Positions 1 through 40,491 of a DNA stretch of 40,491 bases are shown here, piece by piece. A program made the translations under genes and the position numbers. Under the pieces are notes generated by a model that was not told where the DNA came from, made no database searches, and saw only the letters and a list, made by a program, of their open reading frames with translations. How positions within the stretch are numbered: position 1 is the stretch's first letter; every line of letters begins with the position of its first letter. Source of the DNA: an uncultured Desulfovibrionaceae bacterium (GTDB lineage: Bacteria; Desulfobacterota; Desulfovibrionia; Desulfovibrionales; Desulfovibrionaceae); assembly GCA_964370525.1 (NCBI GenBank), contig CAYJJP010000001.1:1-40491 (forward strand), written 5' to 3'.

Positions 1-772
1 TGAAGCCTGTATGCGAAACGCTTCCACACCACATAACTTCGCTTGCCGCTTCATTGTGGGTTGGGTCGCCGTAATGTATCTTGCCGTTTTCCATAACAAC
101 GCGAAGCAACGCGGCTCCGACTTCGTCTGTGAACATGTTGTTGTCAAGTTTTGAGGAAAAACGTTCAAGTGTGTGCATCATTATGTCCGCTATGCCACAC
201 GCGATTTGATATTTTGGAACAGAATAAGTTAGTTCCGGGTTCATAATAGCGAAAACAGGTCGGTTAAATTCGGACGCAAGGCCGGCTTTTATGTTAGAGT
301 CTGTGTTGGTTAAAACCGCGCTGTTGCTGGTTTCGCTTCCCGCCGCCGATATAGTTAAGATAACCCCGACAGGCAATGTTTTTGTTGCGTTTTTTTTGCG
401 AAGCCAATAGTCCCATATGTCATCATCGGGGTTTGCAATTCCAAGCGCTATTGCTTTTGCGGTATCAATCGCGCTTCCGCCGCCTATGGCAAGGATGAAA
501 TCTGCGCCGAACTCGATACCTTTTTTTATGCCGTCGTATACATGTGAAAGATACGGGTTAGGGCGTGCGCCCGAAAATTCCAGAAATTCTATGTTGCTTT
601 GAGTTAGGTCAGAGATTATTCTGTCAAGTAAGCCGGATTTTGCTACGCTTCCCCCGCCATAGACGAGCATGACTCTTTTTTCGCCAAGCTTTAATATTTC
701 GGCAGCAGTTTTTTGTTCGGCGTTTTTTCCGAAAATTATTTTGGTCGGCGAATGATATTCAAATGTATTCAT
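1..772 (-). CDS. iron-containing (group III) alcohol/butanol dehydrogenase, N-terminal ~257 aa; gene runs off left edge
   Basis: Not in ORF track. Reverse complement from ATG at 772..770 reads MNTFEYHSPTKIIFGKNAEQ..MLVYGGGSVAKSGLLDR..FILAIGGGSAIDTAKAIALG.. and stays open to position 1. The GGGS and GGGSxxD motifs are typical of Fe-ADH. Confidence 0.85.
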   Translation of the reverse strand, partial: MNTFEYHSPTKIIFGKNAEQKTAAEILKLGEKRVMLVYGGGSVAKSGLLDRIISDLTQSNIEFLEFSGARPNPYLSHVYDGIKKGIEFGADFILAIGGGSAIDTAKAIALGIANPDDDIWDYWLRKKNATKTLPVGVILTISAAGSETSNSAVLTNTDSNIKAGLASEFNRPVFAIMNPELTYSVPKYQIACGIADIMMHTLERFSSKLDNNMFTDEVGAALLRVVMENGKIHYGDPTHNEAASEVMWCGSVSHTGF

Positions 773-832
773 AGTAAACTCCTTTTGAATTATAATGTAT
801 TTAATTAATAGTTTACTCTAATAAATTAATAC

Positions 833-861
833 TTGCAATATCTTTCTTAAAGTGATAAAAT
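833..861 (+). promoter_or_regulatory. candidate sigma-70 promoter upstream of tRNA-Pro
   Basis: TTGCAA (833-838), 17-bp spacer, TAAAAT (856-861) with TG at 853-854 (extended -10). It lies ~95 nt upstream of the tRNA. Confidence 0.35.
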
Positions 862-959
862 ATATAAGCTATAGTTAATAGTGGTGGCTCGGCAACGAGT
901 TGTATCACAAATCTGATTTGCAGATTGTGAAAAACCAATAGCGAATAATGAGGGAATGT

Positions 960-1036
960 CGGGACGTAGCGCAGTTTGGTAGCGCGCCTGCTTTGGGAGC
1001 AGGATGCCGCAGGTTCGAATCCTGTCGTCCCGACCA
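960..1036 (+). tRNA. tRNA-Pro: tRNA-Pro (anticodon TGG), encoded CCA
   Basis: 77-nt cloverleaf. Acceptor CGGGACG/CGTCCCG; D arm GCGC-AGTTTGGTA-GCGC; anticodon arm CCTGC-TTTGGGA-GCAGG; T arm GCAGG-TTCGAAT-CCTGT; discriminator A plus CCA. Confidence 0.9.
1020..1036 (+). repeat. attL core (3' end of tRNA-Pro)
   Basis: TCCTGTCGTCCCGACCA, identical to 39952..39968. Confidence 0.85.
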
Positions 1037-1042
1037 AACACC

Positions 1043-1070
1043 AAAAAAACCGCCTAAACAGGCGGTTTTT
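1043..1070. terminator. bidirectional intrinsic terminator (tRNA on +, last phage gene on -)
   Basis: A7 run, hairpin CCGCCT-AAAC-AGGCGG (1050-1065), then T5 run. Confidence 0.7.
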
Positions 1071-1078
1071 CATTTTCC

Positions 1079-1102
1079 TACACGCTTTTTACACGCTTTT
1101 TC
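1079..1102 (+). repeat. 24-bp arm repeat (2 x TACACGCTTTTT), copy 1
   Basis: TACACGCTTTTTACACGCTTTTTC, identical to 39809..39832. It lies 43 bp inside attL. Confidence 0.8.
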
Positions 1103-1104
1103 CC

Positions 1105-1416
1105 CTAAGCGTTCAAAAAACTCTCAATCTCTTGAACTTTCGCCTTGATATCCTCGGCGTTCTGAAGAACCAAGCCATACCAAGCGTCCCAAAGGTTTTT
1201 CTCCATAACGCTAAAGTTTGGCGACATGGTATATATCATAGATACAAGCAACTCTTTATTATCGACCATACTCATATTCCTTGACAATATGCGGTTGTAA
1301 TAATTACGAACCATCTCATTATTACCGGCCGCCTTTGATTCCATGGCCATACAAATATAACTTTTTAGGTCCTTAAGGTCGTCCTTAATAATCTGCATCA
1401 AGTTTTTAATTTCCAT
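1105..1416 (-). CDS. hypothetical protein (103 aa, helical), last gene before attL
   Basis: ORF track; no recognisable motif. Confidence 0.5.
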   Translation of the reverse strand: MEIKNLMQIIKDDLKDLKSYICMAMESKAAGNNEMVRNYYNRILSRNMSMVDNKELLVSMIYTMSPNFSVMEKNLWDAWYGLVLQNAEDIKAKVQEIESFLNA

Positions 1417-1506
1417 TTAAAAAATCTGCCTTTCTTGATTGTAGTTGAGCGTTTGACGGAAACGGGAACAAAAGGTATCCACCACTTTAGGTATTCCCAA
1501 AATCGC

Positions 1507-1770
1507 TTAATTGCCACTTTGCTCCCGCTTTATCTTTTCTCTAAAGGCTTCAATTTCGTTTGAAGCCTTTTGTTTTGCAAATTCCGCGCCTTCGTCAACG
1601 TCAACTTTGCCCTCACTGTTTGCAAGCAAATTTAAATACGGTTCAAGGTACTTATATGCGTGCTCCGATATCGCCCCGGAAAAGGGCGCAAACTTTGGAT
1701 TTATCCTTGTAATCAAGTTACAAGCCTCTCTCTCGAGAATTTGCTTCACTAAATCAACCGGGAGTTGCAT
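1507..1770 (-). CDS. hypothetical protein (87 aa)
   Basis: ORF track; overlaps the upstream gene by 17 nt (coupled). Confidence 0.5.
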   Translation of the reverse strand: MQLPVDLVKQILEREACNLITRINPKFAPFSGAISEHAYKYLEPYLNLLANSEGKVDVDEGAEFAKQKASNEIEAFREKIKREQSGN

Positions 1771-2095
1771 TAGTCTGTCTCCTTTTCTTTTCTATAAGTG
1801 CCAAAACTTCCGGGTCCTCAAAAATAGCTTTGTTTTTCTGCGCGTATTCCTGTCTTGCTTTTCGTATAGCCAAAAGTTTATTGTCCGCAAATCCGTTTCC
1901 CCCGGCTTTTATAAAGTCGTTTTGAAACGTTTGCAACAAAAATTCGTCAAAAGCTTGTCGAAAAACAAGTTCTGCGGATATAAAATCCGAATGAGCTTCA
2001 ACAAAGTTTTTCTCATCGGGTCCCATAGTTAAATACTCGGTGACAATATCTGTGATTGGTGTTCTAAGCTGCGAATATCCGGCGTTTGTTTGCAT
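1754..2095 (-). CDS. hypothetical protein (113 aa)
   Basis: ORF track; no recognisable motif. Confidence 0.5.
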   Translation of the reverse strand: MQTNAGYSQLRTPITDIVTEYLTMGPDEKNFVEAHSDFISAELVFRQAFDEFLLQTFQNDFIKAGGNGFADNKLLAIRKARQEYAQKNKAIFEDPEVLALIEKKRRQTNATPG

Positions 2096-2110
2096 GTTAA
2101 AAATCCGTCC

Positions 2111-2389
2111 TTATTTTGTTACGTTAGTTCCGGCAGTGTTTGAAAAAACAATGCTTGTCTCCGGAAGATAAAGAGATCCCTTGACACACATCTGTTGCTC
2201 GCTCGAAAGCGTGTCAATCTGACGCTGAAGAGAAACTTCTCTGTCTGTCCATTGAGTGGAGCGCGCTCCGCCCAAAAGGTTTGTGCCGCCGCCGTTAAAC
2301 AAAAGATAAGCGACTGCGCCGATAGAAAGGCCGAGAGCCGTTCCGGCTACGCCTTTGCTTGCGGGGTCTTTTCTAACTAAGTATTCCAT
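2111..2389 (-). CDS. small membrane protein (92 aa from internal ATG)
   Basis: ATG at 2389 is preceded by AAAGGAG at 9-nt spacing. Hydrophobic segment GVAGTALGLSIGAVAYLLF. Confidence 0.5.
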   Translation of the reverse strand: MEYLVRKDPASKGVAGTALGLSIGAVAYLLFNGGGTNLLGGARSTQWTDREVSLQRQIDTLSSEQQMCVKGSLYLPETSIVFSNTAGTNVTK

Positions 2390-2456
2390 GCTGATTTTCT
2401 CCTTTAAAATATATTTAAGTTCCAAAAATTGAAACTTATTACATCTTAAAGATACC

Positions 2457-2504
2457 AAAAAAAAGACACCTCAAAGGGCAAATATAATGCCTTTAAAGTG
2501 TCTT
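2457..2504 (-). terminator. intrinsic terminator after the sigma-like gene
   Basis: On the minus strand: imperfect hairpin AAGACAC..GTGTCTT with inner GCCTTT/AAAGGGC pairing, followed by T8. Confidence 0.6.
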
Positions 2505-2524
2505 AAAAATGTAATTTATTTTTT

Positions 2525-2761
2525 TCACAAATCAATCAACTGCGAAATTTTGTTATAAGCCTCACCCCGCCGGCGCTTAATTGTTTCAATCGACAGATTA
2601 TATTTTTGAGATAACTCAATAATAGAAACGTTGTTAACGTCGTGTTCAATAATAAAAGCCTCCTCATCTCGTAAAAGCTGAAAAGACTTTATTAATTCAA
2701 TTGCAAGCGGGCGCGCCATGCGTTTAAACCGGTGCCGTATAATTCTATGAGTTTCGTTCAT
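2525..2761 (-). CDS. small HTH protein resembling sigma-70 region 4
   Basis: 78 aa. LRDEEAFIIEHDVNNVSIIELSQKYNLSIETIKRRRGEAYNKISQL follows the region-4 HTH pattern. RBS GGAGGG. Confidence 0.45.
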   Translation of the reverse strand: MNETHRIIRHRFKRMARPLAIELIKSFQLLRDEEAFIIEHDVNNVSIIELSQKYNLSIETIKRRRGEAYNKISQLIDL

Positions 2762-2877
2762 GTCGCCTACCCTCCGAACGTTACTTTCGCCGACCTTTTG
2801 GAACGGAAGGTCGACGAGGCTTAACGGTGTTCCGTTTAGGCTTCGCCTTTCGTTGCGGGTTTGCTCCCGTAACTATT

Positions 2878-3144
2878 CTAATCGTCTGTTTCGTTTAGAC
2901 TACCCCCTCCGTAAGATTGTGAGTATGAATGCACCTCGTTTTTAAAATCCTGCGACATATCCGTTTCGTACGGCATAATATACGCAAGAAGAATAAAAAT
3001 CGCGAAGACCAAAGCCCAAAGACAATTGGTGACTATAAGCGCGACTTTCCAAGGGCGAATTAAATCTTGACAAGCGTTAACCCAAGCTTTGAATTCCTGT
3101 AACCTGTCTATTTGAATGTTCTCGGTTGTTTTCTGATTTTCCAT
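2878..3144 (-). CDS. single-pass membrane protein (88 aa)
   Basis: TM segment WKVALIVTNCLWALVFAIFILLAYI; RBS AAAGGAG. Confidence 0.55.
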   Translation of the reverse strand: MENQKTTENIQIDRLQEFKAWVNACQDLIRPWKVALIVTNCLWALVFAIFILLAYIMPYETDMSQDFKNEVHSYSQSYGGGSLNETDD

Positions 3145-3173
3145 ATGTTTTTACTAAACTCCTTTTTGCTTTA

Positions 3174-3202
3174 ATTATATTCGCAAAATTTAACAAAATC
3201 AA
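3174..3202 (-). promoter_or_regulatory. near-consensus sigma-70 promoter for the 88-aa TM / sigma-like gene pair
   Basis: Minus strand TTGATT (3202-3197), 17-bp spacer, TATAAT (3179-3174). It sits immediately after the stop of the giant ORF. Confidence 0.55.
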
Positions 3203-3219
3203 TTGAATTTAATTAACAA

Positions 3220-6200
3220 CTATCTTCCTTTAGCCTTATTCGCCATAGCAACAAGTGTTCGATACCCCTCGGCGTTAGAATAATCCCTCGCGCCCTCAAC
3301 CGCGTCGCGCATACTAACCCTCGAACTCGAGGCGGCAGAACCCGTCCCACCAATATCCCTTTGCAACGAATTCATGTTCATGCCGCTACTCTTTAGCCCC
3401 GAAAGAAGTTTCTTCGCCGCCGCCAAATTTGCGTCCGCCGCGCTTGAAGAAGACCCGCTTTTTCTTGAGCTCGATGAAGAACGAGAACCGGAAGAGCTTC
3501 CCCCGGACGAGCTCGAAGACCCTGCGCCGTCGCTGTCTCCTTCCTTTTTCTGATAAGCCTCAACAAAATCATAAAGTGCCGCTTTTTGTTCCGGAGATAA
3601 ACCCGAAAGCGAATTAACATAATCATATATCTGTGCGTTTCTCTCCGCCTTGCTTCCCGTCGTCTTATATCCAAACGTCCAAGCGTCGATATATGTGTCT
3701 TCCGGAATGCCAAGATCCATAGCGCTCGTCATCTTCGCTTTGGTTGTGTCGCTCGTCATAACAAGGTCTTTAATAAGCGCCCTTTGTTGTTCCGGGGTAA
3801 AACCGTCAAAGCTTTCGATATACTCAACCTTGTTGTCGCCGTGCGCCGAAACTCGCGCCTTGAGATACGTGTGGTCTTGCGGAGTTACCCCCATGTCACT
3901 AAACTCCGAAAGCTCGCTCTCGCTATATTTAGATATATCGATTTTTGAAGCGTCCGAAATAACCGAACGCGCTCCGCCTGTTGCTGTTGCCTTGCTGTCT
4001 ATCGGAGAAAACTGCTCCGACCTAGTTCCGTTAACTCCGCTCGAAGCTAAAGCGTTAATCTGCTCTCGGATCTCTTTAATCTGCGCGTTTTTATTCGCCG
4101 CGCTGTCTTTCGTTTCCATAATTGCCCGCTCCTGCTTATAAAGGTCGGACATTTGTCCCGAAATTCTGTTAAGCTCTTTTGCAACCGCCTTTTGTTCCTC
4201 CGTCGCGTTTCGGCTGTTCGACAACTTGTTTGCCTCGTCCCGAAGATCGTAAAACTCGGTAACCGGTTGACTGCTAAACCTCGGGTCTGCCGTAAATTTG
4301 CCCGTAAACGGTTCGACGACTGCGGAATAAGCCGCGTTAGCGGTCGTTTCTTTCCAATCGCCTCCGACGTTTTCCGGCGCCGTTGCTTTTTGTAAAACGT
4401 CCCCGAAATAACCTCCATAGCTGTCGATAAGGTTGTCTATCTTTTTCGGAGATAAATTAAAAAGATTTCCGACCGCTTTCGCCGCCCCCGAAGTCTTAAC
4501 GTCGTATTGCTCGCGCTTCGGTAGGTTCATCATATATGACGGAACAATATCCCCGCCGAAAAAGGTTGTTCCGGGGTCGTCCTCCGAAAACAAAGCCGTT
4601 CGACTAAATGTCGAAACAAGGTTGTCGGTAAACGGGTTAACCGGAGAAAGGTTGGCGCCAAGCATAGCCAAAACCCCGTCAAACTGTCCGTCTATCTCGC
4701 CGTCTTTAACCATCTGAAACGTCCTGTCGACAAGAGAAGTTAAAAACGTTCCGTAAACCCTTTCTTTCGGAAGTTTAAAAAATGTTTTTGGGCTTCCGTT
4801 CTCGTCCTTTTCACCCAAATAATTTGGAATAACATAATAACTGTCGCGCGTATATTGCGAAAGCTCTTCATACCAAGGGTTGTCGCCGTTAATAACGTTT
4901 AAAATAATCTGAGGTATAACGTTCCAAGCGACAACTCGCCCGGCAACCTGCATTGGGTTCTTAATTCCAACTCTTATCGATTTGTCCGCGCCTTGAACCG
5001 AAGCATTAAAAAAAAGTGTAAACGAATTGATAAACCTTGAATAGTTTCCACTTCTCGCGAAATTAACCGTAACGTCGTTAGCGGCAAGAGCCGCCTTTTT
5101 TATTCCTTCAGGTGTCCGTCCATGAACGTCTAAAACGTTCATAAATTCCGCAAGCCTCGGAATACTTTCCGTCATCATAAGTAAGTCGTCAAGATTTCTC
5201 TTAACAACGTTACTTTGCTTATCCGAAAGAGAAGCAACATAACCGCCTTTGACTGAATATGTGCGTTGGTTCATAAGCCCCATACTTTTCGCAAGACGGT
5301 AAATCTCGCCCTTGTTCTGATATTCGCTAATCGCTTTAAAGTAGTTCTCGGCTTTTTTGTTTCCCGTGGCGTGAAGCGCATATGTCTGTGCGTCTCGAAT
5401 AGGGTTAGTCATCAACGCAAAAACCGGGTTATATTGCGTGATAGCGTTTCGAGGAAGACTTAAAAACGCCCTTGACCAGTCCGCCATCTTACTTAAAAAC
5501 GTGTCGTTAATATTTCCGCCTCTAAGATAGTTCAAGCTGTCATAAATCTGCTTTGAAACGTCAATATTAAACTGCTTTCCGTTCTCAAAAACTTGAACCG
5601 TGTAACTGCCGTCGATGTTTTGAACCGCGAAGCTGTCAAACATGTTTTCAATCTCGTCCGTAATGCCAAGTTCTTTCGCCGCGTCTTTCGATACAACAAC
5701 CCCAAGGTTAGCGGACTCCTGCGGATTAGTCCTCGCGAAATCTAAAAGCCCTTTCGTTATCTCGTTCATTCGTTGCGCCTTGATAATCTTATCCGAACGC
5801 TGGATGAATTGGTCCCAAACCGGCAAAAGGTCGGCGTCTCCGCCCTTCGCTTCTTTCGCCAACTGATTTCTAATATTTTTCGACATTCTCTTTCGTTCAT
5901 AATTTGTGCTCATGTCTTGAACGCGATATGTCGGCATATAGTGCGGATAAATGTCAAGCCAATGTTCGTACATGTCTTGGGATATAAGTCCGCTATCGAC
6001 CGCCCAAGCTTTATAAAAAGCTTGATAGCTGTCTTTAAGAAGTTTGTCAAACTCTGCGAGGTTAGGATACTTCTCTAAATACTCGTCGACAATCCGCTGG
6101 CTTTCTGCCGGCGTGTTGTTATTAACCTGTTTTCCATTCGCCGCGCGGTTAATGTTGTGAAGATTGGCGGCGAAATCGTGATAAGCCGCCCATTGTTCTT

Positions 6201-8592
6201 TCGGAAGCTGTGAAAATATGCTGTCATACGACTGCCCAATAACGTTGCCAACGGGGTCGACCATGTCGGTGCGAACAATCGTGTCGAGCGTTCCTCCGCT
6301 GTGGCGATAAAGGTCGGTATCCTCGTTCAATAGCGAATCCCCCGAAAGTCTCTTTTGCGCCCTCGCAATCTTTTCTATACTTGCCTGCGACGAAACAAAC
6401 TTTGTATAAGCCCCCTCGAGAACGTTAACCGTGTTTTCCTTCAACCCTTGCGGATCGTTGTTTTGATTAAGCGTCAAAACTGCCGCGTTTGCGTCGGCCA
6501 CCGTTGCGCCCGGCGCAAGATATTCGTTAATAACCCCCGTCCCGTCCGTAATTCGCCTAAACTCTCGTCCCTGTGGCGTGGTTGCCGGCGGGTTTAATCT
6601 TTTAACAACCCCCGAAAGCTCGGGAACATTCACTCTAAAATCGTTCAACTGCTTTTGAAGCCGTCTGCGCTCTGCTTTGTCTGTCGTTTTTTCTAACTGC
6701 TTTTTGACAAAACCGTTGTTCGTAATCATGTTTTCAATAGTTTTCGGATCATAACCTTTGTTAATTAAAGCTGTTAGATTTTTTTGTGATATGCTATATC
6801 TTGATGTAAAGTTATCTATCTGCGATTGAGAAACTTTATTCTGAAAAACATCGTTCTGTGCAACACTACTTTGCAAGACACCGTTCGGCGTTCCCTGTGT
6901 CTCGCTCGCCGCCGCGCCTTGATTTAAAACGCCCGTCGGCTGAACATTCGCCGTCGGCTCGCTTCTCGTCAAAATAGGAGCTAAATTTTGCGCCTGTGTC
7001 GGTGCTAAAACATCCAAATCTAAATTTGCATTTAAACTGCCGTTAGCTTCGTTAATAATATTATTATTTACGCTGTTACTACCCTCAACAAAATTATTAA
7101 TACCGTTATCAATACCGTTGTTGATATCAACAGGATTATTAACAACGTTGTTAATAGGACTATTAGCGACATTGTCGATAGGATTATTAACGGTACTATT
7201 CTCAACTTCTCTCATAATCCCGTCAAGCTCGCTGTTGATATATCCGTCAACTTCGCCGTTTAAATTTTGCCTAACGCTTCCTACGCCTCCGGCAATTCCG
7301 CCCATAGCTCCGCCCAAAAGCGCGCCCCCAAAAGCCGAAAGCGCGAGCTCTTGTGGAGAAAATTCCGCATTCGGGTTAAGCGAAGCTACGTCATACATAT
7401 AGTTTGCGAGATAAACCGCCGCCTCTTCCGTCGCTTCAAGCCCCGCTTGTTTTAAAACGTTCTTTAAAAACGACGTCCCGCCGGTCCTTGAAAGCGAAAG
7501 AATGTTGTCGATAGGCATTTTGCCGGCCGCCGCCTCGATAACCCCCGAGCTTAAACCTTTTGAAAAAGCTTCGCCGGCGGTCATTCCCTGCGCGGTTCCT
7601 TGATATGCGCTATCCGAACCGGCGATAACGCCCATAGCAATCGGTGCGCCGGTTGCCCCGAGCGGTAACGTAAGGGCCATCTGCGCCCCCGACATGCCAA
7701 GCCCGGTGGCAAACTGCCCCTGCTGCGACATTCCGCGCAAAGCCTCGTCCTGCATAGCCTGTCCCGTCGACATCATTCTCGCGCCAATTCCGGTGTCCGG
7801 CGTTTGTTTTGCGCCCGTCAAAATGTCAATCTCGTCCTGAAGCTTTGAAACCTCTTCAACCATACCTTGTTGTTGCTCTTTTGTTATAACGTCTGATGCG
7901 CCTATTCCTAACCGTTGTCGTGCAACCTCTCCGGCTAAAGTATTTTTCGTTGCGCTTGCCAACAAATCTCTTTGCTTTCTAAGCTCGTCAACGTTCCCCC
8001 CGGCATTTATCTGCCCGGGGATATTTTTAACTGCTTGAACTCCTGTCTCAATCGCGTAAGGAACAGCCGCCGCCGTTTTGTTAACAATCGAGCCCAAAGC
8101 GTTGTCAATTCGTTCACCTGCGGTCGGAACAAGCCCCCCGAGTTTATTTTCGTAATAATCTATAGCAAGTCTATTATTATTCTTAAATCCAAAATCTTGA
8201 GTCTTTAAGTTTTCTAACCTTGCGATATCGTCTCGATAAAAATTCAAAGCCTCGTTCTTTTGATCTTGCAAACTCTCTATCTCGGGCATGTTGTTAACCG
8301 TGGGTGTCATATAGTCGGTTATAAGGCCGCGGCCGCCTTGAACCTGTTTAAGTTTATTCAACCGTTCGCTATCCGACCTCGAAAAACTTGGAACAACCGC
8401 CGGATTGTTTTTCGTCCTGTTAACGGTAGGCGTAAAAGAACTACGCCGAGCCCCCGAAGAAACTTGCGGAACGTTAAACGTAGGAAGCGAAGCCGAAGCC
8501 CCAACGGAATACGGCGCGCCCATTCTTTGTTGTTGTCTTTTACGTTCCTCTTCCTGTTGTTTATTAAAAAATGAAACAAAATTTGTCGCCAT
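3220..8592 (-). CDS. giant 1790-aa protein; candidate virion-internal/ejection polyvalent protein (tape-measure-like Gly-rich hydrophobic segment)
   Basis: Uninterrupted 5.4-kb ORF. Gly/Ala-rich hydrophobic block GMSGAQMALTLPLGATGAPIAMGVIAG..GGALLGGAMGGIAGGVG, an Asn-rich repeat block, and a Ser-rich C-terminal tract. No enzymatic motif recognised. Confidence 0.6.
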   Translation of the reverse strand: MATNFVSFFNKQQEEERKRQQQRMGAPYSVGASASLPTFNVPQVSSGARRSSFTPTVNRTKNNPAVVPSFSRSDSERLNKLKQVQGGRGLITDYMTPTVNNMPEIESLQDQKNEALNFYRDDIARLENLKTQDFGFKNNNRLAIDYYENKLGGLVPTAGERIDNALGSIVNKTAAAVPYAIETGVQAVKNIPGQINAGGNVDELRKQRDLLASATKNTLAGEVARQRLGIGASDVITKEQQQGMVEEVSKLQDEIDILTGAKQTPDTGIGARMMSTGQAMQDEALRGMSQQGQFATGLGMSGAQMALTLPLGATGAPIAMGVIAGSDSAYQGTAQGMTAGEAFSKGLSSGVIEAAAGKMPIDNILSLSRTGGTSFLKNVLKQAGLEATEEAAVYLANYMYDVASLNPNAEFSPQELALSAFGGALLGGAMGGIAGGVGSVRQNLNGEVDGYINSELDGIMREVENSTVNNPIDNVANSPINNVVNNPVDINNGIDNGINNFVEGSNSVNNNIINEANGSLNANLDLDVLAPTQAQNLAPILTRSEPTANVQPTGVLNQGAAASETQGTPNGVLQSSVAQNDVFQNKVSQSQIDNFTSRYSISQKNLTALINKGYDPKTIENMITNNGFVKKQLEKTTDKAERRRLQKQLNDFRVNVPELSGVVKRLNPPATTPQGREFRRITDGTGVINEYLAPGATVADANAAVLTLNQNNDPQGLKENTVNVLEGAYTKFVSSQASIEKIARAQKRLSGDSLLNEDTDLYRHSGGTLDTIVRTDMVDPVGNVIGQSYDSIFSQLPKEQWAAYHDFAANLHNINRAANGKQVNNNTPAESQRIVDEYLEKYPNLAEFDKLLKDSYQAFYKAWAVDSGLISQDMYEHWLDIYPHYMPTYRVQDMSTNYERKRMSKNIRNQLAKEAKGGDADLLPVWDQFIQRSDKIIKAQRMNEITKGLLDFARTNPQESANLGVVVSKDAAKELGITDEIENMFDSFAVQNIDGSYTVQVFENGKQFNIDVSKQIYDSLNYLRGGNINDTFLSKMADWSRAFLSLPRNAITQYNPVFALMTNPIRDAQTYALHATGNKKAENYFKAISEYQNKGEIYRLAKSMGLMNQRTYSVKGGYVASLSDKQSNVVKRNLDDLLMMTESIPRLAEFMNVLDVHGRTPEGIKKAALAANDVTVNFARSGNYSRFINSFTLFFNASVQGADKSIRVGIKNPMQVAGRVVAWNVIPQIILNVINGDNPWYEELSQYTRDSYYVIPNYLGEKDENGSPKTFFKLPKERVYGTFLTSLVDRTFQMVKDGEIDGQFDGVLAMLGANLSPVNPFTDNLVSTFSRTALFSEDDPGTTFFGGDIVPSYMMNLPKREQYDVKTSGAAKAVGNLFNLSPKKIDNLIDSYGGYFGDVLQKATAPENVGGDWKETTANAAYSAVVEPFTGKFTADPRFSSQPVTEFYDLRDEANKLSNSRNATEEQKAVAKELNRISGQMSDLYKQERAIMETKDSAANKNAQIKEIREQINALASSGVNGTRSEQFSPIDSKATATGGARSVISDASKIDISKYSESELSEFSDMGVTPQDHTYLKARVSAHGDNKVEYIESFDGFTPEQQRALIKDLVMTSDTTKAKMTSAMDLGIPEDTYIDAWTFGYKTTGSKAERNAQIYDYVNSLSGLSPEQKAALYDFVEAYQKKEGDSDGAGSSSSSGGSSSGSRSSSSSRKSGSSSSAADANLAAAKKLLSGLKSSGMNMNSLQRDIGGTGSAASSSRVSMRDAVEGARDYSNAEGYRTLVAMANKAKGR

Positions 8593-8608
8593 AGTCGCTA
8601 CCTCACAA

Positions 8609-8626
8609 ATGTAAGTATACTTACAT
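8609..8626. repeat. perfect 18-bp palindrome upstream of the giant ORF
   Basis: ATGTAAGTATACTTACAT, 17 nt upstream of the ATG at 8592. Confidence 0.85.
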
Positions 8627-8666
8627 ACTATAAAATAAACGGCGTTAATGTCTCCACTAACGCCGT
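8627..8666 (-). terminator. intrinsic terminator between the 301-aa gene and the giant ORF
   Basis: 9-bp stem ACGGCGTTA/TAACGCCGT (8639-8666), followed on the minus strand by TTATTTTAT. Confidence 0.5.
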
Positions 8667-8677
8667 AAAACTATTAC

Positions 8678-9583
8678 CTAACCTGTATATCTAAACTGTC
8701 CATATTCCGGGATACCCATAAGTCTGGCGGAATACCCAAGCGTCGCGCTTCGCATAGCGTTCTGCCTCATTTTTTCAAGTTCCTCTTGCCGTTGTTTTTC
8801 GGACGTCGACATTCCCGAACTGGACATATTAACAACAGGTGAAACTCCATTATACGAAGCCCCCCCGCTGTATGTTGGCGTTGCGTACCCGTAGTCGCCG
8901 CCTTGGAAAGCTCCCATGTTCATCATAGCCTCCGCCATAGCAAGCTCGGTATCCATCGTTGCAGTAGCCAAGTTTGCGTTGTTGCTTGCAATCGCCGCCG
9001 CCGCCTGTCGCTTAAGGTCGCCAACTTCCTGCGTAGTAAGTTCGGTAATCTCATTTCGTGCGTTTCCGTATTCCGAGTTCATTCCAAGTAAAGCGGTCTC
9101 CGAAAGCCCCCCGCCGCCCGAAATGGCCGCCGTCTGCGGAAGATCTCTTTTTGCGCGCTCATACTGAACGTATTCTCCTCGCTTATTTTTTTCGCCCTGC
9201 GCTTCAATGTCGCCAATATCTGCATCGCGCTGTTGTTCAATTAATGCGTTGGCTTCCGCCGTCGCTTGCCTTTGCGCGGCAAGACGCTGTGCCATAAGAC
9301 TTTGAACCTGCGCAAAAGGGTTATAAGCGGTACTACTATCCGAAGTTCCGCCGGAATACCCTCCCGAATATCCGCCGCTTGAATAACTTGTCGCCGGCGC
9401 CGTTGTGTTTTTTGTTGCCGTTCCCGGCTGAACCGTAAACGAATACGGTTGAGTCGACTGATTTCCGGTAAAATTACTTATATGATAGTTTGATTCCATA
9501 GGCGCGCGCCATGCGCTTGCAGACGTCGGTTTATTATTATATGCAGTTACACCAGTCCAATTTGAAATTCTACCTAAAGACAT
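8678..9583 (-). CDS. hypothetical protein (301 aa), low-complexity Gly/Ser/Tyr and Ala/Gln coiled regions
   Basis: ORF track; RBS AAAGGAGAGG; GGYSGGYSGG tract. Confidence 0.6.
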   Translation of the reverse strand: MSLGRISNWTGVTAYNNKPTSASAWRAPMESNYHISNFTGNQSTQPYSFTVQPGTATKNTTAPATSYSSGGYSGGYSGGTSDSSTAYNPFAQVQSLMAQRLAAQRQATAEANALIEQQRDADIGDIEAQGEKNKRGEYVQYERAKRDLPQTAAISGGGGLSETALLGMNSEYGNARNEITELTTQEVGDLKRQAAAAIASNNANLATATMDTELAMAEAMMNMGAFQGGDYGYATPTYSGGASYNGVSPVVNMSSSGMSTSEKQRQEELEKMRQNAMRSATLGYSARLMGIPEYGQFRYTG

Positions 9584-9610
9584 GTTTCACCTCTCCTTTT
9601 ATTAAAATTA

Positions 9611-9639
9611 AAAGGCAACGAGGTTTTCTCGTCGCCTTT
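9611..9639 (-). terminator. hairpin / possible terminator after the lysis cassette
   Basis: 12-bp stem AAAGGC(G)ACGAG/CTCGT(T)GCCTTT, with a G-U pair only in the minus-strand RNA, followed by TAATTTTAAT. Confidence 0.4.
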
Positions 9640-9658
9640 TGAGTTTAATTGCCATTGT

Positions 9659-10120
9659 TTATTCTGCGCCGTTATCTTTAATAAATTCTTTTAAATGCGG
9701 AAGTGCTAAAACTGCCGCCTCGATAGATCCGTCAATAACTTTTTCGATTTCCGGCGTAACCATAAACCCCGAAACATTAAGCGACTCGATAACAAACTCA
9801 AAAGCGGCGGCTTTCCTGTCATCCTCCGCAAGTTTATCCATCTTATAAAGTTGCTCCGCTTGTTCAACGCCCTTTTGCGCGTACAATATAATTTTGTCTG
9901 CCATATTAACCGCCGAATTGTTTGGGAAAACGACCTTTAAAGCCTCAACAACAACATCAAGCCCAACAAGTGTGCCGGCCGTTGCGTCGATAGCGCCGCC
10001 TACGTTAAAGCCGATTTTTCTAAAAAACGGCAACAAAACAACCGCGACAAAAACGACCAAAACCGCAAAAAGCACAATTAAACCAAGAACAACTAGTGGA
10101 TTTTGAAAAAATTCTAACAT
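9659..10120 (-). CDS. holin, LL-H family-like
   Basis: N-terminal TM segment LVVLGLIVLFAVLVVFVAVVLLPFF. The C-terminal part, YAQKGVEQAEQLY..RKAAAFEFVIESL..IDGSIEAAVLAL, matches the LL-H holin pattern. Adjacent to the endolysin. Confidence 0.65.
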   Translation of the reverse strand: MLEFFQNPLVVLGLIVLFAVLVVFVAVVLLPFFRKIGFNVGGAIDATAGTLVGLDVVVEALKVVFPNNSAVNMADKIILYAQKGVEQAEQLYKMDKLAEDDRKAAAFEFVIESLNVSGFMVTPEIEKVIDGSIEAAVLALPHLKEFIKDNGAE

Positions 10121-10138
10121 GTAAAAACCTCTTTCTTT

Positions 10139-11014
10139 TTATATTTTTTTTATAACGGCGGAATATCCTGCCGTCTCTAACTGTTTTAAAAGCTCGTCCG
10201 CTTCCGTTTTACTTAAAACGCTTTGAAGCTCAACGGTATAGCGTTCCGGCTCGGGCGTGGGAGGTGTATCAACGTTAATTTTTGTTCGTCCCGAAAACTC
10301 CGAAACCCAAAAAAGCCCCCGACCCGTATCTACCAACGCCCAATTATAAACGTTGATACAAATTGCAACGATAGGGTAAACCCCGACATTGAAGAAATCG
10401 CCAAAAACCGTTTTACTTCGGTCATAACCTCCGACAACATATTGATAATCGTCGGTCTCGGGAATTGTCCTAAATCTTACGTCGCCGTCAAAAACCGTCA
10501 TCGTCCCGGTGACGCTTGTCGCCGGAATATTCGGCTCGGGATATGGAATAGGCTTAGCCATCGAAAGCCCTCTCGGGTTATAAAACTCCTGTCCCGGCAT
10601 AAGGTGACAAACCGACATAGGATCGACGGCATATCGTGTGCGGTCGTTATAGTTATAAACATAATTATCCGGCGTTATCCATGTCTCAAAATGAAGATGC
10701 GGGCCAGTCGTCGCGGCCCCTGTGTTACCGGTATACCCGATAAGCTCGCCGCGCTCAACCGTTTGATTTATCTTCGCAACCCTCGAGCTTAAATGCGCAT
10801 ATCTCGACAATTTGTTTTGCCCTTGGATAACCAGCATATATCCTCCGGCATTGTCGTAAAACGACCCAATAACCTTTCCGTCATGCGCCGCATACAAAGG
10901 CGTCCCGATGTTGCAAGCGGAGTCCAGGCCATAATGCATCGTCGTTCGACCTTGAACTGTATACATAACAAACCGCGCCGAAACGCTTATAACGTTAATT
11001 GGAAACTGAAACAT
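10139..11014 (-). CDS. endolysin: M23 (LytM-type) metallopeptidase with C-terminal SPOR-like domain
   Basis: HYGLD..GTPLYAAHDGKV..YAHLS..GNTGAATTGPHLHFE (M23 HxxxD / HxH motifs). C-terminus RYTVELQSVLSKTEADELLKQLETAGYSAVI is SPOR-like. Confidence 0.85.
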   Translation of the reverse strand: MFQFPINVISVSARFVMYTVQGRTTMHYGLDSACNIGTPLYAAHDGKVIGSFYDNAGGYMLVIQGQNKLSRYAHLSSRVAKINQTVERGELIGYTGNTGAATTGPHLHFETWITPDNYVYNYNDRTRYAVDPMSVCHLMPGQEFYNPRGLSMAKPIPYPEPNIPATSVTGTMTVFDGDVRFRTIPETDDYQYVVGGYDRSKTVFGDFFNVGVYPIVAICINVYNWALVDTGRGLFWVSEFSGRTKINVDTPPTPEPERYTVELQSVLSKTEADELLKQLETAGYSAVIKKI

Positions 11015-11015
11015 A

Positions 11016-11285
11016 CTAACCCTCCTTTCGGTTCGGACACCTTTTTAAAACTGCTATTTCTTTTGAGTTTTCGCTAATTTGAACGCTGTGTTCGTTAAGC
11101 CTTTCCCAAATATAGCCTTTACTTTTCTCTTGCGCCGCTTCGCTTTGAGAAAAACGCTCGTCAAGGGTTTTTATGTTTTCCGACAAAATAGTTATAGCTT
11201 TAGTTAATTTAATTATTGGCGTTGTTACCGTAACAATAAAGCCTACAACTACCCCGATAACAACAAAAACTTGCCATTCAGTCAT
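11016..11285 (-). CDS. N-terminal TM plus coiled-coil protein (89 aa); possible lysis accessory or holin-like
   Basis: TM segment WQVFVVIGVVVGFIVTVTTPII; lies immediately upstream of the endolysin. Confidence 0.4.
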   Translation of the reverse strand: MTEWQVFVVIGVVVGFIVTVTTPIIKLTKAITILSENIKTLDERFSQSEAAQEKSKGYIWERLNEHSVQISENSKEIAVLKRCPNRKEG

Positions 11286-11300
11286 ACGTTATTCCTCCGC

Positions 11301-12356
11301 TTATGTTATTGTTAGACCTTTGCCAAAAAAACGAGTGATTCCAAAAGCATACGTGAATTCAATTCCTTCTATTCGCAGCCCGGAACTTGTTTCGCCTTGT
11401 GAAATCGCCGGAATATTTTGCTCTACTCCCGGAGTCGTCATGAACTGCGACGATATACCGACGTTGTTTCTTGGGTTTTGAACTTCAATCTTTACGGGAG
11501 GGAAATCTGTACCTTGAATATACGCAATCAATTTAAAGTTTAAGAACCACACAGAAACGGTATCCAATTGCCATTTAACCCAATACTCCGATTGGCCTAT
11601 CGCCCCAACCCAAGATGGCCCCGGGTATGTCGGGGTTCCATTAACAAAAGCCTTATAAGGACTGAAAGTGGTTCCTTGGAAATCTGGGAACTGTGAACTA
11701 GTACTCGCCACGCCCTCGGGCGTTGTGTTACTCGTCATAATCGGGTTGGTGCAGTAGTACTGAGAACTTTCAATTGCCGTTTCTGCAACACTTGAACCCA
11801 AAACAGCGGGTTGAATAATTTCCGTCGACCGCAACATATAGTTGTTTGCGTTGTTTGAATTGAAAAGTACTTTCAAAATCTCAACATCTGCAACAACTTC
11901 TTCAATCGTCATGCCCGAAAGATCAACGGGGGTTGCGGTGTCTTTTTGCGTACATCTACCCCAAATAACAATATCGTCAGTCGGCAATACTGTTTTACCG
12001 TCCGGAATATAAAACGAAAACTGAACCCAATTGCCGGTAAAAACATAAGCGTTAACCGACACAAAGTTTCCGTCAACAACTTGCAATGCGTTTTTCAGAT
12101 AAATAGTAACTTGATTTTTGTTACCACTCGAAAAAACTTTTACAAAATTGTCACCACCCTCGGTTGTCGTTATAAATATGTCGCCGTTTAAATACTCGGT
12201 CGGTGACTTGCTGTCAAAAAAAACTGTTTGATATGGAATTGACGTCTCGACAAATACAAGACCTTCTTGACCTGTCGGCAAACTGTCGCCGATAACAACT
12301 TCTAAATCAACCAAAGAAGATCCACCACTCTGCCCCTTTAAAAAAGCTTGTCCCAT
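11301..12356 (-). CDS. putative receptor-binding / tail fibre protein with C-terminal discoidin (F5/8 type C)-like carbohydrate-binding domain
   Basis: 351 aa. The C-terminal SPYKAFVNGTPTYPGPSWVGAIGQSEYWVKWQLDTVSVW pattern resembles discoidin CBMs. Position is the last structural gene before lysis. Confidence 0.35.
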   Translation of the reverse strand: MGQAFLKGQSGGSSLVDLEVVIGDSLPTGQEGLVFVETSIPYQTVFFDSKSPTEYLNGDIFITTTEGGDNFVKVFSSGNKNQVTIYLKNALQVVDGNFVSVNAYVFTGNWVQFSFYIPDGKTVLPTDDIVIWGRCTQKDTATPVDLSGMTIEEVVADVEILKVLFNSNNANNYMLRSTEIIQPAVLGSSVAETAIESSQYYCTNPIMTSNTTPEGVASTSSQFPDFQGTTFSPYKAFVNGTPTYPGPSWVGAIGQSEYWVKWQLDTVSVWFLNFKLIAYIQGTDFPPVKIEVQNPRNNVGISSQFMTTPGVEQNIPAISQGETSSGLRIEGIEFTYAFGITRFFGKGLTIT

Positions 12357-12359
12357 AAA

Positions 12360-13052
12360 CTAAACAACCTCCGTTATCGGAAGATCTAAAACCTGCCCTT
12401 TGTGGAGAAACTCCGCTTGAACAGGAATATCTATTTCGGGTTTTTTTGAACAATAAAACGTCAATTTTCCGTCAGATGTTATCCCAACGTCAATAAGCGA
12501 AAAACCACCGTCAAGTTTGTTTTTTTCCGACAACCATTCGTCGTAACCCGCAAAACTTGAAATGTCGGGATAGTTAACCGAAACATGTGGTGTGTCGGTT
12601 GAAAGAATGTCGTCATATTCCAAACTAAATGTAAACGGAGAAACGTCTCCAACCCAATCGGTCGATAAAATTTTAAAATACAAAATAGATCTTTTATTAT
12701 CGGTATATAAAAAGATATCTCGGCTCTCGCCCCTCGGGTCGTAAATGTTTCTCGGCATTCCGTCACCCCCCGGAATATCTCCGCCACCCGTTCCAATAAT
12801 TGTGATTGTTTGGCCATTTCGAACAATCGTGATATACGGCCCTTGTTTAATATTGTCGGGACCAAAACTTTCTTCATTTAAATACGTTTCAATAGCTTCA
12901 AGTGCTGCGTTATACTTTGGACGAAAATAACCAAACATTTTATCAAACCAAGTTTTGTTTCGCGTCGCGCCTTGGTTAAGAACATTTGGTGCGGCTTGAA
13001 GGTTATTTTCTCGCTCTTCTTGTTCCGATATCTGAAACTGTTTTAACTCCAC
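12360..13052 (-). CDS. structural protein, function unknown (230 aa)
   Basis: ORF track; tightly packed in the structural operon. Confidence 0.5.
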   Translation of the reverse strand: MELKQFQISEQEERENNLQAAPNVLNQGATRNKTWFDKMFGYFRPKYNAALEAIETYLNEESFGPDNIKQGPYITIVRNGQTITIIGTGGGDIPGGDGMPRNIYDPRGESRDIFLYTDNKRSILYFKILSTDWVGDVSPFTFSLEYDDILSTDTPHVSVNYPDISSFAGYDEWLSEKNKLDGGFSLIDVGITSDGKLTFYCSKKPEIDIPVQAEFLHKGQVLDLPITEVV

Positions 13053-13058
13053 TAATCT

Positions 13059-15101
13059 TTACCCCCTCGCCTGCTTATTAGTTATTACATACATCTTTGT
13101 TATTGAAACAATACCGAATGTCCGCTCCAAATCCTCAACCGTAAATATATATTGAAGAGTTCCATATTTCTTAATTCGTTTCTTCATCCAAAACGGTTGT
13201 GCAAACGTAGTTGAGTTGAAATCAATAAACGCAAAATCAATATCGTCAAAGTCAAAGATGCTCGCCGTCTTAAATTCCGGCTTTGTCGGGTTGCGAAGCC
13301 CTAAATTTGTGTTGTAATATAAATTAACATACGACCGTAAAAACGGTTTTAAGACAACGCTACAACCCTTTTTTGTCGTGCTTTTAAGATACGAACTGTC
13401 GTCTCCATCCTGCTTTGTAGTAAAAAGATAGAAAATCGGTTGTCCCGCCTCTTCTAAAGTTCCGCCGTCTTGATAATCCTTTGTCGTTCCGCTGTCCCGA
13501 AACTTGCAAAGCTCGCCGTCCGCGGTTCCAAACCAAAGACTATCGCCAATAGAAAGATAACAAGTAGGGTTATACCCTATCCAATAATATGCCGGGTGCG
13601 GATACTGCTTTTGAACGTCGGTAACCTCGGTCACCCTGCCGTCCAAAAGATAAGTTCGCCCAACCTCGGGAACCATAGAAACCGTGATATTCCCCTCGTC
13701 GTCGGTAACCTCTTTTTCTCGGAACTCGTCGCTCTTAACCGAAAGCAAATAATATCCGTTCCATTCTGTAGCAACCGCTTCTTTTAAATACTTTTCTTTT
13801 TTTAGCTGGTCGTCTATCCAATACGAACGGTTTTGCAAAACGGCCTGTTGATTAACTGCGTTCGATATAATCGCAAATATCCCCGACTTTGAAAGAAATA
13901 ACGGTTCGTCTCGTAAATTATAAAAAGAATGCGGAGAAACCGCCCCCGTCGAAACTATTCCCGGTTGCGTAAAAAATACGACTTTTCCCTCGGTAACCTC
14001 GCCGGTTCTAAAATATATAGTGCTGTCCTGCGAATTGTCTTCTTTAACGATAGCCAAAGACGAATAAAACTTTAGATATCCTAAAATCGCCGTATTCTCG
14101 CTTCCGGCTATTCCGTAATTTGTGTCGGGAAAATACGACGGGTCTTGAACCTCACACCACCAGTCATAATTGCGAAACTCTTCATTTCGAGTTACAAAAA
14201 TCCTTTGCGCGCCCCCAACTCCAAACTGCGTAAATGTCTGACATTTATTTATTTTGGCGGCGTATCCCTCAACCGTTTTTGCATAGGTAATGAAAACGTT
14301 GTCTTCGCCCTCAACTGGCGATTCGGGCGGCGCCGTGTTAAACGTAACAACCCCCGTCTCGCGGTTAACGGTAAAGCCCGAAGAACCCGAAGCGTTTTCG
14401 GTATAATAAACGGGGTCGCCGTCCGTTATGCGAACAACGTCAACCGTCGTCTCGTCAAGCGGCTTTGTGCTAAGCTGAAACGTCTTGGCCGTTCCGTCGC
14501 CATATTTCTTTTCGGTGCGTTTCGGTTGCAAGAGGTTAACCCCCTCTAAAACCTCGCCGCCCCCCGTGCTCTTGCCGGCGATAGTGACAACCGGTATCTT
14601 TGCAATAGCTTCAACCTTGTCTACAACATACGTGTCAACGCTTTTCGCCTCGTCTTTTTTTACATCAATGTAAAAATAACCCTCGCCCGTCAAGATAAAT
14701 CCTAACGTCCTTGGCGGAACCGGGTCGTCGGGCGCGATAAGAAAACTTTCCGCCCAAAGGTCAAAAAAGATAACGCTTTTCCTGTCCGGTAAACCGTCAT
14801 AAATTTCCGTTATTGTGTCGTCGTCAAAAACGTAAAGTTTTGTCCCTGCGTGACAAAAATACAATGCCTTTTGATTAATGTAACCGTATTCAAGACAATT
14901 TATATTCCCCTCGAGCTTATGAACAACCCTAAAACCTTTTCGCCCAACAATAACGCCGTTTTCGTTAATCATGTTAACAATCTCGGGCGACTTGTTTGGA
15001 GGACAAAGAAAAGGATCTCGAACGAAACAAGCGCCGGTAAAATCTTTATATTCCGTCTTATATGTTTTTAAACTCGGAGGCTTCGGGCGTTTAATCTCCA
15101 T
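13059..15101 (-). CDS. large structural protein (680 aa), tail/nozzle-like by position
   Basis: ORF track; lies downstream of the capsid genes. No motif recognised. Confidence 0.45.
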   Translation of the reverse strand: MEIKRPKPPSLKTYKTEYKDFTGACFVRDPFLCPPNKSPEIVNMINENGVIVGRKGFRVVHKLEGNINCLEYGYINQKALYFCHAGTKLYVFDDDTITEIYDGLPDRKSVIFFDLWAESFLIAPDDPVPPRTLGFILTGEGYFYIDVKKDEAKSVDTYVVDKVEAIAKIPVVTIAGKSTGGGEVLEGVNLLQPKRTEKKYGDGTAKTFQLSTKPLDETTVDVVRITDGDPVYYTENASGSSGFTVNRETGVVTFNTAPPESPVEGEDNVFITYAKTVEGYAAKINKCQTFTQFGVGGAQRIFVTRNEEFRNYDWWCEVQDPSYFPDTNYGIAGSENTAILGYLKFYSSLAIVKEDNSQDSTIYFRTGEVTEGKVVFFTQPGIVSTGAVSPHSFYNLRDEPLFLSKSGIFAIISNAVNQQAVLQNRSYWIDDQLKKEKYLKEAVATEWNGYYLLSVKSDEFREKEVTDDEGNITVSMVPEVGRTYLLDGRVTEVTDVQKQYPHPAYYWIGYNPTCYLSIGDSLWFGTADGELCKFRDSGTTKDYQDGGTLEEAGQPIFYLFTTKQDGDDSSYLKSTTKKGCSVVLKPFLRSYVNLYYNTNLGLRNPTKPEFKTASIFDFDDIDFAFIDFNSTTFAQPFWMKKRIKKYGTLQYIFTVEDLERTFGIVSITKMYVITNKQARG

Positions 15102-15103
15102 AA

Positions 15104-16042
15104 CTAATACCCCTTAGTATTCAATATATTTCCGGTCACGTTTTTTCCCGACGGAAGTTGTTTCTTTCCCGCCGTCAAAACGTCATACATATAAGCGGCT
15201 CTTTCAACAGATATCTCGTTCTCGTCCATGTTATACAGCTCAACAAGCAAGTAAAGAAAAATCCCGTAATCCTGTTGCGGAATATCTATCAATAGCTCAT
15301 CTTTTGACGAAGAACTAAGCCTCGGATAATTTCGGCGATAATATATCTTCTTTTCTGTCCTGTCAAAACCGTTAACAACAAGAATCGTTCCCGTCTCGTC
15401 CGGCTCAATCCTGTAATCTGTTAAACTAACATACCCCTCGCCCGTTTTATACTGAAACTTTTCGGGCGAAAAACTTTGAAAAGGATACCAATATCCGATC
15501 TCGGGATCTTCGCTATCCAAAAGTTCTTTTGTAAGTTCTCGAAAATCATATTCAACAAAACAAGCAAACGCCGGAATGTCTTTCGGGTCGTTGCTGTAAA
15601 TCGCTTCGTAAATTGCTATATCTTTAACAAAAAACAAAAACTCGCCGAAAAATCGAATAGAAGTCTCGCCGTTTATAAATCCGCGAAACTCGATAAACTC
15701 TTTGCTCGAAAAACTTTCCGCGTCCCTTTCGCCGTCTTCGTCCGTTACAGAAAAACTTCCATTCCCCGAAACTTTAAAATAATACGACCTTCCCGCTCCG
15801 CTTATAATATATTCCCCGTCAACCGAAACAAAATCATCAACTATATTAGATCCGTCTGCCGACAAAGTGTTAACAAGCGAATTAGCCGGAATCGTGTATG
15901 AGGCTAAATTCGGAACATCAACGGTAAAAGCCGCCAATGCCGTGTTAAATATTGTCGGAAGTTTGCTTTCTTTGTCGTCGTCCTCGAGCGACACGTCCGG
16001 CATGTTGTTTAAATCTTCTTTAATCTCTGCATATGTCGGCAT
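15104..16042 (-). CDS. structural protein (312 aa), adaptor/tail-like by position
   Basis: ORF track; follows the major capsid gene. Confidence 0.45.
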   Translation of the reverse strand: MPTYAEIKEDLNNMPDVSLEDDDKESKLPTIFNTALAAFTVDVPNLASYTIPANSLVNTLSADGSNIVDDFVSVDGEYIISGAGRSYYFKVSGNGSFSVTDEDGERDAESFSSKEFIEFRGFINGETSIRFFGEFLFFVKDIAIYEAIYSNDPKDIPAFACFVEYDFRELTKELLDSEDPEIGYWYPFQSFSPEKFQYKTGEGYVSLTDYRIEPDETGTILVVNGFDRTEKKIYYRRNYPRLSSSSKDELLIDIPQQDYGIFLYLLVELYNMDENEISVERAAYMYDVLTAGKKQLPSGKNVTGNILNTKGY

Positions 16043-16077
16043 GTGTCGCCCTCCTACGTTTCTTTAATAAAAAATTT

Positions 16078-17079
16078 CTAAAGTGCCGAACCGCCGGTTA
16101 TCCCGCCAACCGCCATAGCTCTCCAATCGTTGAAGCCTGCGATAAACCTTGCGCGCCCCTTCCAAACGTTAACGTCTGTATTGTCGTCAACGTAAGAGCT
16201 AACGTTAAGTTTAATTCTGTCATACCAAACCGCTCCGCCCGCGATCTCGTTGTAATTGCTGTCAATCAAAATATAAGGCGAAGTCCCCGATTTAATATAT
16301 TGGTTCAAATAACTCCAAACAATAATCGTCCAACGACCAAAGTTATAGTTAAATCCGTTGTTAGCCGTTGCGGGGTCTTTGTCCGCGCCAATAGCGGCGA
16401 AAACCGCCGCTTTAAGAGTTGCGTCATTCGGGATAAGAATTGTGTCGGGCGCAATGTCTAAAACGTTGTGGTTATCATCTCTGAAATCCTGCATCTTGCA
16501 TTCAAGTTTAACAAGGTTGCTGTTTGAAAACGCCCCGGCAAAAAGGTTGCTTTGGCTAAAAGTCCCGTCCAAAATCGAAGGATGTTCTTTTGAAAAGACC
16601 GAAACGCCGTCCGCGCTTGTAGTGTCAAAACTTTTATTTTTAAAATTAGTAGTAGTTCCCGAAAGCGCTCCGCCAATAAGTGCGGCGCCAAACTGCTCCC
16701 TCGTTCTGTGAAAACCTTTCAAAAATGCCGTAGGAGCTTTCTTAAAATCGATAACCTTGTCGTCTTCAACCATCTCTTGAGTTATCTTAAAGCTATCTTT
16801 CCAAACTACGTGTTCAAGGATCTTTGAATAACCCTCCTGCATTCCGTCGTTGGGATAAGCTCCGCCCTCTCCGACAGGTTGAAACCCGTCCATCGAAGTC
16901 ATTCCGGTTAGCTTAACCGAATAGTTGTTATCGCTGTCAATAGAGAATATCTTATCGACTGCGCTATTTTTTTCGTACGTTTCCATGTTACTTTCTAAAA
17001 ACTTGCGAATAGGTGCTTCGCTTTTTCCGAAAACGCTGTTGTTAACGCCCGAACTTTTTGAAAATGTTATTCCTGCCAT
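16078..17079 (-). CDS. major capsid protein (HK97-fold type, by size and position)
   Basis: 333 aa, located directly after the scaffold and DUF2190-like genes. Assignment is positional; fold or family membership could not be checked here. Confidence 0.6.
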   Translation of the reverse strand: MAGITFSKSSGVNNSVFGKSEAPIRKFLESNMETYEKNSAVDKIFSIDSDNNYSVKLTGMTSMDGFQPVGEGGAYPNDGMQEGYSKILEHVVWKDSFKITQEMVEDDKVIDFKKAPTAFLKGFHRTREQFGAALIGGALSGTTTNFKNKSFDTTSADGVSVFSKEHPSILDGTFSQSNLFAGAFSNSNLVKLECKMQDFRDDNHNVLDIAPDTILIPNDATLKAAVFAAIGADKDPATANNGFNYNFGRWTIIVWSYLNQYIKSGTSPYILIDSNYNEIAGGAVWYDRIKLNVSSYVDDNTDVNVWKGRARFIAGFNDWRAMAVGGITGGSAL

Positions 17080-17096
17080 AACTTTTTAAATCCTCC

Positions 17097-17486
17097 TTAA
17101 CTAAATTTGACGGCAACTCGGCCGCCTACGCCTTGCGTGTCCGACAAAAACGAAACAATCTCGGCTACGCCTGCCGTAGTTGTCGCCGTAACGTTTTGTC
17201 CGTCCGCCGAAAGTGTGACTTTGTTTCCAACCTTAAGCGCCGCGCCGTCCGCCGTAAGTGTCGCCTCAAACGTCATGTCGGGCAAAACTAAAATTGCCGG
17301 AACGGTAACGCCTGTTGCTCCGGTAACTTCGCCAACCGCAAGATGTGTCGGGGATGTCGTCGCCGTGACAAATTCGCCTGCGCTGTTAACTTGTAATAGC
17401 TGCCCTATTTTATAGCTCGCATCCGCCTTGGTCGCAAGATATAAAAAAGGTTCTGCCGAATTAACGTTTCTGTTGTGTAGTGTCAT
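17097..17486 (-). CDS. DUF2190-like head decoration/structural protein
   Basis: 129 aa, Gly/Ala/Thr/Val-rich beta-type sequence between scaffold and capsid genes. ATGA overlap with the upstream small ORF. Confidence 0.45.
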   Translation of the reverse strand: MTLHNRNVNSAEPFLYLATKADASYKIGQLLQVNSAGEFVTATTSPTHLAVGEVTGATGVTVPAILVLPDMTFEATLTADGAALKVGNKVTLSADGQNVTATTTAGVAEIVSFLSDTQGVGGRVAVKFS

Positions 17487-17641
17487 TTCTTCATACCTCC
17501 GCCGCTTGTAACTTTGCTCTTGTTTGCCCTTAAATCGTCGCCCGCCTTAACCGTCGCCGTGCCGTTTCCTTTTTTGTGCTGTGCCGGCGTGACAACTTGA
17601 GAACCGTTAGGACGAATTTTGCCAATCATAGAACTATCCAT
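17483..17641 (-). CDS. unlisted small ORF (52 aa, basic)
   Basis: Below the track cutoff. MDSSMIGKIRPNGSQVVTPAQHKKGNGTATVKAGDDLRANKSKVTSGGGMKK. Its TGA overlaps the ATG of the next gene (ATGA), and it fills an otherwise empty 180-nt gap. Confidence 0.45.
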   Translation of the reverse strand: MDSSMIGKIRPNGSQVVTPAQHKKGNGTATVKAGDDLRANKSKVTSGGGMKK

Positions 17642-17667
17642 AAACTTAAATTCCTTTCTTTAAAAAA

Positions 17668-18561
17668 CTACTGTTCGAGATACTTCGTATAATCCGCCTG
17701 TATCTCGGCGTTTGTCATCTGTGGGTTTAACTGTTTGTAAATCTTCATTGTCTCGGGCGGTACCGTAACGCTTGCGCCCGAAATTCCCGAAACCGATTTT
17801 AGATGTTCTGTGCCTGCGCTTCTTTGCTGTCTTTGTTTTGGACGAAGCGCCGAAACCGATTTAAATATCTGCGCCGGAGAAAGATTAGACAAAATAAGGT
17901 TTTGAAAACTCGCTCCCATCTCGGGGGTCATGTTCTCAATGAAATTCGGTTCAATCCTGTCGAACTCGTCGCAAACCGAATTAAAACGTTTTGCAACCTC
18001 AAACTGCTGTGTCGAAACTCGCTCATGCTCGATGCGCTGTCTCAATCCCTCGTTTTCCGCGAAAAGTCGTTCTTTTTCCGCAAGCCCCTCAAAATATTCA
18101 ATAGGAATTCCTGTCTCGTCCGATTGTCTTTTAAACTCTCGTTCTTGCTCTGCCCTTTGAACCTTTTGAAACTCCGCTTGTTGCGCCGCTATCTGCGCCG
18201 CAATCTCGGAAGCCGTCCCGGTAAACCCAACCCCCCGAAGTTGCCCGACAAGCGTTTCCATCTCGCCGCTAACCTTTTCAAGTTGTTGCTTTCGCTTTAA
18301 ATCTGCGAACCTCGCCCGCTCCTCAACCGTCTGCTCGGGTTTTTTCGCCGCTCCCTCGGCAGTTGTTGTCGAAGTTTCGCCATCAACTTGTTTTTGCTGT
18401 TCGGTGTTCTGCGTGGTATTCGCTTCTCGAGATACTCCGTCGAATTTCTCGGTCGTTTCGGTCGTTGTGCTGTTAGTCGTTTCCCCGTCGCCGTCCGCTT
18501 TCGTTTCGGTCAAGCTATCGGGCGAAACTCCCAACGCCTCGTACAATCTGCTTTCGTCCAT
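17668..18561 (-). CDS. scaffolding protein (acidic N-terminus, coiled coil)
   Basis: 297 aa, Glu/Gln/Thr-rich, positioned between portal and capsid genes. Confidence 0.5.
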   Translation of the reverse strand: MDESRLYEALGVSPDSLTETKADGDGETTNSTTTETTEKFDGVSREANTTQNTEQQKQVDGETSTTTAEGAAKKPEQTVEERARFADLKRKQQLEKVSGEMETLVGQLRGVGFTGTASEIAAQIAAQQAEFQKVQRAEQEREFKRQSDETGIPIEYFEGLAEKERLFAENEGLRQRIEHERVSTQQFEVAKRFNSVCDEFDRIEPNFIENMTPEMGASFQNLILSNLSPAQIFKSVSALRPKQRQQRSAGTEHLKSVSGISGASVTVPPETMKIYKQLNPQMTNAEIQADYTKYLEQ

Positions 18562-18580
18562 ATTAAAAACTCGCTTTCTT

Positions 18581-18630
18581 GATTTTTAGGCTGTTCAATG
18601 CCGGTAAGATTTTTAGGCTATTCAATTGCC
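18581..18630. repeat. tandem ~23-bp direct repeat upstream of the scaffold gene
   Basis: GATTTTTAGGCTGTTCAATGCC (18581-18602) and GATTTTTAGGCTATTCAATTGCC (18608-18630). Confidence 0.8.
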
Positions 18631-18655
18631 GTTTTGTTGCCATAAATTTTTGTAT

Positions 18656-18688
18656 AAAAAAACAAAGTCAAGCTCTCGCCCAACTTTG
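18656..18688 (-). terminator. weak intrinsic terminator after the zinc-ribbon gene
   Basis: Minus strand hairpin CAAAGT..ACTTTG (6 bp, 14-nt loop) followed by T7. Confidence 0.4.
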
Positions 18689-18708
18689 CGTTTTTAAATA
18701 AATAATAT

Positions 18709-19065
18709 CTATGCCGTAACCTTTTCGACCTCGGAAGTTTCTCCGCAAACTCCGCAAGTCAAAATTTCGATATTAGGTTCGCTGTGTTTAGTAACGTGAA
18801 CCCCGTCCGAATACGTCGCCTTTCCGAATTCGTTACGAACCAAAAGCGCCCCGCAACCGCAAAACATATCCGCAACGTGTTTAATTTCGATAGATACCGG
18901 AGCGCCCTTAAATTTAACGTTATGCCTCGAGCATTGAGGATTAGCGCAATAAACCAAAGTGTCATGAAAAAGTCTTGTCGTTTTCTCGGGCGTGTCGTCG
19001 TCCTTAACGCTATATGTCCCTCGTTCGATAAAAAGGTCGTTGCCGCAACCCTCGCAAATATCCAT
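18709..19065 (-). CDS. Cys-rich zinc-ribbon protein (118 aa)
   Basis: Four Cys pairs: CEGCG, CANPQC, CGCG, CGVCG. Confidence 0.55.
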   Translation of the reverse strand: MDICEGCGNDLFIERGTYSVKDDDTPEKTTRLFHDTLVYCANPQCSRHNVKFKGAPVSIEIKHVADMFCGCGALLVRNEFGKATYSDGVHVTKHSEPNIEILTCGVCGETSEVEKVTA

Positions 19066-19090
19066 ATTATTTAGATCCTTTCAAAAAAAA

Positions 19091-21118
19091 TTAAACTCCG
19101 CTCGGCAAAGTCTCTGCCCCAACCTGTGCCGTCTGTTCTGCGCCCTGCAAAACATCTGCGCTCGCCCCGAGTTCGGGCGGTAAACTTTGCCCCTGTTGTA
19201 ACAGCTGTTGTTCCAATGCCTGTTGCTGTCGCTGTTGTTCCAAAAGTGCCTTTTCCTCTTCAACCTTTTTGTCCCAAAATTCAACCATCTCGCCGGCAAA
19301 CGGATACTCCGCTTTTTCTAACAACCGCCAATACATTAACCGTGTTTCCGCGCTTGTCGGGTCTCCGAAACTTCCCGTCGTGTATTCTTCTTTTATCTTG
19401 TTGATATATTCCAAACGGTTGTTTGAATTAATTCCGCTTTCATCAATTGAAAACAAAAAACCGTCCTCGTAGTATAAATTTCCGAACTCGTCATATTCTA
19501 AAAAGTCATATCGAGAAAATATATATGTCTCGTCTTTTCCGTCTTTGCCTTTGGAAACATACTCCCTCGGCTCGTCCGCAAACGCTAAATACATCTGAAA
19601 CATCTTTTTATACAAATCTGCATAAAAATCGTTTTTCAAAACGTGCGTAGCCTTTTGCATACCCGAACTTTGCGCAATCATCGACTCGCGCGCCGCCGCG
19701 CTCTCCCCTGCGTAACTCGCCTTTCCTTGAAACGCGTCGGTAATTCCTAAAACCGCCTTGGCCTGCGCGTACGCCGTCGAAACCGTTGCCGCGTCCCTCG
19801 ATGTGTCGAACTCAAGCGGTATAGCGTTAATCGCCGACATCTGCTCCGGCGAAAGCTCAACCGTTTGAATTATGTTTTTAATTTCAAACGATTTCTCTTG
19901 CGGAACGGTGACTATATATGCCGCATTCTTTGTCTTGTCGGTCGATTTATCCTTTGCAACATTAGCCTCGTGTTGCAATCCCGAGATATCGTCGCAATCC
20001 GAAACCCCAAAAAACTCCCCGTCTTTGACCTCGTTTTTTCTAATCGAAAACGGTATATCTCTAATCTGATAATACGGTATCTTTTGTTTCGTCATCATTG
20101 GGACCTCGTCAATAACCGGAATTCCCCCGACGACCAACTGTTGTCCGAAATCGTCAAAAGCCGGCGCAAGTTCGGTCAAAAGCTCCCCGTCCTTGTCTTT
20201 TGCGATAATATCCGCTTTTATAACGTTACTTTCCGAAACCTGTTTTCCGTCGTCCGCCTCTTTTCGTCCAAAGATATTTATAAAATCCTCTTCAAGCGTT
20301 TCGCCGTCTCGGTCTCTCGAAACAAACTTTCGAGATCCACAGCGACAAACCTTGTCAACGCCCTTCGTCTCTTGACATTTTGCGCAAACTAAATCTTTTC
20401 TTGCATAATAATCGTCATACCGGCAAAGCTCAACATCTCCGACCCAAGCAATATGCCCGATTTTATCCCTGTTTCTGAAAAACATCAAAACAAGCGTTAC
20501 AAGCTCATCCGAATCAAGCTCGTTCCCCTCGGTGCTTCCGCTGTCGTTAAACTGCGAAAACTCGGTATCAACTCCCTCGTCCGAAACGTCCTTTCCGTAG
20601 ATATCAAATATCCGCCGCTTGGTATTATTTCTAACAACAAAGATATAGTCAAGGTTTTCAAGATCGTCGACAAACGGTTGTGGAATAATGTACGACGGCG
20701 ACAAAGCCGTTAGTTTCAATTCTCCTTTAGTGACGGCGGTCGTCTCGGTTGCGTCCCATTCAACAACAACCCCAACCCCCGAGCAAACGTGTGTCAACCG
20801 TTCAAGTTTATCGTTAAGGCTTTTAAACTGTAGCCGGTTAACCTCGCTTTTTAAAAACGCGCTTATCATTCGCGCCCGCTCCTCGTTTTTCTCGTTTTTA
20901 ATGCGCGGAGAAACAAGAGGAAGCGGAACATCGCTTGAAACTTGCGAGTTTATTAATTCTTTTGTAAAGTTATAAACGACTTTGCAATTATCTTTTTTGT
21001 CGTGCGCCGTGATGCCGGTATAGTATTGTTCAAAACGTTTGTTATTGCGTTCTCTCAAACTGTCGTGTTTTTGCTTCGCAAAATTAAATTTAGCTTTTGC
21101 CTCGTCAAAATTATACAA
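19091..21118 (-). CDS. portal protein (by size and position), with inserted CxxC..CxC zinc-ribbon-like segment
   Basis: 675 aa, overlaps the terL stop by 8 nt. Gln-rich C-terminus. CAKCQETKGVDKVCRCG at 20339-20386. Confidence 0.65.
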   Translation of the reverse strand: MYNFDEAKAKFNFAKQKHDSLRERNNKRFEQYYTGITAHDKKDNCKVVYNFTKELINSQVSSDVPLPLVSPRIKNEKNEERARMISAFLKSEVNRLQFKSLNDKLERLTHVCSGVGVVVEWDATETTAVTKGELKLTALSPSYIIPQPFVDDLENLDYIFVVRNNTKRRIFDIYGKDVSDEGVDTEFSQFNDSGSTEGNELDSDELVTLVLMFFRNRDKIGHIAWVGDVELCRYDDYYARKDLVCAKCQETKGVDKVCRCGSRKFVSRDRDGETLEEDFINIFGRKEADDGKQVSESNVIKADIIAKDKDGELLTELAPAFDDFGQQLVVGGIPVIDEVPMMTKQKIPYYQIRDIPFSIRKNEVKDGEFFGVSDCDDISGLQHEANVAKDKSTDKTKNAAYIVTVPQEKSFEIKNIIQTVELSPEQMSAINAIPLEFDTSRDAATVSTAYAQAKAVLGITDAFQGKASYAGESAAARESMIAQSSGMQKATHVLKNDFYADLYKKMFQMYLAFADEPREYVSKGKDGKDETYIFSRYDFLEYDEFGNLYYEDGFLFSIDESGINSNNRLEYINKIKEEYTTGSFGDPTSAETRLMYWRLLEKAEYPFAGEMVEFWDKKVEEEKALLEQQRQQQALEQQLLQQGQSLPPELGASADVLQGAEQTAQVGAETLPSGV

Positions 21119-22934
21119 TCGGAATTCCCCCTAAACGTTTTTCTATTAAATCCTTTTCGGCTCGCTTTGCCTTTCGATAATCCGAAACGATATCTTTTGA
21201 ACATTTAATATATTTTTTCTCTTTTGCTGAATAATAGCTCTGCTGCTCCCTCGCCTTGTGCGCTATCATAGCCGCAAAAATTCTGTCGTCGTGATACCCG
21301 CTCCGAGCGTCCGCTTTTCCTTTTTCGTCAAATTCAAAAGACAAACATTCTCTTAACATTTCGACATCGTTAATCAAATTAATTGAATTCTCGATAACTT
21401 CGCCGAAAAGAGATATAATCATCGGCCGAGTATTCCCGTCCGTCTTCCAACCAAACTGTTTCGTCAAATCCTTTGTAAAATTCTCATATCTTTGACGCAC
21501 ATAAATTTTTGGATATCGAAGCCTTGCAAGTTCCGAGACGACTTGATAATTGAAATTTATCTCGGGTGCAACCAAAGCGTCGTTGTAATATTTGCCGAGA
21601 CAATATAAAATCTCGACAAACGGCGCGCAATCCGCGGATCTTAAATCTATCGCTACGCTTGCGACCTGCGCCCCCGTGTCGTTCCTAAGAACAAACGCCG
21701 TGTAAAAATCCGAACCCTCGCCGGATGTGTCTGCTCCTACAACGTATTTGACGTTTGAAACCGGTCTTTGATAAACTTCGCAAACGCCACCGCTTAAAAC
21801 TTCAAAATCTAAAATAACGTCTCGGCTTTCCGGGTCCTTGTATCTCGGCGCAAAAGATATCGTCTCAAACTTCTTTTTCGATAGTTCTTCAATCCTCGCC
21901 GCTATTTTTTCTATATTGAAAACCGGTCGACCCGAAGACAAAAACGCCTCTTCCGGGTAACATGGATACGCTTGCTTTATCTGATCTTTGTCAATATAAC
22001 CGCTAAATTTATCGTAATACCAAAAAACCTGCTCCGGCACTAACTTCTTTTTATCTAACAGCCAGCGACAACGTTCAAAAATCCAATCTTCGCCCGTCTC
22101 AACCAACTTTAAAAAATCTCGTTTCAAATCTTCGCCCGAAAACTCGATTCGATATTCTTTAGTTCTCCACCACTCAAAAAAACAATTGATGTGCGCCCCG
22201 CTTTGCCACATCGCGTGGTAGTCGTTAAACCCGTTAGCGGTCGATTCGTATATCTTTATTGAATTCGCCGTCAACGCTTCGTTCAAGCCCTCTTGTAGTT
22301 CGGCGATAGGAACAGCCCAAAACGCCGCCTCCGAAGCGTGAAGAAAATTTAAGGTCCTTGAACGCCCAACATTCTTGGTCGCTACCGAACATTGCCAAAA
22401 CGAATTTAATCTATTAAAACGAAGCTCCCGACGGTTGTTATATTTAATTGTCGGGACAATTCTTTCCGGCAACCGGTCAAGAACCGTTTTAGCCTTGTTG
22501 TCAAAAATAACTTCAGCGTTTGCGGAATTGTCCGCAAGAGTTAACCCCTCAAAATTCAAATTTAAAATTGAGCAAGCTAATTGATACGAAGTCATGAAAC
22601 TTGTAAACCCTTGTTGTCGACCCTTTAAGATTAAAAACAAAAGCGAAGAAATTTCGCCCCGAGCAAACTTCCCCTTGTGTTCGTTCAAAATCTTCACAAA
22701 ATCCCGCTGAACGTCGTTTAAAAAAAACGGAACGGTTTTTTTATTCTTGTCAACGATTGTAAAAATCATTTCAATTAATAGCTCGGGGTTTGCCCGAACC
22801 TCCGCCAAAAGCTCCGGCGATCTCGTCAAATATTCCGCAACCGCTAAAACAAACCGCTCGTCATCCGTCGCCCTTGCCCGCTCTGATATAATCTGCTTTG
22901 CGGTTATCGCCCTCGCTTCAACCGTGGTTGTCAT
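21111..22934 (-). CDS. terL: terminase large subunit
   Basis: 607 aa. Walker-A-like LKGRQQGFTS, nuclease-domain pattern VVGADTSGEGSDFYTAFVL and ..GYHDDRIFAAMIA. Follows terS with a 4-nt overlap. Confidence 0.85.
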   Translation of the reverse strand: MTTTVEARAITAKQIISERARATDDERFVLAVAEYLTRSPELLAEVRANPELLIEMIFTIVDKNKKTVPFFLNDVQRDFVKILNEHKGKFARGEISSLLFLILKGRQQGFTSFMTSYQLACSILNLNFEGLTLADNSANAEVIFDNKAKTVLDRLPERIVPTIKYNNRRELRFNRLNSFWQCSVATKNVGRSRTLNFLHASEAAFWAVPIAELQEGLNEALTANSIKIYESTANGFNDYHAMWQSGAHINCFFEWWRTKEYRIEFSGEDLKRDFLKLVETGEDWIFERCRWLLDKKKLVPEQVFWYYDKFSGYIDKDQIKQAYPCYPEEAFLSSGRPVFNIEKIAARIEELSKKKFETISFAPRYKDPESRDVILDFEVLSGGVCEVYQRPVSNVKYVVGADTSGEGSDFYTAFVLRNDTGAQVASVAIDLRSADCAPFVEILYCLGKYYNDALVAPEINFNYQVVSELARLRYPKIYVRQRYENFTKDLTKQFGWKTDGNTRPMIISLFGEVIENSINLINDVEMLRECLSFEFDEKGKADARSGYHDDRIFAAMIAHKAREQQSYYSAKEKKYIKCSKDIVSDYRKAKRAEKDLIEKRLGGIPIV

Positions 22935-23299
22935 TTCCCCGACCCCTCCGAACCGCTACAAATCAAATCTTCAAGTTTAATCGCGCCGTTTAAATTCTGC
23001 GTCGTCTCGTCTTTATAATCAAAATTGTTTTGCAAAGAAAACTTTGCACCTTGAAAAGTTCGGTTACTAAAAAGGGCTTCGGCGGTATATTCTTGACATT
23101 GTAATTTTGCAAGCTGTATTACGTCGCGAAAAGCCTTTTTTTTGTGTTCATAATTTAACAAACTTTGTCGAGATCTAAAACCCAAAGCCAAACAAAGGCC
23201 CTCAACCGTTTTCGGCCGCTTCTGATCTTCCTGTTTTTTAAAATATTTATCAACAATCGCCTGCATCTCGGCCGCCGTCCTATATTTCGCCTTTGCCAA
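22931..23299 (-). CDS. terS: terminase small subunit
   Basis: (M)AKAKYRTAAEMQAIVDKYF..PKTVEGLCLALGFRSRQSLLNYE..AKLQCQEY..GAKFSLQNNFDYKD matches the terS (gp3/P27-like) pattern. TTG at 23299 has GAAAGGG 10 nt upstream; the track start at 23308 is also TTG but is too close to the RBS. Confidence 0.7.
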   Translation of the reverse strand: MAKAKYRTAAEMQAIVDKYFKKQEDQKRPKTVEGLCLALGFRSRQSLLNYEHKKKAFRDVIQLAKLQCQEYTAEALFSNRTFQGAKFSLQNNFDYKDETTQNLNGAIKLEDLICSGSEGSGK

Positions 23300-23517
23300 A
23301 AAAAACAAACCCTTTCAAAAAAAATTAAACAAAGAAAAAAAGCACCTTTTTTGTTAAAAAAATGCTTTTAATCTTTCAAAAAAATATAAACGGGGAGAAC
23401 TTTTGCGCAACTTGTTGTATTAACAATACCGCAGAATTCTAGCCCCCGCGTGTCAAATTCTAAAATTCTATGCAAAACGCATAAAAAAACAACAAAAACA
23501 CCGTCGCCCGCTCCGCT

Positions 23518-23580
23518 CCGGTTCTGCTCCGTGCCGGTTCTGCTCCGTGCCGGTTCTCCCGTGCCGGTTCTCCTGCTCCG
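23518..23580. repeat. GC-rich degenerate tandem repeat (4 units, 16/16/14/17 bp)
   Basis: CCGGTTCTGCTCCGTG x2, then CCGGTTCTCCCGTG and CCGGTTCTCCTGCTCCG. Confidence 0.85.
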
Positions 23581-23613
23581 ACTATAAAATAAAAATCTCG
23601 CCCGCAAGGGCGA
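23581..23613 (-). terminator. intrinsic terminator (minus strand) between the heptamer array and the GC-rich repeats
   Basis: Hairpin TCGCCC-TTGC-GGGCGA (23598-23613) followed on the minus strand by GATTTTTATTTTAT. Confidence 0.55.
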
Positions 23614-23616
23614 ACC

Positions 23617-23714
23617 TTAACTATTAACTATTAACTATTAACTATTAACTATTAATTATTAACTATTAATTATTAACTATTAACTATTAATTATTAACTA
23701 TTAATTATTAACTT
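23617..23714. repeat. 14 tandem heptamers TTAACTA/TTAATTA (98 bp)
   Basis: Read directly: 5 x TTAACTA, then alternating TTAATTA/TTAACTA units, with the last unit TTAACTT. Confidence 0.95.
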
Positions 23715-23925
23715 AAAAAAATATCGTGTATTTTCTTTTTTGTCTGTAAATTAATATTAATTGTGAAAATTATTTCAATCGTGTATTCTCTGAAAAAAAT
23801 TAAATCAAAAATATTAAAAAAATCCGTGTCCAAAATGCAAATATAAAAAAATGCACAAACACCGCGCGCACATCTTGCGCAATATGTAAAAGTTGCAAAA
23901 ATTAAAAATTATTTTGTTTTTTTGC

Positions 23926-23954
23926 TTGACATCTTGTACAAGATATAGTATAAT
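23926..23954 (+). promoter_or_regulatory. consensus sigma-70 promoter of the + strand cassette, with palindromic operator candidates
   Basis: TTGACA (23926-31), 17 bp, TATAAT (23949-54). Palindrome CTTGTACAAG in the spacer (23933-42) and GGTTGACAACC at 23971-81. Confidence 0.7.
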
Positions 23955-24005
23955 TAAATCATAAAATAAAGGTTGACAACCTAAACAGTCAGAAAGGGAA
24001 AAAAC

Positions 24006-24263
24006 ATGTACAGAAAAATTGATAATATTATTTACGACACAAAGTACAGCAAAGAACTTGGAGAAAAAATTTTCAAAAAAAACGGAAAATGGATATCAAC
24101 CCAGACACTATATATTACGCAAAACGAAGATTTTTTTATAGCCGAAATATATGACGATAACGATTGCGATGCACCGACTGATAAGATCAGACCAATAAAC
24201 GAATCAGAAGCAAACAAACTTCTTGAAGAAGGAATTTCGCCATATAAAATAATAGAACTTTAA
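24006..24263 (+). CDS. hypothetical protein ORF A (85 aa), AT-rich
   Basis: ORF track; RBS AAAGGGA. Visibly more AT-rich than the surrounding phage DNA. Confidence 0.6.
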   Translation: MYRKIDNIIYDTKYSKELGEKIFKKNGKWISTQTLYITQNEDFFIAEIYDDNDCDAPTDKIRPINESEANKLLEEGISPYKIIEL

Positions 24264-24421
24264 CCCGCCGACCGAGCGGCGCAAAACAGGCTTTAAGCTC
24301 GGAGCGTTCCGCCCCCAACCGGGCGGAGGTAGCAAAGGTAACCACCACGGCAACGTCTCGAAAAATCGAGCCGGATAAAAAAACTAAGGCGGCGGCCACA
24401 AACGCGGAAAGGGAAGCAACC
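24264..24421 (+). ncRNA. candidate structured RNA / cis-regulatory spacer (158 nt, GC-rich, no start codon)
   Basis: Nested pairings: CCGCCG(24265-70)/CGGCGG(24391-96); CCGAGC/GCTCGG; CCGCCC/GGGCGG; CTCG/CGAG. Contains copy 1 of the 24-nt element. Confidence 0.3.
24337..24360 (+). repeat. 24-nt element, copy R1
   Basis: GGTAACCACCACGGCAACGTCTCG, identical at 24844..24867 and 25150..25173. Confidence 0.95.
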
Positions 24422-24895
24422 ATGACAAACTATCAAATAATCTATAACGAACTCGTTAACCGCGAAATAATGACCGCCGAAAAGCTCGACGGCTTCATAG
24501 CTCGCTACGGTGATATACCGTTCCACACCTTTAAGGAATGGCAAAAACTAGGTCGCCAAGTTAAAAAAGGCGAAAAAGCCTTGTTTAAAGTCTCGCTTTG
24601 GCGATACGGTAAAAAAAATGTTGAAGTCAAAACCCCCGAGGGCGAAGAGAAAACAGAAAAACTCGAAAGATACTATATGCAAGATAGCCATATCTTCTCG
24701 TTCGACCAAACCGAGAAAAAACCGACGTTTAAAACTCGTAACGCGGACGAGCTCCGCGAATATAACAAAATGTTAGCCGACCAGCGCAAGCAAAAAGCCG
24801 AGCAATCGAAGCCGGAGCAAACAAACTTATTTACGCCCGAAAAGGTAACCACCACGGCAACGTCTCGGCAAGCCGAGCCGGCAACGTCTCGGTAA
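24422..24895 (+). CDS. ORF B: ArdC-N-like (ssDNA-binding, anti-restriction-type) domain protein (157 aa)
   Basis: FHTFKEWQKLGRQVKKGEKALFKVSLW resembles the W/F-x-TFKQ..LG..V+KGEK core of the ArdC N-domain (DUF1738). RBS AAAGGGAAG. The C-terminus is encoded by repeat R2. Confidence 0.45.
   Translation: MTNYQIIYNELVNREIMTAEKLDGFIARYGDIPFHTFKEWQKLGRQVKKGEKALFKVSLWRYGKKNVEVKTPEGEEKTEKLERYYMQDSHIFSFDQTEKKPTFKTRNADELREYNKMLADQRKQKAEQSKPEQTNLFTPEKVTTTATSRQAEPATSR
24844..24867 (+). repeat. 24-nt element, copy R2
   Basis: Identical 24-mer. Followed by CTCGG-CAAG-CCGAG and a second GGCAACGTCTCGG (24880-92). Confidence 0.95.
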
Positions 24896-24962
24896 AGCTA
24901 ACCAATTATAAACATATGGGAGGGGCTCCGCTCCTCCCCCCCCCAAAAAAAAGGAGAACACA

Positions 24963-25154
24963 ATGCAAAAAGAATTTAACCCAACAAAATATAAAAACGA
25001 CTTTTCAAAAGAAAAGTACGACCGAGTCATCATAACCGTTCCCAAAGGCGAGCGCGAACGAATAAAAGCCCTCGCCGAAGCGCAAAACCTCTCGGTAAAC
25101 GCCTTATACGCAAAAGCCCTCGCCCATTTTGAACAAACCGCTCTTAAACGGTAA
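24963..25154 (+). CDS. ORF C: ribbon-helix-helix (Arc/CopG-like) DNA-binding protein (63 aa)
   Basis: YDRVIITVPKGERERIKALAEAQNLSVNALYAKALAHF follows a beta-strand, helix, helix RHH pattern. RBS AAAGGAG. Confidence 0.6.
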   Translation: MQKEFNPTKYKNDFSKEKYDRVIITVPKGERERIKALAEAQNLSVNALYAKALAHFEQTALKR

Positions 25155-25173
25155 CCACCACGGCAACGTCTCG
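25150..25173 (+). repeat. 24-nt element, copy R3
   Basis: Identical 24-mer that overlaps the ORF C stop codon. Followed by two hairpins (25170-85 and 25192-209). Confidence 0.95.
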
Positions 25174-25213
25174 GCAAGCCGAGCCGTCAACGGCTCGATA
25201 AATCGAGCCATAT

Positions 25214-25243
25214 AAAAAAAGAACGCTTTTCGCGTTCTTTTTT
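25214..25243. terminator. bidirectional intrinsic terminator between convergent units
   Basis: AAAAAAAGAACGC-TTTTC-GCGTTCTTTTTT. Confidence 0.75.
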
Positions 25244-25257
25244 GCGTTTTATATTGT

Positions 25258-25536
25258 CTACTCCGAAAGGCTTTGAACAAAATCCGAAACCTTAACCGTC
25301 GTTAACCGTTTTTTTGCTAACTGATATCGAAACCATTCTCGCCCCGAAATAAAATATCTGCGCTTTATCATCTCGACGTCCGAATAGAACCAGTCTTTAA
25401 CTATCTGCCTTTCAAAACACCCGCAACCCTCGCAACCCTGCGAAGCATATAAAACTTGAATTAAATCGTCTCCCGTCAAAACTTCGTTTTTTAAATCCTC
25501 GTTAACCTCCGCTAAAATCTCCGCGTTACTATACAT
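25258..25536 (-). CDS. hypothetical protein (92 aa from ATG 25536)
   Basis: AAAGGTG RBS 8-9 nt upstream of ATG 25536; CEGCGC motif. Confidence 0.5.
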   Translation of the reverse strand: MYSNAEILAEVNEDLKNEVLTGDDLIQVLYASQGCEGCGCFERQIVKDWFYSDVEMIKRRYFISGREWFRYQLAKKRLTTVKVSDFVQSLSE

Positions 25537-25605
25537 AAAAAAAACACCTTTCAAAAATTTTTTAAACTTGTCAACATTATATCATATTTTTTACTTTTTA
25601 AATAG

Positions 25606-25998
25606 CTACAAAAGGCTGTCAAGCCGTTCAAAAAACAAAATACGCCTCGAGTAAAACTCCGCCCTCGAATAACAAACAACGCCAAAAAGCGAAACAATAA
25701 TATCGTAGCTATTTCCCGACACAAGTCCCTTTAAAAATAAATCGGTTTGCGACGGAAAAGAAAACTTCGCCGCCTCCTCAATAGCGTCAATCTTCTTGCT
25801 ATACCTCAAAGCGCGTTCCGCCGAATTGGCGGTCGGATCTCCTATAGCGTTTTTTACCTTGGCCCCCGAAAATCCGTTCCCCGAAATCTCGTAAAAACTC
25901 AACACAAGTTTTTTCATCTCCTTGTATTGTCTTAAAATGCTTTCAAGTTCGTTTTGTCGAGCCCTTGATAACCCTGTCTTTGGCTTATAGTTACGCAT
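25606..25998 (-). CDS. RinA-family-like late transcriptional activator
   Basis: ATG 25998 with a GGAGG RBS. RARQNELESILRQYKEMKK .. AIGDPTANSAERAL .. KIDAIEEA .. SRAEFYSRR parallels the RinA layout. Confidence 0.55.
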   Translation of the reverse strand: MRNYKPKTGLSRARQNELESILRQYKEMKKLVLSFYEISGNGFSGAKVKNAIGDPTANSAERALRYSKKIDAIEEAAKFSFPSQTDLFLKGLVSGNSYDIIVSLFGVVCYSRAEFYSRRILFFERLDSLL

Positions 25999-26002
25999 TT
26001 TT

Positions 26003-26194
26003 TTAAACCTCCAAATCAGTATAACAAGTGCAAAAGCCTTTCCCGTTATCAATAAAGCTCAAATTTCCTTTGCTGTCCGCAATAACCGTTGCGTTCCGAC
26101 AAACCACCTCCTCGTCTTTATTCAAACTGTCTTCAACAATTTTGTTGTATGCCGCCTCGGGCAAAAATAAAAAATCGTGAGAAAACAAAAACAC
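26003..26194 (-). CDS. hypothetical protein (63 aa)
   Basis: ORF track; packed between the Rep-like and RinA-like genes. Confidence 0.4.
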   Translation of the reverse strand: MFLFSHDFLFLPEAAYNKIVEDSLNKDEEVVCRNATVIADSKGNLSFIDNGKGFCTCYTDLEV

Positions 26195-26210
26195 CCCCTC
26201 TCTTAATTTT

Positions 26211-27002
26211 CTACATGTTCAGTTTTAAAAGCCTAACAAAAACGTTATATCCCGAGATATCGCTATAAATAACCTCGGGGTCTTGCGCTAAATAATAACC
26301 CGGATACCTTTCGCTCCAGTATTGTTTGTCAAAACAAAGCCCCCTCGCGAGTTCCTCAAGTTTTCCGCCCCCCGCCTTGTCGGTTGGTGCGTGAACTTTC
26401 GGCATAGTAAGGTTTTTAGACTGTTTCCAACGCCGTTGTCCGCTTTGCGTTTTTGTGATATAAATCCGTAACCGCTGAATGTTATCCGCGTGAATATTAA
26501 GGCGAGACCCAACAACAAACCCAAACGAAACAAAATTCTTGTCAACCGTTATCCCCCAAAGACTTTCGACAACCTCGGGAGTAACAAACCAAGGCAAAAC
26601 GGCGTGCTGATGACATCTAACCGCTTCGCCGTCCTTGTCCTTCGTTTCGGTCACCGCGATATATTTAAACTCATCTAACCGATCTCGATAAAAATATCTA
26701 AGTCTACGAATAAAGTTATCTAAATCTCGTTCACCCTGTTTTTTTGTTTCGGGTTCGTGTCCTTCGGAATAAGTAAGAGTATAAAACCACCCGCGCTTTT
26801 CGGTGAAATTTGCAAAAAGCAAACGGTCAAAATGTCTAACAGCGTTTTTTTCATTCAACCGAACTTGCGATTCGGTACTTGCGTTAAATTTTTTCGCCCT
26901 TGCCTTTTTCGCCTGCTTGGTCGAAACTTTAAAAAACTCTAAATCAATACAAACGCCGTTTCCGCATGTCGTTTTTTTCTCGCGTGTGTAACTGTTAGCC
27001 AT
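26211..27002 (-). CDS. HUH-superfamily rolling-circle replication initiator (Rep)-like protein
   Basis: 263 aa. Motif I FYTLTY, FIRRLR..KYIAVTE, HUH motif RCHQHAVL, Tyr motif RIYITKTQ..RRWKQSKNL. Confidence 0.6.
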   Translation of the reverse strand: MANSYTREKKTTCGNGVCIDLEFFKVSTKQAKKARAKKFNASTESQVRLNEKNAVRHFDRLLFANFTEKRGWFYTLTYSEGHEPETKKQGERDLDNFIRRLRYFYRDRLDEFKYIAVTETKDKDGEAVRCHQHAVLPWFVTPEVVESLWGITVDKNFVSFGFVVGSRLNIHADNIQRLRIYITKTQSGQRRWKQSKNLTMPKVHAPTDKAGGGKLEELARGLCFDKQYWSERYPGYYLAQDPEVIYSDISGYNVFVRLLKLNM

Positions 27003-27082
27003 TCTTTTGAAACCCTCTCTTTTTTAAATTCGCAATTTTCCGCTTTGCTTCGTCGCACAATTAATAACGTATACCAGCTATA

Positions 27083-27109
27083 AAGCGGCCGCCGCCGCTT
27101 ATTTTTTTT
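27083..27109 (+). terminator. strong + strand intrinsic terminator in the Rep upstream region
   Basis: AAGCGGC-CGCC-GCCGCTT followed by A + T8. On the minus strand no T-run follows. Confidence 0.6.
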
Positions 27110-27149
27110 CTAGCCTTTTAAATATAAATACATATTAATGTGCACGCCG

Positions 27150-27186
27150 AAAGGCTAAACGTCGCTTTTAACATCTAGCCTTTTTT
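27150..27186 (+). terminator. second + strand terminator-like hairpin; its 5' arm can alternatively pair with 27111-27119
   Basis: AAAGGCTA (27150-57) pairs with TAGCCTTT (27176-83) followed by TTT, or with TAGCCTTT (27111-18). Confidence 0.4.
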
Positions 27187-27212
27187 AAATTTAACAAACA
27201 ATTAATCAAACT

Positions 27213-27371
27213 TCATCTGTTCCGGAACTTCTTTTTTTCAACCTTAACAGTTTTTAAAACCGCTTTCATGCAATACTTCAAAACCGTCTCCGCGTCGTCA
27301 ATTGAAAGCTTCTCCGCCGAAAGCATGTTATTAACCTTTGCCGCCAAATAGTCTCGCCTTAACTCGTCCAT
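27213..27371 (-). CDS. hypothetical protein (52 aa from ATG 27371)
   Basis: AAAGGAG RBS 7 nt upstream of ATG 27371. Confidence 0.45.
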   Translation of the reverse strand: MDELRRDYLAAKVNNMLSAEKLSIDDAETVLKYCMKAVLKTVKVEKKKFRNR

Positions 27372-27399
27372 GTTTTTTCTCCTTTCTTTAAAATAAAAA

Positions 27400-27873
27400 C
27401 TACTTAATAAAAATCGCCCCACACTTGCCACAACGGTCGCTCCCGGACCCCCACTGCGCCCATCCATCAAACGAATACCCGCAATTGCTACACTTACAAG
27501 GATTATCCCCTCGAGGCATCATTCCAAGCGACACAATCTTTGCCGTCTTGGGTTCAACCGCCTGATGACGCTCCATGTCCATTTCCTCTGCTTCATATCC
27601 TCTAAGTTCTTCTCTCAACACCCTGTTTTTTTCGCACTCCTCTAAATACAGTTGCTTATAATTATTTTTCAAAAACCTCACATCCTTACTAACAAAATAA
27701 AGCGTAACAACGCCCCAACCAAAAAAAATCCCCAAAAACCAACCAACCAAGCAGTCAAACCCAAACTCGTTAACTAAATTAACCCCAAAGAAGATATAGC
27801 TAAAATAATTTAAAAACATATAAACAACTAAACCGACAAGAAAATCTATCCCCAATATTTTTAAATACTTCAT
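27400..27873 (-). CDS. membrane protein with C-terminal zinc ribbon
   Basis: ATG 27873 (GAGGA RBS). TM-rich N-terminus; CKCSNCG..CGKCG at the C-terminus. Confidence 0.5.
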   Translation of the reverse strand: MKYLKILGIDFLVGLVVYMFLNYFSYIFFGVNLVNEFGFDCLVGWFLGIFFGWGVVTLYFVSKDVRFLKNNYKQLYLEECEKNRVLREELRGYEAEEMDMERHQAVEPKTAKIVSLGMMPRGDNPCKCSNCGYSFDGWAQWGSGSDRCGKCGAIFIK

Positions 27874-27874
27874 T

Positions 27875-28078
27875 CTAACAATCCTCATCAACCAAAACAG
27901 AAATAATCTTAACTTTCTTTCGCCTGTTTGCCTTATATCCCTTGCAAACAACCTGCCTAATCCAAATATATGAAATTCCCGTCATTCTCGAAAGTTCCAA
28001 CATATTGTCCGAAACCGCCAAAGGAAGCTCAAACTCGTCCCCCGTAACCGCCATATATAACCTTTTTAATTTTGTCAT
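27875..28078 (-). CDS. hypothetical protein (67 aa), possible HTH
   Basis: ORF track; MLELSRMTGISYIWIRQVV is HTH-like. Confidence 0.4.
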   Translation of the reverse strand: MTKLKRLYMAVTGDEFELPLAVSDNMLELSRMTGISYIWIRQVVCKGYKANRRKKVKIISVLVDEDC

Positions 28079-28090
28079 AACAAAAACCTG

Positions 28091-28423
28091 TCAATCATAG
28101 CTTGTTGATTTATCAAACTCAATGTTTCGTTTAACCCCCGAAATTTCCTCAACGCAAAAATTCTTAACGCGAAGACAAATTCGACAATCTGAACAAACGC
28201 TCTCGTTTGCAAGCTCAACGCCCCCAAACGAAACCCGACACAAAACAACCGGTCGCCTATCTTTGCAAACGTCGCAAACATCTTTAAACTTTCCTTTTTT
28301 GCGTTTAATTTTAAAAGTCTCAAACCAAGTCTTAAAACAAGGCTTCCTTTGCTCAAGTCCTCTTTCCCTCTCCATAGTCCAAAACGCAACCGCCGCTTCA
28401 TACGGCTTTAAGTTCTTTTTCAA
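28091..28423 (-). CDS. Cys-rich zinc-finger protein (110 aa)
   Basis: TTG start with AAAGGAGG 6 nt upstream. CDVCKD..C..CSDCRIC. Confidence 0.5.
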   Translation of the reverse strand: MKKNLKPYEAAVAFWTMERERGLEQRKPCFKTWFETFKIKRKKGKFKDVCDVCKDRRPVVLCRVSFGGVELANESVCSDCRICLRVKNFCVEEISGVKRNIEFDKSTSYD

Positions 28424-29357
28424 AACAATCCTCCTTTCGTTGTTTTTCCGCTAAAACTCTCTCTAAAACATTAACTAAACCAACAAGCGTTGCGTTACAA
28501 TCTTTAGAGCGCGGAGCTCGTCCGACTTTTCTTGCCGCAACCGGCGGCATATTATCAAAAAAATTCCCGTCGCCGATAAGTTCTCTAACAACGTCTAAAC
28601 GATCGCTCTTATACGTGTTATAAACCTTACCCCTTACGCTACAAACCGAAGTATTTAAAGCGTCCGCTATTGCCGTATAACCGGCCCCGTTTTTAATCAT
28701 GTTTCCTAAAATATCAATTTCAGCCTTTGACCAATTAAAATAAGATTCGGGCGCCAAAGGCCGAGCCGTTAACCCTAAACACTGTACACGTCGACGAATA
28801 GCCCCTTCGCTTCGATTTAACAATAATCTAAGGTCCTTATATGAATATTTAAACTCAGACAAATACTTTCTAAGCCTGTCGTCCTCGAACTTTGTCCAAC
28901 GATCCTCTCTAAATCTCTCGACAACATCTTGCTTCCGTTGGGCGTCAACCCAAGCCGGTTCTTTACCAAGCGCGCCGACCGGAAACCTGTCCCAAGGTAT
29001 TAAAGTTCTATTTACCTTCGCAAATCGCCAAAACTCCGAAATAGAAACTGTACAAAAAGTTTCGTTATATACCTTTTTATACCTAACCGAAAGCCCTTTT
29101 GAGATCCAACGCTCCTTAACGTCGCCCGAGGTATACCCAAAAACGGCAACAAGAACGCTATTTAAAGTAGGATTGTCGCAATTCGACAAAAAGCTCCCAA
29201 GACCTAACCTATTTACCTTAAGACGTATAGCCATTTCGCTCCGATTTAGCTTTAAACAAATCCCCCTAAGAGATATCCTCCCCCAAAGCTCCGAAAGAAG
29301 TTCTTCCTCCTCTTGTGTCCAATGCCTTTTCTTTTTTTTACTTTTAACAAGTTCCAT
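28398..29357 (-). CDS. DNA-binding protein with three Myb/SANT-like repeats
   Basis: HWTQEEEELLSELW, RWTKFEDDRLRKYL, NWSKAEIDILGNMI, each followed by an HTH-like ..S..A+R.R segment. Confidence 0.45.
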   Translation of the reverse strand: MELVKSKKKKRHWTQEEEELLSELWGRISLRGICLKLNRSEMAIRLKVNRLGLGSFLSNCDNPTLNSVLVAVFGYTSGDVKERWISKGLSVRYKKVYNETFCTVSISEFWRFAKVNRTLIPWDRFPVGALGKEPAWVDAQRKQDVVERFREDRWTKFEDDRLRKYLSEFKYSYKDLRLLLNRSEGAIRRRVQCLGLTARPLAPESYFNWSKAEIDILGNMIKNGAGYTAIADALNTSVCSVRGKVYNTYKSDRLDVVRELIGDGNFFDNMPPVAARKVGRAPRSKDCNATLVGLVNVLERVLAEKQRKEDCFEKELKAV

Positions 29358-29369
29358 ATAAAAAAACTC

Positions 29370-29813
29370 CTATATCATACTTTTATATCGCTGCTCTCGC
29401 TCTTCCCTGTCCATTTTTTTGAAAATGTTTTCCGGCGTAACCTTTTCCGTCGGATTAAGTTCATCGTTTAACTCCTTAATTGTTCCCTCTGCCTTGGAAA
29501 TCATATCTTTTAACTTCAATCTATAACGCTCAACCGTAGACAACTCAACCGGAACATTTAAACTTTCAAAATATTCAATACCCCTTCGGTACGTCGCTTC
29601 GTCAATATCTCCATATCCATATAAATCTTGAAGTTCAGGAATAGAATTGCAATCCAAAAACCCTTTTTTATCTTGCTTTAACTCTCGCTCCTGTTTAGCC
29701 TTAAAAGCCTTGTTAGCATAAGAACTCCGCAATCTTTTCAAATCCTTAACCAAAAGCTCGGTAATTTCAATCTCTTGAATAATCTCTTTTTTCTGCAAAA
29801 TATTTAAATCCAA
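29370..29813 (-). CDS. hypothetical coiled-coil protein (147 aa)
   Basis: ORF track. Confidence 0.5.
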   Translation of the reverse strand: MDLNILQKKEIIQEIEITELLVKDLKRLRSSYANKAFKAKQERELKQDKKGFLDCNSIPELQDLYGYGDIDEATYRRGIEYFESLNVPVELSTVERYRLKLKDMISKAEGTIKELNDELNPTEKVTPENIFKKMDREEREQRYKSMI

Positions 29814-29825
29814 AACAAATCCCCC

Positions 29826-30212
29826 CTAATCGTCATATATATTACCAACCACCTTCATGTTTTCACAGTGCCCTAAAAAATATGAGTTATAATGTCCGTC
29901 GCTACTTGTGACACCCAGTTCCATACAACTCATACGAACATTAAATTTTACCTTACCTGTTTTTTTATCCCCAAAATGATTGAACGTTACAATATCGCCC
30001 TCAAAAATCATTCTACCGCTTTTATCTTTTAATCCGGTGTACTGCCCCAAAGTATCTACATCTACCGCATAACCAAAAGGTGGCAAATCTGATATGTGAT
30101 GGGTAAAAGGCAAACCATCTCTGCTACGTGGATTTGGCCTTTTTAAATAATATCCGCATTGCCAATTTCCGTCTTCAATATCTTTAGCCCTAAAAATTAT
30201 CTCCCGTTTCAT
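29826..30212 (-). CDS. YopX family protein
   Basis: MKREIIFRAK..GQYTGLKDKSGRMIFEGDIV..VVGNIYD. ATGA overlap with the upstream gene. Confidence 0.8.
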   Translation of the reverse strand: MKREIIFRAKDIEDGNWQCGYYLKRPNPRSRDGLPFTHHISDLPPFGYAVDVDTLGQYTGLKDKSGRMIFEGDIVTFNHFGDKKTGKVKFNVRMSCMELGVTSSDGHYNSYFLGHCENMKVVGNIYDD

Positions 30213-30565
30213 AACTCCCTCCCACACTCCGGGCAAAACTTTGCCCCAATATCAAAAACCGTCAAACAACAACTTTCGTCAACCTCGTATATACCAATTA
30301 TTACACCTGTACAATGCCGACAACCCTTGCGTTTTCCCTGCTTGCTTTTAACCTTTTGCTCGTCAACTTTTCCCGTCGTAAAAGATTTCTCAAAAGAATA
30401 TTTCATCGCCTTTGTAGCTTCAACCATCAAACGGTTAAGCCCTTTATATTCTTTGCGTGGCAATCCGCCTTTCTGTTTAAAAGAACGCTTACTGATAAAA
30501 TAATATAAACTCAACCCAACAAAATATCCAACAAAAAAATAAACAAGTTGCTCAATTATCATCAC
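30209..30565 (-). CDS. N-terminal TM, C-terminal zinc-ribbon protein (118 aa)
   Basis: TM segment LVYFFVGYFVGLSLYYFI; CRHC..CPECG. Confidence 0.5.
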   Translation of the reverse strand: MMIIEQLVYFFVGYFVGLSLYYFISKRSFKQKGGLPRKEYKGLNRLMVEATKAMKYSFEKSFTTGKVDEQKVKSKQGKRKGCRHCTGVIIGIYEVDESCCLTVFDIGAKFCPECGREL

Positions 30566-30900
30566 TCCTCAACCTCCGACCTATCTAACAATCGTCTCAA
30601 CAGTTCAGTTTGCATACTAACTTGCTTAATCTGTTCTTTTCGCAACTCCTCTTCTTCAAACTCCCGAACTCTTTCAGCTAATAATATTCTTTGATTCGCT
30701 ACAAAGTTACAGTTTATCCTATTTATGATCAAGTGACCCGCGGTATTTCCCTGCAAAGCCGTATATTCTTCAACGTCTACCCCATACCACGCCTTAATAC
30801 TTTTTTCAAACTGCTCATTAAGCCCTTTTCTGAAATCTTCAACCCTCTCGCTTAAAGACTTTTCATTATCTTCAGCTATCATCTTTTTAAAATCTGACAT
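30562..30900 (-). CDS. hypothetical protein (112 aa)
   Basis: ORF track; 4-nt overlaps on both sides. Confidence 0.5.
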   Translation of the reverse strand: MSDFKKMIAEDNEKSLSERVEDFRKGLNEQFEKSIKAWYGVDVEEYTALQGNTAGHLIINRINCNFVANQRILLAERVREFEEEELRKEQIKQVSMQTELLRRLLDRSEVEE

Positions 30901-31219
30901 CTCCGCTCCCCTCTACAAAATCAACAAATTTATAACCTTCGCCTCCTAACTCTAAATCTTTGTTCTTTGAGACTATAGACTTAACATAGAACCCCTTACT
31001 GTCCGGCGGTTCGGGTAAAGGCTGCCAATGCGTAACCCTATAAAAGTCACTACAATATTTCATACAAACCAAATCATAATCACGCCAATTTTCCCCGTCA
31101 AAAAACAAAACCGTTGAAAGGCTAGCCCCTTCAATAAAAACGATAAACTGAAAGGGTTCTCCGTATTCGTGCTGAAATACTTCAGGCAACCTATCTTTAA
31201 CGCTTATCCAATTACTCAT
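30887..31219 (-). CDS. DUF551 domain protein
   Basis: WISVKDRLPE .. VTHWQPLPEPP signature. Confidence 0.7.
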   Translation of the reverse strand: MSNWISVKDRLPEVFQHEYGEPFQFIVFIEGASLSTVLFFDGENWRDYDLVCMKYCSDFYRVTHWQPLPEPPDSKGFYVKSIVSKNKDLELGGEGYKFVDFVEGSGDVRF

Positions 31220-31416
31220 CTCCGCCCCCCAAATATCAAAACCACACCGGCCAAAAGCGAAACCGCAAAAAACAAAAATATCAAAACCTCAACAATCATA
31301 CCTTCGCCCTCGATTTTAACCAATTTTCCGTCCGCCTCCTCTGCGGTCGCCCCATTTTTCGTCAAAACCTCGAAAAACCTTGTCGTGTCCTGCTCGTTTA
31401 AGCTAATCATATCCAT
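31216..31416 (-). CDS. small membrane protein (66 aa)
   Basis: C-terminal TM segment VLIFLFFAVSLLAGVVLIF. Confidence 0.45.
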   Translation of the reverse strand: MDMISLNEQDTTRFFEVLTKNGATAEEADGKLVKIEGEGMIVEVLIFLFFAVSLLAGVVLIFGGRR

Positions 31417-31640
31417 TCTATCTCCCTCTCCGTTAAAAGCACGTGTGCCGGCATTAAAAGCCCCGCCGTTATCTTTGAAACCGTTTTAAGACTAACGTTT
31501 CTATACTTCGTCTCAATCTGCTGTATATACGTCTCGTCAAGCCCCGACCGTTCCGCAAGCTCCGCCTGCGTAATCCCCTGCCGAAGCCTTTCTTCTCGAA
31601 CGTTCTCGCCAAATATCTGTTTAAGCGGTATCTTATACAT
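31407..31640 (-). CDS. XRE-family HTH protein (77 aa)
   Basis: ATG 31640 with a GGAAAGGA RBS. VREERLRQGITQAELAERSGLDETYIQQIE. Confidence 0.7.
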   Translation of the reverse strand: MYKIPLKQIFGENVREERLRQGITQAELAERSGLDETYIQQIETKYRNVSLKTVSKITAGLLMPAHVLLTEREIEWI

Positions 31641-31645
31641 TTTTT

Positions 31646-31966
31646 CTATTCCTTTCCGCCAAAAAGCCGTTCTTTGTTTTCCTCTAAAACCTGCCAAAGC
31701 CCTCCGGCTAACTTCTTAACAACCTCTTCCTCTGCCTCTTCGCTCTCAAACGAAATGTTATAATGCTCTATAATTCCATGCAAAACTTCATGAATAAAAG
31801 TTACTTCTTTTCTTGTGTCATTAACCGTTTTTGTATTTAAAAGCTTAATCTTATGAGTATCAAAAAGAATTCGTCCGTAAAGCATAGCCCTGCCGTCATT
31901 CAACTTTTTAACGTGCCGAACCTTATACTCAAATCCGGCTATCTTTATTTTTTTAGGTATATTCAT
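31646..31966 (-). CDS. small HExxH zinc-metallopeptidase-like protein (106 aa)
   Basis: TFIHEVLHGIIEH contains HEVLH; lies 5 nt upstream of the XRE gene. Confidence 0.45.
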   Translation of the reverse strand: MNIPKKIKIAGFEYKVRHVKKLNDGRAMLYGRILFDTHKIKLLNTKTVNDTRKEVTFIHEVLHGIIEHYNISFESEEAEEEVVKKLAGGLWQVLEENKERLFGGKE

Positions 31967-32838
31967 TGCGACCTCCCATCCAAACTCGTCTGCTCAATCT
32001 CTTCCGGGCAAAAAAATCTTTTATCCCCCTCAATAATAAACCTCTGCCCCGAACTCTTGCCAAATATCTTCGCCGAAATTTTTTTACTTATCCGATTTAA
32101 ATCCTCAAAGTTCCATTTACTGTTAATAACAACCGTCTTTTGCTCAAGAGAATAAAAAATATCCTCAATCGTTTTAACGTCTAAATATTCCGGTGGACCC
32201 ATGTCAGTCCCAAGTAAATCGTCAAAAACCAAAATATCAAACTTCCGAAGCGCGCGAATTTTCCTGTCGTAGATTACGCTTCCGCGATAATCCTTAAAAT
32301 CTTGAACCATGTTGTTGGTTACATACTTAACCTCAAAAAGGTTCTCAAGTAAACGATGTGTAATGCCGGCACATATGTGTGTCTTGCCCGCTCCCTGCGA
32401 CCCTCCGACAAAAAACCAACCCTTTGGATCTGACGAAAACCCGGTTGCGCTTTTTAAAATACGCATCTGCCAATCTTCCGACACAATAAATCTATCCAAA
32501 GACTTTGTCTCAAGCCAATCAAAAAACCCAACGTTTTTATATTCTTTATAAATCTTCTTTGATTTAACACAAACGCAATCCCGAACCGCCTCGCAACCAA
32601 CAGCATTTAAAAAATAAACAACTCCCTTGTCGAAACATTTGGAACACCTATGCGGCTTTTCTGAACGCATCTTGTTTTTATACTCAATAAGCTTTAAATC
32701 GTCGGCGCGCGTATCCTGCCTCGAAACGCTCGAAAACCCGTCGTCAAATTCTTTACCAAGCTGTCGCGCAATAAGCTTGTCGCGCTCCTTTTTTTGAAGC
32801 GTGGTAAACAACTCATCAAAATGCTTGTTAATCTCCAT
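31963..32838 (-). CDS. DnaC/IstB-like AAA+ helicase loader
   Basis: Walker A GGSQGAGKTH, Walker B ILVFDDL; N-terminal CSKC..C.C. Confidence 0.7.
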   Translation of the reverse strand: MEINKHFDELFTTLQKKERDKLIARQLGKEFDDGFSSVSRQDTRADDLKLIEYKNKMRSEKPHRCSKCFDKGVVYFLNAVGCEAVRDCVCVKSKKIYKEYKNVGFFDWLETKSLDRFIVSEDWQMRILKSATGFSSDPKGWFFVGGSQGAGKTHICAGITHRLLENLFEVKYVTNNMVQDFKDYRGSVIYDRKIRALRKFDILVFDDLLGTDMGPPEYLDVKTIEDIFYSLEQKTVVINSKWNFEDLNRISKKISAKIFGKSSGQRFIIEGDKRFFCPEEIEQTSLDGRSQ

Positions 32839-32854
32839 TTCTTTTCCCTCTAAT

Positions 32855-33415
32855 CTAAACTAAAGCCATGTTCTTGTTAACCGCCCTTGCAATAAGCGAA
32901 TGCTGTTCGGTGGGCTTTTCCGTCTGCATCTTTGCGTAATCGTTGCGCCAACTCTCGCTGTTTAAAAACGTCGCCGGAAGCTTGATATATTTTGGCTCGG
33001 TGTCCTTCGTAATCTCGGCATAACGCTGGGCCCCTTGAACAATGCTCTCGAAACTGTCCTTCTTTAAAGCCTTAACAAAAGCTTTAAGGGCCAACTGCTT
33101 GTCAATCCTGCGCCCTTTGGGATATGCCTCCCAAAACGTTTCAAACCCCTCTGCCGTCTCTTTGCTTTTTGCAAGAGGTATAATATATTCCCCCTCAAGC
33201 GTCAAACTAAGTAAATTCTTTTCCAAACAGTTTGTCGTAACCTTTTCAATCTGCTTTTTTGAAAGATACGGAAAAATGTCCAAAAGCTCGTCGACAGACG
33301 GTACAACTTCTTTTTTAAGATCTAAAAGAACCGATATGAACAGAGCCTCCGTGGCGCCATATTCCGTCGCCATAGCGACGTTAAAACCGTGAACGCTATT
33401 CTTTGTCTTTGTCAT
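32855..33415 (-). CDS. putative replication initiation / origin-binding protein (start uncertain)
   Basis: N-terminal wHTH-like region plus FETFWEAYPKGRR..ALKAF..PATFLNSESWRND motif common in phage replication proteins. Lies upstream of the DnaC-like gene. Confidence 0.4.
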   Translation of the reverse strand: MTKTKNSVHGFNVAMATEYGATEALFISVLLDLKKEVVPSVDELLDIFPYLSKKQIEKVTTNCLEKNLLSLTLEGEYIIPLAKSKETAEGFETFWEAYPKGRRIDKQLALKAFVKALKKDSFESIVQGAQRYAEITKDTEPKYIKLPATFLNSESWRNDYAKMQTEKPTEQHSLIARAVNKNMALV

Positions 33416-33656
33416 AGCTATAATACCCGTCAATCCCTTTCTTTAAGCTCCAAGTAAGATTGTGTTTCTTCGCGTCTCTTTTGGAAACAAATCTGCTGTT
33501 TTCGCCTTTTTGCTGACATTCTTCTATAGAACAACCTCGAACCTCGTCCGTCGTAAGTAAAAACCCGCAAACCGCGTTGGCGGAATCGCCAGCCTGCAAA
33601 AAGAAACAACCTCTACATTTCTTCAACCTCTTGTTTTGCAAAATTTCGTATGCCAC
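33396..33656 (-). CDS. Cys-rich hypothetical protein (86 aa)
   Basis: ORF track; CRGC..C..C..C. Confidence 0.45.
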   Translation of the reverse strand: MAYEILQNKRLKKCRGCFFLQAGDSANAVCGFLLTTDEVRGCSIEECQQKGENSRFVSKRDAKKHNLTWSLKKGIDGYYSYDKDKE

Positions 33657-33668
33657 AAAACAACCCCC

Positions 33669-34118
33669 CTAATCCCCAAAACTAACCCTGTTTTCTTTAA
33701 TCGCCCGCTGGGCTTCTTCCTTTGAATAAAAAACGTTTTTAAGAATATTGGAAAACTCTATATACAATCCAACGTCGTTTAAACTCATACCCCCGTCCGA
33801 CGGCGAGAAAAACCCAAAAGCCGAAAGCCCGGTAATGATAGACTTTGAAACGGTATATTTGTTTTGCTCCCCGTCCTCAATCATGATGTCGTCCAAAACA
33901 AACCAAACCTCTTGGAACATCCTAACCGGGGCATATCTAAAGCTAAAATTTAAAACAAAGTTATCAACCGCGCGTCTGAAATTCCGTTTAAACGTCTCGA
34001 TAGTGATAGCCGGTTCAATAACAAGCCCCGAAATCGGAACATTAGTCGCAACAAAAACGTCCTGTTCCGGCAAAAAGTCGTAAGTAATCTTAAATCCCCT
34101 ATATTCAAGTTCGCCCAT
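33669..34118 (-). CDS. hypothetical protein (149 aa)
   Basis: ORF track; the N-terminus is weakly HicB-fold-like. Confidence 0.45.
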   Translation of the reverse strand: MGELEYRGFKITYDFLPEQDVFVATNVPISGLVIEPAITIETFKRNFRRAVDNFVLNFSFRYAPVRMFQEVWFVLDDIMIEDGEQNKYTVSKSIITGLSAFGFFSPSDGGMSLNDVGLYIEFSNILKNVFYSKEEAQRAIKENRVSFGD

Positions 34119-34977
34119 TCTTTTTCCCTCCGTATTTTTTTAAATAATAACTACAAAACTTGTTAACCTCGCAATAATCGGTACATTTAACGTCCCGACC
34201 CTCAAGCCGTTGAACCTGTCCGCCTCGCCCCCTCGCAAAAGCTATTGCCTCCCCCGAGCTGTCGAAATAGTTTTGTTTCCCGGTCTTTAGGTCTTTAACC
34301 GCGAAGCGCTCCCCCGAGTTAAAGCGTTGAGCCAAACTGCAAGTCGGAAGCTCCCCGTCCGGAAGATGTTCCGAAACCTCAAGCTTTTTGAAATACTCCG
34401 TCAAAAATTTTTCTATAGAGATAAAATCCTTTTCCGAAAACTTAAACGGAATAGTAACTATCGCCGTCTTGGGATACCCCTCCCGAAACTCGCTTTCTTT
34501 TCGACTAAAATCTTTGACAAATGCAACAACTTCGCCCATTCTAACCTTATGCCCCTGTCGCCTTAAAAGCCATGAGTATATTAAAAGTTGCTTTCGCCAA
34601 TCGGAATAATCTTTCTTGATTACCTTCCAAACCGAACAAGTTTTATAATCAACCACCGTCGCCCGGCTCTTGTCAAAAAAATCGAACTTCCCCGAAAGGG
34701 TATACTTTGAAAACTTCGCCTCAAGGCGAACTTCTTTCATGTCTCCGTCCCCTGCCGGCTCTTTAGCGGCTACTTCGTGAACCGCCGTCCCGAATATCCG
34801 CCAAACCATGTCCGAAACATCCGAAACTATCTCGTGCCGGTGCCGGCGATATAAAAGGACCTCCCGAAACCCCTTAAGCGTTTCGGTAACGCGATATGTG
34901 TTTTTCGGGAACGTCTCCTCCCCCGAAACAAACGAAACCAACGCCTTGGGTAGATTGTGCTTATTTGTTATAATCAT
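34105..34977 (-). CDS. PD-(D/E)XK (Cas4/RecB-like) nuclease with C-terminal Cys cluster
   Basis: ATG 34977 in ATGA overlap with the upstream gene. ..VVDYKT.. core and CTDYCEVNKFC cluster. Confidence 0.6.
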   Translation of the reverse strand: MIITNKHNLPKALVSFVSGEETFPKNTYRVTETLKGFREVLLYRRHRHEIVSDVSDMVWRIFGTAVHEVAAKEPAGDGDMKEVRLEAKFSKYTLSGKFDFFDKSRATVVDYKTCSVWKVIKKDYSDWRKQLLIYSWLLRRQGHKVRMGEVVAFVKDFSRKESEFREGYPKTAIVTIPFKFSEKDFISIEKFLTEYFKKLEVSEHLPDGELPTCSLAQRFNSGERFAVKDLKTGKQNYFDSSGEAIAFARGRGGQVQRLEGRDVKCTDYCEVNKFCSYYLKKYGGKKNGRT

Positions 34978-35240
34978 GTCGCAAACCCCGGCGCCTGCGG
35001 TTGCTCCAGCGCTTGCGTTTGTTCCGCTTTTTTCGTAGCGTGCGACAAAATCCAAGCGTTAACCATATCGGAATACTGTTCTTTGAAAACCTCCGGTTTA
35101 ATCGGTCTCTCAAAAGGCGCCGTCTTAAAAAGTAAAACAACCCTTGGCTTTTTAACCGTCTTATATCTCGGAACATCAACAAACCCTAAAAACTCTCCGT
35201 TTCGAATGCGCTGTTTAATAACGTTGTGATATGGATACAT
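34974..35240 (-). CDS. hypothetical protein (88 aa)
   Basis: ORF track; GGGAG RBS. Confidence 0.55.
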   Translation of the reverse strand: MYPYHNVIKQRIRNGEFLGFVDVPRYKTVKKPRVVLLFKTAPFERPIKPEVFKEQYSDMVNAWILSHATKKAEQTQALEQPQAPGFAT

Positions 35241-35289
35241 GTAAAAACTCCCGTAAATTATTTTTTAAAAAAAGGCCAAAAGCCCGCTT

Positions 35290-35422
35290 GGTTATCCCTT
35301 GCGAATAATCTATCAATATCAAATAAAGGTCTTTTTTTTCGAAGAGAGAAAAAAAACAAGTGGCTATCTTGTTCTTTAAAAATGAAAAGGGGTAAGGGGA
35401 AACCCCTTCGCAAGGGATAACC
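35290..35422. repeat. 16-bp perfect inverted repeat enclosing 101 bp of hairpin-rich non-coding DNA
   Basis: GGTTATCCCTTGCGAA (35290-305) / TTCGCAAGGGATAACC (35407-422). Inner hairpin AAGGGG-AAA-CCCCTT. Confidence 0.9.
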
Positions 35423-35435
35423 AAAAAGGCTGTTG

Positions 35436-35951
35436 TTATTCTTTCATAAATAAAACCCAATGCGTTTTACTTTGTTTTCCACTCCTGTGACCTAAAATTG
35501 GTTTTTGTTCTGTTAAAGACAAAATAGAGCTAAGCTTTATATCTGTTTCATTCCATTTAAAAATCAAAAATCCTCCCGGTTTTAAAACTCGAAAGCATTC
35601 AGAAAAGCCTTTCGACAACATTTCTTTCCAGTCAGAATATAATGCACCATATTTTTGTTGCTGAAATCCGGATGGCGGCTTTGTTGCATTCAAAGAACCA
35701 TACATACTGGCATATTTACTTTTACCCGTGTTTCTTGTTAGATGGGGTGGATCAAAGACTACTAAAGAAAAAGTGTTGTCCTCGTGCGGTTGACTTGTAA
35801 AATCTGCGATTAAATCAGGACACACCTCAAAACACCTTCCATCACAAAGCGTTAAAGTTTCATTTCGGATATCCTGAAACAAAACACGAGGGTCTTTTTT
35901 GTCAAAATAAAACATTTTACCACCGCAGGCAACATCAAGTATCTGTTTCAT
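35436..35951 (-). CDS. orphan SAM-dependent DNA methyltransferase (amino-MTase, DPPH motif)
   Basis: Motif I ILDVACGG, motif IV VVFDPPHL. No adjacent restriction endonuclease. The gene is visibly AT-richer than its neighbours. Confidence 0.7.
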   Translation of the reverse strand: MKQILDVACGGKMFYFDKKDPRVLFQDIRNETLTLCDGRCFEVCPDLIADFTSQPHEDNTFSLVVFDPPHLTRNTGKSKYASMYGSLNATKPPSGFQQQKYGALYSDWKEMLSKGFSECFRVLKPGGFLIFKWNETDIKLSSILSLTEQKPILGHRSGKQSKTHWVLFMKE

Positions 35952-35953
35952 GC

Positions 35954-36241
35954 CTACAAAACCCCCAAATTTTTAAGCCTTATATAATTTCGCTCGAGCT
36001 TTTCAATATCTAAGCCCCAAGCCTCAAAAGCGCAAGCCGTGTCAACCGTCGTTGAGTTTAAAGGCATAACGTCTTTTTTGGCCATAACCGCGAATGCCAT
36101 CTCCTTAAGCCCAACAACCCTCGCCGACCCTATCGGAGAAACAAAAAGATCTTTAATTGCTCGGTTGCCAAGTTGCGTCTTCGAGTAATATATTTCAATA
36201 GCCTTCTCAAGGCTCGCTATCTCGGGCACTCTTGTCGCCAT
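35954..36241 (-). CDS. hypothetical protein (95 aa)
   Basis: ORF track. Confidence 0.5.
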   Translation of the reverse strand: MATRVPEIASLEKAIEIYYSKTQLGNRAIKDLFVSPIGSARVVGLKEMAFAVMAKKDVMPLNSTTVDTACAFEAWGLDIEKLERNYIRLKNLGVL

Positions 36242-36656
36242 GGTTCAAAATCTCCTTCTTAAACTCTTTAATCGCTTCAAGCATAAGCTCCCACGCCATG
36301 TTCATTCCATAAACAAAAATGACTTCGGGTTCAATAAGCGGGGCGCAAACAGAAAACTTTTCTTTAAATTTTTCCTTAACGGCTGTCTCGTAACTCTTTG
36401 CAAGGCCGGAAAGCGCAATCTTCAAGCTGTAAACCTCTCGGCTCGGCGCATAAAGCCTGTTAATTAAGTCGTCAATAATGTCAACCGTAGCCCCAATAGT
36501 TACCTTAAAACCGTCAAAATAAATCTGCTCTTTCGCGACCCCGACAAAACTCTTACCGGCCGTTTTCTTGACGTCGGCCACAGCTTTATAAGGATCTTTG
36601 CTCTGCTGCTTATATGTTTTTAAAATCATGTCTTCGATTATGTTTAAAGTTATCAT
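36207..36656 (-). CDS. hypothetical protein (149 aa)
   Basis: ORF track. Confidence 0.5.
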   Translation of the reverse strand: MITLNIIEDMILKTYKQQSKDPYKAVADVKKTAGKSFVGVAKEQIYFDGFKVTIGATVDIIDDLINRLYAPSREVYSLKIALSGLAKSYETAVKEKFKEKFSVCAPLIEPEVIFVYGMNMAWELMLEAIKEFKKEILNHGDKSARDSEP

Positions 36657-37003
36657 GTGAAAACCCCAAACTCTTCCGGCTTTAAAAACATCGCCTTAAC
36701 TTTTCTTAAAGTTTCCGGAGAAAGGCTTTTAAAATTCTCACCCTCAACCCCTGCAACAATAAACGTTCCGTAAATAACATCAACCGGCTTGCCGTTAAAG
36801 TTATACAAACTGCGATTTAGCGGCAAGCCTTTAAGTTTCCCCTCTTCGTCGCAGATAATAACCGCGTCGGGCAAAAATGAAACCGTTTCGATATATCCCC
36901 CAACCGTCCCCTGCAACGCCTCAAGCGTGTTGGAAATAAAAATCTCTCTCGCCGGCTTTTTTGGTTCAACAAGCAAAACTTGAATCAACTGATTTCTTAA
37001 CAT
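36653..37003 (-). CDS. DUF3846-like protein
   Basis: LEALQGTVGGYIETV..VIICDEEGKLKGLPLN..IYGTFIV matches the DUF3846 pattern. Confidence 0.5.
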   Translation of the reverse strand: MLRNQLIQVLLVEPKKPAREIFISNTLEALQGTVGGYIETVSFLPDAVIICDEEGKLKGLPLNRSLYNFNGKPVDVIYGTFIVAGVEGENFKSLSPETLRKVKAMFLKPEEFGVFT

Positions 37004-37036
37004 CGTTAAACTTCTCCCGTCATAAAAAATATTAAA

Positions 37037-37348
37037 CTATCCTTTTAAAAGACATACTAAATCAAAAATCCTCTGTTTGCTATCGTCCGACAACGAAGCT
37101 AAAGCTTTTAAAATTTTTTGCTCTATAGTCGGCGGTTCGTCCGTTGGTTCGCTATCCTCCGGATTTCTCAATAAATGCTCAACCGTAACGCCAAAATAGT
37201 TTGCTATCTTTATCAAATTAGCGTCCGTCGGAACACAACCGCTCTTCCAGCGTGTGCCAAGAGACCTTTGAAAGCCTATCTCTATAATTGCGGCAGTAGG
37301 TGAAATGTTCCGCTTATTACATTCCTCTACGAAATTCCAATAAAACAT
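37037..37348 (-). CDS. XRE-family HTH, Cro-like first gene of the early operon
   Basis: 103 aa. NISPTAAIIEIGFQRSLGTRWKSG..ANLIKIANYFGVTVEHLL. Divergent from the repressor-like paralogue. Confidence 0.7.
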   Translation of the reverse strand: MFYWNFVEECNKRNISPTAAIIEIGFQRSLGTRWKSGCVPTDANLIKIANYFGVTVEHLLRNPEDSEPTDEPPTIEQKILKALASLSDDSKQRIFDLVCLLKG

Positions 37349-37562
37349 TTGAATATCCTTTCTTAATGTTTTGTTTAAAATTTATTAACTTTGCTAAAGT
37401 TGCAAAAGTTTATTATTTGTGATATCATTTCTTTAAACTAACTAAACACAACCACAAACATGAATTTGCTGAACTTTAATTGCATTATAAACTGTACTTT
37501 ATGAACTTGCAATAGGGTTTTCATAAGTTTGTAGAAAATCACAAAAACCAAGGGATTATTTT
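37349..37562. promoter_or_regulatory. genetic-switch intergenic region with recurring AACTTT/AAAGTT half-sites
   Basis: Palindrome AACTTTGCTAAAGTT (37387-401) overlapping AAAGTTGCAAAAGTT. Further AACTTT at 37472-77 and AACTTG at 37504-09. + strand TTGCAA(37400-05)-17-TATCAT(37423-28). Confidence 0.55.
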
Positions 37563-37880
37563 ATGTTTTATGACAACTTTATAATAGAGTGTAATAAAAA
37601 CAACATTTCCCCAACTGCGGCAGCTCTTAAAATTGGATTTCCGCGCTCAATCGTAACAATTTGGAAAAACGGCTCTAAGCCTAGAGACGCTAACTTAAAA
37701 AAAATAGCCGATTATTTCGGCGTTACCGTTGATTATCTTTTAAGGGAAAAAGAAAACGCCGCCCAACTGGACGGCATTGAGACTACGACGGACAAGCTCA
37801 TAAAAGCGGTTGCTTCTCTTTCTGAAGATAAACAAAAACAACTTCTTGAGATGATACGTCTTTTTGAAGACAACCGATAG
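37563..37880 (+). CDS. XRE-family HTH, CI-like repressor
   Basis: 105 aa. NISPTAAALKIGFPRSIVTIWKNG..ANLKKIADYFGVTVDYLL. Co-oriented with the integrase. Confidence 0.7.
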   Translation: MFYDNFIIECNKNNISPTAAALKIGFPRSIVTIWKNGSKPRDANLKKIADYFGVTVDYLLREKENAAQLDGIETTTDKLIKAVASLSEDKQKQLLEMIRLFEDNR

Positions 37881-38116
37881 CAAACTCAATAAACCCCAAA
37901 AGCTCGCTGTCACCTGCCTCGCTTGCGGCTTCAATCAACCCTATCAAATTTTTTTCCATTTCCCAAAAACCTCCCAAGCAATAAATAACGAAAACCAAAT
38001 TTCGATATATTTAATACTACGCTTTTTGTAAAATAATAACAATAACAGAATTAACCAAAATTCGACAATTGTTTTTATAAAAATTTACAGTTAAAAGAAA
38101 AGTGAGGGGTAAAGAC

Positions 38117-38635
38117 ATGACGGGAATAATAGTAACGCTTTTTAATATATTAGCGTGTACATATTTTTTGTTTTCAGATGGCTCTTTCACAATTATTTAT
38201 TTTGCCGGAATAGCCTATCTTCTTGAAAGTATTCGAGGTTACGCAACCGGCGAACTAAAGTCTTTTAGCATACCGCTTTCAATAATTATAGCCGGTGTTT
38301 TGGTTGGAATAGCAAACGGTTATAAGATATTCGCGTCTATATGTTTATTTCTCTGCATCGGTGGAGCAATAATCGGAACTCTCGGAATACTGTTTACAAT
38401 ATGGATGATGATTTTTTCCGAATACAAAAACCAACCGCAACAACTCCCAACCATAAGCGAACCACCAAACGAAAAACAAAAACAGCCCGAAATAGATAAA
38501 GCTATCCAAGACTACGAAAACTTAATAAATCAAGCAAAAAAACAAGCGGAACATATCGAAAAACTAAAAGCTCATAAACAAAATTTATACTCCGAACAAA
38601 ACAACAACCCCGAAAACTATCCGCCCCCATTCTAA
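38117..38635 (+). CDS. multi-pass membrane protein in the lysogeny module (candidate superinfection exclusion)
   Basis: ATG 38117 with a GAGGGG RBS. About four hydrophobic segments, then a charged Gln/Lys-rich tail. Confidence 0.55.
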   Translation: MTGIIVTLFNILACTYFLFSDGSFTIIYFAGIAYLLESIRGYATGELKSFSIPLSIIIAGVLVGIANGYKIFASICLFLCIGGAIIGTLGILFTIWMMIFSEYKNQPQQLPTISEPPNEKQKQPEIDKAIQDYENLINQAKKQAEHIEKLKAHKQNLYSEQNNNPENYPPPF

Positions 38636-38651
38636 AAAAAAGGTTAAACCA

Positions 38652-39785
38652 ATGCCCATATACAAAATGTCCGGCAAGCGTGACGGGCTCTCGCAATACC
38701 GTGTGCGAATAAACTATATCGACGCGCTCGGCAAAAAAAAACAGCTCGACCGTATAGCCTACGGCAAAGCCGAAGCCTCGCTCCTCGAGGCGGAACTAAA
38801 AAAGCAAGTCTCGGCAAAAGATATCGCAACAACAATGTCGATAGCCGAGCTATACGAAGAATACATAAAAAACAAAAAAAGCGAGGTTCGAGAGACCTCG
38901 CTTTTAAAAACGATCGCAACCTTTAAAAATCATATACTCCCCATATTAAAAGACGTTAAACTAAACAACATAAAACCCCAAACGCTCCAAAACTGGAAAT
39001 CGGAAGTTCTTAAAAAAAATTTAGCCTTTGTTTCAACAAAAAATACTTATAAGGAGCTTTCCGCCCTTTTTAATTACGCTGTAAGACTACAGTATATAAA
39101 CCAAAACCCGCTCCGTCTTGTCGGAAACTTTAAAGATCCCTATTTTAAGCCGGAACAAGAAAAAATCTGCTACTACACGGCCGACCAATTTAAAGCGTTT
39201 ATATCCGTTGCAAAAATCGAAGCCCAAAAACAAAACAACCTAACCGCTTGGGGTTATTACGTTTTTTTTAACATAGCGTTTTACACCGGAATGCGAAAAG
39301 GCGAGATAAACGCGCTTCGATGGAGCGACCTCGAGGGCGATATAATTTATATAAAAAAAAGTATAACCCAAAAAATAAAGGGAAAACCAAACGTCGAAAC
39401 TCCCCCAAAAAACAAATCAAGCTATCGCCAAATAGCTGCCCCGCTCCCCCTGCTTAAAATCCTAACAGAACACAAACAGCGCCAAGCAAAATTAAGCTTA
39501 AGCGCAAACGCCCTAATCTGTGGCGGCGAAAACCCTCTCCGAGACACAACGCTTTCAAACAAAAATATCGAATTTGCAAAACTCGCCAATATCCCAACAA
39601 TAAGAATCCACGACTTTCGCCACTCCCACGCCTCTCTTCTGATTAATGAGGGCATAAACATAAAAGAGATCTCTCGCCGCCTTGGCCACGCCAAAGTAGA
39701 AATAACGTGGAACACCTATGGCCACCTATACCCCCAAGAAGAAACCAAAGTTTTAAATATTTTAAACAATATATCAATAGATTAA
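38652..39785 (+). CDS. int: tyrosine recombinase / phage integrase
   Basis: 377 aa. ..TGMRKGEINALRW.. and IRIHDFRHSHASLLINEGI..ISRRLGHAKVEITWNTYGHLY (R..HxxR..Y catalytic motifs). Adjacent to attR. Confidence 0.9.
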   Translation: MPIYKMSGKRDGLSQYRVRINYIDALGKKKQLDRIAYGKAEASLLEAELKKQVSAKDIATTMSIAELYEEYIKNKKSEVRETSLLKTIATFKNHILPILKDVKLNNIKPQTLQNWKSEVLKKNLAFVSTKNTYKELSALFNYAVRLQYINQNPLRLVGNFKDPYFKPEQEKICYYTADQFKAFISVAKIEAQKQNNLTAWGYYVFFNIAFYTGMRKGEINALRWSDLEGDIIYIKKSITQKIKGKPNVETPPKNKSSYRQIAAPLPLLKILTEHKQRQAKLSLSANALICGGENPLRDTTLSNKNIEFAKLANIPTIRIHDFRHSHASLLINEGINIKEISRRLGHAKVEITWNTYGHLYPQEETKVLNILNNISID

Positions 39786-39808
39786 AACATATATCCCTAA
39801 TCTCTTTT

Positions 39809-39832
39809 TACACGCTTTTTACACGCTTTTTC
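39809..39832 (+). repeat. 24-bp arm repeat, copy 2
   Basis: TACACGCTTTTTACACGCTTTTTC, 120 bp inside attR and identical to 1079..1102. Confidence 0.8.
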
Positions 39833-39951
39833 AACATTTTTTAATTTATCGAAAAAACCAAACAAAACAAAACAAAACAAAAACCGCCCAAATAAAGCGT
39901 TTTCAACACATACCAAAACAACAAAAAATACAACAAAATAATAAATTCAAC

Positions 39952-39968
39952 TCCTGTCGTCCCGACCA
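39952..39968 (+). repeat. attR core
   Basis: TCCTGTCGTCCCGACCA, identical to 1020..1036. Confidence 0.85.
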
Positions 39969-39971
39969 GTC

Positions 39972-40014
39972 AGAGTGTTCTTATAGGATTTCACCTATAA
40001 GGACACTCTTTTTA
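39972..40014 (+). terminator. ancestral tRNA-Pro terminator displaced by the prophage
   Basis: 16-bp stem AGAGTGTTCTTATAGG/CCTATAAGGACACTCT (one G-U pair), followed by TTTTATTT. Confidence 0.7.
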
Positions 40015-40015
40015 T

Positions 40016-40491
40016 TTACACTTCCGGTGTCCATTCCACCCCCTTGCGCACTTTCAATTTCACAGGTTCTGATTTCAATTTTTCAAGTTGCTCTGGGTGA
40101 ACCTGTCCAACATAATTATAATGTATCTCTAAACGTTGCTTCAAGTAACCATCTTCTTTTTTTGCATGGTGCACCACAATTTTCTCAACAAGGTCATGCA
40201 AAATCCCTCGTGTCAGCTTTTTTATTCGTGTATACCTTTTAATTGTAGACATAAATGCTTTGTAATTTGATGCTTTTGATTCAAGTTCTTGCAAGTGTTT
40301 CTGTTTATCTACAAGTGTAGCTTCAAGTTCTGACTGTTCCTCATTGTATTTCTGAGACATCTGTGCAAACCTATCGTTTGTAATTACTCCAAATACATTA
40401 TCTTCATAAAGCTTTGAAAATATTGTTTCAAGTTGCTTTAGCCTATTACTAATTTTCATAATATCGTTTGCTATGGTTTTTTTATCTTTCT
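40016..40491 (-). CDS. C-terminal part of a large serine recombinase (DUF4368-type); open to the right edge
   Basis: ..LETIFSKLYEDNVFGVITNDRFAQMSQKYNEEQSELE..IKKLTRGILHDLVEKIVVHH..LEIHYNYVG matches the C-terminal coiled-coil/DUF4368 region of Clostridial TndX/TnpX-like recombinases. The frame stays open upstream of the listed ATG. Confidence 0.6.
   Translation of the reverse strand, partial: KDKKTIANDIMKISNRLKQLETIFSKLYEDNVFGVITNDRFAQMSQKYNEEQSELEATLVDKQKHLQELESKASNYKAFMSTIKRYTRIKKLTRGILHDLVEKIVVHHAKKEDGYLKQRLEIHYNYVGQVHPEQLEKLKSEPVKLKVRKGVEWTPEV

Follow-up and report, generated by a model that had tools for sequence, protein, structure and literature searches.

The locus is a 1.3-kb block within a 38.7-kb prophage and consists of a sigma-70 promoter, three plus-strand ORFs, and a strong bidirectional terminator. 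The host element is recognized as a prophage by its integrase, att repeats, terminase, and structural genes; it derives from a temperate phage and is integrated beside tRNA-Pro. Positions refer to the window, that is, the whole stretch of 40,491 nucleotides (the 40.5-kb contig) that was analyzed. The block and its promoter region contain the following features:

23874-23883, unstranded: weak second operator candidate CTTGCGCAAT, fits CTTGNNCAAK
23926-23954, plus strand: sigma-70-type promoter TTGACA-17 nt-TATAAT
23931-23944, unstranded: candidate operator, 14-bp perfect palindrome ATCTTGTACAAGAT with the core TCTTGTACAAGA, in the -35/-10 spacer
23971-23981, unstranded: palindrome GGTTGACAACC in the 5' leader, without comparative support
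24006-24263, plus strand: ORF A, 85 aa, ATG preceded by a GAAAGGG Shine-Dalgarno sequence
24264-24421: spacer between ORF A and ORF B, 158 nt
24266-24334, plus strand: predicted pistol self-cleaving ribozyme (Rfam RF02679, 65.0 bits)
24334-24374, plus strand: repeat R copy 1, exact 24-mer GGTAACCACCACGGCAACGTCTCG and hairpin CUCGA-AAAA-UCGAG, adjoining the ribozyme on its 3' side
24422-24895, plus strand: ORF B, 157 aa, predicted small ArdC N-domain protein
24841-24912, plus strand: repeat R copy 2, 24-mer, hairpin CUCGG-CAAG-CCGAG, and a degenerate second subunit
24918-24938, plus strand: GC-rich stem-loop GGGAGGGGC-UCC-GCUCCUCCC from fold prediction, in the gap between ORF B and ORF C
24963-25154, plus strand: ORF C, 63 aa, predicted ribbon-helix-helix (RHH) DNA-binding protein, probable autorepressor
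25147-25211, plus strand: repeat R copy 3, 24-mer, hairpin, and a second 7-bp hairpin GGCUCGA-UAAA-UCGAGCC
25215-25243, unstranded: bidirectional intrinsic terminator

The preliminary description had portrayed a self-contained three-gene block including a promoter and a terminator, and the block is present as described. The promoter agrees with the consensus at 12 of 12 positions, and a scan of both strands of the contig yields no other perfect consensus promoter. The terminator placed after ORF C is likewise found—a 12-bp stem with an A-run before and a T-run after it—and the region 25140-25250 has a fold z-score of -5.0. It lies 15 nt away from the stop codon of a convergent minus-strand ORF (25258-25554). 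The AT skew is strongly positive across the block only. The claim that everything else between 1105 and 37348 is encoded on the minus strand holds for the genes supported by homology; three ORF pairs (1511-2032, 28122-28454, and 31169-31489) are ambiguous by strand. ORF A had been called AT-rich and devoid of domains, which agrees with a GC content of 27-34% and the lack of any match in Pfam, PHROG, NCBIfam, and PADLOC. The spacer behind it, described as GC-rich and noncoding, is indeed GC-rich (53-54%) but not featureless: It carries the predicted pistol ribozyme and repeat R copy 1.

By its genomic context, the cassette behaves as a moron because it is absent from all related phage loci: ORFs A, B, and C are missing from 48 of 48 terL-related loci. 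The one relative with a recognizable homologue of the 148-aa upstream protein (L001) has that gene adjoining terS, so that the neighbors of the block are adjacent there, as the proposal of an inserted moron implies. In common with phage morons, the cassette is counter-oriented, bears its own promoter and terminator, is absent in relatives, and sits between regulatory/replication genes and terS; in contrast to them, it also encodes a predicted repressor of itself and contains a predicted RNA-processing element. Two labels of the preliminary description are not supported. The gene at 25606-26052, named RinA-like, has no Pfam or NCBIfam match and belongs only to phrog_11237, a family of unknown function; the comparison with plasmid leading regions is an analogy only, the element being a prophage. 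The cassette has no blastn match among GenBank phages, ORF A or ORF B alone as query retrieves no related loci from IMG/VR, and in a clustering of 15 billion proteins at 90% identity, the products of ORFs A, B, and C and of terL are each singletons.

The spacer between ORF A and ORF B holds, as judged by covariance model and motif, a full-length pistol ribozyme with an intact pseudoknot, and the unit is therefore predicted to be processed at the RNA level. The elements of this ribozyme are:

24266-69/24278-81, plus strand: P1, 4 bp
24272-24276 (CCGAG) with 24298-24302 (CUCGG), plus strand: pseudoknot, P1 loop to P2-P3 junction
24289-92/24331-34, plus strand: P2, 3 Watson-Crick pairs and an outer G.A mismatch
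24307-14/24321-28, plus strand: P3, 8 bp, one of them G-U
G24329^U24330, plus strand: predicted cleavage site, positioned by the motif

The match to RF02679 (E 5e-11 to 9e-10; gathering threshold, 34.5 bits) spans model positions 1-68 of 68. The pseudoknot is independent evidence for a pistol because the covariance model gives it no score. Its variable triplet is paired at 3 of 3 positions, as it is in 51 of 51 distinct viral pistols with 17 triplet combinations, and direct reading of the Rfam alignment reveals compensatory changes that preserve it. The segments AAA, A, C, UUA, GC, GAGCGU, and GGU all agree with the pistol consensus, and the cleavage site features a two-nucleotide G-U linker; a GT linker occurs in 44 of 60 viral pistols. 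A P2 with 3 of 4 pairs is found in 12 of 57 natural viral pistols, about a fifth. By its motif, the ribozyme should cut the operon mRNA between ORF A and the ArdC-like gene. The pistol class, which is characterized by Mg2+-dependent self-cleavage to 2',3'-cyclic phosphate and 5'-OH ends, was reportedly also described by Weinberg et al. in 2015. With the class as represented by RF02679 and Harris et al. 2015 (PMC4604425), the element shares the three stems, the pseudoknot between P1 loop and junction, the AAA and GAGCGU blocks, and the G-U linker, and the locus has the class context of Firmicute-type phage DNA beside small hypothetical genes (PMC4604425). Different here are the outer G.A mismatch in P2, the compact autoregulated operon, and the unique repeat element that follows.

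Similar arrangements occur in three further loci (L051, L052, and L053), in which a pistol likewise follows a small ORF and precedes a same-strand relative of ORF B; the L052 operon carries a twister-sister ribozyme in addition. ORF B relatives are present in only 3 of 74 viral pistol loci, and a pistol is present in only 3 of the first 20 ORF B loci. A general association of pistols with ArdcN was rejected, both occurring together only in the three contigs already found; from these counts, the link is specific to this lineage. No ribozyme was found at the matching position in nine scanned loci of terL relatives or in the loci of ORF C homologues.

ORF B is, by profile and predicted fold, a stand-alone ArdC N-domain protein of the ssDNA-binding type without the protease domain. 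The ArdC-N-like assignment made earlier is supported by a match to Pfam ArdcN (DUF1738) of 30.5 bits (cut-off, 22.6; E 4.5e-7), which covers profile positions 60-122 of 123 only, and the PHROG matches phrog_25027 and phrog_7245 are both annotated as "anti-restriction protein." The AF2 model of ORF B (pLDDT 90) retrieves ArdC as top Foldseek match (6i89, E 7.8e-4, and 6sna), followed by Rad4 BHD, at low TM-scores of 0.24 to 0.28. Its tail from residue 130 is of low confidence, and the C-terminal 18 residues are encoded by repeat R copy 2. The family numbers 402 representatives, many of about 100 aa, and features an invariant F92 and Q96 (IFSFDQ) that match the "squiggle" VFNADQ of ArdC (PMC7213743). 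ORF B thus shares with ArdC of plasmids R388/pSa (6I89, 6SNA; PMC7213743) the F...Q squiggle motif and the N-domain fold with its Rad4 BHD2-like β-hairpin; in addition, relatives of the ORF C regulator adjoin full-length ardC genes. In contrast to ArdC, it is 157 aa long with about 100 conserved, corresponds to the second half of the ArdcN profile only, and is encoded in a prophage rather than a plasmid leading region. The C-terminal metalloprotease domain is missing: No profile match to an HExxH-type domain (MPTase-PolyVal/SprT-like) was obtained, and the protein ends at residue 157. Anti-restriction by ArdC is independent of protease activity (PMC7213743), and an anti-restriction role of ORF B is plausible from its ArdC-N domain. 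No small ArdC-N-only protein with an assayed function was found, and the family of stand-alone ArdC-N proteins of about 100 aa is a reusable outcome of this analysis.

It is rather unlikely that ORF B instead acts in replication or recombination as an accessory ssDNA-binding protein of the nearby rolling-circle-type Rep, which would turn the cassette into an ordinary, oddly oriented DNA-metabolism module. The Rep gene (phrog_3584, REP_ORF2-G2P) lies 1 kb off at 26211-27002, a phrog_19458 "primase" protein follows the ORF B relative in L049 and L052, P0003 is a fusion of both, and ArdcN domains of plasmids are often fused to primases (PMC7213743, S6 Fig legend). However, the block runs opposite to the replication and late genes, and the constitutive-type promoter, the predicted repressor, and the terminator all belong to the block itself; the 48 relatives all replicate without it; and the anti-restriction annotation of the PHROG relatives points elsewhere.

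ORF C belongs to phrog_13890 (E 3e-12). Its RHH matches are weak—RHH_5 at E 0.019 and Arc at E 0.077, both below Pfam cut-offs, and AmrZ at E 0.055—and its homologue P0157 carries PF07878. In the family alignment, two helical segments come after a conserved YDR-hIhxVPKGE strand. The first palindrome reported inside the promoter spacer, CTTGTACAAG, is found at 23933-23942 and is in fact part of the 14-bp ATCTTGTACAAGAT, one of six 14-bp perfect palindromes in the window. The core TCTTGTACAAGA is present in two to six copies beside every ORF C homologue retrieved (L224-L230) and occurs four times in about 1.25 Mb of other loci. Autorepression by ORF C via TCTTGTACAAGA is well supported because the core recurs beside each of these homologues, and the phylogenetic footprint strongly backs the earlier notion that ORF C, encoded last, regulates its own operon through the palindrome in the spacer. 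The window contains one perfect operator copy versus two to three per promoter in homologous loci; L051 and L052 carry degenerate related sites, CTTGNNCAAG, in the promoter region between a divergent RHH gene and the pistol operon. The upstream site CTTGCGCAAT is a possible, weak second operator: The surrounding 12-mer TCTTGCGCAATA (23873-23884) has three mismatches to the core and resembles the L052 site CTTGTGCAAT, a level at which chance matches are expected. The second palindrome that had been called operator-like, GGTTGACAACC, exists yet does not exceed chance expectation, as palindromes of 10 to 11 bp occur about three times per kb and at least two fall in about 9-10% of 160-bp windows; neither significant nor conserved, it was rejected as an operator. 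The gene of the ORF C homologue P0156 has a divergent neighbor in each of four loci: a full-length ArdC gene in L227-L229 and the gene of a 183-aa ArdcN-bearing product in L230. The conserved pairing of this RHH family with the operator TCTTGTACAAGA, tied to ArdC-type genes, is a further reusable outcome.

ORF A has no homologue among 5.8 billion proteins. Its AF2 single-sequence model reaches a pLDDT of 53, too poor for a fold search, and its sole PDB sequence match—a designed repeat protein—was disregarded. In acr-aca operons, anti-CRISPR genes are combined with an autorepressor that binds inverted repeats at the promoter. The likening of the cassette to such an operon stands for the architecture: In both, a strong promoter overlapped by a palindromic operator precedes one or more small leading genes that vary, and the gene of a small DNA-binding repressor, predicted for the cassette, comes last. 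The leader gene varies among relatives (phrog_32772 in L052, a 51-aa ORF in L053), as it does for Acr genes, and ORF A lacks homologues. The likening is not supported by the proteins, since no ORF matches an Acr, Aca, or defence family in Pfam, PHROGs, NCBIfam, or PADLOC and since the regulator ORF C is a predicted RHH rather than an HTH protein. The described Aca families are HTH proteins, for which this fold is typical. The cassette differs, in addition, by its internal ribozyme and ArdC-type gene. An anti-defence operon of the acr-aca type, with ORF A as effector, the ribozyme as an inactive relic, and a passive intergenic RNA, is, hence, very unlikely: The pistol match is full-length, exceeds the threshold by 30 bits, and retains its pseudoknot.

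Repeat R occurs in one copy each after the ribozyme, ORF B, and ORF C, and the stop codon of ORF C falls within copy 3. It matches no Rfam family at E<=10, and its exact 24-mer has no match in IMG/VR or in metagenome contigs; a fuzzy search of 128 related loci found none. A scan of metagenomes for degenerate R hairpin subunits gave 21 matches, close to the hand-estimated chance number; they lack R context and lie on GC-rich contigs (46-69% GC). Trans-cleavage of R by the pistol was considered and rejected, the R flanks having no complementarity to the 5' strands of P3 or P2. The copies could also be scars or sites of cassette assembly at the DNA level—through recombination at shared boundaries—rather than RNA elements, the operon then being a recent mosaic; this origin is conceivable, with the odds somewhat against it. 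It would account for three exact 24-mers at three cistron boundaries, each in a different reading frame, and for a 28-nt stretch, 82% identical, that precedes the ends of both ORF A and ORF B. L051 and L052 have their ORF C relative on the upstream side and in divergent orientation instead of downstream, and the gene order is therefore rearranged. Against a DNA-level origin, the hairpin pairing is maintained across subunits via an A-U to G-C exchange, which points to structural selection, and mobility of R finds no echo in a related copy in IMG/VR, the metagenome contigs, or the 128 related loci.

The preferred reading is that of an autonomously transcribed, self-repressed moron operon with pistol-processed RNA and an ArdC-N gene, to which a probability of roughly 0.7 is assigned. 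The analysis documents the layout of promoter, terminator, and ORFs, the ribozyme motif with its pseudoknot, the ArdC-N fold, the RHH family with its recurring operator, and the lack of the cassette in relatives; what we infer is that the RNA cleaves itself, what becomes of the two fragments, that ORF C represses, that ORF B binds ssDNA and counteracts restriction, and any role of ORF A or R. The sigma-70 promoter would give rise to a tricistronic RNA of ORF A, ORF B, and ORF C ending at the strong terminator, and ORF C would bind TCTTGTACAAGA in the -35/-10 spacer and thereby repress its own operon. The pistol would fold and cut the RNA at the predicted site. The 5' product would be the ORF A mRNA with a 2',3'-cyclic phosphate end behind the folded ribozyme, and the 3' product would be the ORF B-ORF C mRNA with a 5'-OH and a 92-nt leader containing repeat R1. 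The cut would free ORF A, in stability as in translation, from its coupling to the ArdC-like gene and the repressor; it would also set the ratio of ORF A to repressor because the latter would be made solely from the 3' fragment. ORF B most likely would protect or handle phage DNA against restriction. The 5'-OH mRNA could be either stabilized or degraded—in Bacillus, the 5'-OH mRNA generated by glmS is degraded in the RNase J1 pathway. The moron-operon model leaves the R repeats unaccounted for. With RiboJ-type insulators and the glmS/RNase J1 system, the cassette, as predicted, shares a self-cleaving ribozyme that separates a promoter-proximal segment from a downstream cistron, a defined 5'-OH, and the uncoupling of the downstream mRNA from its upstream context; in contrast, its element is natural, belongs to another ribozyme class, and is without known ligand control. 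Pistol ribozymes and ArdC-type modules with an RHH regulator are known kinds, of which the cassette is a further example. If the ribozyme were inactive, the block would be an ordinary autoregulated moron. As a natural test bed, the locus is very compact: A single consensus promoter and a single terminator enclose three small genes, the predicted ribozyme sits at a defined cistron boundary, and the candidate operator of the repressor can be named.

The biological role of self-cleaving ribozymes in bacteria and phages—pistol, twister, twister-sister, hatchet, and hammerhead—is largely obscure (PMC6765202, PMC8782182). P1 of the pistol begins 2 nt past the stop codon of ORF A, so that a ribosome terminating there would be expected to open P1 together with the pseudoknot. 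It is an improbable idea that the pistol may function as a translation-gated RNA switch, with the cassette-specific R hairpins defining and stabilizing the processed RNA ends. Cleavage would then report translation of the upstream gene and fix how much leader protein is made relative to the ArdC-like protein and the repressor, which would be the first physiological role for pistol ribozymes. The placement itself is reusable as an observation: For 32 of 60 viral pistols, the end of a stop codon falls between -1 and +8 nt relative to P1, versus 2.9% of random positions, so that viral pistols tend strongly to abut the stop codon of the upstream ORF.

The counter-oriented block at 23926-25243 consists of a promoter, three small ORFs and a bidirectional terminator, all found where the preliminary description had placed them, and carries in addition a pistol self-cleaving ribozyme and three copies of a repeat, here called R:

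23926-23954, + strand: promoter TTGACA-17-TATAAT
23971-23981: palindrome GGTTGACAACC
24006-24263, + strand: ORF A, 85 aa
24266-24334, + strand: pistol ribozyme
24334-24374: repeat R, directly 3' of the ribozyme
24422-24895, + strand: ORF B, 157 aa
24841-24912: repeat R, across the ORF B stop codon
24963-25154, + strand: ORF C, 63 aa
25147-25211: repeat R, across the ORF C stop codon
25215-25243: bidirectional terminator

The promoter is the sole perfect consensus promoter in the contig, and the AT skew is strongly positive across this block only, which fits transcription of the + strand. The palindrome in the promoter spacer is larger than first noted—ATCTTGTACAAGAT, 14 bp—and is one of six palindromes of this length in 40 kb. 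The second palindrome, GGTTGACAACC, is present as well, but its proposed operator-like significance does not go beyond chance since palindromes of 10-11 bp occur about three times per kb in the window.

The 158 nt between ORF A and ORF B are not the mere non-coding spacer they had been taken for: They contain a full-length Rfam match to the pistol ribozyme (positions 1-68 of the 68-position model; score 65.0 bits, gathering threshold 34.5; E ~1e-10). The 4-bp stem P1 and the 8-bp stem P3 are intact, and P2 features an outer G.A mismatch and three Watson-Crick pairs; of 57 viral pistols, 12 have a P2 with three of its four pairs. The pseudoknot, a feature unscored by the covariance model, is formed by CUCGG (24298-24302) and CCGAG (24272-24276). 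Its variable triplet pairs at all three positions, as it does in 51 of 51 distinct viral pistol cores with 17 different triplet combinations. Pistol ribozymes are cut at their G-U linker (PMC4604425), and the window pistol would be expected to cleave itself at the predicted site G24329^U24330.

The position of the ribozyme directly behind a stop codon recurs among viral pistols: In 32 of 60 of them, the end of an ORF of 40 aa or longer falls -1 to +8 nt from P1, compared with 2.9% for random positions. This excess suggests that translation termination is coupled to ribozyme folding; no statement of the pattern was found in the literature searched. Medians are 5 nt for the 5' slack and 81 nt for the gap to the following start codon; at 2 nt and 87 nt, respectively, the window junction (24261-24269) fits. 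Three of the 80 IMG/VR loci encoding ORF B relatives—L051, L052, and L053—likewise carry a pistol (67.6-67.7 bits), in each case on the strand of the ORF B relative, 5' of that gene and directly behind the stop codon that ends a small leader ORF. A general association between pistol and ORF B was rejected: Among 74 IMG/VR loci collected by the pistol core pattern (L129-L202), only three, on the contigs of these same loci, encode an ORF B relative. Hence, the pairing is specific to a lineage and no general rule. No ribozyme reaches the gathering threshold in L049, which is closely related to L053. L052 holds two self-cleaving ribozyme classes within one phage accessory operon, the pistol (2089-2155) and, farther down, a twister-sister ribozyme (3818-3897, + strand, 79 bits).

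The leader ORFs of L051-L053 show no relationship to ORF A, and this variation of the leader gene suggests a swappable effector position. ORF A itself has a good Shine-Dalgarno sequence and start codon, and by a rough hand estimate an 85-codon open frame is unlikely to arise by chance at ~30% GC. Searches returned no homologue in 5.8 billion proteins and no profile match, and its fold is predicted with low confidence.

ORF B was recognized early as ArdC-N-like, and this assignment holds: It passes the Pfam ArdcN threshold, over profile positions 60-122 only, and matches phrog_25027 and phrog_7245 ("anti-restriction protein"). Its family comprises 402 representatives, many of them stand-alone and of ~100 aa. 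The AF2 model built with the family alignment (pLDDT 90) has as its closest PDB matches ArdC of R388 and then Rad4 beta-hairpin domains—the same relationship as described for the ssDNA-binding domain of ArdC (PMC7213743). The invariant F and Q of the family (IFSFDQ in ORF B) align with the ArdC "squiggle" VFNADQ. ORF B lacks the metalloprotease domain and belongs to the ArdC-N family, not to full ArdC; since R388 ArdC does not need protease activity for anti-restriction (PMC7213743), a role of ORF B in protecting DNA is plausible. A ~300-aa phrog_19458 "primase" protein follows the ORF B relative in L049 (2971-3885) and L052 (4079-4987) and is fused to it in the protein P0003, which connects the family of small ArdC-N proteins with DNA processing.

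ORF C, assigned to phrog_13890, has weak ribbon-helix-helix (RHH) matches in Pfam and PDB, and its family alignment features a strand-helix-helix pattern. Four homologues were found, and genomic contexts were taken for three of them (P0154-P0156, in loci L224-L230). The palindrome TCTTGTACAAGA from the window's promoter spacer occurs in two to three copies directly upstream of each homologue in these loci, with three more copies downstream of the RHH gene in L227-L230, giving two to six copies per homologue overall (L224, 1294-1360; L226, 2608-2676; L228, 2861-2929 and 3326-3393; further arrays in L225, L227, L229, and L230). The exact 10-mer core has just four copies in the other ~1.25 Mb of DNA retrieved. 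In L227-L229, a full-length ardC gene lies divergent from the RHH gene, with TCTTGTACAAGA between the two; in L230, the divergent partner is a gene for a 183-aa ArdcN-bearing product, with TCTTGTACAAGA beside it. A more distant relative (45% identity) lies divergent and upstream of the L051/L052 pistol operon, with three degenerate CTTGNNCAAG sites in the promoter region between them. Judged by this phylogenetic footprint, ORF C is very probably a repressor recognizing TCTTGTACAAGA, in line with the early proposal of an autoregulator acting on the spacer palindrome; on binding in the window, ORF C would cover the spacer between -35 and -10 in the promoter of its own operon. RHH-ArdC-type pairing is found in three lineages, and the ORF C family and TCTTGTACAAGA are a predicted conserved regulator-operator pair for ArdC-type operons. 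Related ArdC-N operons show the same architecture with different operator specificity: The repeats between the divergent RHH gene and the operon are a palindrome CATAGTACTATG in three to four copies in L049 (2020-2125) and GTGTTATCATG-like in L053 (1790-1860), both in the promoter region. Between ORF B and ORF C, just upstream of the actual ORF C ribosome-binding site, a GC-rich stem-loop (24918-24938) has an SD-like GGGAGGGG in one arm and an anti-SD-like CUCCUCCC in the other.

Taken together, sequence and comparative evidence suggest that the consensus promoter fires and that ORF C exerts feedback through the spacer operator; the strong motif match suggests that the pistol, 2 nt past ORF A, cuts the nascent RNA. 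The ORF A mRNA and the ORF B-C mRNA could then meet independent fates, and cleavage would set the ratio of ORF A to repressor because the latter is encoded by the 3' fragment only. ORF B would most likely bind ssDNA and help phage DNA escape restriction. The cassette resembles acr-aca operons in its regulatory logic and ribozyme insulators in its RNA logic; its membership in known groups is limited to the pistol class, the ArdC-N family and, probably, the RHH repressors. It offers a compact, testable setting for studying what phage ribozymes do.

Repeat R marks the three cistron boundaries and consists of a 24-mer, GGTAACCACCACGGCAACGTCTCG, that is identical in all copies, and of a 5-bp hairpin with an NAAR loop behind it. 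The reading frame differs in each copy, and the five recognizable hairpin subunits—two CUCGA/UCGAG, two CUCGG/CCGAG, and one degenerate—include a compensatory A-U/G-C exchange between the two types. R matches no Rfam family and was found neither elsewhere in the contig nor in any collection searched. It may represent a scar left when the cassette was assembled, a site for protein binding, or an RNA element that serves to define ends or to confer stability. Near the 3' ends of ORF A and ORF B lie two 28-nt stretches (24197-24224 and 24804-24831) with 82% identity to each other, a hint of duplication of a 3'-flank module that includes R.

The window is an entire NCBI contig of 40,491 nt, and the cassette lies in a prophage of ~38.7 kb, delimited by a 24-nt exact direct repeat TACACGCTTTTTACACGCTTTTTC whose copies are probably the attL/attR cores:

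960-1036: tRNA-Pro, adjoining the prophage
1079-1102: left copy of TACACGCTTTTTACACGCTTTTTC, 43 nt downstream of tRNA-Pro
21111-22934: terL
22931-23308: terS
23510-23571: GC-rich 16-nt tandem repeat, four copies
23597-23614, - strand: intrinsic terminator
23617-23713: 7-nt TTAACTA array, 13.9 copies, 12% GC
26211-27002: replication initiator
37563-37880: HTH repressor, right end of the prophage
38652-39785: tyrosine integrase, right end of the prophage
39809-39832: right copy of TACACGCTTTTTACACGCTTTTTC, just past the integrase gene

The closest terL relatives (43-49% identical) are from prophages in gut Clostridia/Bacilli MAGs and from IMG/VR contigs. None of the 48 terL-related loci encodes a relative of ORF A, B, or C, which agrees with the view of the block as an inserted moron, and nine of these loci scanned with Rfam hold no ribozyme. 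The adjoining 148-aa ORF (25606-26052) had been called RinA-like, a label that profile searches do not support; the expectation that this gene adjoins terS where the cassette is absent is borne out in L001, in which a homologous gene lies directly upstream of terS. Several other terL relatives carry counter-oriented small-ORF blocks of a different kind upstream of terS or gaps of 0.5-1.1 kb without ORFs of at least 55 aa (L007, L008, L009, L012, L037/L048, and L038; 0.5-4 kb upstream of terL), so this site seems to be a cargo-tolerant hot spot. A tRNA lies upstream of terL in two loci, L003 (6952-7022, just upstream of terS) and L038 (3209-3281). The two repeats between terS and the cassette promoter, with the terminator between them, could form a DNA element of the pac/ori type or encode a small repeat-rich RNA.

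Follow-up and report, generated by a model that had tools for sequence, protein, structure and literature searches.

The question why self-cleaving ribozymes in bacteria and phages gather at small accessory genes, some of which counter restriction, has yet to be answered (PMC6765202, PMC3088659). A short gene cassette in the window, by which is meant the whole 40,491-nucleotide stretch of DNA that was analysed, poses a related one: a 24-mer, GGTAACCACCACGGCAACGTCTCG, occurs there in three exact copies on the + strand (24337-24360, 24844-24867 and 25150-25173), and it may be asked what such a sequence does at successive gene boundaries. The element to which the 24-mer belongs, here called R (copies R1 to R3), is tentatively viewed as RNA punctuation, placed where comparable phage cassettes carry self-cleaving ribozymes and multiplied by recombination, a reading to which we would assign a probability of about 0.35. 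The interpretation offered in the first-pass annotation of this DNA is partly supported.

Anatomy of the repeat and its transcript

The host element is a tRNA-integrated temperate Oscillospiraceae prophage, and the cassette is a self-contained anti-restriction 'moron' operon (Table 1). R1 to R3 lie in one predicted transcript of ~1.28 kb between the only strong + strand promoter in 23300-25700 and the only + strand terminator, in the order promoter, ORF A, pistol ribozyme, R1, ardC-N-like gene, R2, ribbon-helix-helix (RHH) gene, R3 and terminator. All copies point the same way, and none lies outside the single + strand island of the prophage. The terminator closes the cassette transcript and, on the opposite strand, the early operon. 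The first-pass annotation had held that none of the repeats is a canonical terminator, which is true of the R hairpins themselves, as they lack a T-run and draw no intrinsic terminator call on either strand, but not of their surroundings, where the terminator begins within the A-rich tail of R3, 5 nt past its last hairpin. The pistol ribozyme, the terminator and the single transcription unit holding all three copies had been overlooked.

Table 1. Features of the cassette and of its surroundings, with positions in the window
Feature	Position	Strand	Evidence or composition
Cassette promoter (TTGACA-17-TATAAT)	23926..23954	+	12/12 match to the sigma-70 consensus
12-bp palindrome TCTTGTACAAGA (likely RHH operator)	23932..23943		In the spacer of the cassette promoter
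ORF A, 85 aa, function unknown	24006..24263	+	AT-rich (31% GC)
Pistol self-cleaving ribozyme	24266..24334	+	Rfam RF02679, 65.0 bits vs gathering score 34.5, E 5e-11
R1	24337..24384	+	Leader, one unit (CUCGA-AAAA-UCGAG, 24357-24370), tail GGATAAAAAAAC
ORF B, 157 aa, ArdC N-terminal-like domain (anti-restriction, ssDNA-binding)	24422..24895	+	PF08401 E 4.5e-7; phrog_25027 E 4e-18, aligned to residues 1-99
R2	24844..24913	+	Leader, unit A (CUCGG-CAAG-CCGAG, 24864-24877), unit B, tail AATTATAAAC
Separate strong hairpin GGGAGGGGC-UCC-GCUCCUCCC	24918..24938	+	-16.8 kcal/mol
ORF C, 63 aa, RHH protein	24963..25154	+	phrog_13890 E 3e-12; weak Pfam RHH_5, Arc
R3	25150..25221	+	Leader, unit A (25170-25183), unit B (GGCUCGA-UAAA-UCGAGCC, 25192-25209), tail ATATAAAAAAAG
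Canonical bidirectional intrinsic terminator (AAAAAAGAACGC / GCGTTCTTTTTT)	25215..25243	both	12-bp stem and T6
HUH rolling-circle Rep	26211..27002		PF23343, phrog_3584; 1 kb away
Counterpart of the rep-upstream motif	27051..27078		Alignment column identity 63%, moderate evidence
Myb-like regulator	28398..29357
Prophage integrase	38652..39785		Beside the attachment site; only tyrosine recombinase

The claim of three identical 24-mers holds: no further match with up to three mismatches exists in the window, none of 100 dinucleotide shuffles matched it, and no such repeat is expected by chance. R2 and R3 are identical over an unbroken 37 nt and 86% identical over 73 nt, and an 18-mer, AAAGGTAACCACCACGGC, is common to R1 and R2. 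R is modular, opening at its 5' start with a 12-nt leader, GGTAACCACCAC (also written GGUAACCACCAC), continuing with one or two hairpin units of 24 nt, and closing in R1 and R3 with an A-rich tail. The unit is tandemly duplicated, being present once in R1 and twice in both R2 and R3, and removing an internal 24 nt from R3 would give R1. Unit B of R2 has lost its 3' arm and contains the stop codon of ORF B.

The three copies stand in different coding contexts, and the view that R is conserved at the nucleotide and not at the protein level was borne out. R2 does encode the last 16 residues of ORF B (VTTTATSRQAEPATSR), and R3 does overlap the end of ORF C, to which it supplies the stop codon (TAA 25152-25154); R3 has stop codons in all three frames. 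R1 is non-coding, as had been stated, but the spacer in which it lies is not empty, since the pistol ribozyme fills it.

With regard to the genes themselves, ORF A has no Pfam match above cut-off (a weak match to ATLF has an E value of 0.063) and no PHROG, NCBIfam or phage tblastn match; it was dropped as a candidate RNA-binding partner, its AlphaFold model being too poor to use (pLDDT 53). The phage homologues of ORF B align to its residues 1-99 only, and its last ~55 residues extend past them and run into R2; in a set of 5.8 billion proteins no homologue was found but ORF B itself. ORF C is probably the autoregulator of the cassette. The separate strong hairpin lies outside the repeat, between R2 and the ribosome-binding site of ORF C, and is followed by runs of C and A.

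Much of this anatomy would also be expected if R were a DNA-level cassette boundary without any role in RNA, that is, a homology block of 24-37 bp flanking exchangeable accessory genes, through which homologous or single-strand-annealing recombination would insert, delete, swap or amplify R-bounded genes, the hairpins being incidental. Such recombination linkers are the main rival to RNA punctuation and, in our estimation, a possible if doubtful one. They would account for the perfect identity and sharp 5' edges of a sequence set between three unrelated ORFs, for its overlap with ORF ends and its supply of stop codons, in R3 in every frame, and for a unit number that varies by exactly 24 nt between R1 and R3, as recombination or slippage predicts. 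The composition of ORF A (31% GC) is moreover unlike that of the R-bounded block (43-45%), the phage has a gene for a PD-(D/E)XK exonuclease, a type that commonly works with an annealing protein, and the PeSLs of T4-type phages provide a documented precedent, mini-circle formation included (PMC2839356). What this explanation leaves unaccounted for is the conserved orientation in the transcript and the retained hairpin; in addition, direct repeats 300-500 bp apart are prone to deletion and need some benefit to persist.

A pistol ribozyme beside the first copy

The pistol match spans the full model (positions 1-68 of 68), and its alignment contains all the features of the family: the P1 hairpin, the P1-loop pseudoknot (formed by CCGAG in the P1 loop and CUCGG), P2 (with three of four pairs), P3, the conserved AAA..UUA..GAGCGU core and the G-U cleavage step. 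From the conserved position of this step in the family, cleavage is predicted between G24329 and U24330. The ribozyme ends 2 nt before R1, and this adjacency indirectly favours a role for R in RNA processing, as does, by analogy, the way in which R1, R2 and R3 flank genes in the manner of the ardA hammerheads of Agrobacterium tumefaciens. In that bacterium three hammerheads flank ardA and a second gene, a pattern matched here by the layout ribozyme/R1, ard gene, R2, gene, R3, and in Legionella ardA directly follows a hammerhead (PMC3088659). Among IMG/VR phages there are cassettes with two to four near-identical pistols (three in L121, four in L125 and two in L093), most of which directly precede a small ORF, and one locus (L092) has a single pistol directly ahead of a full ArdC gene; these arrays and this pair likewise count for RNA punctuation. 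A hammerhead-like core noticed by eye after the L092 ArdC gene had no Rfam support at E <= 1.

What has been shown comprises the anatomy of R, the single transcription unit, the pistol match and the lack of R in other sequences searched, while an action of R in RNA and the nature of its role there are inferred. R would be a recognition and stability module in which a hairpin, or a pair of them, stands between a single-stranded leader and an AU-rich tail; once the pistol has cleaved, it would delimit the ardC-like and RHH segments at their ends, and its copies would probably have been multiplied and kept identical via recombination or slippage between the repeats. That exact, co-oriented copies, beyond chance expectation, share one transcript speaks for such punctuation, and so does the fact that no promoter-like or terminator-like site lies within R. 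Its positions are less consistent, which weighs against it: pistol cleavage parts R1 from ORF A, R3 precedes no gene, and R2 lies within the coding sequence of ORF B, so that cleavage in its 24-mer would give a non-stop mRNA.

A more far-reaching proposal would make R itself a new small self-cleaving ribozyme, or the dedicated site of a host or phage endoribonuclease, that takes the place of a hammerhead or pistol at the last two of the three boundaries. The positions of R match the layout of ribozyme-flanked anti-restriction genes, and only R1, which has lost one hairpin unit, adjoins the pistol. We nevertheless consider this improbable, given that R, beyond an unpaired leader of 16-20 nt, offers a simple hairpin or two and neither junction nor pseudoknot, that the second unit differs in structure between R2 and R3, that no Rfam ribozyme matches R at E <= 10, and that a cut in the 24-mer of R2 would remove the stop codon of ORF B.

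Several other ways of linking R to the ribozyme or to translation were rejected. R is not a conserved 3' extension of pistols, for the 3' flanks of ~40 IMG/VR pistols are unrelated to it. A link between the pistol pseudoknot and the R hairpins through their CTCGG/CCGAG arms was dropped, since the window abounds in both 5-mers (72 and 28 copies, respectively). Reading the sequence directly, R2 and R3 have no complementarity to P3 by which the pistol might cut them in trans, and a frameshift or read-through that would add an R-encoded tail lacks a slippery site in the frame it would need; R3 is closely preceded by a stop in the -1 frame, and too long a spacer precedes the hairpin of R2.

Folding, occurrence and protein sites

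The CTCGG/CCGAG hairpins reported in the first-pass annotation are indeed present, each R hairpin being a stem of 8-9 bp with one U.C mismatch and an energy of -7.5 to -12 kcal/mol. The mutually exclusive helices that had been read as a switch follow automatically from the tandem duplication of the 24-nt hairpin unit, and there is no sign of a real switch. Compared with shuffled sequence the fold energies of the R1 region (z = -0.1) and the R2 region (z = -1.7) are not unusual, while the z of -5 for the R3 stretch says little about R3 itself, because the strong terminator hairpin (-13.1 kcal/mol) falls in the same stretch. Four of the five units retain the R hairpin, with one double change from G-C to A-U. 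This retention counts for RNA punctuation; the weakness of the hairpins, and folding in R1 and R2 no better than shuffled, count against it. So does the negligible covariation: the stem covariation that had been proposed as a check amounts to a single covarying pair, which is not significant, since 261 of 500 shuffles reach the same value. The leader pairs with a probability close to the transcript mean, and the lack of any predicted special accessibility is a further point against. As for R pairing elsewhere in the transcript, the best duplex (-16 kcal/mol) is weaker than the best found elsewhere on the + strand (-24 kcal/mol), and this candidate was discarded.

R contains no multi-helix junction or pseudoknot and thus no catalytic architecture. 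An Rfam scan of 23300-25600 at E <= 10 returned nothing overlapping R1 or R2; at R3 and the adjacent terminator five families gave far-sub-threshold chance hits only (for example BSnc120 with 24 bits against 114, and isrK with 19 bits against 50). The first-pass annotation could not assign R to an element class, and R indeed belongs to no catalogued one. The lack of an Rfam family match, together with the missing catalytic architecture, is counted against RNA punctuation.

In the collections searched R is unique to one prophage, and the evidence comes from a single genome. The exact 24-mer has no match in IMG/VR, in 185,579 GTDB genomes or in JGI metagenomes, and it is absent from a contig of a near-identical host genome with an empty attachment site that forms part of the species-representative collection. 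The search of related phages and plasmids by blastn that had been suggested for the 24-mer gave no match. Looser patterns fared no better, as the six matches of the hairpin-unit pattern in IMG/VR and the ten of a gapped leader-plus-palindrome pattern in metagenomes all proved unrelated when inspected, and blastn-short of R against 149 loci and 7 RHH-homologue loci found nothing significant. None of 36 loci that encode a related large terminase (42-49% identity), nor any of the closest Logan and NCBI relatives (55-58%), carries a comparable repeat, and ORF B and Rep have no close relatives in IMG/VR. A pattern search of the terminase-related IMG/VR loci found no pistol, and neither did an Rfam scan that covered L037, L038 and L042, three among the closest six. 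With three copies in the window and none in the genome collection, R is not a dispersed host repeat of the REP, BOX or MITE type. Its absence from every other sequence searched counts against RNA punctuation, and it also weakens the DNA-boundary explanation, which is left with no sign of exchange between genomes; variation in cassette content, another proposed check, was not seen either, exact-protein look-ups of ORF A, ORF B, ORF C and the small terminase having led to no other contig.

Proteins encoded nearby have been considered as partners of R, and the RHH and Rep proteins have better cognate sites elsewhere, which is counted for RNA punctuation. In the case of ORF C, the palindrome TCTTGTACAAGA is found upstream of the RHH gene at all seven loci with an ORF C homologue and at none of 180 other loci examined; a homologue with 54% identity is encoded divergently beside ArdC genes, with the same palindrome. 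Because of this co-occurrence the likely RHH operator is TCTTGTACAAGA and not R, and the earlier suggestion that R binds the RHH protein is disfavoured. An operator function, for which the presence of an RHH gene in the cassette might speak, is largely refuted, and it can be grouped with the idea that R mimics a CRISPR repeat, as an RNA anti-CRISPR built on a solitary repeat unit. The anti-defence context would suit such a mimic, published RNA anti-CRISPRs being located near anti-defence genes (PMC10651486). R matches no Rfam CRISPR-DR family at E <= 10, the 24-mer is missing from the 185,579 species genomes, the near-identical host genome among them, and from the metagenome collection, and the invariant part of R is the leader rather than the hairpin that Cas6-type proteins would recognise; operator and mimic are together the most remote of the explanations considered.

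The suggestion that R hairpins serve the HUH protein is also disfavoured. A conserved motif, GGCTTGTA..GGTATTAAC..CGACCAT, immediately precedes rep in five phages that encode Rep homologues and has its counterpart in the window. R is unlike it, which, on moderate evidence, speaks against R as the double-strand origin of Rep. That the hairpins are single-stranded nick or termination substrates of Rep is very unlikely, despite the proximity of the rolling-circle Rep gene and a CAAC..CTCG-loop shape that may loosely resemble the nick regions of rolling-circle replicons: the rep-upstream motif is conserved in position and unrelated to R, nicking at three co-oriented sites would break the genome up into circles, and R lies across a terminator from rep, in a separate and oppositely oriented transcription unit.

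Finally, R could be a double-stranded DNA site for some other regulator, such as the Myb-like protein encoded nearby. The intact units share a palindrome of 14-18 bp, (G)KCTCG-N6-CGAGCC, with half-sites one helical turn apart, and the CTCG-N6-CGAG core is preceded by GGYAAC direct repeats (GGTAAC and GGCAAC) 12 bp apart. This too seems improbable, as the rest of the prophage, its promoters included, is free of the motif, the 3' ends of genes are an unusual location for regulator sites, and the perfectly conserved 20 bp form no palindrome. Possible resemblances to Chi (GTGGTGG, on the reverse strand), to the Myb site YAACNG, to the tRNA CCA end and to 16S rRNA are unsupported leads.

Relation to known systems

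Whichever reading holds, the annotation of this DNA is corrected with respect to the pistol ribozyme, the RHH operator, the terminator and the prophage ends. Within one short transcript of clear limits, a canonical pistol and a repeat that is not a ribozyme stand at equivalent gene boundaries. Should R be a processing or stability signal, this would be a compact natural experiment, indicating that it is the boundary function that matters and not the catalytic RNA itself; if it is a new small RNA processing motif, it would offer a direct way to study why phages cut such operons apart. If R is a recombination linker only, modular shuffling of the PeSL kind would extend beyond the T4-type phages to a prophage of a gut Firmicute.

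Among known elements, integron attC sites resemble R in being imperfect palindromes that follow each ORF of a cassette array; on inspection R has neither RYYYAAC nor GTTRRRY core sites, and no integrase of the integron type accompanies it. The RNase III sites of phage T7 and the REP/BIME hairpins are homologous intercistronic hairpins that set the ends and stability of mRNAs. R is similar in consisting of hairpins between cistrons of one transcript, but T7 RNase III sites are long (~20 bp), irregular duplexes, whereas R hairpins have 8-9 bp, and REP elements are dispersed in hundreds of copies.

In the PeSL cassettes of T4-type phages short, conserved and repeated stem-loop modules flank non-essential ORFs, as R does, and PeSLs are substrates for recombination-driven modular shuffling (PMC2839356, PMC4122927). 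A PeSL, however, comprises a strong sigma-70 promoter and a true terminator, and R has neither; R is also limited to three copies in one transcript and is found in no other phage.

Closest in layout are the hammerhead triples around ardA (PMC3088659) and the pistol arrays of phage cassettes. R2 and R3 differ from these ribozyme clusters in having neither a ribozyme family match nor a plausible catalytic fold, and, whereas the pistol-plus-leader modules of L121 and L125 lie between an upstream stop codon and the next start, R overlaps coding ends. What R has in common with these systems is the placing of near-identical short RNA modules at successive gene boundaries, with an anti-restriction gene among the genes so flanked and, at one boundary, a genuine pistol match.

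Anatomy and distribution of the repeat

The exact 24-mer GGTAACCACCACGGCAACGTCTCG reported in the first-pass annotation opens each of three + strand copies (R1 to R3) of a modular element, R, and the coding contexts described for the copies agree with the sequence. The window contains no further match with up to three mismatches, and 100 shuffles yielded none. Similarity sets in sharply in all three copies at AA(A/C)GGTAACC, and alignment in register shows that each opens with GGTAACCACCAC, a leader of 12 nt, to which 24-nt units built as GGCAACGTCTCG-N2-AA-N2-CGAGCC are joined. R2 and R3 are identical over 37 nt and 86% identical across 73 nt, R1 and R3 end alike (CGAGCC..ATAAAAAAA), and removal of exactly 24 internal nucleotides from R3 gives R1. 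Stop codons occur in all three frames of R3 and in two frames of R1 and R2.

The stem formed by an intact unit has 8-9 bp, a single U.C mismatch and an energy of -7.5 to -12 kcal/mol; the folds of the R1 and R2 regions are no improvement on those of shuffled sequence, and no unusual exposure of the leader is predicted. The mutually exclusive helices noted earlier are an automatic outcome of duplicating a hairpin unit in tandem, and the stem covariation proposed as a check amounts to a single double-sided change (G-C to A-U) among five units, a value attained by 261 of 500 shuffles.

At E <= 10 R has no match in Rfam, whose families include ribozymes and CRISPR repeats; for R as a candidate CRISPR-repeat mimic, the comparison covered these CRISPR-repeat families. 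Catalysis by R itself is possible but improbable. Neither IMG/VR nor the JGI metagenomes contain the exact 24-mer, and nor do 185,579 species genomes, a near-identical host among them; degenerate patterns retrieved only matches from IMG/VR and metagenomes that were unrelated on inspection, and phage and plasmid collections gave nothing. By its large terminase the phage is nearly an orphan, with relatives of up to 58% identity. These relatives contain no comparable repeat, no pistol ribozyme was found in those screened, and no other contig encoding the cassette proteins was found. R does not qualify as an attC site, a terminator or a dispersed host repeat; it is an uncatalogued element, so far known from a single genome.

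The cassette and its prophage

The window is a temperate prophage, in which a 17-bp attachment core, TCCTGTCGTCCCGACCA, occurs twice, once at the 3' end of a tRNA gene and once adjoining a tyrosine integrase gene. The empty site is found in an uncultured Oscillospiraceae contig (L156), which joins window positions 40491..39946 directly to 1036..1 with >99% identity in both flanks. Nearly all phage genes lie on the - strand, and the cassette, flanked on one side by the early/replication genes and on the other by the small terminase, is the sole + strand island within the phage.

Features of the cassette, the prophage and the loci compared (window positions unless a locus is named)
Feature	Position	Strand	Remarks
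Attachment core, copies	1020-1036; 39952-39968
tRNA gene	960-1033
Tyrosine integrase	38652-39785
Stretch between small terminase and promoter	23513-23574, 23597-23614, 23617-23713
Promoter	23926-23954	+	perfect TTGACA-17-TATAAT
Palindrome TCTTGTACAAGA	23932-23943		single copy, promoter spacer
ORF A	24006-24263	+
Pistol self-cleaving ribozyme	24266-24334	+	full-length; Rfam scan, 65 bits (gathering score 34.5)
R1	24337-24384	+	one 24-nt unit
ORF B	24422-24895	+	157 aa; extension 24739-24895
R2	24844-24913	+	two units; 3' arm of second gone
Hairpin before ORF C	24918-24938
ORF C	24963-25154	+	63 aa
R3	25150-25221	+	two units, both intact
Terminator	25215-25243	both	canonical, bidirectional
rep (HUH protein)	26211-27002
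Origin-like motif	27051-27078	-
Pistol array, L121	813-1576		three in tandem
Pistol array, L125	4604-6659		four in tandem
Pistol array, L093	7091-7721		two in tandem
ArdC gene with pistol directly upstream, L092	1682-2673		full-length (ArdcN + MPTase-PolyVal)
Hammerhead-like core, L092	2676-2760		CUGAUGA...GAAAC...GUC, by eye

The promoter is the only strong + strand promoter of the region, the terminator begins 5 nt past the last R3 hairpin, and the pistol fills the interval from 2 nt past the ORF A stop codon to 2 nt ahead of R1. All three were overlooked by the first-pass annotation, the pistol lying just outside the region it had delimited; its statement that no R hairpin is a canonical terminator holds, no promoter-like or terminator-like site having been found within R. 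With the promoter upstream, the terminator past the last R3 hairpin and neither within R, the pistol and all three copies belong to a single transcript of ~1.28 kb. Homology with the family predicts cleavage between G24329 and U24330, so that 7 nt would separate R1 from the 5'-OH end created on the downstream RNA.

No relatives of ORF A were found in Pfam, PHROG, NCBIfam or by phage tblastn, and its structure model was unusable. ORF B carries an ArdC N-terminal-like domain (PF08401, phrog_25027), a domain with anti-restriction and ssDNA-binding activity. Since its phage homologues align only to the first ~99 residues, the last ~55 form a low-complexity C-terminal extension, without counterpart in the aligned parts of the homologues; the final 16 residues are R2 read in frame. 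Profile matches identify ORF C as a ribbon-helix-helix (RHH) protein.

Three further observations concern the surrounding sequence. In the stretch between the small terminase and the promoter, a G+C-rich 16-mer, CCGTGCCGGTTCTGCT, occurs four times; this stretch also contains a run of ~14 copies of TTAACTA/TTAATTA at 12-22% GC and one - strand terminator, and could be a packaging or origin region. The GC content of ORF A and the promoter region is <=31%, against 43-68% in the pistol and R-bounded block (24266-25221), a contrast that points to a mosaic junction at the stop codon of ORF A. In the strong hairpin before ORF C, with an energy of -16.8 kcal/mol, GGGAGGGG, which resembles a Shine-Dalgarno sequence, is paired with CCUCCC. 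C9 and A8 runs come after it, shortly before the real ribosome-binding site of ORF C, and the hairpin could be a translational control element.

Rep, the RHH protein and their probable sites

Two roles proposed earlier for R, as hairpins recognised by the HUH protein (Rep) and as binding sites for the RHH protein, fit other sequences better. In five phages with PF23343-type Rep homologues (L188-L192) the motif GGCTTGTA..GGTATTAAC..CGACCAT lies just upstream of rep; its counterpart in the window is probably where proteins of this Rep family nick or bind. R is unrelated to this conserved motif, which is moderate evidence that R is unlikely to be a Rep substrate.

Seven contigs (L181-L187) proved to encode homologues of ORF C (54-67% identity), and in four of them (L184-L187) the RHH gene is divergent from a neighbouring ArdC gene. 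In every one of the seven loci the palindrome TCTTGTACAAGA lies upstream of the RHH gene, with one to six copies around each homologue, and it occurs in none of 180 other loci, which makes R very unlikely as the RHH operator. Because the palindrome co-occurs with RHH genes and sits in the cassette promoter, ORF C is very probably an autorepressor of that promoter. RHH protein, operator and anti-restriction gene look, from this co-occurrence, like a conserved regulatory unit.

Possible roles of R and known systems

Any function for R has to be inferred from three copies on one contig. The best-supported reading, to which a probability of roughly 0.35 may be attached, casts R as a boundary module that works at the RNA level in an anti-restriction operon processed by a ribozyme. 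There it would serve as a processing or stability determinant, its copies having probably been spread and homogenised by recombination. This sits uneasily with weak hairpins, non-significant covariation, the location of R2 inside coding sequence, and three copies that fit no single 5' or 3' logic. Doubtful in its own right, yet almost as likely, is that R served solely as a recombination linker with incidental hairpins; here there is no evidence of exchange, and direct repeats spaced 300-500 bp apart are inherently unstable. In T4-type phages, conserved stem-loop cassettes (PeSLs) flank accessory ORFs and drive recombination, including the formation of mini-circles (PMC2839356), but R is without the promoter and terminator that define a PeSL.

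The RNA-level boundary reading finds its nearest parallels among self-cleaving ribozymes, which cluster around individual prophage genes: Agrobacterium tumefaciens carries three hammerheads around a pair of genes, one of them ardA, and in Legionella a hammerhead directly precedes ardA (PMC3088659). Pistol arrays in IMG/VR comprise two to four near-identical copies, most of which immediately precede a small ORF, and in L121 and L125 what is repeated is the pistol together with an A-rich leader reaching the start codon. One locus (L092) has a pistol directly upstream of an ArdC gene; past that gene a hammerhead-like core was seen, without Rfam support at E <= 1. Pistol ribozyme, ArdC-like gene and a layout flanked by ribozymes are each of a known kind, and the order pistol/R1, ardC-like gene, R2, RHH gene, R3 has the same shape as these operons. 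What differs is that R, a repeated gene-boundary module in a phage accessory operon whose locus is clean, small and testable, stands here at positions held by ribozymes elsewhere.
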